Counted from the first letter of the stretch, positions 1 through 64,000 are shown. The stretch: 64,000 bases of DNA from Verrucomicrobiia bacterium (GCA_963664225.1 OY760937.1:2688001-2752000); one strand, 5' to 3'. Program-made: numbers and translations. The notes: generated by a model not told the origin, from the sequence alone.

Positions 1-1
1 G

Positions 2-1228
2 TTTGTTCACCTCCGCGATGACGTCGGCGGGTGGGCGTTTGCCGCAGCGCGGGCATTGGGCGCCGCCACCGTGGGACCAGCAGTTGGTCAGGTTCTCCGA
101 GGCGGTGATGGTGAGGAAGCCGCCAAGGTCCGGCACGGCGCTGCAAATCGTGGTGACCGAATCGCGGAGGAACTTCTGCACCTCCGGGACACTGGTGCAA
201 GGCACGGCATGATCGCCTTCCACGACGCCCTTCATCTCTGGGTGGGTTTCGAAAAATGCCAATGGCAGGGCGCGCGGCTCGTTGAGGTAGAGAAAGACGC
301 GGATGCCGTGACGCCCGGCCTGCGCCACGAGGGCGCGCAGGTTTTTCAACCGCTCCTCGTATCGCTCGCTGAACTTCGGATTCCACGGGTAGGGCGCGAG
401 CCTGGAGAGTTCGCCCTGGAGCCAGACACCGTTGACGCCCGCGCTGGCGAGACGGGCGAGGTAGCCGTCCGTATAAGGCGGGAATTCGGTGTCGAGCAGG
501 GGATCGCCATAGAGCGCGAAATAGGAATAGCAGAAGCGCAGGGAATCACCGGAGGCCGGCGGGTGTGCGCTGGAGGAGGATGGTTTCGACGAGAGGTCCG
601 CCACGAAAGAAAAGAGCGGATCGGCGGAGTTCGCGGCGCAATTCGGGAGTTCGCGTTGGAGAACCGCGGCCACCTCGCGCTCGCGCTGCCGGGTTATTTC
701 ATTGGACGGCTGGAAACGAAGCGGCTCGCAGTGGGGTTTCAGATTGCCCAGCTTGATGTAGAGGAAATCGTCCTCGCGCAGTGTGTAGGCCATTTCCTCC
801 GGCGTCCACTGGAGGAGTGTCAGGAGTTGCTCGTAGGGCAGGAGGTGCCAGTTGCGCCGGATGACCGTGATGTAAGAGCGGCGCTGTTGTTCCCGGGTGA
901 TGCGCGGGGGCTTGCCCAGGCCCATGGCCGCACCGAGTTGACGGATGTCCACCGGTTTGGCCCCTACGACAGCCGCCATGCGATCCACGGGCACCAGCGG
1001 CCAGTTCCGCCACACGAAGGCGTGGAGCCGGGTGGGAAAATGGGGACAGGCCACCGGCATCGGGGCGGCGCCTTTTGGCAACTCCGCGATGGAGAGGCCT
1101 GGAGCAGGCGTGATCGCGGGCGCGGGATCTGCGGCAAAAGCGGTTTCGCCAAACGCCAATCCAGCGGTGACGACGGAGGCCGTTTTAAGAAAGCGACGAC
1201 GGGACTGGGCTGAAGCAAATGGATTCAT
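2..1228 (-). CDS. Tat-exported hypothetical protein, probable glycoside-hydrolase-like TIM barrel (3' end outside window)
   Basis: Read manually on the minus strand: ATG at 1228 gives MNPFASAQSRRRFLKTASVVTAGLAFG (twin-arginine signal). The frame appears open to the window edge (…GVNGVWLQG…GIRVFLYLNEPR…). It is absent from the ORF track because there is no stop codon in the window. Confidence 0.7.
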   Translation of the reverse strand, partial: MNPFASAQSRRRFLKTASVVTAGLAFGETAFAADPAPAITPAPGLSIAELPKGAAPMPVACPHFPTRLHAFVWRNWPLVPVDRMAAVVGAKPVDIRQLGAAMGLGKPPRITREQQRRSYITVIRRNWHLLPYEQLLTLLQWTPEEMAYTLREDDFLYIKLGNLKPHCEPLRFQPSNEITRQREREVAAVLQRELPNCAANSADPLFSFVADLSSKPSSSSAHPPASGDSLRFCYSYFALYGDPLLDTEFPPYTDGYLARLASAGVNGVWLQGELSRLAPYPWNPKFSERYEERLKNLRALVAQAGRHGIRVFLYLNEPRALPLAFFETHPEMKGVVEGDHAVPCTSVPEVQKFLRDSVTTICSAVPDLGGFLTITASENLTNCWSHGGGAQCPRCGKRPPADVIAEVNK

Positions 1229-1383
1229 GAGCGCAAAGGTTAGAGTGAATGCGGGTTTCGCTCAAGCTAAATCCACAGGCTGTCAAGGAGATTATTGGAG
1301 GCCGCAATGAGTGCGCGGGCTGAGAAAATGAGAAAGCGCCGGGTGGGGATTCCCGACGCTTCAATTCAACGTGGCGGTGTTTA

Positions 1384-2715
1384 TTACGCGGCCGTGGCCA
1401 TCTGGCTTTGCCATTGCTTGACGGTGGCCTGCATGCGCTCGCGCACTTCATCCACACTGCCCATGCCGGAGACTTCCATGAGAAGCCCGCGCTGGCGGTA
1501 TTGATCGATCAATGGCTCGGTCTGCGCATGGAAGGACTTGAGCCGGGCGCGAATGGTTTCCGGATTATCGTCATCCCGCTGGAAGAGCGTGGCGCCGTCC
1601 GTGTCGCAAATGCCCGGCTTGGCCGGTTTCTTATATTCCTCGTGATAGGAGGTCTGGCAGACGGGACAGACACTGCGGCCGCCGAGGCGATACACGATTT
1701 CCTCATCGGAGACGTTGAGGTAGATGACGCCGTCGAGTGGACGCTGCAGCTCCATCAGGATTTCGTCCAGGGCCTGCGTTTGCGGCAGGGTGCGCGGAAA
1801 GCCGTCGAACATGAAACCCGCCGCGGCATCCGGTTGGGTGAGGCGCTCCTGCACCATGGCCTCGGTCAAATGGTCGGGGACCAGTTCGCCGCGGTTCATG
1901 TAACCTTGCGCGATTTTGCCCAGTTCCGTTTGCTCGGAAATGTTCGCGCGGAAAATGGATCCGGTCGAGATATGCGGAATGCCCAGGATGTGACAAAGGT
2001 ATTGCGCGTGGGTGCCCTTGCCGCTGCCCGGCCCGCCCAGGATCACCAGGTTGAGACCGCTGCGGCCCGAACCGCTCACGGGCAGAGGTTTCTTGTTGAA
2101 CAGGTTGGCGAGCAGGCGGCTGTCGCGCTTGCTCAACGGCGTTTTGCGGCCGGCCGCGAGTTCGCTGATCACCGGGAAGAGTTCCTGATAGACCTTATCG
2201 ACGGGCGGCTTGGCGCGCACGACCGACAGGCGGCCCGAGTCCGCATACCGTTTGAGCATGGGGCCGGTGGTACGGGCGAACACACGCTGGCGATGGCGCA
2301 AAATCTGGGGCCGGTCATCCTCGCGCGGCGGAATTCTCTTTGCGGCGCGCTCGAAAACAACGGTGTCGGGGATGGGCAGATAAATCGCGGCATCGAGCTT
2401 GCGATTGTAGCGCTCCAGAAGTTCGTCCAGGAACTGCGCCTGGTACTCGGTGGACGGGAAGCCGTCAAACACCAGCCCCTGGCGCGGCGGGGTATGACAC
2501 ACCGCTTCCTCGATGATCGCAGAGATCACCTCGTCGGGCACAAGTTCGCCACGGTCAATATAGCGGCGCGTGAGAATGCCCAGGAAAGTTTTCTTCTCCC
2601 GGTTCTCGCGCATCAACAAGCCAGGGGACACATGTTTCAAATCAAAAGCATCAATCAACAGGGTTGAGAGCGTGCTCTTGCCGGCGCAAGTTGGTCCTAT
2701 TAACGCAAAATTCAT
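1384..2715 (-). CDS. adk: Adenylate kinase-family protein with two tandem NMP-kinase domains
   Basis: Two P-loops (GPTCAGKST; GGPGSGKGT), two GELVPD and FDGFP motifs, and a zinc-type LID (CPVC…CDTD) in the second domain only. Confidence 0.85.
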   Translation of the reverse strand: MNFALIGPTCAGKSTLSTLLIDAFDLKHVSPGLLMRENREKKTFLGILTRRYIDRGELVPDEVISAIIEEAVCHTPPRQGLVFDGFPSTEYQAQFLDELLERYNRKLDAAIYLPIPDTVVFERAAKRIPPREDDRPQILRHRQRVFARTTGPMLKRYADSGRLSVVRAKPPVDKVYQELFPVISELAAGRKTPLSKRDSRLLANLFNKKPLPVSGSGRSGLNLVILGGPGSGKGTHAQYLCHILGIPHISTGSIFRANISEQTELGKIAQGYMNRGELVPDHLTEAMVQERLTQPDAAAGFMFDGFPRTLPQTQALDEILMELQRPLDGVIYLNVSDEEIVYRLGGRSVCPVCQTSYHEEYKKPAKPGICDTDGATLFQRDDDNPETIRARLKSFHAQTEPLIDQYRQRGLLMEVSGMGSVDEVRERMQATVKQWQSQMATAA

Positions 2716-2916
2716 CAGCGGGGCCATTCATAGCGTCAAGCGCGGAAAATTCCAAGTACCAATGCGACGAAATTATTAATACTTATGATACGCATCGATT
2801 GAATTTCTGCATTCGAATAATAAATGAAGGGCTCGAAGGCGATTCCGGCCCTCGTTTGATGCTTCCAATCCAAGCCCTTCCGAAGAAGGGCGGTCATGCG
2901 ATTGCGTGCCGAGATG

Positions 2917-4827
2917 CTAAATCATAAAGGCGGCGTCTTCACCGCGGATATGGAGATATTCCAGCAGCGTGTTCACGGAGGCGCTGACATCGAGCTGGTC
3001 GGTGCGCAGTTCGACCTCCGGGTTTGTGGGCGCTTCGTAAGGGGCGGAAACACCGGTGAACTCCTTGATTTCATTGGCGCGGGCTTTGGCGTAAAGGCCC
3101 TTGGGATCGCGGCGTTCGCAGATTTCAATGGGGGCGTTCACATACACCTCGATGAACTGGCCCGGGGCCACGAGGCCGCGCACGAAATCGCGATCCTCCT
3201 TGTAGGGCGATATGAAGGCCGTGATCAGGATCTGGCCGGAATCGACGAACAGTTTGGCGACTTCGCCCACGCGGCGGATGTTTTCCTTGCGGTCGCGCGG
3301 TGTAAACGTGAGATCGGAGCAAAGGCCGTGGCGGACGTTGTCGCCGTCCAGCACATAGGCCTGACGGCCCAGGACGAAGAGTTCGCGTTCCAGCTCGGTG
3401 GCGATGGTGGATTTGCCGGAACCCGAGAGGCCGGTGAGCCAGAGGATGCAGCCCGGATGACCGTTGCGCTGGGCGCGGTTTTCCACAGTGACCCTGCCGT
3501 GGCTCCAATAGATGTTGTCGCTTTTGTGGGCGGGCTCGGTCGTGTGACGCGGATACTGGCCGGGCACGATGATGCCGCCGCCGGCCACATCCACGCCGTC
3601 CACAATGACAAAGCGGCCTGTGGTGGCGAAATCGGTAAAGACATCGAAGGCGACCGGCTTGCGGGTTTTCAGGGTCAGCTCACCCACTTCGTGGCGGCCC
3701 ACGAAAACCTCCTTGGTGGTGCGCTTGATGGATTCGAGCGTGGAGGCGTCGATGACCTTGTCCAGCTTCTCGATTTCGCACTCGACCTCCTGGGTGGCCA
3801 GCTTGAGCTTGTATTTGCGGCCTTTCTGGAAGGGCTTTTTTCCCAGCCAGAAGATGCGGGTGTTAAAGTGCGACCACTCAAACGGGGGCGCAGCCTCGAG
3901 GGCGGCCACAGCGCCGCGTTCCACGAAGATTTGCTCGGTCAGGGTGATGCCAATGCTTTCACCGGCATCCGCGAAATCGCGCGAAGGGGCGTTCCAGCGT
4001 TCGATGGATTTGACCGTACTGGCCTTGTTATACGGCGAGAACAACAGGCGGTCGCCCACCTTGATGGAGCCGGATTCGATGCGCCCGGCAAGAATGCGGC
4101 GTTCGTCAAAGCGGTAAACATCCTGAATGGGGAAACGCAGGGGCTTGCCGCTGGGCATTTCCGAGGCGGCGAAATTATCGAGCGCCTCGACCACCGTGGG
4201 GCCCTTCCACCAGGGCATATTGGTGCCGCGGTCGGAGATGTTATCCCCGTTGCGGGCGGCGATGGGAATGAAAACGATGGGTTCGACGCCGATGCTTTTA
4301 AGCCAGGCGCGATACTCCGCCTCGATCTGGTCGAATCGGGCCTGACTGTAATCGGCCAGGTCCATCTTGTTGACGAGAACCGCGATCTGGCGGATACCGA
4401 GCAAATTCAGCAGGAACCCGTGACGCCGGGAATTTTCCTGCACGCCTTCGTGGGCATCGATCAACAACAGCGCGGCCTCCGCGTTGGCCGCGCCGGTGAC
4501 CATGTTCTTCAGGAACTCCTTATGGCCCGGAGCATCGATGATGACGTATTGGCGCTTCTGGGTGCGGAACCAGATTTGGGCAGTGTCGATGGTGATGTTC
4601 TGGTCGCGCTCAGATTGGAGGGCGTCCATGAGGTTGGCCCACTCGAAGGGCACACCGCGGCGCTCGGCGATCTGCTGGAGTTGCTCGAGCTTGCCCTCGG
4701 GCAGCGAGCCGGTGTCATGAAAGAGACGGCCCACAAAGGTGGATTTGCCGTGATCGACATGGCCGACGATGACGATCTTCAGTTGTTCACTGGGTATGGT
4801 GGAAAGCATAGGTGGAGTTTCGCTCAA
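2917..4827 (-). CDS. cysNC: Bifunctional sulfate adenylyltransferase subunit 1 / adenylylsulfate kinase
   Basis: EF-Tu-like [14 protein letters not shown] and NKMD motifs; C-terminal APS kinase [22 protein letters not shown]. Alternative start at 4809. Confidence 0.95.
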
Positions 4828-4848
4828 AATGGTCGTCGTGGGGTTGGT

Positions 4849-5661
4849 TCACATGTAACCGTCGCGGCGGAGCTTTTCAAAGGCGTCCTCGCTCTCCTTG
4901 TCCTGGGCGCGACCGGCGCGCTCGGGGGTGTTCGTGGCGCGGAGTTCCTCGATGATCTCCTTGACCGTGCGCGCCTGGGATTTTATGGGAAAGGTGCAGG
5001 GGAAGCAACCGAGGCTGCGATAGCGTTCGCCCTTTTCATTGGCGAAATAGAGGGGAATGACCGGGATGTTTTCCCGCTCGATGTATTCCCAGATGTTCAG
5101 CTCGGTCCAGTGCAGCAACGGATGGATGCGGATGTGGGTGCCGGGATTGAAATCGGTCTTGAACTGGTCCCACAACTCGGGGGGCTGGTCCTCGACATTC
5201 CACTCCATGTTCTTGTCGCGCGGGCTGAAATAGCGTTCCTTGGCGCGGGTGGGTTCCTCGTCGCGGCGCACACCGACAATGACGCCGGTGAAATGGTGTT
5301 CCTCGAGCACCTGCTTGAGGGCATCCTTCTTGAGCGTGCCGCAGCATTGCACGCGGGTGGCCTTGCCATTGGGATAGGTATCGCCAGCGGCCAGCACCGC
5401 CTCATTCTTGCCGACCACCAGGTCGAGCTTCCAGTCGTGGCAGAGCCGGTCCCGATACTCGATCATGGACGGGATTTTGTAGGTGGTATCCACATGCACC
5501 AGCGGGAAGGGCACATGGCCGAAGAAGGCCTTGCGTGCCAGCCAGAGCAGCACGGTGGAGTCCTTGCCGATGCTCCAGAGCATGGCCATGTTTTCGAATT
5601 TATTAAATGCCTCCCGAAGTATATAGATACTTTGGTTTTCCAGTTTAGACAAATAGTCCAT
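4849..5661 (-). CDS. cysD: Sulfate adenylyltransferase subunit 2
   Basis: SIGKDS PP-loop, RRDEE..RAKER and RYRSLGC motifs; adjacent to cysNC. Confidence 0.95.
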
Positions 5662-5727
5662 TAATATGTGGTATTCTGAATTTAACTTACCCTCACTAAA
5701 ATATTATTCGACCCGTGGCTTTCCTCC

Positions 5728-6459
5728 TCACTTCTTTTTCATGAAAGTGTGAATGCCGCATTCTTTCTTTTCAAAGCCGGTCCAGCGCCCCGCCCGCTCA
5801 TCCTCGCCCTCGCTGGTTTTCCGCGTGCACGGCTGGCAACCGATGGAGCGATAGCCCTGGTCCTGCAGCGGATTGTAGGGAATGCCGTGCTTCTTCAAAT
5901 AGTCCCAGACGGCCTGACGCGTCCAACCCGCCATGGGGTTCAGCTTGACGATGTCGCGACCGGAGTTTTCGTCGGCGATGAATAACTCGACAATGCCGAC
6001 ATCCGCGCGGGTATCGCTCTGCTCGCGACGCAGACCGGTGATCCAGCAATCCAGGTCCGACAGACGGTCGCGCAGCGGCAGCACCTTGCGCAGCGTGCAG
6101 CACAGGTCGGGATCGGACTTCCAAAGGGCCGGTCCGTGCGCGGCCTCCTGCTGGGAGACGGTCAAATCCGGTTCCAGCGCCTGAATGCGATAACCGAAAA
6201 AATCCTCGAGCCGTTTTTTTAGCGCGATCGTTTCCGGGAACAGCAGGCCGGTATCCAGCGTGAACACCGGGAACTCCAGGCCGTTGGTTTTGGCCAGGTG
6301 CATCATGACCAGGCCCGCGCCCTGGAAACTGGTGCCGATGGCCGCGCGCGCGCCAAAACGGTCCCAGGCCCAACGCAGGATATCGTCCGTGGACTGTCCC
6401 GTGAAGCGGGCGTTGAGTCCGGCGATTTCCTCTGCGGCGATCAAGGTTTGTGGCGGCAT
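5728..6459 (-). CDS. cysH: APS/PAPS reductase (4Fe-4S type)
   Basis: CCTLRK, SIGCQPCT and C-terminal ECGIH motifs; start set at MPPQTL (6459), downstream of the cysI stop. Confidence 0.92.
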   Translation of the reverse strand: MPPQTLIAAEEIAGLNARFTGQSTDDILRWAWDRFGARAAIGTSFQGAGLVMMHLAKTNGLEFPVFTLDTGLLFPETIALKKRLEDFFGYRIQALEPDLTVSQQEAAHGPALWKSDPDLCCTLRKVLPLRDRLSDLDCWITGLRREQSDTRADVGIVELFIADENSGRDIVKLNPMAGWTRQAVWDYLKKHGIPYNPLQDQGYRSIGCQPCTRKTSEGEDERAGRWTGFEKKECGIHTFMKKK

Positions 6460-6485
6460 TTGTCCCGTTGTCCCGTGGTTCGAAA

Positions 6486-8168
6486 TCAGGCCGTCGGCGC
6501 GGGTTCGTTCCAGAGCACCCGGGCCACCCAGTCGCCAAAACGTTCGCCGGCTAATCGCTCCTTGCCATACCGTTCCAGCAAGGGACGCAATTCGTTGATG
6601 ATATCCGCGTCCTTGACGGTGTCCTTGTAAAGCCGGTTGAGACGGGTGCCCGCCTCGTCGCCGCCCAGGTAGAGCTGATAGCGTCCGGGGGCCTTGCCCA
6701 CGAAACCGATCTCCGCCATGTAAGGCCGGGCGCAACCGTTGGGGCAGCCAGTCATGCGGGTGATGATTTCCAGATCCCCAAGGCCCAGTTCGGTGAGCAA
6801 CTCCTCGATGCGTGTGATCAAATCCGGCAGGTAACGCTCGGATTCGGCCAGGCCCAGACCGCAGGTGGGCAGGGAGACGCAGGCCATGGAGGAGCGCCGT
6901 AGAGCGGACCCCTGATTCTCGACGGGTATTCCATGCTCGGCCAGGATCTTATTGATCGGCTCGCGCTGGTCGGCGAAGAGGTTCACCAGGATCATGTTAT
7001 TTCCCGGTGTCAGATGGATCTCGGGCTGGAATTGCTGCACAATCTTTTGCAGGGCGGTTTTGAGCCTGCGCGGACCGTTGTCGCGAATACGGCCGGTCTC
7101 GACGAAGAGGCCCAGATACCATTTGCCATTGGATTGGGGCTGCCAGCCGAAGGTGTCGCCCTGGCGGGTGAAGGTGTACGGACGGGCGGGTTGCAGCGTG
7201 AACCCGGCGCGTTTGGAGAATTCCTCGCGGAACCAATCGATGCCGCGATCCGCGAGAATGTATTTCAGGCGGGCGTGTTTGCGGTTGGAGCGGTCGCCAA
7301 AATCGCGATGAATGGTGACCACGGCCCGCACCGCCGCATCGACTTGCTCAGGCGTGATGAACCCGGCCAGGTCGGCCACACGCGGGAAGGTGTCGGGATT
7401 GTTGTGGCTGCGCCCCATGCCGCCGCCCACGGTCAGATTGTAGCCGGTCAACGCCCCTTTCTCCACAATCGCGATCAAACCCACGCAATTGGTCAGGACG
7501 TCCACGTCGTTTACGGGGGGAATGGCGAAGGCGATCTTGAATTTGCGCGGGAGATAGGTCTGGCCGTAAAGAGGGTCGGCAAAGTCCGTATCCGTCGGTT
7601 TTTCGAGGTCCAACTCCTTGCCGTCCAGCCAGATTTCGTGATAGGCCGGGGTGGTTGGGGTGAGCATTTTGGACAACTGACGGGCGCTCTCGCGGATTTG
7701 TTCCGCGACGCCATCGGTGGCCGGTGACGGTGGGGCCATGACGTTGCGCACGACATCCCCGCAGGCCGCAATGGTGGTCAACAGCACGCGGTTGATGCCC
7801 TGGATCGATTGGACAATGTTGGTTTTAACGATACCGTGAAACTGGATGGCCTGTCGCGAGGTGATCCGCAGCGTGTTGTTCGCGTAGGTGGTCGATAATT
7901 CATCCAGGGCCAGATATTGCGCCGGGGCGAGAATGCCGCCCGGAATGCGCACGCGGACCATCAGGATGTATTTCTTGAAGGTTTTGCGCAAATCCCGGTC
8001 GTCCTGCTGGTAGATGCCGTGGAACTTAAGAAACTGGTTGTCCTCTTCGGTGAAATGATCGACTTCCGGTTTGGCCAGAGTTTGCGCAATGGTGCCGTCC
8101 AGGGTCGGGTGGGCCGCCTTCATCAACTCGTTGGCAGAGGGCGCTGTTGCGCTGGTGTTCGGTGTCAT
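6486..8168 (-). CDS. cysI: Assimilatory sulfite reductase hemoprotein subunit
   Basis: KFHGIYQQDDRD, YLPRKFK, and siroheme/4Fe-4S ligands CVSLPTC…GCPNGC. Confidence 0.93.
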   Translation of the reverse strand: MTPNTSATAPSANELMKAAHPTLDGTIAQTLAKPEVDHFTEEDNQFLKFHGIYQQDDRDLRKTFKKYILMVRVRIPGGILAPAQYLALDELSTTYANNTLRITSRQAIQFHGIVKTNIVQSIQGINRVLLTTIAACGDVVRNVMAPPSPATDGVAEQIRESARQLSKMLTPTTPAYHEIWLDGKELDLEKPTDTDFADPLYGQTYLPRKFKIAFAIPPVNDVDVLTNCVGLIAIVEKGALTGYNLTVGGGMGRSHNNPDTFPRVADLAGFITPEQVDAAVRAVVTIHRDFGDRSNRKHARLKYILADRGIDWFREEFSKRAGFTLQPARPYTFTRQGDTFGWQPQSNGKWYLGLFVETGRIRDNGPRRLKTALQKIVQQFQPEIHLTPGNNMILVNLFADQREPINKILAEHGIPVENQGSALRRSSMACVSLPTCGLGLAESERYLPDLITRIEELLTELGLGDLEIITRMTGCPNGCARPYMAEIGFVGKAPGRYQLYLGGDEAGTRLNRLYKDTVKDADIINELRPLLERYGKERLAGERFGDWVARVLWNEPAPTA

Positions 8169-8281
8169 AAAGTAGCGTTAGTCGCCCGTTACACTAATGG
8201 CTTCCGGTTAATTTTCAAATCACTAACCGGGATGCTCATGAATCCGCGGTAACGGTGCGAATAAACGATCATTCATGTCGT

Positions 8282-8309
8282 ATATTACACCATTCAAGCG
8301 ATGTGTCAA
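8282..8309 (-). promoter_or_regulatory. Putative sigma70 promoter of the cys operon
   Basis: Minus strand TTGACA-16 nt-TAATAT, about 115 nt upstream of cysI. Confidence 0.45.
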
Positions 8310-8435
8310 ATGATGGGTGCAATAAAAGGGGCGAATAACACAAGACGTTGCGGTCCGCTCAGCCCACGCCTGATGCATTCCTCGGGCCGATTGCGCTTAG
8401 CTGTCCTTTAAATCATGTCTGACGCACCCGCCAAA

Positions 8436-9773
8436 CTAAACATCCAACTTCCAACCATTACTCTTAGGTCGGTGAAGCATGCGGTTGGCATCGCTGTTTC
8501 CGATGCACTCTTCTCTCTTGGGATCCCATTTGAGCTTCTGCCCAAGCCGTCCTGCGGTTTCGGTCAGCATGCCAAGATAGGAGGCTTTGTGAGTGACATC
8601 CACATCGGAAACAGGATCCTTTCGGGAACGCACACATTCCAGGAAGTTGCCCACATGGTTCTGGGACTTGTAGAGATGCAGGTCTTCCGGGCGGAGCTTG
8701 ATTTCCAGGAGGGAATCCTCGGAGGCCACCAGGCCGGGATGACCGGCCCATTGGCGATCGACCCGCACCCAGCCTTTGTCGCCGATGAAACGGCAGCCGG
8801 TGGGCATTTTCTTCTGGTCCTTAAAGACCAGCTTCAAACCGCTGGCGTACGTGTAGGTCGCGTCCCACTCGTTTACGGTGTCGGTAAAGCCTTCGTTGCG
8901 CCACGTCACCCGGCTTTCGATTTCAAATGGTTCCCTGCCCAACTCCGGACAGCCCCACAAGGCGATATCGAGATGATGCACGCCCCAGTTCACCGTCCAG
9001 CCGCGGGAGTAGTCGGAGATCATGAACCAGTCCCCGCTGGTCCGGGCCGGATGATAGGGGCGCCGCTGGGCCGGACCCTGCCACATCTCCCAATCGAAGC
9101 CTGCGGGCACTGGCGCCGGGGGCTGAGGTTCGCGCGGGCCCTTGTAGCCGGCTGTGTACTTGGTCCCGTCGGTGGCCACCTCGACCGTGTGAATCTTGCC
9201 GAAATATCCGTTGCGGGCCAATTCGCAGGTAAAGCGGAAATCGCGGGCCGAACGCTGCCAGGTGCCGGCTTGGAAAACCCGCTGGTGCTTCCGCACAGCA
9301 GCGCGGATCGCCTGGCCGTCATCGAGAGAGACCCCCATCGGCTTCTCGCAATACATGTCCTTGCCGGCTTTCGCAGCCGCAGTCGCGATGAGGGAATGCC
9401 AATGGTCCTGCGTGGCAATCATCACGGCGTCAATATCCTTGCGCGCCAGTAACTCGCGCCAGTCGGCAATCATTGCGCAGCCTTGATCGGCATACTGGGC
9501 ATCCACACGTTCTTTGGCTTTTTGCCGCCTGCTCTCGCTCACATCGCAAATGGCGACGACCCGGCAGTCGGGCTGGCCCAGAAATGATTTCATGTTCTCC
9601 GTACCCATGCCCCCGACGCCAATGCAGCCGATCGTGATCTTGTTGCCCGGGGCGGTCTGGCCCTCCGCGCCGAAAACGGATGACGGTATGATGATGGGAA
9701 CGGCCATCGCTCCTGCGGCACAGGCTGCGGTGGACAGGAATTGGCGGCGGGTTGGGTGTGTGGAGTGGTTCAT
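8436..9773 (-). CDS. Tat-exported Gfo/Idh/MocA family oxidoreductase
   Basis: TRRQFL Tat motif, IGVGGMG, CEKP and NWGVHHLD motifs. Confidence 0.9.
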   Translation of the reverse strand: MNHSTHPTRRQFLSTAACAAGAMAVPIIIPSSVFGAEGQTAPGNKITIGCIGVGGMGTENMKSFLGQPDCRVVAICDVSESRRQKAKERVDAQYADQGCAMIADWRELLARKDIDAVMIATQDHWHSLIATAAAKAGKDMYCEKPMGVSLDDGQAIRAAVRKHQRVFQAGTWQRSARDFRFTCELARNGYFGKIHTVEVATDGTKYTAGYKGPREPQPPAPVPAGFDWEMWQGPAQRRPYHPARTSGDWFMISDYSRGWTVNWGVHHLDIALWGCPELGREPFEIESRVTWRNEGFTDTVNEWDATYTYASGLKLVFKDQKKMPTGCRFIGDKGWVRVDRQWAGHPGLVASEDSLLEIKLRPEDLHLYKSQNHVGNFLECVRSRKDPVSDVDVTHKASYLGMLTETAGRLGQKLKWDPKREECIGNSDANRMLHRPKSNGWKLDV

Positions 9774-9801
9774 TGAGCTTGGGTGAGTTTTGGTGTGGGT
9801 T

Positions 9802-12087
9802 TCATGGAGTAGTACCCGGTGCTTCACCGGCAATTAATATTCCACTGTCGTAAATGGCGAATCGCGGCAGGAGCGTGGCCCTCTCTCCCAGCGCCTCAGC
9901 GGACCAGTCATTCGCCGCGCTCCAGCCAGGCGCGGTGAGTCGCAGCTTCACAGTCCGGCTGGCCAGCTTCAGGCTGCCGGGATAGATTGCATCCCCGAGG
10001 AACGCTACTTCGACATAGGCCGTCTTGCCCGCCAGCAGCCTGGCTTCGCTGATCTTGGCTTGGTCAGCGCCGGTCAACGCAGTTTGAACCTGATCCGGTT
10101 GGGCGTTGCCATCGAGCGTGAAGAAGTAGCGAAAGCTGAGATTCCTGCTGTCGCGCGCCGGCCAGCGGCTGCGGTTCCACAGGGTTGCTTCGATCTCTGT
10201 CGCATCGGCGGCATTCCCGATCCGCTTCGCCACCACAAAGAACTCACGATCCGTGGACAAAAAGTCGAGCGAAAGGTCGCGCGTGGCTTTGGGCGGAAAC
10301 TCGCGGTCAGGAAGCACCGAACCGGCGCTCAGCCCTTGAGCGCAGAGCCAGGCGAGGCTCGCGGTGATGCCGGCGTTGTAGTCCAGCGCCACCTCGTTGA
10401 ACTGCGAATCCATAACGTCCTGAAACGGTTGATCAGCGTCATTCCACTGATAATCCTGCTTGCGCACCGGTTCGGCGCGGTTGGCGAATTGGTAGAAGAA
10501 ATCGTAATCCTTGGTGCCGGGCACAGGCAGCCAGCGCAGATGCTCCTTGCCGCACAGGAACACGTCGTTGTGATCCGGCCCGGCCACGAGTGCCCCGTAG
10601 AGGATGTGCCGTGATGTGTTACGGTCGTCGGCCTTGCCTTTGATGAAGTGTTCAAAGCCCGCCCACGCACCATAGGCGCCGCGGTGGTGGACGTTGTTGA
10701 AAGGCGCGTTGCCGAATCCCACGAGATAACTGCGTCCGTAGGGATTCGCGCCCAGCGCGTAGTCCACCGGACGCCGGGCCTCGAGCGTGAACAACTCTTT
10801 CAACTGCGCGTTGGACCTGTCACCCTTCCACCAGGTATTTCCCTGAAGCGGCGGCGACTTTTCGACGTGTTCGCTGTAGTAGAGCGCGATGACGGCGGCG
10901 TTGTTCGCGTGACGCAGGCTGCCGTATTCGTGCGCGAACCGCTCGCGCATCCGCAGTCCGCCTGGCGTCGCACCATACTTGGTGAAGGAAACACAGTAGA
11001 ACTGCAGTTCGTTATGGAACTTTTCCTCCCCCGGCGCCAGCCGCATCATGTTATACGCGCCCACCTTGCCAAAGCCACCCGCCCCGTAGTCCTTCCACCA
11101 ATCATGGTTATTCTCGGCCTTGTATTCCTTCTCATAAACCTCGTTGGCGAAATCGAACCACTTCGTCCCAAACTGCGGATTCTTCGCCAGATGCGCCCTC
11201 TGCAGGAACGTCGCCGCCGTGAACACCTTGTCGAATGGGTCCGAGCGGTAGCCGATCTCCACCACCTTGCCGTCGGCGCGCAAGGCCTCCCGCCGCTGTT
11301 TGCGGATCGCCTCCTGCTCCGCCTTCGGCAGTTTGTCGGTAACGACTGGCCCCGAGTTGGCGCGCGCAAAAAGTAAGAGCTTCTCCGCGCGGTCCAGCAG
11401 CAAGTCCGCAAATGCCGCACCGTTGAAGTCATCGTAACCCTGCTTCCCCTTCAGAGCGGTCGCATGCTCGCGGATGACCATGGATGACGCCGCCATGGCC
11501 GCGGCCATTGCCCCGGGGATGTCCCCGCCCCGCACCTGCTTGTTCAGGCGGAAGGTGGGGCGCTTGGTCATCAAGTGCGCGACCTCCGCCGGCGCCCACA
11601 TCGCATGAACATTGGGACTATCCACTCCTTCGCGCCCCCCGCAGCCAATGGCGACTTCCAGTTCGGTTGCCGGATCTTTGCTGTCCGGGTTGAGGACGCA
11701 CTTAAGGAAGTAGCGATTCACATGGATGAGGCTTTCCAGGAGTTCATCCATTTGCCCGGTCTTGAGCCAGCCATCGGGCTGTTCCATGGCCGACCAAGCC
11801 AGCGTCATCGCGGCAAAGCTCATCGTCAGGTTCGCGGTCCAGTGGTCTCCCGCGTCAAACCATCCGCCGCTCAAATCGCGCCCGATGTCCTGCCCGTCGG
11901 TGAGGCACGCCGGGCCGCGCCACACGACGCGGTTGTTGGGGGAAGGTGTGCCGGCCTGCTGGGCTTCGTAGAAATAGAGGCTTTTCTGAAGCGCCTCGGC
12001 GTAGTTGAAGCCACTTTCCGCTGAAGTGCCCGAGGACGCCAAAGCCAGAATCGCCGCAATTGAGCTGATGAGGAAAAGTCTTTTCAT
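9802..12087 (-). CDS. Glycoside hydrolase family 9 with C-terminal CBM3-like module
   Basis: Signal peptide MKRLFLISS; NYAEALQKSLYFYEAQ, DLSGGWFDAGD, HHRGA and NEVALDYNAG; CBM3-like NLSFRYFF. Confidence 0.88.
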   Translation of the reverse strand: MKRLFLISSIAAILALASSGTSAESGFNYAEALQKSLYFYEAQQAGTPSPNNRVVWRGPACLTDGQDIGRDLSGGWFDAGDHWTANLTMSFAAMTLAWSAMEQPDGWLKTGQMDELLESLIHVNRYFLKCVLNPDSKDPATELEVAIGCGGREGVDSPNVHAMWAPAEVAHLMTKRPTFRLNKQVRGGDIPGAMAAAMAASSMVIREHATALKGKQGYDDFNGAAFADLLLDRAEKLLLFARANSGPVVTDKLPKAEQEAIRKQRREALRADGKVVEIGYRSDPFDKVFTAATFLQRAHLAKNPQFGTKWFDFANEVYEKEYKAENNHDWWKDYGAGGFGKVGAYNMMRLAPGEEKFHNELQFYCVSFTKYGATPGGLRMRERFAHEYGSLRHANNAAVIALYYSEHVEKSPPLQGNTWWKGDRSNAQLKELFTLEARRPVDYALGANPYGRSYLVGFGNAPFNNVHHRGAYGAWAGFEHFIKGKADDRNTSRHILYGALVAGPDHNDVFLCGKEHLRWLPVPGTKDYDFFYQFANRAEPVRKQDYQWNDADQPFQDVMDSQFNEVALDYNAGITASLAWLCAQGLSAGSVLPDREFPPKATRDLSLDFLSTDREFFVVAKRIGNAADATEIEATLWNRSRWPARDSRNLSFRYFFTLDGNAQPDQVQTALTGADQAKISEARLLAGKTAYVEVAFLGDAIYPGSLKLASRTVKLRLTAPGWSAANDWSAEALGERATLLPRFAIYDSGILIAGEAPGTTP

Positions 12088-12098
12088 GCGCTGCCGTT

Positions 12099-13256
12099 CT
12101 ATCTCGATTTGCCGAGGGGGAACACGATATTCCACGTGCGCGTGGCATCCTTCAGGTCCAGGCCGGGACCTTCCGCAGTGGCGCAGAAAAGGTGCGTCGG
12201 GACGCCATTCTCGATGAGGAGCTGCGGGCGTTCGAGAAATCCCTGCCGTGTGGTGCGGCCATCGCTCCAGCGGACCTGCCGAGTGTAAGCGAGCGTGGCG
12301 TGGTCGAAATCCCACTGGAGACCGTCCGCGCTCGTAACGTGTACTCCGGCAAATTTTTCACCGCAAATCTCCCCCGTCATATCCTTCATCAATGCCTGCA
12401 CGCGGCCGTCCTCATGCCAGAGGAACGGATCTTCGACGTGCGCAGGCTGGCCGCGGAAGAGCCAGGGCGTGGGTTGACGCTTCCACGGGCCGGTATAATG
12501 TGGCGCGTGTGCGACGCCGACCTGAAGGTTGCCAAGGTTCTCCTTGCGCGACTTGTAAGCGAGCAGGAACGAGCCGTCGGGCAGGGGACAAAGGGAGGGA
12601 TTGGTGGTGGCGATGGTATCCCACTCGCCCGGACGCGGTTCGAGGAGCGGGGTGTCGAGCCGTTTCCAGGGGCCGCGCACGCTCTTACTCGTGGCCAGGC
12701 CGATGCGTTTGCGTGCCCAGGTGGCGAGGTAACGCGGCGAGCGCCACACTTCGGGAGCCTGCGACGTCGGCGTGGGGCCGTCGTAGTTGGCGCCCATGTA
12801 GAGCAACAGAAACGTATCGCCCACCTTGCGGATATGGGGATTATGCGTGCTGCGGGCATCGAAGAAATCACCACCGCGCGGGGGTAACGCGATCTCGGCG
12901 AAGCGATAAGGGCCAGCGGGCGTGTCGGACTGGGCCCGCACAATCTCCGACATGAAGAGCCAATGCGGATGAAAGGGCACGGACTTCGGCACGCGCGACG
13001 CGAAGAGGTGGTATTTGCCATCCTCGCCGCGGATGGGCGCGCCGCACCAGACCCAATAATCAGGCAACTCGAATCCGCCGCCCACAACCGCAGGCTCAAG
13101 GCGCGAGAGGAAGGTCCGGGGTGCGGCCGGGGTGTCGCGCGGGACGCCCGAACTGGCGGCCCAGGCGCCCGATTGAAAAATCAGCGGAGCGGTCACGGTG
13201 GCCGCGCTGCAATGCGTGAGAAAGGCGCGCCGGTTCATGGTGTCAGTAAAGGTCAT
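12099..13256 (-). CDS. Tat-exported beta-propeller glycoside hydrolase (GH43-like)
   Basis: NRRAFL Tat motif; YHLFASR, HNPHIRK, EDPFLW and LERPQL propeller motifs. Confidence 0.75.
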   Translation of the reverse strand: MTFTDTMNRRAFLTHCSAATVTAPLIFQSGAWAASSGVPRDTPAAPRTFLSRLEPAVVGGGFELPDYWVWCGAPIRGEDGKYHLFASRVPKSVPFHPHWLFMSEIVRAQSDTPAGPYRFAEIALPPRGGDFFDARSTHNPHIRKVGDTFLLLYMGANYDGPTPTSQAPEVWRSPRYLATWARKRIGLATSKSVRGPWKRLDTPLLEPRPGEWDTIATTNPSLCPLPDGSFLLAYKSRKENLGNLQVGVAHAPHYTGPWKRQPTPWLFRGQPAHVEDPFLWHEDGRVQALMKDMTGEICGEKFAGVHVTSADGLQWDFDHATLAYTRQVRWSDGRTTRQGFLERPQLLIENGVPTHLFCATAEGPGLDLKDATRTWNIVFPLGKSR

Positions 13257-13699
13257 GGTTTGAACTCCCGGATTCGCAGGTTCTTGAACTGCACCTTCAT
13301 CGGCGGGCCAGTGTGCACCTGGACGGCAAGCAGGCCTGAGAGGGCGCGCCTTGGGTCGTTGTCGCGCACTTCGCTCATCACAACATCGTTGATACGAAGA
13401 ACGACCAAATTATTACGCACGATGACATGGTATTCATTCCAGTCGTTATCCCGGACATCCTTAATCAGTTGCTTCGGGTCACCCACGGTGCCGGCATCTT
13501 TGCACTCCCCTTTTTCAGTGTAGAGGACTTTGCGGCCGCGTTCAGCCAGCTTTTCGCGCAGGAGGTATTCCATCACCACGCCCGTCCACACGTGGTCAGC
13601 GGACATGTCCGCCTGCACTCCGACAAGTGCCTCCGCCTTGCTGCCGGGCGCGCGTTCCTTGCTGTGAAAATAGATGCCGGAGTTCCCTTGTATCTGATT

Positions 13700-13920
13700 T
13701 TCCATCTATTCTTGTTTTGTTTGAAAAGACGGAATAGATGGAACTGTCCTGCCGCCTGCAGGCGGCAGGACAGTGGCGCGAACGAGCTCGCCATTCCCTG
13801 GCATTGGTTTACAGCCAAATGCGTCGGGAGCCAGAGCCGTTCGTGTCTGTGTCCTAAACTCGAACCGTTGCTTGAGCGGCCTACCAAGTCCTGCTCGTAT
13901 TTACAAGAAAGAGCCAGAAC
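13700..13920 (+). ncRNA. IS110 bridge RNA (predicted; ends approximate)
   Basis: Donor guides ACCGTTGCT (13864-72) and TACAAG (13902-07) match the reconstituted circle junction. Target guides ccaTTCCCT (13791-99) and GGGAG (13826-30) match the insertion site. Each guide pair flanks an internal hairpin. Confidence 0.85.
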
Positions 13921-13923
13921 ACT

Positions 13924-14850
13924 ATGACCACTATCTACGCTGGCTTGGATATTGCCAAGCTGAGTCTTGATCTCCACCTGGCCGGTCGTTCCCACGATCT
14001 GCCCAATACCGCCGCCGGTCATCGCCAGCTCGTCGGACTCCTGGCGCAGCATCCGGGCGCTCACGTCATCTGTGAAGCCACGGGCGGCTATGAGCGTGAG
14101 GTGGCTGACGCCCTCCATCATGCCAGCATTCCTGTCAGCATCATCAATCCCGCCCGCGTCCGGCATTTCGCCCGCGCCCAGGGACAACGGGCCAAAACCG
14201 ACCGTATTGATGCCGCTGTCCTCTCCGCCTATGGGCAGGCCTTTGCCCCCAAACCCACGCCGGCGCGTTCCGAGGTGGAGGTGCAGTTGACCGAACTGGT
14301 TCGTCGCCGCAACCAGGTCCTTGAACTGCTCTTTGCCCAACGCAATCAGGCCGAACGCCTCACGCTGCCCAAGTTGCGCCGCCAGGCCCAGAGCTTGGTG
14401 CATCGTTTGGAGCGGGATGTGCAGGGAATCGAAACCCAACTCAAAGCGCTGCGCCAGAAAACCACAGAATTGGATGAGCGCGCAAAGAAACTCGAGGCTA
14501 TTACTGGGGTGGGCACAATTACCGCCTTGGCTGTTTTGGCTGAGCTGCCCGAGCTGGGCACGCTCAATCGGGGGCAGGCCGCCGCCTTGGCCGGACTGGC
14601 TCCACATCCCCGAGAAAGCGGGCAGTGGCAAGGCCGTCGCTCCATCGGTGGCGGAAGAGCCGCCGTTAGACGTGCCCTCTACATGGCTGCCATGGTCGCT
14701 GCGCGCTGCAATCGCCAACTCAAGGAGTTCTACAAACGACTCCGATCGGCGGGCAAGCCCGCCAAAGTCGCGTTCACCGCCGTCATGCGCAAACTCATTG
14801 TTCTGATGAACCAAATCCTCAAAAATCCACATTTTGAACTCTCAAATTAA
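13924..14850 (+). CDS. IS110 family transposase (DEDD RuvC + Tnp20 domain)
   Basis: GLDIAK, CEATGGY, KTDRIDA and GLAPHPRESG (catalytic Ser region); KPAKVAFTAVMRKL. Confidence 0.96.
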   Translation: MTTIYAGLDIAKLSLDLHLAGRSHDLPNTAAGHRQLVGLLAQHPGAHVICEATGGYEREVADALHHASIPVSIINPARVRHFARAQGQRAKTDRIDAAVLSAYGQAFAPKPTPARSEVEVQLTELVRRRNQVLELLFAQRNQAERLTLPKLRRQAQSLVHRLERDVQGIETQLKALRQKTTELDERAKKLEAITGVGTITALAVLAELPELGTLNRGQAAALAGLAPHPRESGQWQGRRSIGGGRAAVRRALYMAAMVAARCNRQLKEFYKRLRSAGKPAKVAFTAVMRKLIVLMNQILKNPHFELSN

Positions 14851-15969
14851 ATACCGTTGCTCCCTGCAGCTTATAGCAGCACTTGAGGTCAAACTCCGCT
14901 GGCTCTCCGTTGGTCCAGATAAGGAAGTTGTTCTCCGGGATGCCACCTTGTGGGGTAATGCCGGTGATGCAGCCACCCTGCACCGACCAATAGTTCGTGT
15001 CGCCACGCCAGCCACGGAGGTCCGTGCCATTGAATATGGGGACGAAACCCTTTTCCAAATCCGTCTTCGGCTGCGGCACCGGCTTTGTGTCTGCGGCCAA
15101 ATCGCCCAGTGCAAATTGCACCCCGTCCTGCAAAAGCCGAAGGAATGCAGGGTTGCTGAATGCACTCCTGTTGTGGCCGAGGGCTGAGTAAAAGCTGCGC
15201 CCATTTCCGCAACTTTGAATCCACGCCAGCGGATAGTCCTTGTCCGGGCGCTGGCCTTTATCCGCGGTCTCGCTCAGGTCGAGGCTGACCAGCACGCGCA
15301 CCTTTTCGCGGGCATACGGCGGCTCGAATTGAAACAGTTCATCCCGCCAGGGGAGTGGCAGCGCGCTCTTCCCGCCCCATGAGGCATTGAGCGGATGCGT
15401 TGGGTCTTCGACGCGAATGCTGGCGGGCTCCGACTCCCACGGGTGGTTGCGGAACCGCCCGCCGATGAGTTGGCGGAACTCCGCCTCCGTCGGATTGGCC
15501 GGGTCTTTTTCCCACACGCTCGCGCTGTGAATGCCGATAATTCCCTTGCCTCCGTGCACGAAATCAACGAGTGCCCGCATCCTGGCCTCCTCGGTCTCCG
15601 GCGGACCGAAGACGGTGAGCATGGTGTTGTTCATCACCACGGCATCAAATTCCCGCAACCGCACTGGCGTGAAGACGCTGGCATCGACGCTGGTGGTTGT
15701 CGTAAACGCGCCCGTCTTTTCCCCCATCAATTCCAAAGCGCGCGTGGCCCATGCGATGGCTTCGTCGTGGTAAGTCCCGCGAGTGAAGTTGTAGATGAGC
15801 AGGCGGTGCGCGTGGGCGGGCTTCGCCGTGGCATCGCCAGGGAGCTTCTGTCGCAAAAGTGCCACGTCCGCTTTAGTCAATTTTGGAAGTGCTCTTTCGG
15901 GATCAGCCCATAACGTGGATGGGGCAAGGCAGGTGGACAAATACAGCAGCAGCGTTGGAATCTTCATTG

Positions 15970-16671
15970 TCATGGTTTGGTAATTACAGAACGGCCAATG
16001 GAGGAGCCTGATTTTGAGCCACGTGAACGGTGCTGCTCCTTTTGCAGGAATTCGACGAGATGGTTCGAATGCGAAGCAAGAAAAGTCGAGGCGAGTTCTG
16101 AATTCCCACGGTCCAGCGCCTCCGCAATCGGCAGATGTTCGAGCGCAATCGCCACCGGGTCGGCGCTTTTCAGATAATCCATCGTAAACCGCGTGCGAAT
16201 TTGGAAGAACAGGGAGTCCCATATTTTCAACAGGACACTGTTGCCTGAAGCCTCGACAATGGCTCGATGGAAAGTCTGGTTATGTTCCTGAAAAGTCGCA
16301 AAATCCCCGCCCCGGGCTGCTTCCACGATGGATTCGGCTGCCTTTCGAAGCGTCTGGCAATGATGCTTTAATCGTAGCACCCCCTGTTTTGCGGCAAGCG
16401 CTTCAAGTGCCGCGCGCACTTGGAACGCCTCAATGGTTTCAGATGGGCTCGGATGTCGAACCGATGCGCCTTTGTTGTTCTGCGCTTCGAGGACGCCCAT
16501 GGCGACCAGTTCGCGAATGGCTTCACGAACCGGGGTGGCGCTGATGGCAAACTCCTTCACCAGCGTGATCTCCACCACACGTCGACCGGGCGGCAGATCG
16601 CCCCGGGCGATGCGGTCCAGCAGAGTGTCACGGATGAACTCGCGAAGCGACTTAAGGTGTGGCATGGGCAT
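15970..16671 (-). CDS. GntR/FadR-family (FCD) transcriptional regulator
   Basis: wHTH ISATPVREAIREL; FCD motifs FHRAIVEASGN and EHLPI; stop overlaps the next start (ATGA, 15970-73). Confidence 0.92.
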   Translation of the reverse strand: MPMPHLKSLREFIRDTLLDRIARGDLPPGRRVVEITLVKEFAISATPVREAIRELVAMGVLEAQNNKGASVRHPSPSETIEAFQVRAALEALAAKQGVLRLKHHCQTLRKAAESIVEAARGGDFATFQEHNQTFHRAIVEASGNSVLLKIWDSLFFQIRTRFTMDYLKSADPVAIALEHLPIAEALDRGNSELASTFLASHSNHLVEFLQKEQHRSRGSKSGSSIGRSVITKP

Positions 16672-16727
16672 AAGTCCTCAAACGAACGCCCTCACGTTGG
16701 TGCTTTCAGATGGAACAGGATTCATAA

Positions 16728-16755
16728 TTTAATGGATTATATATAATCCATTAAA
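16728..16755. promoter_or_regulatory. Perfect 28-bp palindrome, probable GntR operator
   Basis: TTTAATGGATTATA|TATAATCCATTAAA, 56 nt upstream of the gntR start. Confidence 0.65.
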
Positions 16756-17007
16756 AGACGAGGTCAATTCGAAAAATTGTCATCCTAAAATCCCCATCTG
16801 AACCGCATTCCGGCCAGCCACAGAGCATCCGTTTTGGTGAGGATTTTGGTTTGATGAATGAGATGCCATGGCTTTGTTCTTTGATCTGTTCCATGTTAAA
16901 TACTGCCGATTGTGTTTCTGTTTTGGCTTTTCGTTTGCCTGCCTCCCTTTGAACGGGAGTCCTTTCCAGATGCGCCCGCATCAAGGACTGGAATTTGGAG
17001 GGCAAAC

Positions 17008-18762
17008 TCATCCCGTTACCCCGGCCACGCTTAACTGCCCGTTGTCCAGGGTCAACATGCGGCTGGCCAGTTGCATGGTGGTGGCCCGGTGGGCGACGAT
17101 GAGTGTGGTACGTCCCTGCATGAGTCTCTGGAGGCTCGCATGAACCATCGCCTCGCTGGCGGCGTCCAGGGCGCTGGTCGGTTCGTCGAGCAGCAGTATC
17201 GGCGCGTCTTTGAGGAAGGCCCGGGCCAGGTTGATGCGTTGTTTCTCCCCGGTGCTCAACCGCGCCGCGCCTTCGCCCACCTTGGTCTCATAGCCTTGGG
17301 GCAGTTGACGAATAAAAGCGTCGGCAAACGCCGCACGCGCCGCGAATTCAATTTGTTCGGCGGTGGCCTCAGGCCGGGCGAACGCGATGTTCTCCGCAAC
17401 AGTTCCCGGGAGCAAAATGGGTTCCTGCATGACCAATGCAATGTGGCGGCGCATTTCCTTCAAGCGCAATTGCCGGGTGTCCACGCCTTCCAGCAGGACC
17501 GCGCCGCTGTCGGGATCGAAGAACCGGGGCAGCAGGTGGAGCAGGGTGGTTTTCCCCGCGCCACTCGGGCCGATGAACACCACGGATTCTCCCGGTTCGA
17601 TGCGAAAACTGATCCCGCGCAACACCGGCCGTCCGGGCTGGTAGGCGAAGGAGACGTTTTGAAACTCGATATGCCCGCGAATAATCACGGGATTTGATTT
17701 GGCGTCCGTGGTTGCTGGCGCGTCCTGCGTGGAAACCACGGGACGTGCATTCGGCGCTTCCTTCACTTCCTCGAGCGTGTCGAGCACTTCAAAGACCCTG
17801 CGCGCGCCCGCGCTGGCGTCGGCCAGGGTGCGGCCCACATTGGAGAGTTGGTTCAGGGGATCGTAGAACTGGCTCAGGTAGGCCAGGAAGACCCACAACC
17901 GGCCCACGGTCAGGTGCCCGGCCCAAACCTCGCGCGCGCCCATCCAGACCACTGCGGCCATGCCCACGGCGAACACTCCGGCCACCGCGGCGAGATAGGC
18001 CACTTCCGTTCCATGTTGCGCCAGGCGGCTGCGCAAGGCCTCCGCCACCTGTGTTGAAAAGCGCTTTTCCTCAAGCTCTTCCCGGGCGCAGCTTTGGGTC
18101 AAGGGCAGGGCAACGATGCTTTCCTGTACCAGCGAGGTCACCTTGCCATCGGCATCATGGGCCGCCAGGCTGCGCCGACTCATGCTCCCGCCCATCAGTT
18201 TGATGACGAGCAACAGCGGCGGAATGGCGCAGAGGGCCACCAAAGTGAGGGGCCGGTTCACGCTCCACATCACCGCGACCATCGGAATCAACAGGAGCAG
18301 GGCGGAAACGAGTGTGAAGAGACCCTGCTGAAACAGGGTGTGAATGGCATAGGTGTCCCAAGAGGCGCGGTAAATGATATCGCCCTGGCTGGAGCCCTGG
18401 TGGTAACGCAGCGAAAGGCGCAGCAGCCAGTGAAAGAGCTGGTTGCGAATGCGGGACAACCCGCGCAATCCCACGGAGATCAGGCTGTAGGTGTGCGCGG
18501 AAAACAGCAGGGCCTGGACGATATGAATGACGAGCAGGGCGCCGACCAGTTGGAGCAGCAGTGGCGCGCGCGCGGTGCTGGAGGTCCACGGCTGCAACCA
18601 CGCGGGCATGGATTGTCCCCCGAGGAGGCTGTCGATCAACAAGGCCAGGGGCCAGGGCTTGAGGATGTTCAGGGCCGTGCTCAGCACAAGGAGCCCCATC
18701 GCCAGGCTGATGCGCCCGGCGTCGCCCTTGTAGCACGAGAGAACACGGAGGATGATTTTCAT
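17008..18762 (-). CDS. ABC exporter, fused permease/ATP-binding protein
   Basis: TM domain, GPSGAGKT, LSTGEKQR and LLLDEPTSALD motifs. Confidence 0.92.
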   Translation of the reverse strand: MKIILRVLSCYKGDAGRISLAMGLLVLSTALNILKPWPLALLIDSLLGGQSMPAWLQPWTSSTARAPLLLQLVGALLVIHIVQALLFSAHTYSLISVGLRGLSRIRNQLFHWLLRLSLRYHQGSSQGDIIYRASWDTYAIHTLFQQGLFTLVSALLLLIPMVAVMWSVNRPLTLVALCAIPPLLLVIKLMGGSMSRRSLAAHDADGKVTSLVQESIVALPLTQSCAREELEEKRFSTQVAEALRSRLAQHGTEVAYLAAVAGVFAVGMAAVVWMGAREVWAGHLTVGRLWVFLAYLSQFYDPLNQLSNVGRTLADASAGARRVFEVLDTLEEVKEAPNARPVVSTQDAPATTDAKSNPVIIRGHIEFQNVSFAYQPGRPVLRGISFRIEPGESVVFIGPSGAGKTTLLHLLPRFFDPDSGAVLLEGVDTRQLRLKEMRRHIALVMQEPILLPGTVAENIAFARPEATAEQIEFAARAAFADAFIRQLPQGYETKVGEGAARLSTGEKQRINLARAFLKDAPILLLDEPTSALDAASEAMVHASLQRLMQGRTTLIVAHRATTMQLASRMLTLDNGQLSVAGVTG

Positions 18763-18912
18763 TCCGGACCAATTACGAACAACAAATACTCCCGAGGTGA
18801 ACTTCCCGACCAAAACCCCTGATGCCTTTTGACCGCGCCACGATTGATTGCGTGAACGCGGGCGTTGCCGGGAGAAAGGGGCGGACGCATCCACCCCTTT
18901 CACCGGCTTGAA

Positions 18913-20544
18913 TTATGCGAGCTCCACACCACCGCAGAAGTGGGTTTCAATCCCCAGTTCATTCATCATGGCCGCCTTGATGCGCGCGGCCCGATGCGCC
19001 TGCTTATCGTTGGGGGCATAGGCCACCTGGATGTGGTTGGACTTGTGGCGGGCCATGAACTGGTCGCGGGAGACACCGTTAAGCACGGCGTTCATCATCG
19101 GCCATTGGCTGGTGGTTTCGCTCCAGCGGCGCGCGTTGTCCTTGTCGGAAAGCGCGATGGAACTGGCCACACCGATATCGCAGTGGAGTTTGCCGCCCAT
19201 GACGAATACCCGGCTCCAGACCACGGCGCCGGGCTTGCAAACGCCCTTGACCGAGCCGCCGCCCAGTTTGAAATACATGGCGGGCTGGCGTTCGCTCGAG
19301 GCGCCCTTGTAACCGCCCGTCAGATGGGCCGGGGGAACCGCGCCGGAAATCTGGAAGACCCAGACGTAATCGTTGATCTCCTTGTTCTTGATCTGTTCAC
19401 CCCAACGCACATCGTGGAGCGTGGTTTCCGGCGCAAACCCAAGCGCGCGCCAGAGGCGGTAGGTCAGCAGGCCATCCACACCCGCGCACTCATCGACTTC
19501 GTTGAAATGCGGCACCGCTTCGCCCTCGAAGAGCACCTTGCCGGTCTTCAGGCACTTGACCGGCGGCCGGTCCGTGTTGTTGAGCATTCCTTCCACGAGG
19601 TCGCTGGCGGGCAGCAGATCCTTGAGCCCCTGTTGATACTGGATGCCGATGGTCGCACAGCCAAATTCGGCGGCGATGCGCACGGCGGCAATGTACATCT
19701 TGCACTGGCCGAGCACCTGGTCTTCGGTCAGCTCGGTCTCCTCATCGGTGCCGAGAACAAATTTCATCCCTTTCTTCAACAGCCAGGCATAGACCGCCCG
19801 GGCCTCTTCGTCCTCCACATCGCAGGTGGCGGCAAACAGGGCGGACTGGCTCATGCGTTCCTTGAAAATACCCAGGGGATTGAGCATTTCATCCGCAATG
19901 ATCGCGTTGTGCATGCCCATGCAACCCTCGTCGAAAATGCCCATGATCGCCTTGTCGTGACGGAATTCGCGCGCCGCCTGACGTCCAAATTGCTCGTCCG
20001 CGAGGGGCAGCTTCAACATCGCGAGATCGCGGACATGGCTCTGGTCATGGGTGACCACGCCATCGGCGAGCCACTGGCGCAGGCCGTTCTTGAAGAAGGC
20101 GTCCTTGAAATCGAGGCTCCACAGCGTGCTGTAGGCCTTGCCGAGTTTTGTGAGGGAGGCATTGAGATTAAGCATGCCCACCAGCCCCGGCCACGTGCCG
20201 CTCCAATTGGCCACGGTCAAAATCGGTCCCTGGTGCGTGGAAAGGCCCGGCCAGACGTGATGGCTGTATTGCCAGACGCTCTCGGCCACAATGATCGGGG
20301 CCTTGGGATCGAGCTGGCGGAAGACTTCCAGACCCATTTTCTGGGAATCGATGAATCCGTGTTTCTTGACCTTGTCATAAGGGTGGGCCCGGACCACCGT
20401 CCAGCCTTCCTCCTTCAACGCCTTGGTGAGTGTGGCCTCCATTTTCGCCTGCTCTGCCCAGCATTGCTGGTTGGCGGAGAGCCGCAGGTCACCACTGGCG
20501 GCCAGATAGACATGCTTCGGTTTCAAAGATGATGCAGTTTTCAT
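18913..20544 (-). CDS. L-fucose isomerase-like protein
   Basis: NWSGTWPGLVG, FDEGCMGM, FNEVDEC and NHIQVAY motifs typical of the FucI-like fold. Confidence 0.75.
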   Translation of the reverse strand: MKTASSLKPKHVYLAASGDLRLSANQQCWAEQAKMEATLTKALKEEGWTVVRAHPYDKVKKHGFIDSQKMGLEVFRQLDPKAPIIVAESVWQYSHHVWPGLSTHQGPILTVANWSGTWPGLVGMLNLNASLTKLGKAYSTLWSLDFKDAFFKNGLRQWLADGVVTHDQSHVRDLAMLKLPLADEQFGRQAAREFRHDKAIMGIFDEGCMGMHNAIIADEMLNPLGIFKERMSQSALFAATCDVEDEEARAVYAWLLKKGMKFVLGTDEETELTEDQVLGQCKMYIAAVRIAAEFGCATIGIQYQQGLKDLLPASDLVEGMLNNTDRPPVKCLKTGKVLFEGEAVPHFNEVDECAGVDGLLTYRLWRALGFAPETTLHDVRWGEQIKNKEINDYVWVFQISGAVPPAHLTGGYKGASSERQPAMYFKLGGGSVKGVCKPGAVVWSRVFVMGGKLHCDIGVASSIALSDKDNARRWSETTSQWPMMNAVLNGVSRDQFMARHKSNHIQVAYAPNDKQAHRAARIKAAMMNELGIETHFCGGVELA

Positions 20545-20761
20545 AATGTTCTGGCCAAAGTAATACCCGCCTGCCGTTTCACAAGAAAACAATGCGTTGC
20601 CGATCGGCAGGCTTACAGGACACTTGAGTGATTGATTCCATCGATGCATGGTTTGGCAGTGTCCCAAGGCCGTTCATTTTCAATCAAATCAGGGCCGTTG
20701 ACTTGGTTTTGGTTGGATGTACAGTACGCACGGAAGACACAATCTTAATCACGCTCACGCT

Positions 20762-21004
20762 ATGGCGCTGGAAAAAGAAATCGAAACCTATAACCGGGAA
20801 TTGCCAAAGTTCGCCGACCAGGAGGGGAAGTTTGTAGTCATTCAGGGCGATACTGTCATTGGGGTTTACGTTTCCTATGAGGATGCCCTGAAAATGGCTT
20901 ACGAAAAATGTGGGCTTAAACCTTTTCTCGTAAAAAACATTCAATCTTTTGAGCAGGTTCAGTTTTTTAGTCGCGATTTGTGTCTGAGCCATGCCTCACT
21001 ATAG
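20762..21004 (+). CDS. Small DUF5678-like protein
   Basis: MALEKEIETY…EGKFVVIQGDTVIGVY.SYEDAL pattern; overlaps the protease gene. Confidence 0.6.
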   Translation: MALEKEIETYNRELPKFADQEGKFVVIQGDTVIGVYVSYEDALKMAYEKCGLKPFLVKNIQSFEQVQFFSRDLCLSHASL

Positions 21005-21431
21005 CCTCAAGATAACTCCACAGGGGGCACTGATTCAGTTTCGTGTGGGTGTGAGCAACCCAAGGGCGGGTGCTCTCGTTGCAGCAGGCCAGCCCGTCCC
21101 TGCCTCCATTCCCATTACCGGCCTTATAGACACGGGCGCAAGCTGCACAAGTATTGACACCACCATACTTCGGCAGCTTGCAATTCCCTCCACAGGACAA
21201 ATCCAGGTTCATACTCCATCCACGCAGGCCAGCGCACCGCACGTCGCGAATTTATACGACATCAGCCTGGTTTTGGTTCATCCACTGATCACCAGGAAAT
21301 TTGATGCAATGCCGGTCACAGAGTCGCAACTTCTGCATCAGGGAATACAGGCTTTAATAGGACGGGATATTTTGAAGGACTGTTTTTTTAGCTATGACGG
21401 TTCCGCACAAAACTTCGTCCTGAGTTTTTAG
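20991..21431 (+). CDS. Retropepsin-like (clan AA) aspartyl protease
   Basis: LIDTGAS catalytic motif and ALIGRDIL motif. Confidence 0.85.
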   Translation: MPHYSLKITPQGALIQFRVGVSNPRAGALVAAGQPVPASIPITGLIDTGASCTSIDTTILRQLAIPSTGQIQVHTPSTQASAPHVANLYDISLVLVHPLITRKFDAMPVTESQLLHQGIQALIGRDILKDCFFSYDGSAQNFVLSF

Positions 21432-21502
21432 TCCTTCGAATCAGGCATGCCAACAGGTTCGTTGTTTGAGAACTGCTCATAACGCGAACCAACCCCGCCC
21501 AT

Positions 21503-23155
21503 TCACCAATCCGCGTTGATCCGGTAAAAACCCGATCCACCGGACGGCGTCGGGTCCAAGAAAATCAGGTTGGTGGTGGTTTGGTCCGCGGGCGCGGCCG
21601 AGACGAGCGTCCATGGCGCGCTGAAAAGCTCCGGAGTGCGCCAGAGTGAAAATTGCGCGCTCTGGAGGAATGTGGCTTTCACCCGCACCTGGCCATTGGT
21701 CACAGACAGGCTGCCAATCTGGAGACCCACACGTTCCTGGCTCAGACGGAGGGCGGCTTCGACGGCCGCGCCAAAATCGATCAGGCCCCAGCCAAAATAG
21801 GGATCGCGCCCGGCGGGACCCTTGTCGATGGCCGTCTGGCGCAGCAGGGCCTCCACATCTTCAGTGGTGAACCCGGGGTTGATGCTGAAAAGAACCCCCG
21901 CCACGCCTGCGACCAGCGGCGTTGAAAAACTGGTTCCTCTGTCCACAGCGTAACCGCTATTGGTGGTCGTGCTGGTCACGTCCCAGCCGGGCGCGGCAAA
22001 ATCGATGTGCGGGCCGTGCATCGAGACCATGTTCCCTGCGGCATCGGTCATGGAGATGCAATAGATGTTGGTAAAATTGGGATAATTCAGCAGGCCCGAG
22101 CCATTGACGCCCGCCATGAAGAGCATGCCTTGCGCATTCTGCCGCAGGAGCAGCCCGGCCTGGTCGAGAACCGGATCGTCCGCCCCATCCCAACTGATGC
22201 TTACCACGCGGACCTGATGACCTGCGGCCCAAACAATCGCATCGTACATCTCGCTGGTGTAACCGGTGATGTTGATTGGCAACACGCGGCAGTTGCCCGC
22301 TCCAGCCACGCCGATGCCATTATTCACCACCGCCGCCGCCATCCCCGCCGAAAGCGTGGAGTGGTCCAGGCCGGTTGACGCATTGACGGGCTGGCCGGTC
22401 ACAACATCCCACCCGGCGTCCATGTTGGCCGCGAGGTCCGGGTGGTTCATTTGAAACGGAGTATCCACAATCCCAATGCGAACGGTGGGACGGCCCAGGG
22501 TCAAGGCCCAGGCGGTGGCGCTGTGAATGGCCTCGTGATGCCACTGCTGTGGAAGCAGCGGATCGTTGGGTTGGAAGGTCGCCAGCGCGCTTTGGGATTG
22601 AGCCTGGCCCTGGCGGTGATGCAGGAAATCCAGTTGTGCGAATTCGACATCGGGCCGCCGCCGTAAAATATCCACGGCCTCTGCCTCCTGCTGGGCTTCG
22701 ACACGCATGGCCGCCGTCAACGGCACGGACCTGAATTTCACCAGCACACGTTCCGGATTGAATGAACGCACGGAACCATCCGGCGCGCGCCAGACGCCAA
22801 CGCGTTCTCCCGCACGCGGACGCCCCGTTCCCATCTCGGCCTCCGGCAGGGGCACGGCATGCGCGGCAGCATCGAGGGTGCCCAGCGCCTCCAACGGCAC
22901 CAGGTCTGGAACGCGCCGGCCCGGGCCTTTGCCCAGCGCGGTGGGGGGCATTGCAGGGTTTGCGGACGATGGGGCTTGAAGGAGATTTGTTTGGATCGTG
23001 CGCGGCCTGATTTGAAGCAACTGAGTCTGGGACTGGGTCTGGGACCGCAGCGCGGGGTTGTTCCCAGCGAAGCGCCAAAAACCCGCGAGCATCACGCAAA
23101 CGCCCAGACCGAGCATTGCGCGGAGAACGGTCTTCTGTGGGGAACGCGGTTTCAC
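21503..23155 (-). CDS. S8 subtilisin-family serine peptidase
   Basis: Catalytic triad GIVDT, DHST and GTSFSTP; N-terminal TM/signal; C-terminal FYRI tail. Confidence 0.88.
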   Translation of the reverse strand: MKPRSPQKTVLRAMLGLGVCVMLAGFWRFAGNNPALRSQTQSQTQLLQIRPRTIQTNLLQAPSSANPAMPPTALGKGPGRRVPDLVPLEALGTLDAAAHAVPLPEAEMGTGRPRAGERVGVWRAPDGSVRSFNPERVLVKFRSVPLTAAMRVEAQQEAEAVDILRRRPDVEFAQLDFLHHRQGQAQSQSALATFQPNDPLLPQQWHHEAIHSATAWALTLGRPTVRIGIVDTPFQMNHPDLAANMDAGWDVVTGQPVNASTGLDHSTLSAGMAAAVVNNGIGVAGAGNCRVLPINITGYTSEMYDAIVWAAGHQVRVVSISWDGADDPVLDQAGLLLRQNAQGMLFMAGVNGSGLLNYPNFTNIYCISMTDAAGNMVSMHGPHIDFAAPGWDVTSTTTNSGYAVDRGTSFSTPLVAGVAGVLFSINPGFTTEDVEALLRQTAIDKGPAGRDPYFGWGLIDFGAAVEAALRLSQERVGLQIGSLSVTNGQVRVKATFLQSAQFSLWRTPELFSAPWTLVSAAPADQTTTNLIFLDPTPSGGSGFYRINADW

Positions 23156-23169
23156 GGGAGAGGGTTCGA

Positions 23170-23715
23170 TTAGCGGCCAGTGCCTCCGGCGGCGCGTTTG
23201 GGCGGCGATTTCAGGAAGCCGGGGCCGTTATCGATGCGCAGGGGTTGCCACGGCGCCTTCGGAAGCGCACTCACATCCACAAACCGGGGTTTCGAGGCAT
23301 TCCTGGGAATCGCGACTATTTGATAAGGCGTGGTGCCTCCCTTGCGTGGACGCGCCCCGAGTGCCGGTTCGTATTCGATGACCAGGATGCGTGTCCGGTT
23401 ATTTAACATCTCCACTTGCACGACTTCCAGGTCATGTGCGCCGACTTTTTGCAGGCCCATCATCACGGCCACCACCATCTCTTTTTTGAAATCGACCACG
23501 GGCGGCTTGTTCGTTGGACTGCCGGGATTGTGCAGGGCCCAGAATTCGCGCCATTCCGTGGCCGTTCGGAGCACCACGCGCCGTGGTTTTTGAATGCGGC
23601 TGTCGAAGCCCTTGGCCAGAAAGCGCCAGGCGACCGGTGTGGATTTCGTGGTCGTCGTGCATGCGGTCACGCACAGCACCAGCGCCAGGATTACACCGAG
23701 TCGGAGGAATTTCAT
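23170..23715 (-). CDS. PrcB C-terminal domain (lipo)protein
   Basis: Lipobox-like VTAC; PVVDFKKEMVVAVMMG…TTPYQIVAIP; lies next to the S8 protease. Confidence 0.65.
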   Translation of the reverse strand: MKFLRLGVILALVLCVTACTTTTKSTPVAWRFLAKGFDSRIQKPRRVVLRTATEWREFWALHNPGSPTNKPPVVDFKKEMVVAVMMGLQKVGAHDLEVVQVEMLNNRTRILVIEYEPALGARPRKGGTTPYQIVAIPRNASKPRFVDVSALPKAPWQPLRIDNGPGFLKSPPKRAAGGTGR

Positions 23716-23786
23716 GCCCGCATTATAGCGCAGCGTCCCGGGAATGTGAATCCCGATGGCGATTGAAGAATTTTCCGGGACGCCAT

Positions 23787-24815
23787 TTAAACCAGATTGT
23801 GCCGATACCAATCGAGCGCCTCCGCGAGCCCCTTCTGAACCGTGTGCGTGGGGCTATATCCCAGCAAGGCCCGCGCCTTGGTGATGTTCGCCAGGGAATG
23901 CCGCACATCGCCCGGCCGGAAATCCTGGTAGAGGGGTTTCAGACCGGCCAGCGATGCATAATGGGGCGCCAGGCCCGCGCGCAACGCTTCAAACAGCTCA
24001 TTCAGCGTGATGCGCTCACCGACGGCCACATTGAACGCCTGTCCGAGCGCCCCCGGGTGCGTCGTGGTGGCGGCCAGCAGATTGGCCTGCACCACATTGG
24101 CGATGTAGCAAAAATCCCGGCTCGTTTCGCCATCCCCGTTGATGCGAATGGGCTGGTTCTTGATCATCGCGGCAACCCACTTGGGGATGACCGCCGCATA
24201 GGGGCCATCGGGATCCTGCCGCGCGCCGAACACATTGAAATAGCGCAGACCGACCGTTTCCAATCCATAACACTGGCCGAACACCCCCGCGTAATTTTCG
24301 TTGGCCATCTTCGTCACCGCATACGGCGAGAGCATCCGGCCCGTCTGGTCCTCCACCTTGGGCAGGCCCGGGTGGTCGCCATAGACGGAACTGCTGGAGG
24401 CGTACACGAAGCGGCGCACCGTGCAATCCCGCGCGGCCATGACCATGTTCAGAAATCCCGTGACATTCACCGCATGCGACGTCGCGGGATCGGCTATCGA
24501 GCGGGGCACCGACCCGAGCGCGGCCTGATGCAGCACATGGTCCACACCCGCGCAGGCCTTCTGGCAGGTCTGCAAATCCCGGATGTCGCCGGATAAAAAT
24601 TCAAACCCGGCCCACTGGTCGGGGGTGACCAATGACCGCACCTGGTCGAGATTGCGCTGGAAGCCGGTGGCAAAATTATCCAGGCCGCGCACCTTCTGGC
24701 CAAGGCGCAAAAGGGCTTCAACGATATTCGATCCGATGAATCCCGCGGCACCGGTCACGAGCCAGAATTTGGGCTGTCCGGTCAGCGCGTTCGTGGTTTG
24801 TTGGAAAACAGTCAT
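23787..24815 (-). CDS. NAD-dependent UDP-GlcNAc/GalNAc 4-epimerase (WbpP/TviC-like)
   Basis: [20 protein letters not shown] and YAVTK motifs. Confidence 0.9.
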
Positions 24816-25830
24816 TTCAATCTGGAGTCAACACTTTGACCAACCCGATTGGCAAGCCCATTTAATGACCGGCGCAGAACAAAAATCAGGAGTGCGAGAA
24901 ACCGCCATGGCGGTGCGCCACTTTCAGTCGGCTTTTCGCAAACGAGCGAACCAGGCTGTGGGCGGCCCTCCCTGCGTGTGACTCCTGCCAGAACGTCCTG
25001 GCCGCCAACCCGGAATGGGTTGCCATCACCCATACGGGGGTTGCGCGGATCGAACTACCCCGAGAATCACCATCAACACACCAAACCTACTCCGAAGGAG
25101 GTGAATCAGATGCAACACGCACAGTTGGGGATATTGGAGAGCGTCGTTCTGAAGGGCCACCGGACTTGAAGGCTGGAACGCAAATTCCACGTCAAACCCA
25201 CTCCAATCCCCTGATCTGGAAACCAATGATCGCGCCGGCAAAAGTGTTATGTTATTGTTTGACCTATCCGCGCCCGATTTCCACTGTAGCACCGTAAAAC
25301 CCCCTTTAATTGGGACATTCACCGGTGGGGGAACCCCCCCATAGCGTTCACTGGGTTTTTATAAGAAGCTTACGTCATGAGATCCAGCCATCTCGTTCAT
25401 TAATTAAGCGGCATACGAATGCTGCTGGCGGGTTGTCTGAATCCTATCTCATTACAAAAGCTAAAATATGTTAGGTTCAATTATACTTATTATAGTCGGT
25501 GGTGCTTTATGCCTGGTTTTGACCGGTTTTGTGTTCACGGTCTTATTCAGATCGAATTGATGCTCAAAGATGGGAGTCGGGACGTGACCAGGTCAGCCCT
25601 ATCCGTAATCAGCCTGATGGGGGCGGGTATTATGTACGGGAGAACCCTTCCAAGAACCCATGCCAGCATGCCAAATGCAAGCCCGGATAATGGCGTCTTT
25701 AAAACATGTAATCCAAATCCACCTTGGGAATGCGCATAAATAATGGGGGTTTTCCCCTCCTGTTTTCAATCGGCTCGCTTGCGCTTTACATCTCATTGAC
25801 AGGCCTCTTGCGCCGCCGAATATTATTTCA

Positions 25831-26748
25831 ATGAGAAAGCAAGACCGTGTTCTTCTTGCGCTGATGGCTCTGGTTTGTTCAGTCGGATACACTGCATGGG
25901 CTCATCCAAGTTCTGGAATCGTTGTTGACCGCCAGGGCCAGGTATTTTTCTCTGACATTGCTCGCGGTCTGCTGAAAGTGGATACACAGGGGAGGGTGAC
26001 AACAGTTTTTGCCAGGGAGGGTGGGCATTGGCTGGCCTTGGATATCAACGGGAGCTTCTCAAACGTGGACTTCGAGAAATCACAGCACTGGCCTCGGTGG
26101 TTCAAACGACGCACGCCTTCTGGCGCGATACCTGCACTCATCACCGACGGAGGTTCGCCGCTGGTCGTAGCTCAGGACGGCAATCTTTACTATGTCTGCA
26201 ACGATGAGCGGATGATCCCGGGTGGCTTGCTGATGGCCCGGCTGACACCGGACGGCCAGGAAACACTGCTCAACGCCGGCTTTCGTCACACCTCCGACGA
26301 ATTGGGTGGCATCAAGGGCCTGGCCACCAGCCCTGATGGCTCACTCTATGCCAGCTATCCTGGGGCGATCTTGAAAATAACCCTCGATGGAAGGGTAACC
26401 ACATTTCTTAATCCGGTGGTCGTGCATGATTGCGACAAGGATTCGCATTCAACCAATGCCGCTCCCGGTTTGCGTGGCCTGGCCGTGGATCAACTCGGAG
26501 TGGTTTATGTGGCCGCCACGGACTGCCGCTGTGTCATAAAGATTACGCCGGGCGGTCATGTCGAAACCATCTTAAAATCAGGCGCGCCGTGGTCGCCAAC
26601 CGGTGTTGCATTGAAAGACGGCAACCTTTTCGTGTTGGAATACAAAGTGATTAACGACGAAGCCCACGATTACCTGCCTCGCGTTCGAAGACTCGGACAG
26701 GATGGCCAAGTTACCACCTTGGCGACGTTCGTGCCTGAAGGAAGATAG
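25831..26748 (+). CDS. Secreted NHL/beta-propeller repeat protein
   Basis: Signal peptide; repeated GLAVD/GIVVD-xx-G-x-vYv units. Confidence 0.7.
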   Translation: MRKQDRVLLALMALVCSVGYTAWAHPSSGIVVDRQGQVFFSDIARGLLKVDTQGRVTTVFAREGGHWLALDINGSFSNVDFEKSQHWPRWFKRRTPSGAIPALITDGGSPLVVAQDGNLYYVCNDERMIPGGLLMARLTPDGQETLLNAGFRHTSDELGGIKGLATSPDGSLYASYPGAILKITLDGRVTTFLNPVVVHDCDKDSHSTNAAPGLRGLAVDQLGVVYVAATDCRCVIKITPGGHVETILKSGAPWSPTGVALKDGNLFVLEYKVINDEAHDYLPRVRRLGQDGQVTTLATFVPEGR

Positions 26749-26895
26749 GCCGTGAAAGGGCCAACCCATCGTATAGTGCGGCATTCCCCTTTAAATTGAT
26801 CGCAGGCCAGCCTCTTGGGGTGATGCCCGGCGGGCCCGGGTTCATGCTGTGACACCTAACCTTATTGATCCAAAGTGTCATCGGATTTGCAGCCA

Positions 26896-27213
26896 TCAGT
26901 GTATCCGGTGAATAATGTCCGCCAGTTTGATGAGGCCGATGACAGCAAACACCGCGATGATAACAAAGATTATCAGCGCGATGGACAGACAGTTTCTTTC
27001 CTCCTCCGGGTCCGGTTCGTAGCCTGGAAGGTCGGCAACCTTCATCCACTGTTTTGCTGGTGTTCCTTGAACCGCCTGCAAACCTTGCCCGGAATCGGCC
27101 ACGGCCAATGCCTTAAACGTGAGCTGCTTTTGCCGTACCATCTGATTGATTTGCTCAATGACAAATGGCCCTTCAATTTCCGCTTCGCTGGCCCGTCTAA
27201 CGTAATACGTCAT
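26896..27213 (-). CDS. Small membrane protein with GYF_2/DUF4339-like N-terminus
   Basis: YYV…EGPF..EQINQM pattern followed by a C-terminal TM helix. Confidence 0.55.
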   Translation of the reverse strand: MTYYVRRASEAEIEGPFVIEQINQMVRQKQLTFKALAVADSGQGLQAVQGTPAKQWMKVADLPGYEPDPEEERNCLSIALIIFVIIAVFAVIGLIKLADIIHRIH

Positions 27214-27226
27214 CGGATTATTTTAG

Positions 27227-27820
27227 TCAATTCGACGGCTTCAGGTCGCGGGACCCGACGGGATTTGCATCCGCATCGCATTTAAGAATAAGGCGCTGAC
27301 GCGACCACGCAATTCTGCTGGATTCATTATGTCCCGCATTTCGCAACATCTGTTCATCGAACACGAAAAGCAATTGAGACAGGCCAGGCTTAAGGTCGAA
27401 ATAGTCTTTAAGGCGAATTCTAAACCCAAGGCGTTTGCATTCGTGCGGTTCATATTCCAGGTTGTCCGCAATCCAATTGTATTGGCCCCCTTTTGGATCG
27501 GAAATAATATCGTCATTCATATCCAGCATTTCAATGTGGTGGCAAATTGCGTCTGCGCGAACACATAATCTGACGGCGTTTGTGAAGTCCGTATGATTGG
27601 TTGTCTCGAGAAAGCCTCTCAAAACCGTTGTGACTGGATCGAAGAATTCGATGTGGAACCTGGCTCCCAGAAATCCTTGGGTCACACCATCGATGATGAT
27701 AGGCGCATGATTTGTGGTTAAGGACAAAGACTGGGTCGGCCACTGGATACGACTCTGCGCCGACTCACCTGCTTGAGCACCCACGAATAAGAAAATAATA
27801 ATCAGGGAAAGGAGTCTCAT
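27227..27820 (-). CDS. Hypothetical secreted protein (lower GC)
   Basis: Signal peptide MRLLSLIIIFLFVGAQA; protein-like composition. Confidence 0.5.
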   Translation of the reverse strand: MRLLSLIIIFLFVGAQAGESAQSRIQWPTQSLSLTTNHAPIIIDGVTQGFLGARFHIEFFDPVTTVLRGFLETTNHTDFTNAVRLCVRADAICHHIEMLDMNDDIISDPKGGQYNWIADNLEYEPHECKRLGFRIRLKDYFDLKPGLSQLLFVFDEQMLRNAGHNESSRIAWSRQRLILKCDADANPVGSRDLKPSN

Positions 27821-28195
27821 TAGTGATATAAATTGATCACCCCATCTTCCGGTGCGTTTTTCATCTCTTACATTGTTCACAATCCACCCTCTCAAGCGCC
27901 GCCCGCCAGGCCCAAGTCCATTTCCGCGTTCACTTCATCCCAGCGGTGTGGTGCGGCATTGGCACTCATGGAACGCCCCAACCCTAGGCGGCCGACAATG
28001 CGTTTCAATGACAATGTTGCTTTGCTCCTTAACTCGGGCGCAGGACAAAATTCTTCAGCTCCAGAAGAAATCCAAGAAAGGCTGATGGAAATATTTATGA
28101 AACGATAATACCAGTTATTTAACAAACATTATTAGCCGGAAACCGGATGCCGCACGAGGGCGTGTGGCATACAACATATTCAGGTGCACCACCTT

Positions 28196-28219
28196 GTAGG
28201 CCCGGTGCCCTCACCGGGC
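28196..28219 (+). repeat. GTAG-type REP-like hairpin
   Basis: GTAG followed by GCCCGGTG-ccct-CACCGGGC; similar GTAG-C-hairpins at 35246 and 35304. Confidence 0.5.
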
Positions 28220-28300
28220 GTCTTCCTTGTTTTCCTCCTTTTTTGGTTTTGTCGCCTACCTGAATTTTGTCCTGTATCCCCGTAACCCGGGCGCAGGATT

Positions 28301-28370
28301 TGACCTCCGCCCTCTGATCTATGCCCTTCGCCCACCGCCCTCCGCCTTCAGCCCTCAGCCCTCCGTTCCT
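28301..28370. repeat. Degenerate 7-bp tandem array (10 units, consensus nGCCCTC)
   Basis: tgacctc cgccctc tgatcta tgccctt cgcccac cgccctc cgccttc agccctc agccctc cgttcct. Confidence 0.65.
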
Positions 28371-29021
28371 TCAGATTTCGACAATGACCTCCTGTTTTGG
28401 AAAGCGGACTTTCTTGAGCGAGGCGTAATGGTCGCTGGCGGCGCGATAACCCGCGGTGGCGACCACCACGGCGCTCAAGCCCTGTTTGTTGAGCCCGAGA
28501 ATTGCGTCATATTTGTCCTTCTCGATGCCCTCCATGGGGCACGCGTCGATGCCGAGCAGCGCCGCGCTGTTGAGGAAGTTGCCCAGCGCGATATACACCT
28601 GGCGGGTGGCCCAGGTCTGGCGGGCCGCCGCGTCCATGCCCTGGACGATCCCGCCCAGCATCATGTCGCGATAGGCGGACAGCGACGCACGCGGGACGCC
28701 GCGGACTTCCGCGATGCGGTCCACGAAACTCTCCACGTCCTGCGCGCCGATCTGCTTCTTGACGGCGAAAACGACCAGGTGCGAGGCGTCCGCGATCTGC
28801 CGCTGCCCCCAGGAGACGGGAACGAGCTTTTCGCGCAATGCCGGGTCCGTGACCAAGACGAATTTCCAGGGCTGGAGGCCGAAGGAGGAGGGCGTGAGCA
28901 GGAGCGATTGCTCCAGGGCTGCCCAATCCGCGGGATCGATCTTGCGTCCCGGATCGAACTGCTTGGTGGCATAGCGCCAGTTGAGTTGCTCAATCAATTG
29001 ATTACGATTTATGGGATTCAT
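28371..29021 (-). CDS. NAD(P)H-dependent nitroreductase (NfsB-like)
   Basis: WRYATKQFD, PSSFGLQPW and DACPMEG motifs. Confidence 0.92.
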   Translation of the reverse strand: MNPINRNQLIEQLNWRYATKQFDPGRKIDPADWAALEQSLLLTPSSFGLQPWKFVLVTDPALREKLVPVSWGQRQIADASHLVVFAVKKQIGAQDVESFVDRIAEVRGVPRASLSAYRDMMLGGIVQGMDAAARQTWATRQVYIALGNFLNSAALLGIDACPMEGIEKDKYDAILGLNKQGLSAVVVATAGYRAASDHYASLKKVRFPKQEVIVEI

Positions 29022-29057
29022 ATTCTGTGTAAATTTCAGATCGGACTGCTAATACTA

Positions 29058-29669
29058 TCAGCGCGCGGCGGCGCCGGCCACGCTTAAGGAGATTTCAATG
29101 TCCTCGGAAACACTGGCCTGGGGCGCTGCGGGGTTGATGCCGAAATCGCTGCGTTTGATGGTAAAAGTGGACCGGATCACCAACAGGTCGCCCTTCATAT
29201 TGGGCACGCGCTGACCGAGCTTGTCCTTGAGGTAGGTCAGTTTCACGGGGGCGGTGATTTCCTTTGAGACGCCCTTGATGGTGAGGGTGCCCACGGCGTC
29301 GGCGGTGGTGTTGTCGCCGTCGGTCTTCACATTCTTGAGTTCCCTGGCCGCAAACGTGATGTTCGTGTATTTCTCCACGTCCAGCCACATCGCGCTGTGA
29401 AGGTGGCCCTTCATCATCGGGTTGGGCACGTTCAAGCTCGATGCCGCCACGACAATGCTGCCCTTGGTGTCGCCCGGTTTTTCCGGATCGAACGTCACCA
29501 GGCCGGTGATGCCGTTGGCGCTGCCCTGAATGGCTTCAAGTGTGGCGTCGAGTTTGAAGACGGCGTTGTTCACACCTTTCGGGTCCTTGAAGTCGAAGGT
29601 CTGCGGTTCGGCGAACGCAATCGTGGTGAATGTGGCAAGGCCGATCAGTGCGAGGAGTGATTTGTTCAT
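29058..29669 (-). CDS. YceI family periplasmic protein
   Basis: Signal peptide; HLHS..WLD, GTLTIKGVSK and IKRSDFGI motifs. Confidence 0.88.
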   Translation of the reverse strand: MNKSLLALIGLATFTTIAFAEPQTFDFKDPKGVNNAVFKLDATLEAIQGSANGITGLVTFDPEKPGDTKGSIVVAASSLNVPNPMMKGHLHSAMWLDVEKYTNITFAARELKNVKTDGDNTTADAVGTLTIKGVSKEITAPVKLTYLKDKLGQRVPNMKGDLLVIRSTFTIKRSDFGINPAAPQASVSEDIEISLSVAGAAAR

Positions 29670-29687
29670 GATGTGATTTTGGTTTGT

Positions 29688-29933
29688 TTAATGTTTGCGG
29701 AAAAGAAAGGACGTGCCCGCAAGGAGCCCGGCTCCCAGCAGCGCGCCGCCCAGAAAATCGAGACCGGGAACGAATTGTTTATGGTATTCGATGCCCTCGA
29801 TTCCGGTCACTGCATCGAGAGTTTTTACAGGGACACTGGTGCGGGTCCAACCCCGGTTGGCGCCGGTGGCGAGCCAGGTCAGACCCGCTGCAAGCAGGAG
29901 AACCAGTGCGAATATGCGCAGGATGCGTTTCAT
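29688..29933 (-). CDS. Small two-TM membrane protein
   Basis: MKRILRIFALVLL…; sits in the operon between pirin and yceI. Confidence 0.7.
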   Translation of the reverse strand: MKRILRIFALVLLLAAGLTWLATGANRGWTRTSVPVKTLDAVTGIEGIEYHKQFVPGLDFLGGALLGAGLLAGTSFLFRKH

Positions 29934-29955
29934 GGTTTGGCGCCGTTGTGGCGGT

Positions 29956-30657
29956 TTATTCCAGGTCAAACAGTAGCACCTGGGACGGTTTCGTGCCGGA
30001 AAGTTTCACGGCCGACTCGTCGGAAAACGCGGCGGCGTCGCCCGCCTTGAGCGAGTGCCCGTTGAGCTTCACTTCGCCCTCCGCCACATGCACCCAGGCA
30101 TGGCGGCCCGGTTTCAATGCCTGAACCACTTCGTTCCCAGCCTCCAACTGCGCAATGTAAAGGTCCGCATCCTGGTGGATCGTCAGGGAACCCTCGCGTC
30201 CCAATTTGGAGGCAACCAGGTTGAATTGCCCTTTGGGCGCAGTGGCCAGGGACTTCTCCGCGTAATGCGGTTTGAGCCCATCCTGATCGGGCAATATCCA
30301 GATCTGGAGCAGATGCACGGCCTCGTCTTTTGAGGGATTGAACTCGCTGTGGCGAACCCCCGTGCCGGCGGACATGTATTGCACTTCGCCCGGCCGGATG
30401 ATGCGTCCGTTGCCCATGGAATCCTTGTGCTCGAGCGCGCCGCTCAGGACGTAGGTGATGATCTCCATGTCGCGATGGGGATGCGTTCCAAATCCCATTC
30501 CCGGCATCACCAGGTCGTCATTGATGACGCGCAGGGAGCTGAACCCCATCCACTGCGGATCGTAATAGTCCGCGAAACTGAACGTATGATACGAATCCAG
30601 CCAGCCGTGCTCGGCGTGGCCTCTTTCATTCGCTTTTCGAATCTTAATCATGGTCAT
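29956..30657 (-). CDS. Pirin family protein (YhhW-like)
   Basis: HTFSFADYYDP, HPHRDMEI and HSEFN motifs. Confidence 0.93.
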   Translation of the reverse strand: MTMIKIRKANERGHAEHGWLDSYHTFSFADYYDPQWMGFSSLRVINDDLVMPGMGFGTHPHRDMEIITYVLSGALEHKDSMGNGRIIRPGEVQYMSAGTGVRHSEFNPSKDEAVHLLQIWILPDQDGLKPHYAEKSLATAPKGQFNLVASKLGREGSLTIHQDADLYIAQLEAGNEVVQALKPGRHAWVHVAEGEVKLNGHSLKAGDAAAFSDESAVKLSGTKPSQVLLFDLE

Positions 30658-30706
30658 AAGCTATCATGCTGACCCTGGACATGCGTAAGACCGTGTTTCT
30701 TGACTC

Positions 30707-30727
30707 AGCATAACCATGAGGTATGCT
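30707..30727. promoter_or_regulatory. LysR-type T-N11-A binding site
   Basis: AGCATA-9 nt-TATGCT dyad between the divergent pirin and lysR genes. Confidence 0.6.
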
Positions 30728-30736
30728 CAAAGGGAG

Positions 30737-31636
30737 ATGGAATTGCGTCACCTTCGGTATTTTGTCGCCGCGGCGGAGTCTGAAAACGTCTCGCGGGCCG
30801 CGTTGAAACTGCACGTTTCCCAGCCCGCGCTGAGCCGCCAGATTCGCGATCTGGAGGACGAAATCGGTTTCCCTCTTTTCATCCGCAGCGCCAAATCGGT
30901 GAGCCTGACGGAGGCCGGACGGGAGTTTTTGACCGGATCGCGGGCCGTGTTGCAGCGTGCCGAGGAGGCCGTGAGCGTTGCGCGGGCCATTGCATTCGAT
31001 GGTCGCGGCGAAATTCACGTGGGCTACGCGCCGTCTCCCACGGTGCGGATTCTCCCCCCCACATTGCGCGCGTTCCAGGAGCAGTTGCCCCATGTGCGGG
31101 TCCGGTTGCACGACCTGTCCACGGAGGAAATGCTGGCCGGTGTGCGTGAGGGGAACCTGAAGATCGCCTTCATTGCGCAGCCGGGACGCGCCGAGTTGCG
31201 GGGGCTGCGCTGGGAGGAACTGGCGCGCGATCCGATGCGCCTGGCCGTGCCGCCCAATCACGCCTTCGCCAGCCTCCGATCCGTCACCCGGGCGCAGGCG
31301 GCGAAAGAGCCTTTGGTGGCCTTTACCCGCAAGGACTATCCCGAGTACCACGAATTTCTGGAAAATCTTTTTGCCGGCCTGAAAGCCAGGCCCCGCATTG
31401 CCGAGGAACACGACAGCGCGAGCAGCTTGATCGCCGCGATCGAGGCGGGCATCGGCGTGGCCGTGGTGGCGCAAACCCTGGCCTGCTCCGCGGGACCGCG
31501 CCTGAAACTCATCCCGTTGACACCCGAACCCGAGCCGCTGGTTATCGGCGCCGTCTGGCTGAAGGCGGGCCTTGGGGCGACCGGTGAGCAATTTCTGAAA
31601 TCCGCCAGAGTGGCAATCGCGAAGAAGGCAGGATGA
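30737..31636 (+). CDS. LysR family transcriptional regulator
   Basis: MELRHLRYF…SQPALSRQIRDLE; divergent from the pirin operon. Confidence 0.94.
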   Translation: MELRHLRYFVAAAESENVSRAALKLHVSQPALSRQIRDLEDEIGFPLFIRSAKSVSLTEAGREFLTGSRAVLQRAEEAVSVARAIAFDGRGEIHVGYAPSPTVRILPPTLRAFQEQLPHVRVRLHDLSTEEMLAGVREGNLKIAFIAQPGRAELRGLRWEELARDPMRLAVPPNHAFASLRSVTRAQAAKEPLVAFTRKDYPEYHEFLENLFAGLKARPRIAEEHDSASSLIAAIEAGIGVAVVAQTLACSAGPRLKLIPLTPEPEPLVIGAVWLKAGLGATGEQFLKSARVAIAKKAG

Positions 31637-31743
31637 GCGCGGCATCCAGCGCGCCAATGGCTGCCTGCAACCGGGCCCCAATGATTTTATAAACAGGGCG
31701 CCGGGCCGAACACCCGGAGCCCTGCTGTGTCAGGACCTCTGCC

Positions 31744-31836
31744 TTAGTCCTTTTTCTGGCGGATGAACCAGTAGGAGGTCACTCCAATCAATACGATGAC
31801 CGTCCACAAAATCCAACGGATATATTCCTCTTTCAT
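31744..31836 (-). CDS. 30-aa single-TM small protein
   Basis: MKEEYIRWILWTVIVLIGVTSYWFIRQKKD, read manually; below the ORF-track cutoff. Confidence 0.45.
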   Translation of the reverse strand: MKEEYIRWILWTVIVLIGVTSYWFIRQKKD

Positions 31837-32552
31837 GATGATATCTCAATGGGTTCAAAATGATTCGTCTGAAACCGTGACGGCTCCAGGGTTCTCCCAC
31901 AGCGCCCGCAAAACTGCCATTTCTGTATGGCCTTGCGAACCGCGAGGGACCGTGAGGAAGCGCCTTAAGCGACGCAGGGATCCCGGGGAAAGAGGGCGGT
32001 TCGCTGTCGAAACTGCCAGGTCTTACGAAATTCTTCCGGAGCAGGTGCCAGTGCCCACACGCTTGCCCATCCCCTCATCTCCGGAGTCGCAGGCCCGCAA
32101 AGCTCCACGGTATGCAACCCCTGGGTCTTTGAGAGCCACCATGGAAGACCCGACGACCGAAACTGATGAAACTGCGCGGTATCCGATGGGTATTGAGTGG
32201 CGGAGACTCTCTCTGCGAAAATCCAGCCTTGCGACTGGATGGCGCGGGAGGTTTGAGGCCGTGCAAAGAATAGGACCGGGAGCCAGCTCAAGGCCAGCAG
32301 CATCAACCCGATTCTTTGCAGCAAAAATGGCACATCGCCCACCTTACAGGTTCAAGCGGGTAATTCCAAACTTTTTCAAACGCCCGAGCGGTTGCAGCCG
32401 TCCTGTTTGACTGTGATGAAAACGATTCCGCGCTGCATTTCATTCGAGAATAGGTCGGAAACCCCGAAGGCAAGCACACCGGGTTTGTTCATACTACTCC
32501 GTCGCCATAGCGCACGCCGCGCCACCCTTGTAGTTCGCGTGCGCCACCCCTC

Positions 32553-35138
32553 CTACTCCGGCTTGATCACCGCCACGACATGATGGCCCACGGTCAGGTA
32601 TTTGCGGGCGACCTCGCGGGTCATGTCCACGGTGACCGCCTCGTAATGGGCGTCCTCGGCATCGGAGCTTTGATAGCCCAGGCCGTAGAGTTCATCGAGG
32701 GCCACCGAGCTCGCGTAGGCGCCAAGGTCCTGCCGCGCAATTTTCTTCTGGCCCACGATCTTGGCCTTGGCCCGGCTCAATTCCTCCGGCGTCAGCCCCG
32801 AGGCCACGAGCGACTGGGCCTCGATGAGCATTTCCTGCTCGACGCGCTCGGCGTGCTCGGGAGCGGTGCCCGCGTAGAAGGCGAAGTATCCGGGAACCAC
32901 GCCCAGCATATTAAACGCGCCCACATAGTAGGCCAGGCCCAGTTGGTCGCGAATGCGCAGGAACAATCGGGAGCCCAGGTCGTTGCACGCCTCCTGAACC
33001 AGGTCCAGCGCGTATTTGTCCGGGCTGTCGATGCTCAGGCCGGAAAAGCCGATCACGACGACGACCTGCTTTTTGTCACGGGTTTCGACCACGCGCGGCG
33101 CTCCGGTCCACGACGCCGGGCTGGCCTTGTGGGACAGCACCGCCGGGGTTTTCCACGACTTGAACGCCTTCGCCACTTCCGTCCGGACACGCTCCGTTTT
33201 CACATCACCGAAAATCGCCAGCACGCAATTATTCGGCGCCACAAGCGCCTTGTGAAACTGGCGCAAATCCCCCACGCGGAATGTGGCCACGGATTCCTCC
33301 GTTCCCACAATATCCATGCCGTAACCCTGGTCGCCGAACATCACACGCCGCATCGCGCGCGAGGCGCAATAGACGAGCTGGTCGCGCATGGCCTTGATGG
33401 AGTCGATCTGCATTTGCCGCTCCATTTCCAGCGGCGCCGCGGGCCACGAGGGATGCAGCAGCACATCGGCCAGCAAATCCAGCCCCGTGCCAAAATCCTC
33501 CGTCATCACCTCCGCATTGACGCCGAAACTATTGTTCCCCGAGTAATTGTCGATGCTCCCGCCCAGCGACTCGATCTCCATCGCGATCTGCGGACCGGGC
33601 CGACGCGTCGTGCCCTTGAGCAGCATTTTCGAGAACAGCGAAGTCAGGCCGTTATTCGACGGCGTCTCCACCAATAGCCCGCCCTGGAACACCGTGCGAA
33701 ACTCGACGAACGGCAGCCGATGATCTTCCTTGATGAGCAACCGCAACCCATTGCCAAGGGTGAATAATTGAATCGGCTCGCCGACCACCGCGGGCGCGGC
33801 CTTGGCGGCGGCCTGGATTTTGCCATTGGGCGCGAGCGCGTAAAACGTCCTGTTTTCCGCCGTCAAATAACGTTTGGCCACCCGTTGAATGTCCGCGGGC
33901 GTCACGCGCTTGACCGTTTGCAACGAGCGCTGGCTGAAGTTCAAATCGTTGGCCGCCATCCAGCCCCCGCCCAGATCCTGCGCCTGGCCCTGCATGGACT
34001 TGCGCAGCCCGAGAACGCTCGCCGTGCATTGTTTGACGGCCTTGGCCATTTCCGCCTTGGAAACGGGCTTCTCCTTCATCCGTTCGATTTCCTGCAGAAC
34101 CGCCGCGCGCGCCGCATCGAATTTCTCCGTGTCCGCCACCAGGCTCACGCCCATCAGCCCAATGCCGCCGGGATTGTAGGTCCATGCATCGAGGGAATGC
34201 GCGAGGCCCGCTTTTTCGCGGACGTTCTGGTAGAGCCGGGAACTGCGCCCGCCGCCCAGCAACGCCGCCAGCACATCCAGCACCGGCGTGTCCTCGTGCC
34301 GGACATCCGGCGTGTGCCAGCTCCAATGCGCGTACGCCATCTCAATGGGCGCCTCCTCCAGGATCTCCCGGGGCGCAATCTGGCTGGGCTCCTCGGGCTG
34401 CGCGATCGGCGGCATCGGCCGGGATTTCGCATCCGCAAAGGCCGTGCGGATTTGCGCCTCGACCTCCGGCGCGTTCATGTCGCCCACCACGACAAACACC
34501 AGATTGTTGGACGCGTATTTCTCACGGTAATAGCTCAGCACATCCTCGCGCTTGAGTTCGTTGAACACGTCCGGGTAGCCGATGATCGTGTGGCGGTAGG
34601 GGCTGCGCGTGAACGCCGTCTCGAACAACCGCCGACTCGAGCGCCGCGCCGGATCGTCCTGGTTCATGTCCATCTCCCGCAGAATCACCTGCTTCTCCTT
34701 CACCATTTCATCTTCGGGAAAAGTCGCGTGGCGGCAGATGTCGCACAAAATATCGATCGCCACCTTCGCGCCCGTGTTGGGCACATTGATGTGATACACC
34801 GTGCGATCGAACGACGTATAGGCGTTCATGGATCCGCCCGCCTCCTGCACCTCCTGGTCGATCCGCGCCGCGGGCCGCGTCGTCGTGCCCTTGAAGAGCA
34901 TGTGTTCGAGCAGATGCGAGAGCCCGGCGCGCATCCACGGGCCCTCGTGAATGCTGCCCGCCATGCACCACGCCTGCGCGGAAACCACGGGCGCGCTGTG
35001 GTCCTCCCGGAGAATCAGCGTCAACCCATTATCCAGCGTCACCAGCCGGACGCCTGCCGGAATGGCGGGCAGCTCGCCGTTGGCGGAAAGTTCTGCGGAC
35101 TTGGACACGCGCGGTTTGGCGTTCTTTTTAATACTCAT
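32553..35138 (-). CDS. M16 (pitrilysin) family zinc peptidase
   Basis: Inverted zinc motif HLLEH, NAYTSFDRT, and a duplicated inactive C-terminal half. Confidence 0.93.
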   Translation of the reverse strand: MSIKKNAKPRVSKSAELSANGELPAIPAGVRLVTLDNGLTLILREDHSAPVVSAQAWCMAGSIHEGPWMRAGLSHLLEHMLFKGTTTRPAARIDQEVQEAGGSMNAYTSFDRTVYHINVPNTGAKVAIDILCDICRHATFPEDEMVKEKQVILREMDMNQDDPARRSSRRLFETAFTRSPYRHTIIGYPDVFNELKREDVLSYYREKYASNNLVFVVVGDMNAPEVEAQIRTAFADAKSRPMPPIAQPEEPSQIAPREILEEAPIEMAYAHWSWHTPDVRHEDTPVLDVLAALLGGGRSSRLYQNVREKAGLAHSLDAWTYNPGGIGLMGVSLVADTEKFDAARAAVLQEIERMKEKPVSKAEMAKAVKQCTASVLGLRKSMQGQAQDLGGGWMAANDLNFSQRSLQTVKRVTPADIQRVAKRYLTAENRTFYALAPNGKIQAAAKAAPAVVGEPIQLFTLGNGLRLLIKEDHRLPFVEFRTVFQGGLLVETPSNNGLTSLFSKMLLKGTTRRPGPQIAMEIESLGGSIDNYSGNNSFGVNAEVMTEDFGTGLDLLADVLLHPSWPAAPLEMERQMQIDSIKAMRDQLVYCASRAMRRVMFGDQGYGMDIVGTEESVATFRVGDLRQFHKALVAPNNCVLAIFGDVKTERVRTEVAKAFKSWKTPAVLSHKASPASWTGAPRVVETRDKKQVVVVIGFSGLSIDSPDKYALDLVQEACNDLGSRLFLRIRDQLGLAYYVGAFNMLGVVPGYFAFYAGTAPEHAERVEQEMLIEAQSLVASGLTPEELSRAKAKIVGQKKIARQDLGAYASSVALDELYGLGYQSSDAEDAHYEAVTVDMTREVARKYLTVGHHVVAVIKPE

Positions 35139-35587
35139 AACATGACAATAGCCCTCGAACGCCCTGACCGGCGTCCTCCCTCCATTTAACCGCCCCCGCG
35201 CCCCGCAAGCCAGAATAAAGAGCGGGGTGGGAATGCCCGCCCACCGTAGCGCAGGTTTCCAATCCGCAAACGGTGGAAAACCGGAAGCAAGGAAATCAAA
35301 TCCGTAGCGGCGGACTGGCGTTCGCCGGTAATTTAAAGACCCGTCCGAATCCGCCGTGGTTTTCGATCGCGTGATCAGCGCTTCCCATCCTGATCATCCT
35401 CTCCATCCATGTGAATATCTACTGGACTTGCTCTACGGTTATTTCCAATCCGAATCCGCTTCCATTTTCTTTCCGGTCCTTGAGATCTATCCGGTTAATT
35501 ATTTCCATCCGAATCCTGATCATTCGATCCAGCCATGTTCAAAATCTTTTTCACCCCCATAAGTGCGTGAACACAATGCATTCAAAC

Positions 35588-36271
35588 TCAATGAAAGCGT
35601 AACTTCTGAACAAAAGACACCAAACCACCAAGTCCAAACAAAACGACAGTGGAAGGCTCGGGGACTATTGTGCTTGTGAACTGAATGCTATCAATGCCAC
35701 ATCCCGTGTATGGATTGGGCCGCTCGCTGCCAAAGGTAAGGGTAACCTCCTGCCCCGCATAGGTCGTGATATCTGACCACGCTTGATATTGAATGATTTT
35801 AAGAATAGTCGGATCGCTCTCCCAAATTGCAATTTCCTGCACCTGCAATGGAGTGCCATCGATTGAAAGTGAAACATGGTTGAAACTTTTAAAACTGATA
35901 TATTTGTAATCGAGCGGGATGGTTCCTCTTTGAGTAATGAACATGGGATCTGTCGAACCACTGACCATTCGGAATGCATACTGGCCATCAATCGGATAAT
36001 ATGAATTCTGATCTTTCATTTCCAATATCGGAAGCGGAGATCCACCAGGCGTTGACGAATTGAAAAATATATTCGTTGCTTGTTGCCCTTTTACGTCGGT
36101 CAATGTCCAGCCAGGCAATAAATCTTTTGTGCTGCCATAAAATAGCCATTCATTAATGCGGGTAACATTATTCGTGTTGGCGCTTTCGAAATCAAGGTTT
36201 GTAAATGCACCAGCCTGCAATACGGTTAGGCTCGCCATGCCGATGCTGAGGATTGTCAGTAAGTATTTCAT
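35588..36271 (-). CDS. PEP-CTERM sorting domain protein
   Basis: Signal peptide; C-terminal VPEPST, TM helix and basic residues; AT-rich relative to flanks. Confidence 0.85.
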   Translation of the reverse strand: MKYLLTILSIGMASLTVLQAGAFTNLDFESANTNNVTRINEWLFYGSTKDLLPGWTLTDVKGQQATNIFFNSSTPGGSPLPILEMKDQNSYYPIDGQYAFRMVSGSTDPMFITQRGTIPLDYKYISFKSFNHVSLSIDGTPLQVQEIAIWESDPTILKIIQYQAWSDITTYAGQEVTLTFGSERPNPYTGCGIDSIQFTSTIVPEPSTVVLFGLGGLVSFVQKLRFH

Positions 36272-36589
36272 ATGTGCTATTGGATTTCTGGTTAGGTACC
36301 TTGTCTGAAATTCATGTAAGATTCGCTACCAAAAGGCAAGAGGGGCCACCCATGGATTTGGTCGCTTTTCCTGTTCCGATTTATTCCCAAGCCAACCCCC
36401 AGACCTGCACCCGCCCGAACCGACCAAAGTCAGCCGATTGGGCCTATGGCTTAGGTGTCTTCATGGCACTCAGATCATTGACAACAAACCCACTCTGCTT
36501 GCCATAAATCATCTTGGCAACAGATTATATTCCGCCTCTCCCCGCGTTCTGTTTTGCGCTTCGCCTTTCGCACTCCGAGACCAACGTCC

Positions 36590-36631
36590 TGACTTCTGCC
36601 CTCCGCTCTCAGCTCTTGGCCCTCTGCCCCC
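36590..36631. repeat. Degenerate 7-bp tandem array (6 units)
   Basis: tgacttc tgccctc cgctctc agctctt ggccctc tgccccc, abutting the GH127 stop. Confidence 0.55.
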
Positions 36632-39031
36632 CTACAGCTTCACCACGCTAATCCCAAACACTCCCCCCGCGAAGTTGCCCGGCGCGGCCTGGAAGGTGAC
36701 CGTGATCCTGGACTTGTCCCGCGTCCATTCCTCGCTGAGCGGATATTCCACCTCAAAGAACTTTCCCGGTTGGTTGCGACTCAGCTCCTGGGTGGCCAGC
36801 TTCTTGCCATCCACCAGAATATCGAAACGCCGCGCGCCAGTGTCCTCGCCCCAGTAGGTGCAGATCAGTTTCGCGGGCTGGTTCGGTGTGACCTTGACCT
36901 GGTAACTGAACCACCCGCCATTGGAGGCATCGCGCCACTTGCGCCCCATGTGCTCGCCTGAATTGGAGTTCTGACTCTGGAGTTTATGATCGGTCTCCGG
37001 CTGCGGTTCGCCCGGCTGGATGCGATCGATCGTGCGGCGTTCCAGGTCCCTGCGGTGCGCCTCGGCCACGGCGATTTCCGCCTTCCTGGACTCCCATTCC
37101 GCCACGGAATACACCTTCCAATAGACATTATACCGCTGGTAATTCATCTGATGGAACGGGATCAACGTCACGTCCTTGGGCTGGCCCAGGCCCTCCGTGC
37201 GGAACCTCAGCGTCTTGCCGCTCACGCGATGAATGTGGCTCAAGACGTTCTCGGGCGATCCCGTGAAGATCGTTTCCGGTGGTGTGGGAATATGGACATG
37301 ATCAAGCTGATTGGGAGTAAAGGGGCTGACGCCTTTCAAACCCTCCGTGCCCAGTTCCCCGGCCAGCACCAGCGGACCATAGAGCACCGCGACGATGTTG
37401 GTCTCCCCCGGCAGCGGTTCGCAATGCAGCGTCATCGGCGCCTCGATATCGACCCGGTCCCCATTCTGCCATTCCCGGAGCACGCTCCAATAGCCCGCGG
37501 TGGTACTCGTCTCATTCACCTCCACCTTCTTTCCATTAATGCTCACGGTCATCCCCTGTTCCGCCCAGGCAGGCTTGCGAATGTGCAGCCTCAGCAACTG
37601 CGGCGTGTCGCAGTTGAAGATGAGTTTGCTCGAGTCACTGTTGGGAAAGGTGGTTTCCTGGCGCACCAAAAGGCCCCGCGCCTGCCAGTTCAGTTCGCTC
37701 GCGATGAACAGATTCACATACAGCGAATCGGCGCCATGCATGAAAATCGTGTCCGCATATTTGGCGTGATTCTCCATGCCCGTGCCCACGCAGCACCAGA
37801 AGGAATCAAACGGCGTGGAGTAGGTCTTGAAGTGCCCCGGCTTGAGCGAAACCAGGTAGGTGAACATCCCGCGCAGCGGATCCTGCGAGGCCAGGATGTG
37901 ATTGTAGAGACCGCGCTCGTAGAAATCCATGTAACGGCTCGAGGGATTCCACTCGAACAAATGCCGCGTGAGCTTGAGCATGTTGTAGGTGTTGCAAGTC
38001 TCGGTCGTCTCCGCGCTCAGGTGCTTCGCAAATTCATTCGTGGGAAAGAAAAACTCATGATCGCTGTGCCCGCCGATCACGTAGGAACGGGTCTCCGCCA
38101 CAAAGTGCCAGGCATTTTCCGCGATGTCGTGATAACGCCCCTCGCCGGTCACTTCAAACTCGCGCGCGGCGGCGATCATCTTTGGAATTTGCGTATTCGC
38201 ATGAATCCCGTTCAAGCGGTCCTCCCCTTTGGCCAGCGGATCGAACACCGCCGCGTGATCGAATGCCCGCGCCAGCTTCAGATGCGCCGGTTTGCCGCTA
38301 ATGGCGTAGAGATTCGCCAGCACCTCGCCCATTCCGCCGAATTCATTCTTCAGCGCCCCCTGCTGCTGCACTTCCGTGAGGCGGTTCAGCCGGAACTCGA
38401 GCCAGTCCGCCATCCGTTCCAGCACAGCCAGGGCCTGCGGATTATCGCATTCCACCGCCGTGTCCAGCAGGCCCGCCATGATCTTGTGCAGCGTGTAATA
38501 CGGCGCCCACACGGGCTTTTGCGCATCCACCCGGTCAAAGAACGATTCGGGAAAGGCAGCCAGGTATCCTGTGTTAAATCCCTTGGACGGCAGAGCCTCC
38601 TGGCATTTTGCCAGCGCCGCCACAATGGTCTCGGTCCGTTGCCTGAAGCGCGCATCGCCCGTGCTCGAATACATCAGCGCGCACGCCGAAAGATAATGCC
38701 CCAGCGAATGACCCCGCACCTCGCAGCCCGGCTCCTCCCACCCGCCGTAGGGTGCCGCCGTGCTGGGCAGGCCCGCCGTGACACGGAAAGCATGCAGCAA
38801 CCGGTCCGGCTCCAGGCTCAGCAGATAATCCTGGTCCCGCATCATCGCCTGTCGGAACGGCCCATCCAGCAACCGCACCTCCTTCAAATCGAAAGGCTCC
38901 ACCTGAACCGCTTTCGAAGCCTGCGCCCGCTTCACCTGCCGGGGCGCATCCGGCGTCGCGCCGGGAACGGAATTCACAAGGCAAAGAGCCAGTACGAGGG
39001 AGTATTTCAAAAAGGGCATGCGCATGGACAT
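36632..39031 (-). CDS. GH127/GH146-type beta-L-arabinofuranosidase-like glycoside hydrolase
   Basis: GHSLGHYLSA, HANTQIPK, ETCNTYNMLKL and FWCCVGTGMEN motifs; start approximate. Confidence 0.88.
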   Translation of the reverse strand: MSMRMPFLKYSLVLALCLVNSVPGATPDAPRQVKRAQASKAVQVEPFDLKEVRLLDGPFRQAMMRDQDYLLSLEPDRLLHAFRVTAGLPSTAAPYGGWEEPGCEVRGHSLGHYLSACALMYSSTGDARFRQRTETIVAALAKCQEALPSKGFNTGYLAAFPESFFDRVDAQKPVWAPYYTLHKIMAGLLDTAVECDNPQALAVLERMADWLEFRLNRLTEVQQQGALKNEFGGMGEVLANLYAISGKPAHLKLARAFDHAAVFDPLAKGEDRLNGIHANTQIPKMIAAAREFEVTGEGRYHDIAENAWHFVAETRSYVIGGHSDHEFFFPTNEFAKHLSAETTETCNTYNMLKLTRHLFEWNPSSRYMDFYERGLYNHILASQDPLRGMFTYLVSLKPGHFKTYSTPFDSFWCCVGTGMENHAKYADTIFMHGADSLYVNLFIASELNWQARGLLVRQETTFPNSDSSKLIFNCDTPQLLRLHIRKPAWAEQGMTVSINGKKVEVNETSTTAGYWSVLREWQNGDRVDIEAPMTLHCEPLPGETNIVAVLYGPLVLAGELGTEGLKGVSPFTPNQLDHVHIPTPPETIFTGSPENVLSHIHRVSGKTLRFRTEGLGQPKDVTLIPFHQMNYQRYNVYWKVYSVAEWESRKAEIAVAEAHRRDLERRTIDRIQPGEPQPETDHKLQSQNSNSGEHMGRKWRDASNGGWFSYQVKVTPNQPAKLICTYWGEDTGARRFDILVDGKKLATQELSRNQPGKFFEVEYPLSEEWTRDKSRITVTFQAAPGNFAGGVFGISVVKL

Positions 39032-39179
39032 ACGGTTGTGATTAGTTAGGAAACTTAAGTAATGAGTAACATGCCCCCGGTGGGCTGCAAGAATAAAGTC
39101 GGTTTTCTTTCCTGCAAACGAACGCGAGACAATGATCTTTGAGCCTGAGCTGCGGGATGCACGTGGGGCGCTCCCCGGC

Positions 39180-39287
39180 TTGGAGTCCCGTCTTTGGACG
39201 GAGCGGCTTTTGCAGGTTTCAGGCAATGGGAATAATTTCATGCACCTTTCCGTTCCCGCACTTGGCCGCCTGAAGGCGGGACTCCAA
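39180..39287. repeat. REPIN/MITE-like element with 22-bp imperfect inverted arms
   Basis: TTGGAGTCCCGTCTTTGGACGG … CCGCCTGAAGGCGGGACTCCAA. Confidence 0.55.
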
Positions 39288-39316
39288 ACTCAGCGAGGGA
39301 CGCAGGCACCGTCTCG

Positions 39317-40051
39317 TTAACCTATGCGCCTTGCGCCAGGCAGCAAACTCCGCAAAGGGCATTCCTCGCACCGGGGTTCGCGAGGACGGCAGAATGTCTT
39401 CCCCACCATTACCAGTTGCGCATGGTAATCCTGCCAGTAATCGAGCAGGTCACCGTCGCCAGTGCCGACGTTCCGTTCGCATAAATCGTGCAGGACTTCA
39501 TACTCCTCATCCGGCGCACACCACTCATGCCGCGAAAAGATGCGTCGTGTATAGGCATCGATCACAAAACTCAGCCGACCCCCCGCGTAGAGTAATATGC
39601 TGTCCGCCGTCTCGGGACCGATCCCCTTGATCGCCAGCAAACGTGTTCGGGCTTCCGCCACCGTCCCGCGAAAGAGCCGCCGCAAATCCCCGCCGCAATC
39701 CTCGACCAATATTTTTACAAAAGAATGCAGCCGCGCGGCTTTGACATTGAAGTATCCCGAAGGATGGATCAGCCGCGCCAGTTCCGCGAGACTCAGCTTG
39801 TAGAGTTTCTCCGGCGATAACACCTTCTCCCGCTTGAGGTTGGCGATGGACTTCTCCACATTGCCCCAATTCGTGTTCTGCGTCAGAATTGCCCCCACGC
39901 ACACCTCGAACGGCGTCTCCCCCGGCCACCAATGCAAGTGCCCTTGGTGCGCCCGCATCAAGCGATAGGCCTCCGGTAATGATTCGGCCATAACACTCTC
40001 ATCACGTGGCGGTTGTGAATCTTTCATCTGCTCCTGTTTGGACGTCGCCAT
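39317..40051 (-). CDS. HhH-GPD endonuclease III-related DNA glycosylase
   Basis: GAILTQNTNW, IKGIGPETADSI and FVIDAY motifs; FeS motif has three Cys (CRPREPRCEEC) with the fourth replaced by Leu; true start may be downstream. Confidence 0.85.
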   Translation of the reverse strand: MATSKQEQMKDSQPPRDESVMAESLPEAYRLMRAHQGHLHWWPGETPFEVCVGAILTQNTNWGNVEKSIANLKREKVLSPEKLYKLSLAELARLIHPSGYFNVKAARLHSFVKILVEDCGGDLRRLFRGTVAEARTRLLAIKGIGPETADSILLYAGGRLSFVIDAYTRRIFSRHEWCAPDEEYEVLHDLCERNVGTGDGDLLDYWQDYHAQLVMVGKTFCRPREPRCEECPLRSLLPGARRIG

Positions 40052-40078
40052 AAAAAAAGGACGGCTGCAAAGCCGTCC
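40052..40078 (-). terminator. Rho-independent terminator after ahpC
   Basis: GGACGGCT-loop-AGCCGTCC stem followed by a 7-T run on the minus strand. Confidence 0.75.
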
Positions 40079-40112
40079 CCGTCAACGAGTTATATCGAAA
40101 TTCGTAAAATAA

Positions 40113-40727
40113 TCAACCATTCAGCGCCTCGTAAACCTTGCCGACAATCGCCTCGGAGGGCTTCAAGGTTTTCGCGCCTTTGCTCCAACGCGCCGGGCAC
40201 GCTTCCGCCGGGTGTTTCGCCAGGTAGGCATTGGCCTGCATCTTGCGCACCAGTTCATCCGCATTGCGGCCCACATTGTAGAAGTTGACCTCGGAGGAAA
40301 CGAGTTTTCCTTGGGGATTGATGATGAAGGTGCCCCGCAACGCGAGACCCGAGGCCGGATCGTAAACGCCGAAGAGCTTGCTCACAGCGCCGGTGCGGTC
40401 CGCGCCCATGGGGTATTGGACCTTCTCCAGAAGCTTCTCCGTGTCACGCCAGACCAGATGCGCGAACTTCGTATCTGTGGAAATAGAAATGACTTCCGCG
40501 CCCAAAGCCTGCAGTTCCTGATACTTGTCCGCCAGGTCCGCCAGTTCCGTGGGGCAGACAAAAGTGAAGTCTGCGGGATAAAAAACCAGAATGGTCCATT
40601 TGGACTTTTTCTTGAGAGCCTCCAGAGAAGTCTCGCCAAATTCGCGTTTCCTGGGATCGTAGATTTCGAGTTTGAAATCGGGCACATCCGCCCCGACCGT
40701 CACAAGCGTTTCTTCACAGCCACACAT
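40113..40727 (-). CDS. ahpC: 2-Cys peroxiredoxin
   Basis: FYPADFTFVCPTE and EACPARW motifs. Confidence 0.92.
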   Translation of the reverse strand: MCGCEETLVTVGADVPDFKLEIYDPRKREFGETSLEALKKKSKWTILVFYPADFTFVCPTELADLADKYQELQALGAEVISISTDTKFAHLVWRDTEKLLEKVQYPMGADRTGAVSKLFGVYDPASGLALRGTFIINPQGKLVSSEVNFYNVGRNADELVRKMQANAYLAKHPAEACPARWSKGAKTLKPSEAIVGKVYEALNG

Positions 40728-40915
40728 AGTCTTTTAAGGGTATTCTCCGTAATTATCGCCAAGCCCCATTTTTGTATTACCTGGGGAATTAAAATCCAAC
40801 CTCCGGGTTGGACGTTATTAAGAAAGCCCTTATTTCCAAAAAGTCAAGTAACGCAAAAGGGCGCCATGACGCCGGTCGGCGGTGGGGCGCCCTTTGCGCG
40901 AAAGCTCGAACAGGG

Positions 40916-42325
40916 TCAGGCCTGCCGCACAAATACGAGCTGCTGCCCGAACAGGGTGATGACGAAATAATCCCCCTCAACAATCCCATCCGAGGACGTA
41001 TCGTTGCCCTTATCGTCCTTCATTTTGATCGAGTAAGTATCGCCGTCGCCTTCCCAGGTGCCTTCGTAGGTCTTGGTCTCCATGACGAGGGGGACTGCCT
41101 CGGGCGGCGGGGCGGCGGCGGCGGGAGCAGGGGCGGCTGATGGCCGGCCATAGCGGGCTTCCATGCTGCCCGTCATCTGGCGCACCGCCGGGGCCAGCGC
41201 GCTGGGGGCCACGCCCAGACCACGGGTTCCGGGCCGGGGTGCCTGGCCGGCCATGGAGGCCTGCCTGGCCTGGGCTTGCTGCGCCAGTTTCTGCAAATCC
41301 ACAATCAACCCCTTGGTGACCAGGGTCACCTTGTTATCCGTGGTCGCTTTAAGCTGCGTTCCCTCAGCCATCTTTGCGAGCACCAACCGCAATGCTTTAA
41401 GCTCCCTGCTGGTAATATTCGGACGCTTCTTTCTGGCGTTGATGACCACCTGGTCGGCATCCAGCTCCCACCGGCCCAGAATCTTGATGGGATCGTAAAT
41501 GGCGGAAGTGCCCTTCTCCAGATAGGTGCGGAAATCCTTCAAATCGACCGCCAGCAACTGTTGCGTCAAATCCGTGGCCGCCACCACCCCCTCCATACGA
41601 GGATGCTTCACCAGATCCGCCAGACTGAGCTTGCCCTGCAACGATTCCATGAACTCCTTGTCGGCGGCCATGTCCTTCAAATCCTGGCGTTCACCCAGGT
41701 TCATGAAAGGCGGATAATCCTCCAAACGCTGCAACACAGCCGGATTGTTGTGATACAAAATGCCCAGAATATCCGTGATCTCGTAAAATTTCTTGGGCGC
41801 GGGATCGAAAGGCGCCACCAACCGATCAAATCCTGTGGTGTGCATATCCGCCCGGGCGCTGTTCAGCAGCTTTAACCACGACGGATCCGCCTCGTTGGCA
41901 AATTGCGCACTGAAATAACCGGGCACATAAATCGCCAGCGCCATCCAAAACACCAAAAACGCCCCCGCGAGCACACCCAAAGCAGCGCCCGCCCGCTGAT
42001 TAACGCGTTCAAACAGCGCCCGCTCGATATCGGGAGCCCTGAATTTCAGATACTTCGCCACGGGCAAATACACCACAAACGAAAGCCCCAGCGCCACCAG
42101 CACCACCAGCACATAGGCAAGCACGGGCGGCAACAACCACAGCCAGACCATGGCCTTGACCCCGCACCACACCAGCAATGGCTTGGTCAGGGGGGAGAGC
42201 GGCATCGCCAGCAATCCGCCCAAGGCGATCCCCAATAACAATACCGAAGTGCGCACCGCACCCAGAAACAGCCCTGCCGCAGCCAGGAGACCGCATGCAA
42301 CGAAAATGGCAATCCAAATGGTCAT
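40916..42325 (-). CDS. CvpA-family membrane protein with long soluble C-terminus
   Basis: Four N-terminal TM helices with NQRAGAALG motif. Confidence 0.6.
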   Translation of the reverse strand: MTIWIAIFVACGLLAAAGLFLGAVRTSVLLLGIALGGLLAMPLSPLTKPLLVWCGVKAMVWLWLLPPVLAYVLVVLVALGLSFVVYLPVAKYLKFRAPDIERALFERVNQRAGAALGVLAGAFLVFWMALAIYVPGYFSAQFANEADPSWLKLLNSARADMHTTGFDRLVAPFDPAPKKFYEITDILGILYHNNPAVLQRLEDYPPFMNLGERQDLKDMAADKEFMESLQGKLSLADLVKHPRMEGVVAATDLTQQLLAVDLKDFRTYLEKGTSAIYDPIKILGRWELDADQVVINARKKRPNITSRELKALRLVLAKMAEGTQLKATTDNKVTLVTKGLIVDLQKLAQQAQARQASMAGQAPRPGTRGLGVAPSALAPAVRQMTGSMEARYGRPSAAPAPAAAAPPPEAVPLVMETKTYEGTWEGDGDTYSIKMKDDKGNDTSSDGIVEGDYFVITLFGQQLVFVRQA

Positions 42326-42561
42326 GGAGCAAATTTAAAACCTCCCCCGCAAAAAGGCACGCGCAAAATTTTCGAGATTATGTCCCGCTCCGTCCCGCAC
42401 ACGAACTGAACTTTTTGCCGAACAAAGCGTCCCCAGACACGGCACGCTCCATTGCCGGTCATCAGCGCCTTCATCGTGACAGATTCCCGGTCGGCCAATA
42501 TCCACAAGCGAATTACACTTGCGCTGACAAATGTTTATCATAATCTGTTGAGCGTGGATGC

Positions 42562-42636
42562 GGCGGGGTAGCCAAGTGGTAAGGCAGGGCTCTGCAAAAG
42601 CCTCATGCGTCGGTTCAATTCCGACCCTCGCCTCCA
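42562..42636 (+). tRNA. tRNA-Cys (GCA)
   Basis: Acceptor stem GGCGGGG/CCTCGCC, anticodon arm GGGCT-CTGCAAA-AGCCT, T-arm GTCGG-TTCAATT-CCGAC, encoded CCA end. Confidence 0.97.
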
Positions 42637-42811
42637 AGCTTAACTGTGTGTGCAGTAATGGTTTAGGAGCCTGGGAGTCCAGAACGGACACCAAAACGGA
42701 CACCCAATTCGCGACTCTGGCACTAGGCCGTCACTAATCTGGCACCGCCTTCCCAGTGCTCGCTCACCGTTCGGAAGCGTTTCAAGTATGCTCGGTCATT
42801 GCGAGTGAACT

Positions 42812-43918
42812 ATGAAAATGCGATACCGTCTGATGCGGCGCGGCAGCCGCGGCCGCACCTTCTATTGCGTCGATACCCTCACGGGCAAACGCGTGAGTCT
42901 CCAGACCGGCGATCCCGATGCCGCCGAACAGGTGGTCCTGGCCCGGAACCAGTCGCTGCGCCAGCCCTCCCTCAACTTGAACATCGCCAAGGCCTATCTG
43001 GCGGGGAGCGATTCGGGGGTGGCCACGCGCACCTGGCAGCAAGCCATGGACGCGATGGTCGCCAACAAACAGGGAGCCAATCAGAAGCGATGGCAGAATG
43101 CCATCAAAGACAAGGCCTTCAATCTCATCCGCCGTCAGGTCATCATCGAAACCAAGGGCGAACACCTCCTGTTCACGATTCAGAGCGGCACCGTCAGCAC
43201 CAATGTGTTCCTGCGCAAATTGCATAACTTCTGCCTCGATATGAACTGGCTGCCCTGGCCGCTGATTGCCAAACGACAATGGCCCATCATTCGTTTCAAA
43301 GAGAAACGCGCCATCACCCTCGCGGAGCACCAGCAGATCCTCGCGCGTGAGAAAAATCCCGAACGCAAAGCCTATTACCAGATGGCCTGGCACTCGGGCG
43401 CGTCGCAAACCGATCTGGCTTTCTTGCAGGCCGACGACATCGATTGGGAAAACCGCACCATTGGTTATCTGCGCCGGAAAACGAAGTCCGTGGCCCAGAT
43501 GCACTTCGGAAATGAAGTCGAGGCGGTTCTCCGAACTCTGCCGCTCAACGGGCCCCTGTTTCCCTACCTGCGGACAGTGCGGGAGGCCGACCGCAGCACG
43601 GAATTCAAGCAGCGGTGCATGGGCTTGGGAATCACAGGCGTCACGCTGCATTCCTACCGCTACGCCTGGGCCGAACGGGCGCGCAAGTGTGGCTATCCCG
43701 AGCGTTTCGCCCAGGAAGCCCTGGGGCACAACTCGAAGGCCGTGCATCGCGCCTACGCCCGGCGGGCGCTGGTCCGCCTGCCTTCCCTGGAGGAATACGA
43801 GCTGCGCCCGGAGAAGAACATTATCGTTCCGCTGCGCTTCAATCCACCGGCCATCCCAGAGCCAGCCAGCCAAACCAGTCACAATGAAGGAGAGCAGAAA
43901 ACGGCTGCCGTCTCATGA
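42812..43918 (+). CDS. Tyrosine recombinase/integrase
   Basis: TLHSYR (HxxR), LGHNS and catalytic Tyr in HRAYA; N-terminal arm-binding-like region. Confidence 0.9.
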   Translation: MKMRYRLMRRGSRGRTFYCVDTLTGKRVSLQTGDPDAAEQVVLARNQSLRQPSLNLNIAKAYLAGSDSGVATRTWQQAMDAMVANKQGANQKRWQNAIKDKAFNLIRRQVIIETKGEHLLFTIQSGTVSTNVFLRKLHNFCLDMNWLPWPLIAKRQWPIIRFKEKRAITLAEHQQILAREKNPERKAYYQMAWHSGASQTDLAFLQADDIDWENRTIGYLRRKTKSVAQMHFGNEVEAVLRTLPLNGPLFPYLRTVREADRSTEFKQRCMGLGITGVTLHSYRYAWAERARKCGYPERFAQEALGHNSKAVHRAYARRALVRLPSLEEYELRPEKNIIVPLRFNPPAIPEPASQTSHNEGEQKTAAVS

Positions 43919-44108
43919 TCCCAAAGGTAAAGTGGTAAAGGCCGGTCTCGGGCCTTCGGCAGGCTCGTTCGGCCTGGGGTCTCAACGACCGTTGAAACAA
44001 CGTTTCGGATTGGTTGACTAGCCGGTTTGAGTTGCGATAAAACGACTTTACCCACGAAGCAGGCGCCGGTTCCATTGAAGAACCGGCCCAATGACAGGGA
44101 GGAGGTTC

Positions 44109-47100
44109 ATGCCGGCAGCAGGCAGGGTCATTAAAAACGATCTGCAACTTGATTTGTTCACTTTTGACCGAAGGAGACCAGCCTATGATCAAGCCACTGA
44201 CGCAACTCGGCTTAATGGCCGAGAAACACTGGAGAAAATATCTACCGAAAATGGTCGCGGAATTGGAAGCCAAGGGTCAACTCCAAGCCATGCTGCTGGA
44301 GGCGGAGGAAAAGACCGAGGCGGACCTGGACCGGATTCGACGGCAGTTGATTCAGTGGGGCCAGTCTCCCCTGCAAGCGCACGTCCAGGCCTGGGAAATG
44401 GTCCGCCAACACTACATCTTACTCCCGCCCGAGTCTTAGCAAACGGCCACGATGCTGTCGGCCATCGGGAGGACCTCAACGCGGGCAGTGACGAAATCAG
44501 TAACTGCAGGCCGGTTTCACCGTCCGCCGCCGAGGAGCAGCAGCAAGGTGAACCGGATCTGTCGTGCCAGAAGACCCCGGTCCTTGAACCCGAACCGATC
44601 CGTAACCAGACCAACTATCGGATTACCGCCGGAGATCGCCTGGGAAGCGGGTCGCTGAAACAAAAGTGCCACGACAACCTCGCGGCCATTGAATTGCTCA
44701 AGCGCCTCGAGGCCGAAGCCCGACCGCCTACCATTGAGGAAAAGAGGGGGATGGTGCGTTACATCGGTTGGGGCGGATTACCCCAGGTCTTTGATGTCTG
44801 GAATGACGAGTGGAAGGAACAACGCGAACGGTTGGAGCGGTTGCTTGATCCCGACGAAATGGAATCCGCCCGTGCTTCCACCCTGAACGCCCATTACACG
44901 GCCCCGCAAGTCATTCAGGCCATGTATGCCGCGTTGCAGCGGTTCGGTTTTACTTGCGGGCGTATTCTCGAACCCGCCTTGGGTCTTGGACATTTCATCG
45001 GCCTCATGCCCGACGAAATGCATTCCCGCTCGCTGATCACCGGTATCGAAATAGACTCGCTCACCGCCCGGTTGGCCAAGGCACTTTATCCCGACGCCGA
45101 CATCCGGCATCAACCGTTCGAGGAAACCAAGCTGCCGGACGGGTTCTACGATGTGGCCATTTCCAACATTCCTTTCGGGAACTACAAGCCCTTCGATCCC
45201 CGGTTCAAAGGCTGGAATTTCCTCATCCATGATTATTTCTTCGCCGCCGCGCTCAACAAGATTCGCCCTGGCGGACTGGTCCTGTTCATCACTTCGCACG
45301 GCACGCTCGACAAACAGGACGCCGCGCTTCGGAATTACCTCCTCCAACAGGCGGACCTGCTGGGGGCCATCCGTCTGCCCAACGATGCCTTCAAACGCAA
45401 TGCCAACACCGAAGTCACCACCGACATCGTCATGTTGCGCAAGCGGCTTCCGGGTGAAACACCAAAAGGCCCGGAATGGATGCAGACCGTCGAGATCACC
45501 AACTCGGTGGGGGAAACCATTTCGATCAACGAATACTTCGCCGCCCACCCGGAAATGCTGCTGGGCGAGATGCGTCTGGAGGGCCGGATGTATGGGCGGG
45601 GTGAAGCGACGCTCGTCGGTAACAAGCGTGACCTGGCAGAGCAATTGGCCGAGGCCATCGCGTTGCTGCCACGGGACATATTCCGTCGCGAGATCAAGAC
45701 GGTTGAAAAACCGTCGCTGTCCCATACGTTCCCCGCCCCGGAACATGTCAAGCCCAACGCCTATACCATCGTCAACGGTCAGATCGCCATTCGCGACGAA
45801 GACCGTCTGCGGGTGGTGACCGGGCTGTCCTCCCAAGTGGCCGCGCGTATACGAGGGCTGATCCGCGTGCGGGACGCCATGCGGCGGTGTCTCCTGGCCC
45901 AAGTCAAGGAAGCCGATGAGGGCGAAGTCGCCACGTCCCGAGAGCAACTCAACCACGCCTACGATTATTTTGTGGCCCGGTTCGGACCGATTTCCGAACG
46001 CGCCAATACCAGCGCCTTCCGGGGGGATCCGGATCAGCCGCTGTTGTTGTCCCTCGAGAATTACAACGAGGAAACCCGGCGCGCGACCAAGGCCGCCATC
46101 TTCCGGGAAAGAACCATTCAGAAAAAACGTCCTCTGGCTGTCGTCAACTCCCCGGAAGAAGCCTTGCTTGTCACCTTGAACGAGCGGGGCTGCGTGGACC
46201 TGGACTACCTGGCCGGCCTGCTCCATCGCCGCCCGACGGAGTTCCTGCCGGACCTGCGCGGCACGATCTTCCTCAATCCCCAGACCAATCGCTGGGAAAC
46301 CGAGGATGCCTACCTGTCGGGCAATGTTCGGGCGAAATTGGAGACCGCCGAAGCGGCCCTGCTGTTGGATGAACAATTCAAAATCAACGTCGAGGCGCTC
46401 AAAGCCGTCCAACCGACTGACCTATCGGCGGTGGAGATTGATGCCCGCATGGGCAGCACGTGGGTTCCGCCAGAGGACATCGAGCGATTCGCCGAAGAAC
46501 TGCTGGGCGAAACGAGCATCCATGTCAGCCATGCCCCGCAGCTTGGGCTGTGGGTCGTGCGTGGTGGTTGGAGCGCAAAAAGCTCCATCGCCAACACGGC
46601 GGAATGGGGCACGGAACAGCGTAGCGCCCTCGACCTTATCGAGGATGCCCTAAACCTGCGAACCCCCACCGTTTATGAACACGATCCACACACCGACCGC
46701 GACGTGGTGGATGTCGCGGCCACCGAGGCCGCCCGCGACAAACAAGAGAAGATCAAAGAGCGATTCAAGGAATGGATTTGGCAGGATGATGCCCGGCGGG
46801 AAAGGTTGGCACGGAAATACAACGACGAGTTCAACCACACCCGGCTCCGGTCGTTCAACGGCAATCATCTCACCCTGCCTGGGGCCAGTCCTGCGATTGA
46901 CCTCCGCTCACACCAGAAAGCCGCCGTGTGGCGCATCCTGCAAACGCCCAACTGCCTGCTGGCCCACGTGGTCGGGGCGGGCAAAACTTACGTGATGGTG
47001 GCCGCCGCCATGGAGTTGAAGCGGCTGGGGCTGGCGCAAAAGCCACTGATTACCGTGCCTAACCACATGCTCGGCCAGTTCACGTCCGAATTACTGGGGC

Positions 47101-49349
47101 TGTATCCCGGGGCCAACATCCTCGTGGCCACCAAGGACGATTTTGAGAAAGAGAAGCGCAAGACCTTGATGAGCCGGATAGCCACAGGCAATTGGGACGC
47201 CGTCATCGTCACCCATTCCGGGTTCGAGAAAATCCCCGTCGCACGGGAAACCCAGGAGGAATTCTTTCAGGAACACTTGCGGGAACTGACTCTGGCCATC
47301 GAACAGCAGCGAAAGGAGGGCGACTGTCGTATCATCAAGGCCCTGGAACGCGCCAAGAAGCAATTGGAGTCCAAGATGAAGGAAATGGCGGCGAATGAGA
47401 AGAAAGACGACGGGCTCACGTTTGAGGAATTGGGCGTGGACCGGTTGTTCGTGGACGAAGCCCATTGCTTCAAGAACCTGTTCTATGTCTCCAAGATGAC
47501 ACGCATCGCCGGTCTGCCCCAGACGGCGTCGCAGCGCGCCTTTGATATGTTCCTGAAGGCGCAGCATGTGCAGCGAATGAATGGTGGAGGAGGCGTGGTG
47601 TTTGCAACGGGCACGCCGGTCACCAATAGCGTGGCGGAAATGTTCACCATGCAGCGGTTCCTCCAGATGATGACGCTGAAGGATCAGAACGTGGCCCATT
47701 TCGATTCCTGGGCGGCGACCTTCGGCGAGCCGGTGACGGCGATGGAATTATCCCCGGACGGTTCTGGCTACCGGTTGCACACGCGCTTTGCCCGGTTCAT
47801 CAATGTCCCGGAATTGATGCAGATGTTCCGTCAAGTGGCCGACATTCAAACGCAGGAGATGCTCAAGTTGCCAGTCCCCGAATTGAGGCAGGGAAAACCG
47901 GCCGTCATCAGTTCTCCGTGCTCACCGGAATTGAAAGAGATCGTTCAGTCGCTGGTCGAGCGGGCTGAGGCATTGCGCACCGGCTCAGTTGATCCACGTG
48001 ATGACAACATGCTTCTGGTCACCACCGATGGTCGTAAGGCAGCTCTGGACTTGCGATTGCACGATCCATCGCTGCCCGACCATGACAACAGCAAGGTCAA
48101 CCGGGCAGTCGAGATGATTGAACGCATCTGGCGGGAGACTGCGGATGGCCGTTCCGCGCAATTGGTGTTCTGCGACATGTCCATTCCGACCGGCGGCAAG
48201 GGATTTTCGGTCTATGAAGACATACGCGGCAAATTGATTGTGCGAGGTGTGCCGGAAAAGGAAATCGCCTTTATCCAGGATCACGATAGCGATGCCGCCA
48301 AGCTGATGCTGTTCCGGGATGTGCGGGCAGGCAAGGTGCGGATTCTTATCGGCAGCACACAGAAAATGGGCACCGGTGCGAATGTTCAGGAACGCTTGAT
48401 AGCCTTGCATCACCTCGACGCGCCATGGCGGCCAGCGGATGTCGAGCAGCGCGAAGGCCGCATCCTGCGACAAGGCAACTCGAATCCTGAAATCCAGATC
48501 TACCGATACGTTACCGAAGCCTCGTTCGACGCCTACATGTGGCAAACGCTGGAGACCAAGGCCAAGTTCATTGGCCAGGTGATGACCGGCGAGAGCGATT
48601 TGCGGCGCATCGAGGATATTGATGGCACGGCCCTAACCTATGCCGAAGTGAAGGCCATCGCGTCGGGCAATCCGCTCGTGATCGAGAAGGCCCGGATTGA
48701 TGCTGAGGTCGCACGCCTCAGCCGATTGCATTGTGAACACCAGGAAACTCAATTCCGACTCCGGTCTCGGGTCCGGCACCTGACCGATGAGCTTCCGCGT
48801 CTGGAAAAACGGTTGGAGGATGTGGGCCGGGATATTGGGACACGTCAGGACACCAGCGGCGACAAGTTCGTCCTGATGCTGGAAGGCCAGGAGATCCGGG
48901 ACCGGGGGATTGCCGGCGAACTCCTGCTCCGTCGGGCGGAACGGATGCGCGGGAGTCGCTCCGAGCGCCTGGCGGGCAGCTTGGCAGGCTTCCAGTTATT
49001 CGTTGCCGACAACTTCATGCAAGGCCCCGAATTGGTGATCAAGGGGACCACGACCTACACCGTCAAAGTCACCGACACAGCGCTGGGCACCATTCGTTCA
49101 CTGGAGCACACGATTCAGCACCTCGAAGAACTCTCGGCGAATCTGACCCAAAACATTCAGGACAACCGGAAACGGCTGGCGGACCTCCATGTCCATGCCG
49201 ACACACCCTTCGAATACGCTGAACGCCTCGCTTCGCTCAGTCGCCGCCAGCAGGAGATTTCGGACGAACTGGATTTGACCAAGAATCAAACGCCAGCACA
49301 AATGGAGACAACGGAGGATAGACAAGAAAATGTCGCGGTTGAAAGTTAG
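44109..49349 (+). CDS. Large N6-adenine methyltransferase / SNF2-like helicase fusion (N12-class, DarB-like)
   Basis: LEPALGLG (motif I), SNIPF (motif IV), AHVVGAGKT, FVDEAH and QREGRILRQGN; GGAGG before ATG 44109 (ORF open from 44091). Confidence 0.88.
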   Translation: MPAAGRVIKNDLQLDLFTFDRRRPAYDQATDATRLNGRETLEKISTENGRGIGSQGSTPSHAAGGGGKDRGGPGPDSTAVDSVGPVSPASARPGLGNGPPTLHLTPARVLANGHDAVGHREDLNAGSDEISNCRPVSPSAAEEQQQGEPDLSCQKTPVLEPEPIRNQTNYRITAGDRLGSGSLKQKCHDNLAAIELLKRLEAEARPPTIEEKRGMVRYIGWGGLPQVFDVWNDEWKEQRERLERLLDPDEMESARASTLNAHYTAPQVIQAMYAALQRFGFTCGRILEPALGLGHFIGLMPDEMHSRSLITGIEIDSLTARLAKALYPDADIRHQPFEETKLPDGFYDVAISNIPFGNYKPFDPRFKGWNFLIHDYFFAAALNKIRPGGLVLFITSHGTLDKQDAALRNYLLQQADLLGAIRLPNDAFKRNANTEVTTDIVMLRKRLPGETPKGPEWMQTVEITNSVGETISINEYFAAHPEMLLGEMRLEGRMYGRGEATLVGNKRDLAEQLAEAIALLPRDIFRREIKTVEKPSLSHTFPAPEHVKPNAYTIVNGQIAIRDEDRLRVVTGLSSQVAARIRGLIRVRDAMRRCLLAQVKEADEGEVATSREQLNHAYDYFVARFGPISERANTSAFRGDPDQPLLLSLENYNEETRRATKAAIFRERTIQKKRPLAVVNSPEEALLVTLNERGCVDLDYLAGLLHRRPTEFLPDLRGTIFLNPQTNRWETEDAYLSGNVRAKLETAEAALLLDEQFKINVEALKAVQPTDLSAVEIDARMGSTWVPPEDIERFAEELLGETSIHVSHAPQLGLWVVRGGWSAKSSIANTAEWGTEQRSALDLIEDALNLRTPTVYEHDPHTDRDVVDVAATEAARDKQEKIKERFKEWIWQDDARRERLARKYNDEFNHTRLRSFNGNHLTLPGASPAIDLRSHQKAAVWRILQTPNCLLAHVVGAGKTYVMVAAAMELKRLGLAQKPLITVPNHMLGQFTSELLGLYPGANILVATKDDFEKEKRKTLMSRIATGNWDAVIVTHSGFEKIPVARETQEEFFQEHLRELTLAIEQQRKEGDCRIIKALERAKKQLESKMKEMAANEKKDDGLTFEELGVDRLFVDEAHCFKNLFYVSKMTRIAGLPQTASQRAFDMFLKAQHVQRMNGGGGVVFATGTPVTNSVAEMFTMQRFLQMMTLKDQNVAHFDSWAATFGEPVTAMELSPDGSGYRLHTRFARFINVPELMQMFRQVADIQTQEMLKLPVPELRQGKPAVISSPCSPELKEIVQSLVERAEALRTGSVDPRDDNMLLVTTDGRKAALDLRLHDPSLPDHDNSKVNRAVEMIERIWRETADGRSAQLVFCDMSIPTGGKGFSVYEDIRGKLIVRGVPEKEIAFIQDHDSDAAKLMLFRDVRAGKVRILIGSTQKMGTGANVQERLIALHHLDAPWRPADVEQREGRILRQGNSNPEIQIYRYVTEASFDAYMWQTLETKAKFIGQVMTGESDLRRIEDIDGTALTYAEVKAIASGNPLVIEKARIDAEVARLSRLHCEHQETQFRLRSRVRHLTDELPRLEKRLEDVGRDIGTRQDTSGDKFVLMLEGQEIRDRGIAGELLLRRAERMRGSRSERLAGSLAGFQLFVADNFMQGPELVIKGTTTYTVKVTDTALGTIRSLEHTIQHLEELSANLTQNIQDNRKRLADLHVHADTPFEYAERLASLSRRQQEISDELDLTKNQTPAQMETTEDRQENVAVES
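44185..44439 (+). CDS. Small TnpV-like helical protein overprinted on the helicase 5' end
   Basis: AAGGAG RBS at 44171-76; MIKPLTQLGLMAEKHWRKYLPKMVAELEAKGQL…AWEMVRQHYILLPPE. Confidence 0.65.
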   Translation: MIKPLTQLGLMAEKHWRKYLPKMVAELEAKGQLQAMLLEAEEKTEADLDRIRRQLIQWGQSPLQAHVQAWEMVRQHYILLPPES

Positions 49350-49539
49350 CGCCACCACATTCGATCTTTGGCCTATTACTGAAGTCGGCGGTCGGACTGG
49401 GGCCTTTTTGTGCTCAAATCGGGGCTTTTTGATCCGATTCTAAGTGACTACTTCAGGACATTTGCGCTAACACCGGCAGAATTTGAATTATCTCCGTTAT
49501 GCACAGTTTTATGCACACTTTTATCGGCTTATCGGGAAG

Positions 49540-50658
49540 TCAGACCCTGCAGAGGGAGTTGCTGGCAGCGTGGAGTTGAAATTTGCCCAGGTCCGTTTGG
49601 AGGTATGGCACCTCTACGTTTGTGCCATGCGGATATTCGATGTCGAAATTCGTATATGGCACGGTGTTTATTGTGGGAGCGGCAGCACACACAGAAGGCC
49701 AGTGTACAGGGTCTGTCAGTTGGAATTTTGATGCTAAATGGTCGCAATAGCCGGATGGTTTGCTGGACCTGGCGGGGAAGACAAAATTCGAGGCGGGACT
49801 CGGGCTACTGAAATAATTCTCCACCTTTGTAGAGAAATAGCGCACGCCGTCGAGGGTGGTTTCTGTGGTGAGCCACTGCAGGATCAACTGGGGCACCACG
49901 TATTCCGGCTTGAATGGTTCGCCTGTGTTTCTGACTTTGATCGAAGAGGCGGCAAGAAGAGGCCAGCAGACAGCCTGTGCGGTGATTAGGTCAGAGAGGC
50001 GTGAGGGGCCAGAAAGGTCTTTGGCGTGGGTACCGCTTCTTATGAGACCGGCGAACCAAGCAGGGCGCCACCCAAAATCCAGCACTTGGAAGGTGGCTCC
50101 GGAAATGGGTTTGAACCTTGCCAAGTATAGGGAATCAATTGGTGGTCTGCCATATTCTTCCCAGCACGCATAAACGGTGCTGCCTAAGTACAAGGACGGC
50201 AGTCCCAGAATGCTGTAGCGGTAGGAGGCTACTTTATGCCTTTCCTGAAACGGGACATGAAACATGTCTTGGGCCGACGTCGGTACGGGTGGTTTGTTGC
50301 CACGGATTCGGTAGAGATGGCTTATGACGTTCGAAATGTCATGGATCGAAAACATGGCCTGGAAGTGCGCCCGGGCTATGCCGAGTGCATCGGCCAATGG
50401 CTTGTAAGCGCGTGGCGGATGGCCAAGAAAATACTCTCTGATTGAGCGTTGAATCGCGTCGCAGAGCGTGAATGCCGAGGTGTACTCCTGGGCTATACGG
50501 GCTGACAGATAGCCATATGGAAATGGAGTAATCTGGCGAAACACTTTAAGGTAGTCGGCGTAGATTTGACTGATGTATTCGTCAAATGATCCGGGATAGG
50601 TTTCCCACGAGCGCGGCAGCTCAAGCTCATCGGATTCAAAGAATTCGATTATGTTCAT
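49540..50658 (-). CDS. RES-domain protein (putative NAD+ phosphorylase)
   Basis: LYRIR, YRYSILGLPSLYLG..VYACWEE, EYVVPQ and DGVRYFS (the R, E and S residues). Confidence 0.75.
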   Translation of the reverse strand: MNIIEFFESDELELPRSWETYPGSFDEYISQIYADYLKVFRQITPFPYGYLSARIAQEYTSAFTLCDAIQRSIREYFLGHPPRAYKPLADALGIARAHFQAMFSIHDISNVISHLYRIRGNKPPVPTSAQDMFHVPFQERHKVASYRYSILGLPSLYLGSTVYACWEEYGRPPIDSLYLARFKPISGATFQVLDFGWRPAWFAGLIRSGTHAKDLSGPSRLSDLITAQAVCWPLLAASSIKVRNTGEPFKPEYVVPQLILQWLTTETTLDGVRYFSTKVENYFSSPSPASNFVFPARSSKPSGYCDHLASKFQLTDPVHWPSVCAAAPTINTVPYTNFDIEYPHGTNVEVPYLQTDLGKFQLHAASNSLCRV

Positions 50659-52493
50659 TTATCCTCCGCCGATGTTACCGCCGCGTTATCGACAAGGGTT
50701 TCATTCCTGGAAATCTGTTTTTCAATACGCGGCGGTTCCTGAAGTTGTCGCAGAAGCCATTCAAGCTGAGTGCGAGCGCTCGCAATGACAGCGTGATATG
50801 ACAAGAATTTGGTCCTTTTACCGGTGTATTCATCGCAGAGTTTTGGATCGACCTCACCCCCAACGACCAATATTTCTAGCGACATGCCCAATCGTCCAGT
50901 CAGGGAATCTGCATACTGTATCGCTTGATTTTCAGCCTGCCTCCCGACTTTTAAACAAGGCCGCTTGAACTCGACTAGGAGATTCTGTCGAAGAACGTTC
51001 CCGGCAAGCAGAAGATCAGGACGGTCAGCCGCGTCCTTGTCCGTGTACTCCTGTTGAACGAATTGCTGTATTATCGTTTGAAGTTGCTGATTGCTTGCCA
51101 TCAAGCTGTATTCGTTGCCAAACACCCAGAGATTGTTCTGCAAAGCCTTGTGCATCTGGGCTTCAGTCGTCTTCTCATCGCACGCCAACCGATCAATCCA
51201 ATCCAAGAATTCAAGTCGGCGCTTCGCCTGAATACCCATGAAAGCCAAATCACAAAGGCCGAATTTCTCCAGCGCGTTAGCAAAATGAAAGACATCAACC
51301 TTCTCCGCTTCGTTGATTTCACGACAAACGGTCCAGTATTCGTCCATTTCGAGAGCATCAAGAACAAGCTCGATCAGAACATCGATTCGTTCCTCCTTTT
51401 CACCCTCCTGATAGGCTCGGCTGATTAATTTTTCAAGACGCTCACGAATGATCGGACGGCGGTGCTCCGGGACTGTCTCCAAACGGCGTTTGACCTTCTG
51501 CGCCCATCTACCTTTAGCCAAATTAAATTCTGTCGAGTGGGTTTCTGCCAGGCTATTTGTAACCACATCTTGAATAACTGACGTGAGATATTCAAAGTTC
51601 TTGTCACATTCGATGACATCCCCACCGGCAGCCGTGAGTTCGAATGCATCAGCGGCTACCGCGATTTCACCAACGACTCTGCGCCGAAGCCGGTCGGATA
51701 GCGTTTCGTTGTGCTCCAATCCAAACAGATGGGAACGCCCCATTGCTTTTTCCCCAGCCCTCAGCATTAGACCTGCTTTACTGCTCGGCACAGGCTTGTC
51801 TGCTATTGTCCAATTGACCACTGCTACTTTTCCATTGGGCAGTGTAACTTCCTTCGTGAATGATCGTCCTGCAATGTCATGGCGGAAGACTCGGTCACCA
51901 TTCACAAATACGGCAAAATCCGTTTCCTTTCCATAATCGTATGCGAGGATTTCTCGCAGGCGCTCGGATTGAGGAAAGAGAAGATTTTGATTTAAACTTC
52001 GCAGGGAAATGACTGTACCATGGTCTTTAGGATCACAATCGTCAGAACTGAGAGGCAGTGGAATCCGCTCAAGGTCCTGACCAGCTTTGAGCATATCATT
52101 CTTGGCGATGCGAAGGTTAGTGCACTTGCCATGTGCTTTTGTTTCCAGTTCCATTTCGGCGGCCAACGTGAGACCTGCAAATTTTCCGATGCCCCTGCGC
52201 CCCTTGACTGTGCGTTGACGGTTTGGGGTTTTCTCGCCCTTTCGCGTCCAGCGTGGATTCGCAATATTCAGATATTCGTTTTCGACCTCTACCGGTTTCA
52301 TTCCAGCGCCGTTGTCACTGATCATAATAGGATCAGACGACAAAATACCCGGAAGCGTGACATGCACTTCAGTTGCTTCGGCATCCCAAGCGTTGTCGAT
52401 TAATTCTTTAATGGCTTCTTCGCTTCGCCGATAGCTTTCTCCCAATATGGCCGTCAGCCTTGGGTCAACCTTGAAGTGGACGTAATTGCTCAT
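50655..52493 (-). CDS. GHKL/MORC-type ATPase fused to PD-(D/E)xK nuclease
   Basis: KELIDNAWDA, DNGAGM and GRRGIGK motifs; C-terminal E..MH…RPDLLL…VEFKRP…QAIQY. Confidence 0.85.
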   Translation of the reverse strand: MSNYVHFKVDPRLTAILGESYRRSEEAIKELIDNAWDAEATEVHVTLPGILSSDPIMISDNGAGMKPVEVENEYLNIANPRWTRKGEKTPNRQRTVKGRRGIGKFAGLTLAAEMELETKAHGKCTNLRIAKNDMLKAGQDLERIPLPLSSDDCDPKDHGTVISLRSLNQNLLFPQSERLREILAYDYGKETDFAVFVNGDRVFRHDIAGRSFTKEVTLPNGKVAVVNWTIADKPVPSSKAGLMLRAGEKAMGRSHLFGLEHNETLSDRLRRRVVGEIAVAADAFELTAAGGDVIECDKNFEYLTSVIQDVVTNSLAETHSTEFNLAKGRWAQKVKRRLETVPEHRRPIIRERLEKLISRAYQEGEKEERIDVLIELVLDALEMDEYWTVCREINEAEKVDVFHFANALEKFGLCDLAFMGIQAKRRLEFLDWIDRLACDEKTTEAQMHKALQNNLWVFGNEYSLMASNQQLQTIIQQFVQQEYTDKDAADRPDLLLAGNVLRQNLLVEFKRPCLKVGRQAENQAIQYADSLTGRLGMSLEILVVGGEVDPKLCDEYTGKRTKFLSYHAVIASARTQLEWLLRQLQEPPRIEKQISRNETLVDNAAVTSAEDK

Positions 52494-52527
52494 ATTTTCT
52501 TTTGGGGGAGGAAGGCATATCTTCCGT

Positions 52528-55500
52528 TTATTCCTTCTCGAATCCCTGATTGTTGAATTTCAGGGTGCGACAGTTCTCGCTTACGGTCCGCACTGTGGCG
52601 TCGGGCACTCCAGACGGAACACTTGCCTGAATCTCTATGGTCACTTTGACAACGGCCCCAGGGAGGCTGGCGAGGTGTTGGATCACCTCCTTGGCCAAAG
52701 CGTCCATGTCGCGACTGATACGAGTTGCATCGACCTCGACGTTACCAAAGAAGTGATTCGGCTTCTCCACTGATGAAACTGATGGCGAAGGCGAAGCCTC
52801 GGTCCCGACATCTTGCGGAGCGGAGGCTGTTGTCGGCCCGCCTGCTGCCGAAATTATCGGTGTAATCGGTGCGGACTTCGCGGATTCCTCCTCCTCCAGT
52901 TGCCTCGCAGCCCTCTCAGCTTTCACAAGCAAGCCAGGAGCACTGTCGGAAACGGCCACCACTTTCCCGGCCCGCAGGCCCAGATAGTGACCCGCTTTCT
53001 CGTCAAAACTCTCCGCAAAAGCAAACGTTTCAGAACGCCATGTCACCGATCCAATCCCCTCGCGAATCGCAGTTACCAAGACCTCTGGGTCGCGCGGACG
53101 CTGAAGATACAGGTAGCTGGCAAAGTCCTCCACCAACTGTTTTACCGCGACGTGATCCCCGCGCCACAGCGGAATCTTGTCCAGCTCCAGCCGGAGTGAT
53201 GTTGAATGAAACAATGCGATTAGTTGGCCGTCATTCTTCAACTTCTTGGCCGCACGCACCGCAAGTGAATCGCTGCCGCTGACCCTCGAAGTTTGCCATT
53301 CAAGCGCAGCTTGAGCGCTGTTTTGCATGGGAGCCAGCAGCCATTGAAAAGTCTCAAAAATCCGGCTTTGGGAAGTTTTATCCCAACTGCCCCGCTGCGA
53401 GGTCGCTTGTCGAGTTTGAAACGGATCGAGATTGAGTTGGGCCGCCTCGTCGCAAATGGACTTCCACGCGAGGAAGTATCGAGTGGCCGCCTCCAACTCA
53501 TCGAGGCGGCTCCGGTCCACGGCCAGAAAGACAAGCGTGTTGCGGTAAAGACGTGGGCTGTTTCCGCGCTTTTCCAAAATCTCTGTCGCCGCCTGGATGG
53601 CTGGATTCGGACCTTCCTTCGCGAAAGGCTTGTCCACGTTGAGCACTACCAAACGAGTTTCCAATTCATCCGGCACGTCTCCCGAGCCACTGGGAAAAGC
53701 ATGAACCTTCGGGAACTCACCTCGATTCCTCAGATCGTCTTTCACTCTCCGCTGAATCTCTTCCGCGACCTTTTCGGGCTCGCGCTTCAGCAACTCGGCC
53801 CGGTCGTCGGCTAGCTTCGTAACCGTCGGCTGAGTCGCATACCAGTAGCGGGCGTTGTCCTGATATAGATACGTCGCTGCCTGTGCGAGGTAACGCAGTG
53901 CGTCTCCAAATACTGCCGGAGCTTCACCGGGTTGAACGCAACCCAACTTAATCCGGCGGTCTTCTTCACCCCGGTTCGCCGCTCCGGGAGTAGGAGCAGA
54001 ACCGAGGAACAACGTCCGTGCCACGCGGAGACAAGCTTGGTAACGCCCCAGATTCGGGCGGTCGCCGTCAAGCTTGCGCGGTAAGGAACCAAGGCCATCC
54101 ACGTCGCGTTCGATCACCGTCTCCCATCCGCCCGGCAAATAGCTCGTGAGCTGCGACACGATGCCAGGATCATCGAGAGGGATATTGGCGGGCAGAATCA
54201 ACGGACCCTTGTCGTTGTCGGCCCAGAGCCGATGAATCACCGCAGCCATCAACCGGAGGACGCCACGCGTCCGCTGGAACTTCACCAGACCAGACCAATC
54301 CTGATACAGGCGCGCGAAGACTTCAGGATGGATGGGATACGCGGCCTTGAGTTTTCGCTCGAAGTCAGCCTCGCGGCATTCCGCGGGGAATTCCTGGTGA
54401 TGCTGCCGATACAAATCACAGAAGGCTTTGGCGGTATTGTCCCGCGCGGTGAAGAGCGTGTTGTCGCTGATCGGCTGAAATAAACGCCGCCGAACAATCT
54501 CAAAGCTCTCGTCGGCATTCGCGGGGCGCCAGGCAGTAGCCACGCGGCTCACGACATTCCGCAACGCCGCCAAGGCTGCCCGACCTCTCATGCCGCCGAC
54601 TTCTTCATCGTGTGCGTCGCTGGTAGGTGACACCCCGCCACCACCGTCCGTCGAGGCGGGCAAGCTGACTACGAGCATCGCTTGTGGCGCAGCTTTCACT
54701 TCTTCGGTGAGGGTCTGAGCGAAGGTGAACTGCGTCTCGAAGTCGCCGCCGGGTAAATCCTTATCATCGTGCAACTGGCGCGCGTAGGCGACCCACTCAT
54801 CTACGAGGATCAAGCAAGGCGAGAACTTTCGTAGAAGCTTGCCCAAGGCGTCGCCAGGATTCGTCGCCGTCTCGTCTGCCTCCTTCAGCAAGGCATAGCC
54901 CTCCTTGCCTCCGAGCTGCCAGGCGAGTTCACCCCACAAAGTGCGCACGACCGTGCCATCATCCTTCTTGTCAGGTTGCCCTGGCTTGATTTTGTTACCG
55001 ACGAGCACCACACGTTTCACACCGATTGTCAGTGCCTGCTTCGCTTCCTGCATCACGGGTTCAAGTCCAGCCAAGTCCGTCACCTGCCGTCCCGAAAACA
55101 AGTGATATAGGGCCAGCATCGAGTGCGTCTTGCCACCGCCAAAGTTGGTTTGCAGCTCCACCACCGGATCACTGCCATCCCCCGCCATCCGTCGCACCGC
55201 TCGCACGAGCAGGTCTTTCAACCCGACCGTGAGGAACGTCCGCCGGTAGAACTCCTGCGGATCACGGTATTCCTCGGAACCGCGTCCTTGGTAAACTTCC
55301 CACAGGTCCGCCGCGAACTCGGCCAACTGATAGCGTCCCGATGCAACATCAGGATGAGGGGTCACGATTTCCCGCCAAGGCTTGAGACCCGCCAGCGGCG
55401 CGTCGAGTCCCAGCGTCGTTTGGCTCTTACGGCGCTCGTGGCGAGCCTGTTCGTCGAACTTCAGCCGAAGCAATTCAGCGGACTGCTTGGTCAGTTCATC

Positions 55501-55887
55501 AGCCTGTTCCCGCGCTCCCACGGCATTGAGCAATCGTTGCATCGAGTCGAGCGCCCGGTAGGCGTCGTCCGTGGTGAACGTTTTCTGGTGCGCCCATTTG
55601 TTTCGCACCTCGATCAACTCGCTGGTCAGGCTGCGTTCGGCCCGTCCCAGCGTCTTGGCGAAGACGTCGTTCCAGCATTCCCACAGCACTTTCAGAACGG
55701 ACCCAGCGTCCCACTCAGGCGCTTCTTCGGTTCCGCCGACCTGCATTCCGGCTCCGGTGACTTGTTTCACCGTGGCCCACCATTTCACTCCATGCGCTGA
55801 TTTAAGTTCGCGCTCCACGAATGCCGGGAGTCCCGCCTTCAACGTTTCGAGAGCCTTGCCGATGCGCTCATGGTTGCTTTGTGCCAT
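52528..55887 (-). CDS. Swt1-like HEPN + DUF499 AAA+ ATPase
   Basis: N-terminal RNKWAH (HEPN Rx4H), LKPWREIVTPHPDV, Walker A TNFGGGKTH, Walker B ILVDE, FQRTRGVLR. Confidence 0.9.
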   Translation of the reverse strand: MAQSNHERIGKALETLKAGLPAFVERELKSAHGVKWWATVKQVTGAGMQVGGTEEAPEWDAGSVLKVLWECWNDVFAKTLGRAERSLTSELIEVRNKWAHQKTFTTDDAYRALDSMQRLLNAVGAREQADELTKQSAELLRLKFDEQARHERRKSQTTLGLDAPLAGLKPWREIVTPHPDVASGRYQLAEFAADLWEVYQGRGSEEYRDPQEFYRRTFLTVGLKDLLVRAVRRMAGDGSDPVVELQTNFGGGKTHSMLALYHLFSGRQVTDLAGLEPVMQEAKQALTIGVKRVVLVGNKIKPGQPDKKDDGTVVRTLWGELAWQLGGKEGYALLKEADETATNPGDALGKLLRKFSPCLILVDEWVAYARQLHDDKDLPGGDFETQFTFAQTLTEEVKAAPQAMLVVSLPASTDGGGGVSPTSDAHDEEVGGMRGRAALAALRNVVSRVATAWRPANADESFEIVRRRLFQPISDNTLFTARDNTAKAFCDLYRQHHQEFPAECREADFERKLKAAYPIHPEVFARLYQDWSGLVKFQRTRGVLRLMAAVIHRLWADNDKGPLILPANIPLDDPGIVSQLTSYLPGGWETVIERDVDGLGSLPRKLDGDRPNLGRYQACLRVARTLFLGSAPTPGAANRGEEDRRIKLGCVQPGEAPAVFGDALRYLAQAATYLYQDNARYWYATQPTVTKLADDRAELLKREPEKVAEEIQRRVKDDLRNRGEFPKVHAFPSGSGDVPDELETRLVVLNVDKPFAKEGPNPAIQAATEILEKRGNSPRLYRNTLVFLAVDRSRLDELEAATRYFLAWKSICDEAAQLNLDPFQTRQATSQRGSWDKTSQSRIFETFQWLLAPMQNSAQAALEWQTSRVSGSDSLAVRAAKKLKNDGQLIALFHSTSLRLELDKIPLWRGDHVAVKQLVEDFASYLYLQRPRDPEVLVTAIREGIGSVTWRSETFAFAESFDEKAGHYLGLRAGKVVAVSDSAPGLLVKAERAARQLEEEESAKSAPITPIISAAGGPTTASAPQDVGTEASPSPSVSSVEKPNHFFGNVEVDATRISRDMDALAKEVIQHLASLPGAVVKVTIEIQASVPSGVPDATVRTVSENCRTLKFNNQGFEKE

Positions 55888-55890
55888 AGA

Positions 55891-56913
55891 TTAGTGCTGG
55901 TTGAATTCGCTCTCCCACTCTCGCAAGAGATTTATGATCTGTTCAAAACTTGATGGTTTCCCAAAGAACATTTGCTGCATGTTAGCATAATCGTCCCGCA
56001 ACGCCTTCAAGCGATGTTCGGGCGGCGTGATGTGCAACGTCCCTATTGCCGCTTCGCCGTAGCGCGCCCAACTTGTTTTGAAGAACAGGTTCTTGTGCTG
56101 GGCAACTCGTGCGAGTAGTTCTGGCTTCGCAATGGCAGCCGTCGCCACTCCTTTGCGCACCAATTCGTGAAAATCGGCGTAGTGACGCGAGAACCGGTCC
56201 GGCATTGCCTTCTCCACCGGACGATGAAATTCGGCATGAAGGATGGTAGCCTTTTCCCAGAAGGTTCGTTCTGCCGACAGCACTTTCACATCGGCACTCG
56301 GCTCACGAAAACCCTGCGGGAATTCTTCCGCGACGTAAGGAGTGATAGTTTTTGATTCGCTTGGCCAGTGGTCTGCCCGCGCTCCCATTTCGATTTTCAC
56401 CACCCGCCGAATGTATCCGGTCGCATCGGGTTTAAAGCTGGACGGATAATCAAACATCAATGTCTGCTGGTCCGGGTCGTCATCGTCCGCACGAAGCGAC
56501 CACTTCTCCGTCGCTTGCAACTTTGCCGTGATGGCTTGCTCCAGCGCGGGTTGAAGCACGGAAGTGATTTTCTGTTGGCAGGCAGTTTTCAACGCTTCGA
56601 TCCGGCGTTGCTTCTCTTTGTTGCTCGTGCCCGCCTCCGGCTCATTTGTGCCTCCGAAACCGAGCCAGCCACGGTCAATCGAAACATCAATGTCCTCCGA
56701 AAACCGTTCGATGACCTTGAACACCTTTGAGAGGGACGTGCCGCCTTTGAAAATCAAATGTTCTCCAATCTGCGGCAGCCCGAACAATTCCTTCAACGTC
56801 CAGCAAACCCAGAAGTCTTTCTCCAGAATCACGGCGTCCATGCCGGTCTTCAATGCCGCGCTCTCGAAGAGTTCGACACGCTGCCGTTGGGAAAGTTTTA
56901 GAACAGTATCCAT
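55891..56913 (-). CDS. abiEii: AbiEii/AbiGii nucleotidyltransferase toxin (type IV TA)
   Basis: LEKDFWV, FKGGTSLSK, RFSEDID, RTFWEK and SRHYAD motifs. Confidence 0.92.
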   Translation of the reverse strand: MDTVLKLSQRQRVELFESAALKTGMDAVILEKDFWVCWTLKELFGLPQIGEHLIFKGGTSLSKVFKVIERFSEDIDVSIDRGWLGFGGTNEPEAGTSNKEKQRRIEALKTACQQKITSVLQPALEQAITAKLQATEKWSLRADDDDPDQQTLMFDYPSSFKPDATGYIRRVVKIEMGARADHWPSESKTITPYVAEEFPQGFREPSADVKVLSAERTFWEKATILHAEFHRPVEKAMPDRFSRHYADFHELVRKGVATAAIAKPELLARVAQHKNLFFKTSWARYGEAAIGTLHITPPEHRLKALRDDYANMQQMFFGKPSSFEQIINLLREWESEFNQH

Positions 56914-56916
56914 GCC

Positions 56917-57525
56917 TCAAGGTTGAGTGATCTCCTGGGCAATTGGGCGCATCCAAGCCACGAGTTCGGGAGTGAGGGATGCCAAACTCTTCTTGGTGTC
57001 CACGTCCAAGGTTTTCCTGAGCTTGTCCACATGCTTCGGCATGTCTGCGCTGCCTTTCAGATAACGGAGAGCCTGAATCACCAATCCTGCCCGCTGGCCA
57101 ACGCCCAGCAGATTGCGCGGCGCGGAGCGGCGAAACACCAGCGTCAATTTCCCCAACGACACTTTTCGTGGCAGGCCATCCGTCAAGATTATGATCTTGG
57201 CTGGCACCTGCTCCGACAGCCCCAACGCATTGGCGGCGTAGGTTCCAGTGAATTGCCACTTTGCGTGGCTGCCATCCATTAACGCCTGCACCGTCGCCAT
57301 AATGTTCGGCGCGGTTTGCCCGGTGATGGGATGGGCACGCGGCAAGTCGTAAAGCCCACGACGAATCCGCCGAATCTCCCCCGCCTTCACCAATCGGCTC
57401 AACGCCTTCCGGACCGCGTCCGGGTTGCCTAGTTCGGCAAAATGCCTTGGCGCGAATACCGAAGCATTCGGTTTTGCCCGCATGGACCGAAGGATCGATT
57501 TATCAATTGATTGGGCCGCTTTCAT
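56917..57525 (-). CDS. AbiEi-like antitoxin / DUF6088 wHTH regulator
   Basis: VRKALSRLVKAGEIRRIRRGLY and AANALGLSEQVP motifs; start set at MKAAQ (57525). Confidence 0.88.
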   Translation of the reverse strand: MKAAQSIDKSILRSMRAKPNASVFAPRHFAELGNPDAVRKALSRLVKAGEIRRIRRGLYDLPRAHPITGQTAPNIMATVQALMDGSHAKWQFTGTYAANALGLSEQVPAKIIILTDGLPRKVSLGKLTLVFRRSAPRNLLGVGQRAGLVIQALRYLKGSADMPKHVDKLRKTLDVDTKKSLASLTPELVAWMRPIAQEITQP

Positions 57526-57536
57526 CGTGTTTCCAT

Positions 57537-57566
57537 TGTCACACAAACTGACCAGTATTTGTGACA
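57537..57566. promoter_or_regulatory. Inverted repeat, probable AbiEi autoregulatory operator
   Basis: TGTCACA-16 nt-TGTGACA, 11 nt upstream of the antitoxin start. Confidence 0.6.
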
Positions 57567-57668
57567 GACATTGCGTTGCGTTGCAAGCCGATTCTGGCAA
57601 ATCCAAAGCCAGAATATCGAGACCCCTGTTTGACACAAAACCCATCGGCGAACCTGTGAAAGTTAGCG

Positions 57669-59186
57669 TCAAATGTAGTGCCTGAATGGGAGTGGTGCAT
57701 TGGGCACGGTTGGTCCGCTGACCAAAACTTCGCCAACGGCGTCAGCAAATTTCAGCGTGACCGGCACGCCGTCGGCAAATCTGCACGAGTTGTAATTCAA
57801 CTTGGTCAAAGCGAGCACGTCTTGGAGGACCGTTTCGATTGGTGCTTCGCCCCTGTTGACCTCAACAAACAACGGCGACGGAACTTCTTTGCCGGGATAT
57901 GTTTGGAGACGAGGAGTGAAACCGCGTGACCAAAGATAAGCGGATCGGCTGTCCTGGACCCAGGCTGTCCCTCGCATAACAGGCATCGAACCCTGCTCGC
58001 GGTAGAGCCTGAAACCATCGCCATCATCAATCTTAACGCCCACAACCTGAGTGCGTTTTCCCGCCGCTTCCAGGAAGCCGTTCCATTCTGGCTCTTCAAA
58101 ACGAACTCTTCCATGAACAAAAAGCTGTTCAGGGGGGTTCCCGTCGTGCTTGGCCTTGTAGGACTCAACGGCTTGGATCAACAACTGATAGGCTGCGTTT
58201 GTGGTCAGATGGAAATGGCCTCGCTTTCCCGTCATCCACGGGCCGACGTTGCCCTTGAAAACCACTCCGTCACCGGAATCAAGGAACATTTGTGCGGCGC
58301 AACAAGCCGCCTGCGGATCGGCGTTCTTCTCATCGCGCTTGTAGGCGAGACCGACGTAGCAGACACCTTTTCTCACGCCGTTCAACTTCCACGGACGGCC
58401 GCCCACCTTGTAGTAAATCGCCGATCCCAAGTTCCACGCGATCTCCGATTGCAACTTGTCCAGTTGACGCGTTGGCTTTCCAGCCTTGTTCAAAAACTCG
58501 CGATGCGCGAGAGTGCTTTCGCGCACGACTTGAGTCAGGATGCTCTGCGATAATAGCCGCCCCTTGATTTGATTTCTGAAATCCGGATCATATTGATAGG
58601 GAACCGCCGCTTCGTTCCACTCCCTAAACAACGCTGGCTGCTTTTGAAGTCGATGCGCTTCCGATGGCTTCATCGTTCCAGTCGTTCCAACGCGAAGTCC
58701 CCTTTCTACCGTCTGCGCAGGGCGGCAATATCTATAAACATCCTCGGGTGCGATGATGAACCAGAGTGTCGGCTTGTCCTCCTCCGTGCGTATGGCTTCC
58801 AAAATCCGTGCGGTGACAAACCCCGCCGTCTCGTAAACTCGCTTGAACCGCTCGCCAATGAGCACATGCTTCATCAAGTCCGACTCATCGAACTCGACGC
58901 TAACAAGCGGCTTTACATTGAAAGGAATGCCGAACGCCGCCTCGAATCCTGGGAATGGTGGCCGTAGGCGTGTTGGTTTTTCCTCCACGACCGGGTGCTG
59001 GATTTTCTGCACCCACTCCGCGAAGCGGCGGATACCCGTCTTCGTTCCGATGACACCGTAACGAACGCCGAAAGTCTGAGCTGAATCGAATGGCCCGAAG
59101 AGACTCAAACCGTCGCGTGGGTCTTCGACACTTTGGCCGTGCCCGAACAGCAGCGTCGGTTCAGGTAAATGGATGAGCTTGTTCAC
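57669..59186 (-). CDS. Short prokaryotic Argonaute (MID-PIWI*, catalytically inactive)
   Basis: EPTLLFGHGQ..EDPRDGL.LFGP, IYYKVGGRPWKL, CYVGLAYK (no catalytic Asp), CCAAQMFLDSGDG, LTKLNYN…PVTLKFA, C-terminal PFRHYI. Confidence 0.95.
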   Translation of the reverse strand: MNKLIHLPEPTLLFGHGQSVEDPRDGLSLFGPFDSAQTFGVRYGVIGTKTGIRRFAEWVQKIQHPVVEEKPTRLRPPFPGFEAAFGIPFNVKPLVSVEFDESDLMKHVLIGERFKRVYETAGFVTARILEAIRTEEDKPTLWFIIAPEDVYRYCRPAQTVERGLRVGTTGTMKPSEAHRLQKQPALFREWNEAAVPYQYDPDFRNQIKGRLLSQSILTQVVRESTLAHREFLNKAGKPTRQLDKLQSEIAWNLGSAIYYKVGGRPWKLNGVRKGVCYVGLAYKRDEKNADPQAACCAAQMFLDSGDGVVFKGNVGPWMTGKRGHFHLTTNAAYQLLIQAVESYKAKHDGNPPEQLFVHGRVRFEEPEWNGFLEAAGKRTQVVGVKIDDGDGFRLYREQGSMPVMRGTAWVQDSRSAYLWSRGFTPRLQTYPGKEVPSPLFVEVNRGEAPIETVLQDVLALTKLNYNSCRFADGVPVTLKFADAVGEVLVSGPTVPNAPLPFRHYI

Positions 59187-60607
59187 GGTTCGACCTCCTC
59201 GTCCTCGGGTTCCACAGCTTCTTCCTCGTCGCGCTCCGGTTCTTCGACTGGCGGTTGTTCCTCCATAAAGTGAAACGAGACTGGACTCTCAAACAACATC
59301 GGAATCCGCTTTGCGCCAAGTTGCTGATCAGAGGACAATGGAATCAGGATTTCATCGCTATGGGAGCCTGCTAGAAACGACATCGTCGCCAGTATTCGGT
59401 CGAGCCAATCGTCATTATACCAGTTCTTGCATTGGCTGCGGCGGGCCGCGTGCTGTTTCGCTTTGCTCTCGTAGAGAACGCCATTTTCCGTGAACGCGAC
59501 GTGCGCTTTGATCGCAAATCCAGTGAACGGCCAGAAGACAGGGCGCGCCTGAATTCCAAAATGCCAGTTGCGATAACGGGTTATGCCTTCGTTCGCAGTG
59601 AACGATTTGTATCCGACCATTGCTCGCCAGCCTCTTTCACCTGCGGGATTCAAGAAGAACACCTTGTCGTTTTCGATTAAGCCCTGCTTGAACCAGTAAA
59701 ATCTTGCGCCGCCGGACAGTTCATACGGCAACAGCCCCTTGGATACAGCAAACCGTTCAAATCCATCCTTAAACATGCCGATCAGGATGTAGCGCGCGTC
59801 TCGTCGCTCGATTTGTGGATGCTTCAGCCCGTCCTTTCTGAATCCTTCTGCGCTCAATTCCAGGCTATTGACTATTTCCAGCCCATGTTCACCGAGCCCG
59901 GCGGAAAGTTCGTCTGCCTTTTCAAATGAAAATAGGCAACTGCCGTGTGGTCGGGTCGGGACTGAGAACTTAAGAACATCATCTTTGACCGCTTTCTCAA
60001 ATTTGTCCTGCGGGTCAATCGAATGCAGCCAGACCGTCTTGGGCAGTTGCGTGAACTCGAACCAGTTCGATGCGCAGCGTTCTGGTGTGGGGAGCACGCC
60101 TTCCGCCACTGAGTAATTATCCCGCCACCACTTCGTCACGGAATCGGGGGAGAAACGCGCGTCGCGTGCAATGCCATCTTCTTGCAGCTTCTCCAGCAGC
60201 TTCCCGTAGCCAACAGCCCAGCCTTTCGAGAAATCAATGCAGTTCAATCGTTGAAGCTCGATGTTGATGTCGTCATGGCGGATATCATCTATCCGAAGGG
60301 GAATAATGAAGTCATGGATGCTCCTCCCGACTTTTCGGGCGACGGTCAACTCCATCAACGCACCCTGTTTCTGGTTCGACGTTTTCGAGAGCACGAACAG
60401 GAACTTTGCCGTCCTCTCGCGTATCGCGACCTCGATGTCCCGCCAAAATTCTTCTCCGCCGAGTAGCTTTGTCAGGTCGGACCACATCGGATAACCTTCC
60501 CGCGCTAGACGCAGCGCAAGCCATCGCGTGAACAAGTTGTCCTCTGGATTCGCATGGCTCACAAAAATCATGTTGCGCATGCCGGATGAACTGCTTGTGG
60601 GTTGCAT
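59183..60607 (-). CDS. TIR-APAZ NADase (SPARTA effector)
   Basis: RNMIFVSHANPED, GALMELTVA (catalytic Glu), SNWF, RRSQCKNWYNDDW and an acidic C-terminal tail; ATGA overlap with pAgo; alternative start at 60580. Confidence 0.93.
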   Translation of the reverse strand: MQPTSSSSGMRNMIFVSHANPEDNLFTRWLALRLAREGYPMWSDLTKLLGGEEFWRDIEVAIRERTAKFLFVLSKTSNQKQGALMELTVARKVGRSIHDFIIPLRIDDIRHDDINIELQRLNCIDFSKGWAVGYGKLLEKLQEDGIARDARFSPDSVTKWWRDNYSVAEGVLPTPERCASNWFEFTQLPKTVWLHSIDPQDKFEKAVKDDVLKFSVPTRPHGSCLFSFEKADELSAGLGEHGLEIVNSLELSAEGFRKDGLKHPQIERRDARYILIGMFKDGFERFAVSKGLLPYELSGGARFYWFKQGLIENDKVFFLNPAGERGWRAMVGYKSFTANEGITRYRNWHFGIQARPVFWPFTGFAIKAHVAFTENGVLYESKAKQHAARRSQCKNWYNDDWLDRILATMSFLAGSHSDEILIPLSSDQQLGAKRIPMLFESPVSFHFMEEQPPVEEPERDEEEAVEPEDEEVEP

Positions 60608-60627
60608 GGTCAGAAGGGGTATTCAGG

Positions 60628-61062
60628 TCAGTATAAGATAGGATTCCCACACTTCGCGCAGACGGTCGTTTGATAACTGCTGGCCTCGACGTGGAAGTGA
60701 TGCACTTTTTGATCGTCCTCTGGGAAAACGATTTTGATCGCGTCACCGGAAAACACTGGTGCATTGTTCTTCCAGCAAGTTCCCAAGGACGAACTGGCAT
60801 ACCAAATCACGTTCTTCATTCCGTTGGCATCAATCTCCAAGCTTCCCGACAGACTGCCGGAAACGTAGTAGTTCTTGTAAGCCTCGTAGGTGGGATCGTC
60901 GTATATGGAGTTTTTCTCGACCCAACTGCCAGATGCCGGAGTGGTGTGTTTAACGAACTTCTGGAGTTGGTAACTGCTGCCCGTCAAATTGACCGCTTCC
61001 GGGTTCGTGGTTGGATAGTGCCTAAGCGCTTGGGCACAAGGATGACAATAGTGAGAGCTCAT
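60628..61062 (-). CDS. Unknown 144-aa protein with terminal CxxC pairs (putative Zn-clasped nuclease-like domain)
   Basis: AAGGA RBS; CHPC at the N-terminus and CAKC at the C-terminus; KFVKH and VHHFH motifs; tightly packed in the operon. Confidence 0.7.
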   Translation of the reverse strand: MSSHYCHPCAQALRHYPTTNPEAVNLTGSSYQLQKFVKHTTPASGSWVEKNSIYDDPTYEAYKNYYVSGSLSGSLEIDANGMKNVIWYASSSLGTCWKNNAPVFSGDAIKIVFPEDDQKVHHFHVEASSYQTTVCAKCGNPILY

Positions 61063-61078
61063 TTGCGGTGTGTCCTTT

Positions 61079-63976
<2,898 letters not shown>

Positions 63977-64000
63977 GATTTGGGATAGAAGCTTTGAATC

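Follow-up and report, generated by a model that had tools for sequence, protein, structure and literature searches.

The closest described system to the element considered here is IS621 of Escherichia coli, with its 177-nt bridge RNA. In the published accounts of this system (PMC11208160, PMC11208158), the RNA is encoded in the left end and is made up of a 5′ stem-loop and two further stem-loops that contain internal loops, the CT core takes part in all four guide pairings, and ATA/TAT triplets flank the donor. The structural account (PMC11208158) depicts two U of the right donor guide as unpaired and names the catalytic residues as D11, E60, D102, D105 and S241. Bridge RNAs are reported as predicted in 85.7% of the IS110-group elements of ISfinder, with covariation over thousands of orthologues, and mismatch tolerance in IS621 is described as low (PMC11208160). 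The same source separates the IS110 group, which has a long left end, from the IS1111 group, which has a long right end and long subterminal inverted repeats. Reported lengths of these repeats in the IS1111 group are 7–17 bp. A literature search for bridge RNA in Verrucomicrobia returned no report, and the supplements of PMC11208160 may already list relatives.

The present work analyzes a 64,000-nt stretch of a Verrucomicrobium genome, referred to as the window, in which positions 13689–14861 very probably constitute an intact IS621-type element of the IS110 group, whose left end would encode a bridge RNA of about 180–220 nt. An IS621-type recombinase guided by a bispecific bridge RNA, with CT as its core, had been proposed beforehand from inspection of the sequence alone (hereafter the sequence-only reading), and the proposal is upheld by protein homology, the left-end position of the RNA, covariation within its fold, and covariation of the guides with flanks and ends. 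The parts of the element and of the gene that it interrupts are as follows.

13689–14861, + strand: insertion sequence of 1173 bp, from the first left-end base through the right CT core; copy B is identical and the flanks diverge at these points
13687–13688, + strand: left CT core dinucleotide (the target core at the left junction), preceding TGTAT in all five of the genome's own copies and in relatives
13689–13693, + strand: right donor (RD) half-site TGTAT, the left-end terminus; together with the core, 7/7 pairs to the right donor guide
13924–14850, + strand: IS110-family DEDD/serine recombinase of 308 aa (PF01548 and PF02371)
14853–14861, + strand: left donor (LD) half-site ACCGTTG with the right CT core; the right end lies 11 nt past the stop codon
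13253–13686, − strand: C-terminal fragment of the disrupted host gene (the rest of the 3-keto-disaccharide hydrolase domain)
14862–16222, − strand: N-terminal part of the interrupted host gene (a ThuA domain, then the initial third of the 3-keto-disaccharide hydrolase domain)

The termini thus written, CT/TGTAT (13687–88/13689–93) and ACCGTTG/CT (14853–59/14860–61), mark exactly where the genome's other four copies cease to resemble the one in the window. CT is found at both junctions in 10/10 own-genome copies of the two families present, and target duplication is limited to this core, with none beyond it. Since the single long open reading frame spans 13924–14850 (308 aa), the left end comprises 235 nt of non-coding DNA and the right end only 11 nt. 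Long terminal or subterminal inverted repeats are absent, the donor site being flanked by ATA/TAT triplets only. The 9-mer ACCGTTGCT occurs twice in the window, in the left end (13864–72) and at the right terminus (14853–61), compared with a chance expectation of 0.44; at least two occurrences were seen in 9/100 shuffles.

The CT dinucleotide is also the split point of the ThuA/3-keto-disaccharide-hydrolase gene. With 13689–14861 (the element including one CT) deleted, the host frame is recovered and reads ...KLQGGNSGIYFH..., and the ortholog in genome G427, 75% identical, is uninterrupted and reads ...KLEGGNSGIYFH.... The empty target GAGTTCC-CT-CCCTG, which had been deduced without these comparisons, is therefore well founded. 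The strings from which the two loops had been read were all located in the sequence where they had been placed: the donor strings ACCGTTGCT(TG) at 13864–74 and TACAAG at 13902–07, with the GAGCGG/CTGCTC stem (13874–79/13891–96, including one G-U pair), and the target strings ccaTTCCCT at 13791–99 and GGGAG at 13826–30, with the GCATTGG/CCAAATGC hairpin (13801–07/13815–22) and the CGAACG.GCTC / GAGC.CGTTCG stems (13779–89/13834–43).

The recombinase carries the two Pfam domains DEDD_Tnp_IS110 (PF01548, E 1.6e-19) and Transposase_20 (PF02371, E 3e-20). Its top match in the structure database is the IS621 transposase (8wt6, E 1.6e-37, residues 5–301), followed by the ISCro4 transposase (9t56, E 3.6e-37, residues 5–301), the likeness to ISCro4 being known from the protein alone. 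D9, E51, D93, D96 and S232 align opposite residues 13, 62, 104, 107 and 243 of the 8wt6 chain, which, minus a constant offset of 2, are the catalytic D11, E60, D102, D105 and S241 of IS621. Both recombinase domains and all five catalytic residues are thus common to the two elements, although the overall protein similarity is moderate (E 1e-37). The element had been called intact and compact. The first term is borne out by the open frame and by a second copy, 100% identical, at another site; the second is not distinctive, as the solved IS621 chain has 328 residues and the frames of relatives run to about 310–340 aa.

As in IS621, the structured RNA region occupies the left end immediately upstream of the gene, in the order 5′ stem-loop, target loop, donor loop.

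13701–13742, + strand: extra 5′ hairpin (CCATCTATTC.../...GAATAGATGG), upstream of the conserved RNA body, from the fold
13743–13774, + strand: 5′ stem-loop, a perfect G+C-rich stem of 14 bp with a 4-nt loop, from fold and covariation
13775–13847, + strand: target-binding loop module, with outer stem 13775–89/13834–47 and inner hairpin 13801–09/13813–22
13849–13922, + strand: donor-binding loop module, with outer stems 13849–55/13916–22 and 13859–61/13911–13 and inner hairpin 13873–80/13889–97

The lengths of the three modules (32, 73 and 74 nt) are close to those of IS621, for which nucleotides 1–33, 34–98 and 110–177 are given in the published numbering. A blastn search of the complete E. 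coli genomes with 13743–14400 detected no nucleotide similarity, so that the two RNAs could not be aligned directly. Among the Rfam 15 families, none matched near its gathering score in 13000–15500, with E up to 1. A weak minus-strand PrrB/RsmZ match (14739–14870, E 0.52), overlying the 3′ end of the recombinase gene, was dismissed as chance, scoring 17.1 bits against a gathering score of 44.

Folding and covariance among homologs had been suggested as a check of the bridge RNA, and both came out in its favor. The fold of 13700–13923 has an energy of −102.8 kcal/mol (z −7.44; 0/200 shuffles equally stable), and in it the target-loop and donor-loop stem-loops each contain a large internal loop. 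The minimum-energy fold pairs UUCCC with GGGAG within the first of these loops, a pairing that was omitted from the model because it was taken as a by-product of the pyrimidine-rich target. An alignment of nine sequences was then used, comprising the window copy, one sister copy, a second family of the host genome and, from Verrucomicrobia MAGs, six relatives (58–80% protein identity). In this alignment 96.7% of the cells are paired, compared with 34–39% when partners are slid by 1–3 columns, and 22/54 pairs change on both sides, a number matched by 0/500 column shuffles. Such changes occur in 10/14 pairs of the 5′ stem-loop, where 100% of the cells are paired, in 5/14 pairs of the target-loop outer stem and in 5/9 of the target-loop inner hairpin; the donor-loop inner hairpin and one short stem are uninformative, since they are invariant across the nine sequences. 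The donor-binding module is highly conserved and can be recognized in relatives at 30–45% protein identity. When a covariance model of 181 positions, built from the nine sequences, is applied to more distant relatives from 400 sampled genomes of the phylum, most of them yield a full-length match adjoining the recombinase gene on its upstream side (25–78 bits, 30–50% protein identity).

The hairpin at 13701–42 is without a counterpart in the 177-nt IS621 RNA. The segment 13689–13742 folds at −19.0 kcal/mol (z −7.1), and relatives have a hairpin of different sequence at the same place. In distant relatives (L044, L054, L051, L045, L041, L042, L058, L037 and L046), a structured module of about 100–145 nt, located between the left terminus and the 5′ stem-loop, replaces the 42-nt hairpin and includes a recurring GAGAATGG...CGTCGGAGG motif in a long hairpin; this module could serve as an accessory domain of the RNA or have a regulatory role. 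A separate observation concerns the bridge RNA of L030 (L030:234-403), from which a deletion of about 11 nt has removed the right target guide along with some of the outer stem, and which is probably a decayed copy.

Within the two loops, six short segments can be assigned as guides.

13791–13799, + strand: left target guide CCATTCC with CT, matching the left flanks of copies A and B at 6/9 positions
13824–13830, + strand: right target guide TCGGGAG, of which GGGAG (13826–30) pairs with CT-CCC; 5/7 with the right flanks of A and B
13831–13832, + strand: target-loop handshake guide CC, in which C13831 pairs with donor position 7 (G14859)
13864–13872, + strand: left donor guide ACCGTTG with CT, identical to the right-end terminus at 9/9 positions
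13899–13907, + strand: right donor guide AUUUACAAG, in which ACAAG pairs with CTTGT and AU with AT; two U are unpaired, as in IS621
13908–13909, + strand: donor-loop handshake guide AA, mismatched to window target positions 7 and 6 (C, C)

This layout agrees with the published description of IS621 in several respects. The 5′ strands of both loops are sense to the top strand and include the CT, the 3′ strands are antisense, and the core is CT; a handshake position follows each 3′ guide, and ATA...TAT triplets surround the donor site. By the published base numbers, the RD half-site CT-TGTAT is the same in both elements, and so is the shape of the right donor guide, with A-U, two unpaired U and xCAAG. 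The left donor half-site and the target differ, and donor position 12 forms an A-T pair here, compared with the G-T pair reported for IS621. For the donor loop, the earlier left guide stands at 9/9, while the right guide needed refinement: the interrupted form AU/..ACAAG (13899–900, 13903–07) accounts for 7/7 pairs, compared with 6 for the continuous TACAAG originally proposed.

The donor guides follow the element ends through a range of relatives. Right-end variants include ACTGTTG, ACAGTTG, ACCGCTG, ACCACTG, ATTATTG, AGAGTTG and ACCGTTA, and left-end variants TGTAG, TGTCT, TATCT and TGGTT; the left donor guide changes with the right end and the right donor guide with the left end, a covariation that is partly circular because the ends were located via the guides, except in the genome's own multi-copy families, which define the ends independently. 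The base after the right target guide forms a Watson-Crick pair with donor position 7 in 21/21 evaluable cases, the window included (18 C-G, 3 U-A). The donor-loop handshake base is less regular with respect to target position 7, with 13 Watson-Crick pairs, 2 G-U pairs and 7 unpaired among 22 evaluable lineages, and the window copy is one of the seven, its A13908 facing C.

The 5.78-Mb host genome harbors five copies of the element (A–E), A being the window copy. Copy B is identical to it over 1173/1173 bp at a separate site, and the identity of C, D and E to A is 93.4%, 93.1% and 91.5%, respectively. The 100% identity of A and B, whose frame is open, indicates that their lineage has copied itself recently. 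The recombinase of copy C (G000:C1:1738417-1739593) has a premature stop at codon 270, and copy E (3172066-3173224) an 18-bp in-frame deletion (window-equivalent 14151–14168), the bridge RNA region being intact in each. Differences between the two lineages are concentrated in the target guides: the non-core bases of the left guide differ at 7/7 positions (CCATTCC in A/B, TTTCCTT in C/D/E) and those of the right guide at 3/5 (13824–26; TCGGGAG in A/B, CGAGGAG in C/D/E). Between A and C, this amounts to 10/12 non-core target-guide positions, compared with 10/223 other left-end positions (Fisher p 1e-10), and the donor guides show no difference. The insertion sites, GAGTTCC-CT-CCCTG for A and CAGCTCC-CT-CCCCG for B on the one hand, CCTCCTT-CT-CCTGG for C and E and TTCCTTC-CT-CCTCC for D on the other, differ in step with these guides. 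The flanks of C and E are paralogous, similar sequences (...AATACTCCTCCTT-CT-CCTGGGG...); their target is polypyrimidine, and its other strand resembles a ribosome-binding-site region (AGG-AG-AAGGAGGAG).

The relation between guides and flanks was extended to other lineages by locating the ends of relatives from their donor guides and comparing the match of each flank to its cognate RNA and to those of the other lineages. For the left flank and the 5′ loop strand, the mean match is 6.74/9 positions when cognate and 4.54 when non-cognate (18 lineages); for the right flank it is 6.18/7 and 4.05, respectively (19 lineages). Out of 26 lineages, 8 were excluded on the left and 7 on the right for contig ends, ambiguous ends or poor alignment of loop and model; automatic location of the left end failed or was ambiguous in L010, L042, L043, L037, L058 and L056. 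The left end of L046 was misplaced, the true end lying inside the segment, and as this lineage was kept despite scoring poorly, the left-flank test is conservative. Covariation of guides with targets among homologs, one of the points on which the sequence-only reading had staked itself, was thus found: 0/20000 permutations reached the observed mean on either side, though the resulting p-values overstate independence because the lineages are related to each other. In L054, whose recombinase match spans residues 4–235 only, a sequence closely like its own reconstructed target (CACGTC-CT-ACACC.) lies on the opposite strand about 880 nt downstream of the bridge RNA, and this copy may be rearranged.

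The fit of the window copy to its own target is the least complete part of this picture, and it allows an alternative in which the element is a genuine IS110 member with a bridge RNA, yet the A/B lineage is mis-targeted or degenerating. Its guides would then no longer specify the landing site, and its two insertions would be off-target or "half-match" events, with the CT core and a few adjacent bases as the main determinants. The A and B sites indeed share only ..TCC-CT-CCC.. with their guides (6/9 left, 5/7 right), and the window site matches only in part, at left positions 4–7, the CT and right positions 10–12, all of them proximal to the core. The perfect guide-encoded 14-mer has 0 exact sites in the 5.78-Mb genome for either lineage, and the single site within one mismatch is unoccupied. 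To this may be added the mismatched handshake base of the donor loop and, from a preprint on IS621, an account of half-matched substrates in about half of the non-target insertions, which may be relevant to the A and B sites. This alternative is nevertheless unlikely, if far from negligible. The left flanks of A and B fit their own guide better than they fit the guide of any of the other 17 lineages, the mismatches are all distal (left target positions 1–4, right target positions 13–14), the proximal 8–9 bases are common to two independent sites, and the identity of A and B with an open frame speaks for recent self-copying. The target specificity ascribed to the element is in keeping with the guides and sites that differ in step between A/B and C/D/E, with the qualification that the window site itself matches only at 6/9 and 5/7.

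On the preferred reading, that of a functional IS621-type element, the bridge RNA body (13743–13922) would comprise the 5′ stem-loop, the loop for target binding and that for donor binding. By analogy with IS621, the RNA would be transcribed and the element would pass through a circular intermediate, whose junction would read ACCGTTG-CT-TGTAT. In the donor loop, ACCGUUG-CU on the 5′ strand and AU..ACAAG on the 3′ strand would pair with this joined right-end/left-end junction. The 308-aa DEDD/serine recombinase, assembled as a tetramer, would hold the two loops and carry out strand exchange at the CT core, with a handshake step as in IS621. Strand exchange at CT would lead to insertion without duplication beyond CT.

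A sigma-70 consensus scan of 13500–15000 gave no plus-strand promoter, and no terminator was found there. The integrated copy (+ strand) and the computed circle junction likewise contained no sigma-70-like promoter with at least 8/12 matches; the best candidate by eye, TTGCTT-17-TATTCT across the junction, reaches only 7/12, is not kept in the second family and was rejected. Public runs with the element comprise 23 entries, all of them Logan assembled contigs; the two RNA runs contain 0.04 of the words, and no raw-read or RNA run has a usable share of the element. The contigs of four public runs show no joints, and so neither the empty site nor the circle junction, rare forms being beyond what contigs can show; their loose ends (13684–87, 14863–64) are no more than the flanking sequence of the other copies in the genome.

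The lack of an identified promoter in these scans, together with the position of the structured region, could also be accommodated if the left end were mainly a 5′ untranslated leader or a DNA-level terminal structure serving translation control, transposase binding or as a barrier to read-through, with its matches to ends and flanks incidental. The 3′ arm of the donor-loop outer stem reaches the start codon, the purine-rich AAGAAAGAG (13905–13) occupies the expected position of a ribosome-binding site, and the perfect 14-bp 5′ stem-loop could serve as a transcription barrier. What makes this reading very improbable is the behavior of the loop bases, whose changes parallel those in the host DNA around each insertion site and those at the element's other end, 1 kb distant, and that of the handshake base, which tracks donor position 7 in every evaluable case. 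Membership in the IS1111 group, with a seekRNA-type guide downstream of the gene and a left-end structure that is no guide, has the recombinase family and the principle of RNA-guided target choice in common with the window element and is practically refuted by the anatomy, as the right end ends 11 nt past the stop and has no room for an RNA, the left end extends over 235 nt, and only ATA...TAT triplets flank the donor site in place of long subterminal inverted repeats.

The host genome also contains a second IS110-group family of 1197 bp, in five near-identical copies with about 70% nucleotide identity in parts to the window element (L006–L010; G000:C1 near 2332285, 3487954, 2578189, 2568954 and 1761766). 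Its RNA has the same architecture and its donor ends are nearly the same (ACCGTTG-CT-TGTAT), yet its target guides, TTCCAAT-CT and ACGGCAG, differ from those of the window element. All 5/5 copies lie in a repeated palindromic element, ..TTCCA(A/G)(C/T)-CT-GCCGT.., one of them at ATCCTGT-CT-GCCGT. These sites resemble the reported targeting of REP elements by IS621, in contrast to the window copy, which is situated in a coding gene. In this family the left donor guide (ACCGTTAC) and the right end (ACCGTTG) disagree at position 7.

The differences between sister copies raise the hypothesis that natural re-programming of a bridge RNA has been caught in this genome; in addition, the hairpin at 13701–42 may be an accessory domain that IS621 lacks. 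Taken jointly, the two proposals are possible but doubtful. Sisters that are 92–93% identical may have exchanged nearly the whole target guide (10/12) with the donor loop and stems fixed. In copies C and E the donor-loop handshake A faces T, which suggests that A/B derive from a C/D/E-like ancestor in which the target guide was replaced without handshake compensation; the derived A/B lineage may then have moved without re-matching this base, landing at sites that match only the core-proximal 8–9 bases. The conserved hairpin, for its part, may correspond to the larger ..GAGAAUGG..CGUCGGAGG.. module of distant relatives. If the re-programming took place in this way, the ortholog would recognize its target in a seed-like manner that tolerates distal mismatches, and it would not need the handshake in vivo.

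Bridge recombinases are under development as programmable tools for DNA insertion, and new orthologs are being screened for activity. The window element adds an ortholog from a Verrucomicrobium, with four unambiguously readable guides. Since bridge RNAs have already been predicted for thousands of elements, it is one more member and not a new kind, a real but ordinary example of a recently described class. It is accompanied by two natural controls, namely a sister lineage whose target guide differs and, in the same genome, a second family whose targets are REP-like, and these make it well suited to tests of mismatch tolerance and of the handshake rule. Aside from these controls, the element confirms the published rules rather than extends them, and the retargeting seen within a single genome gives it some added value.
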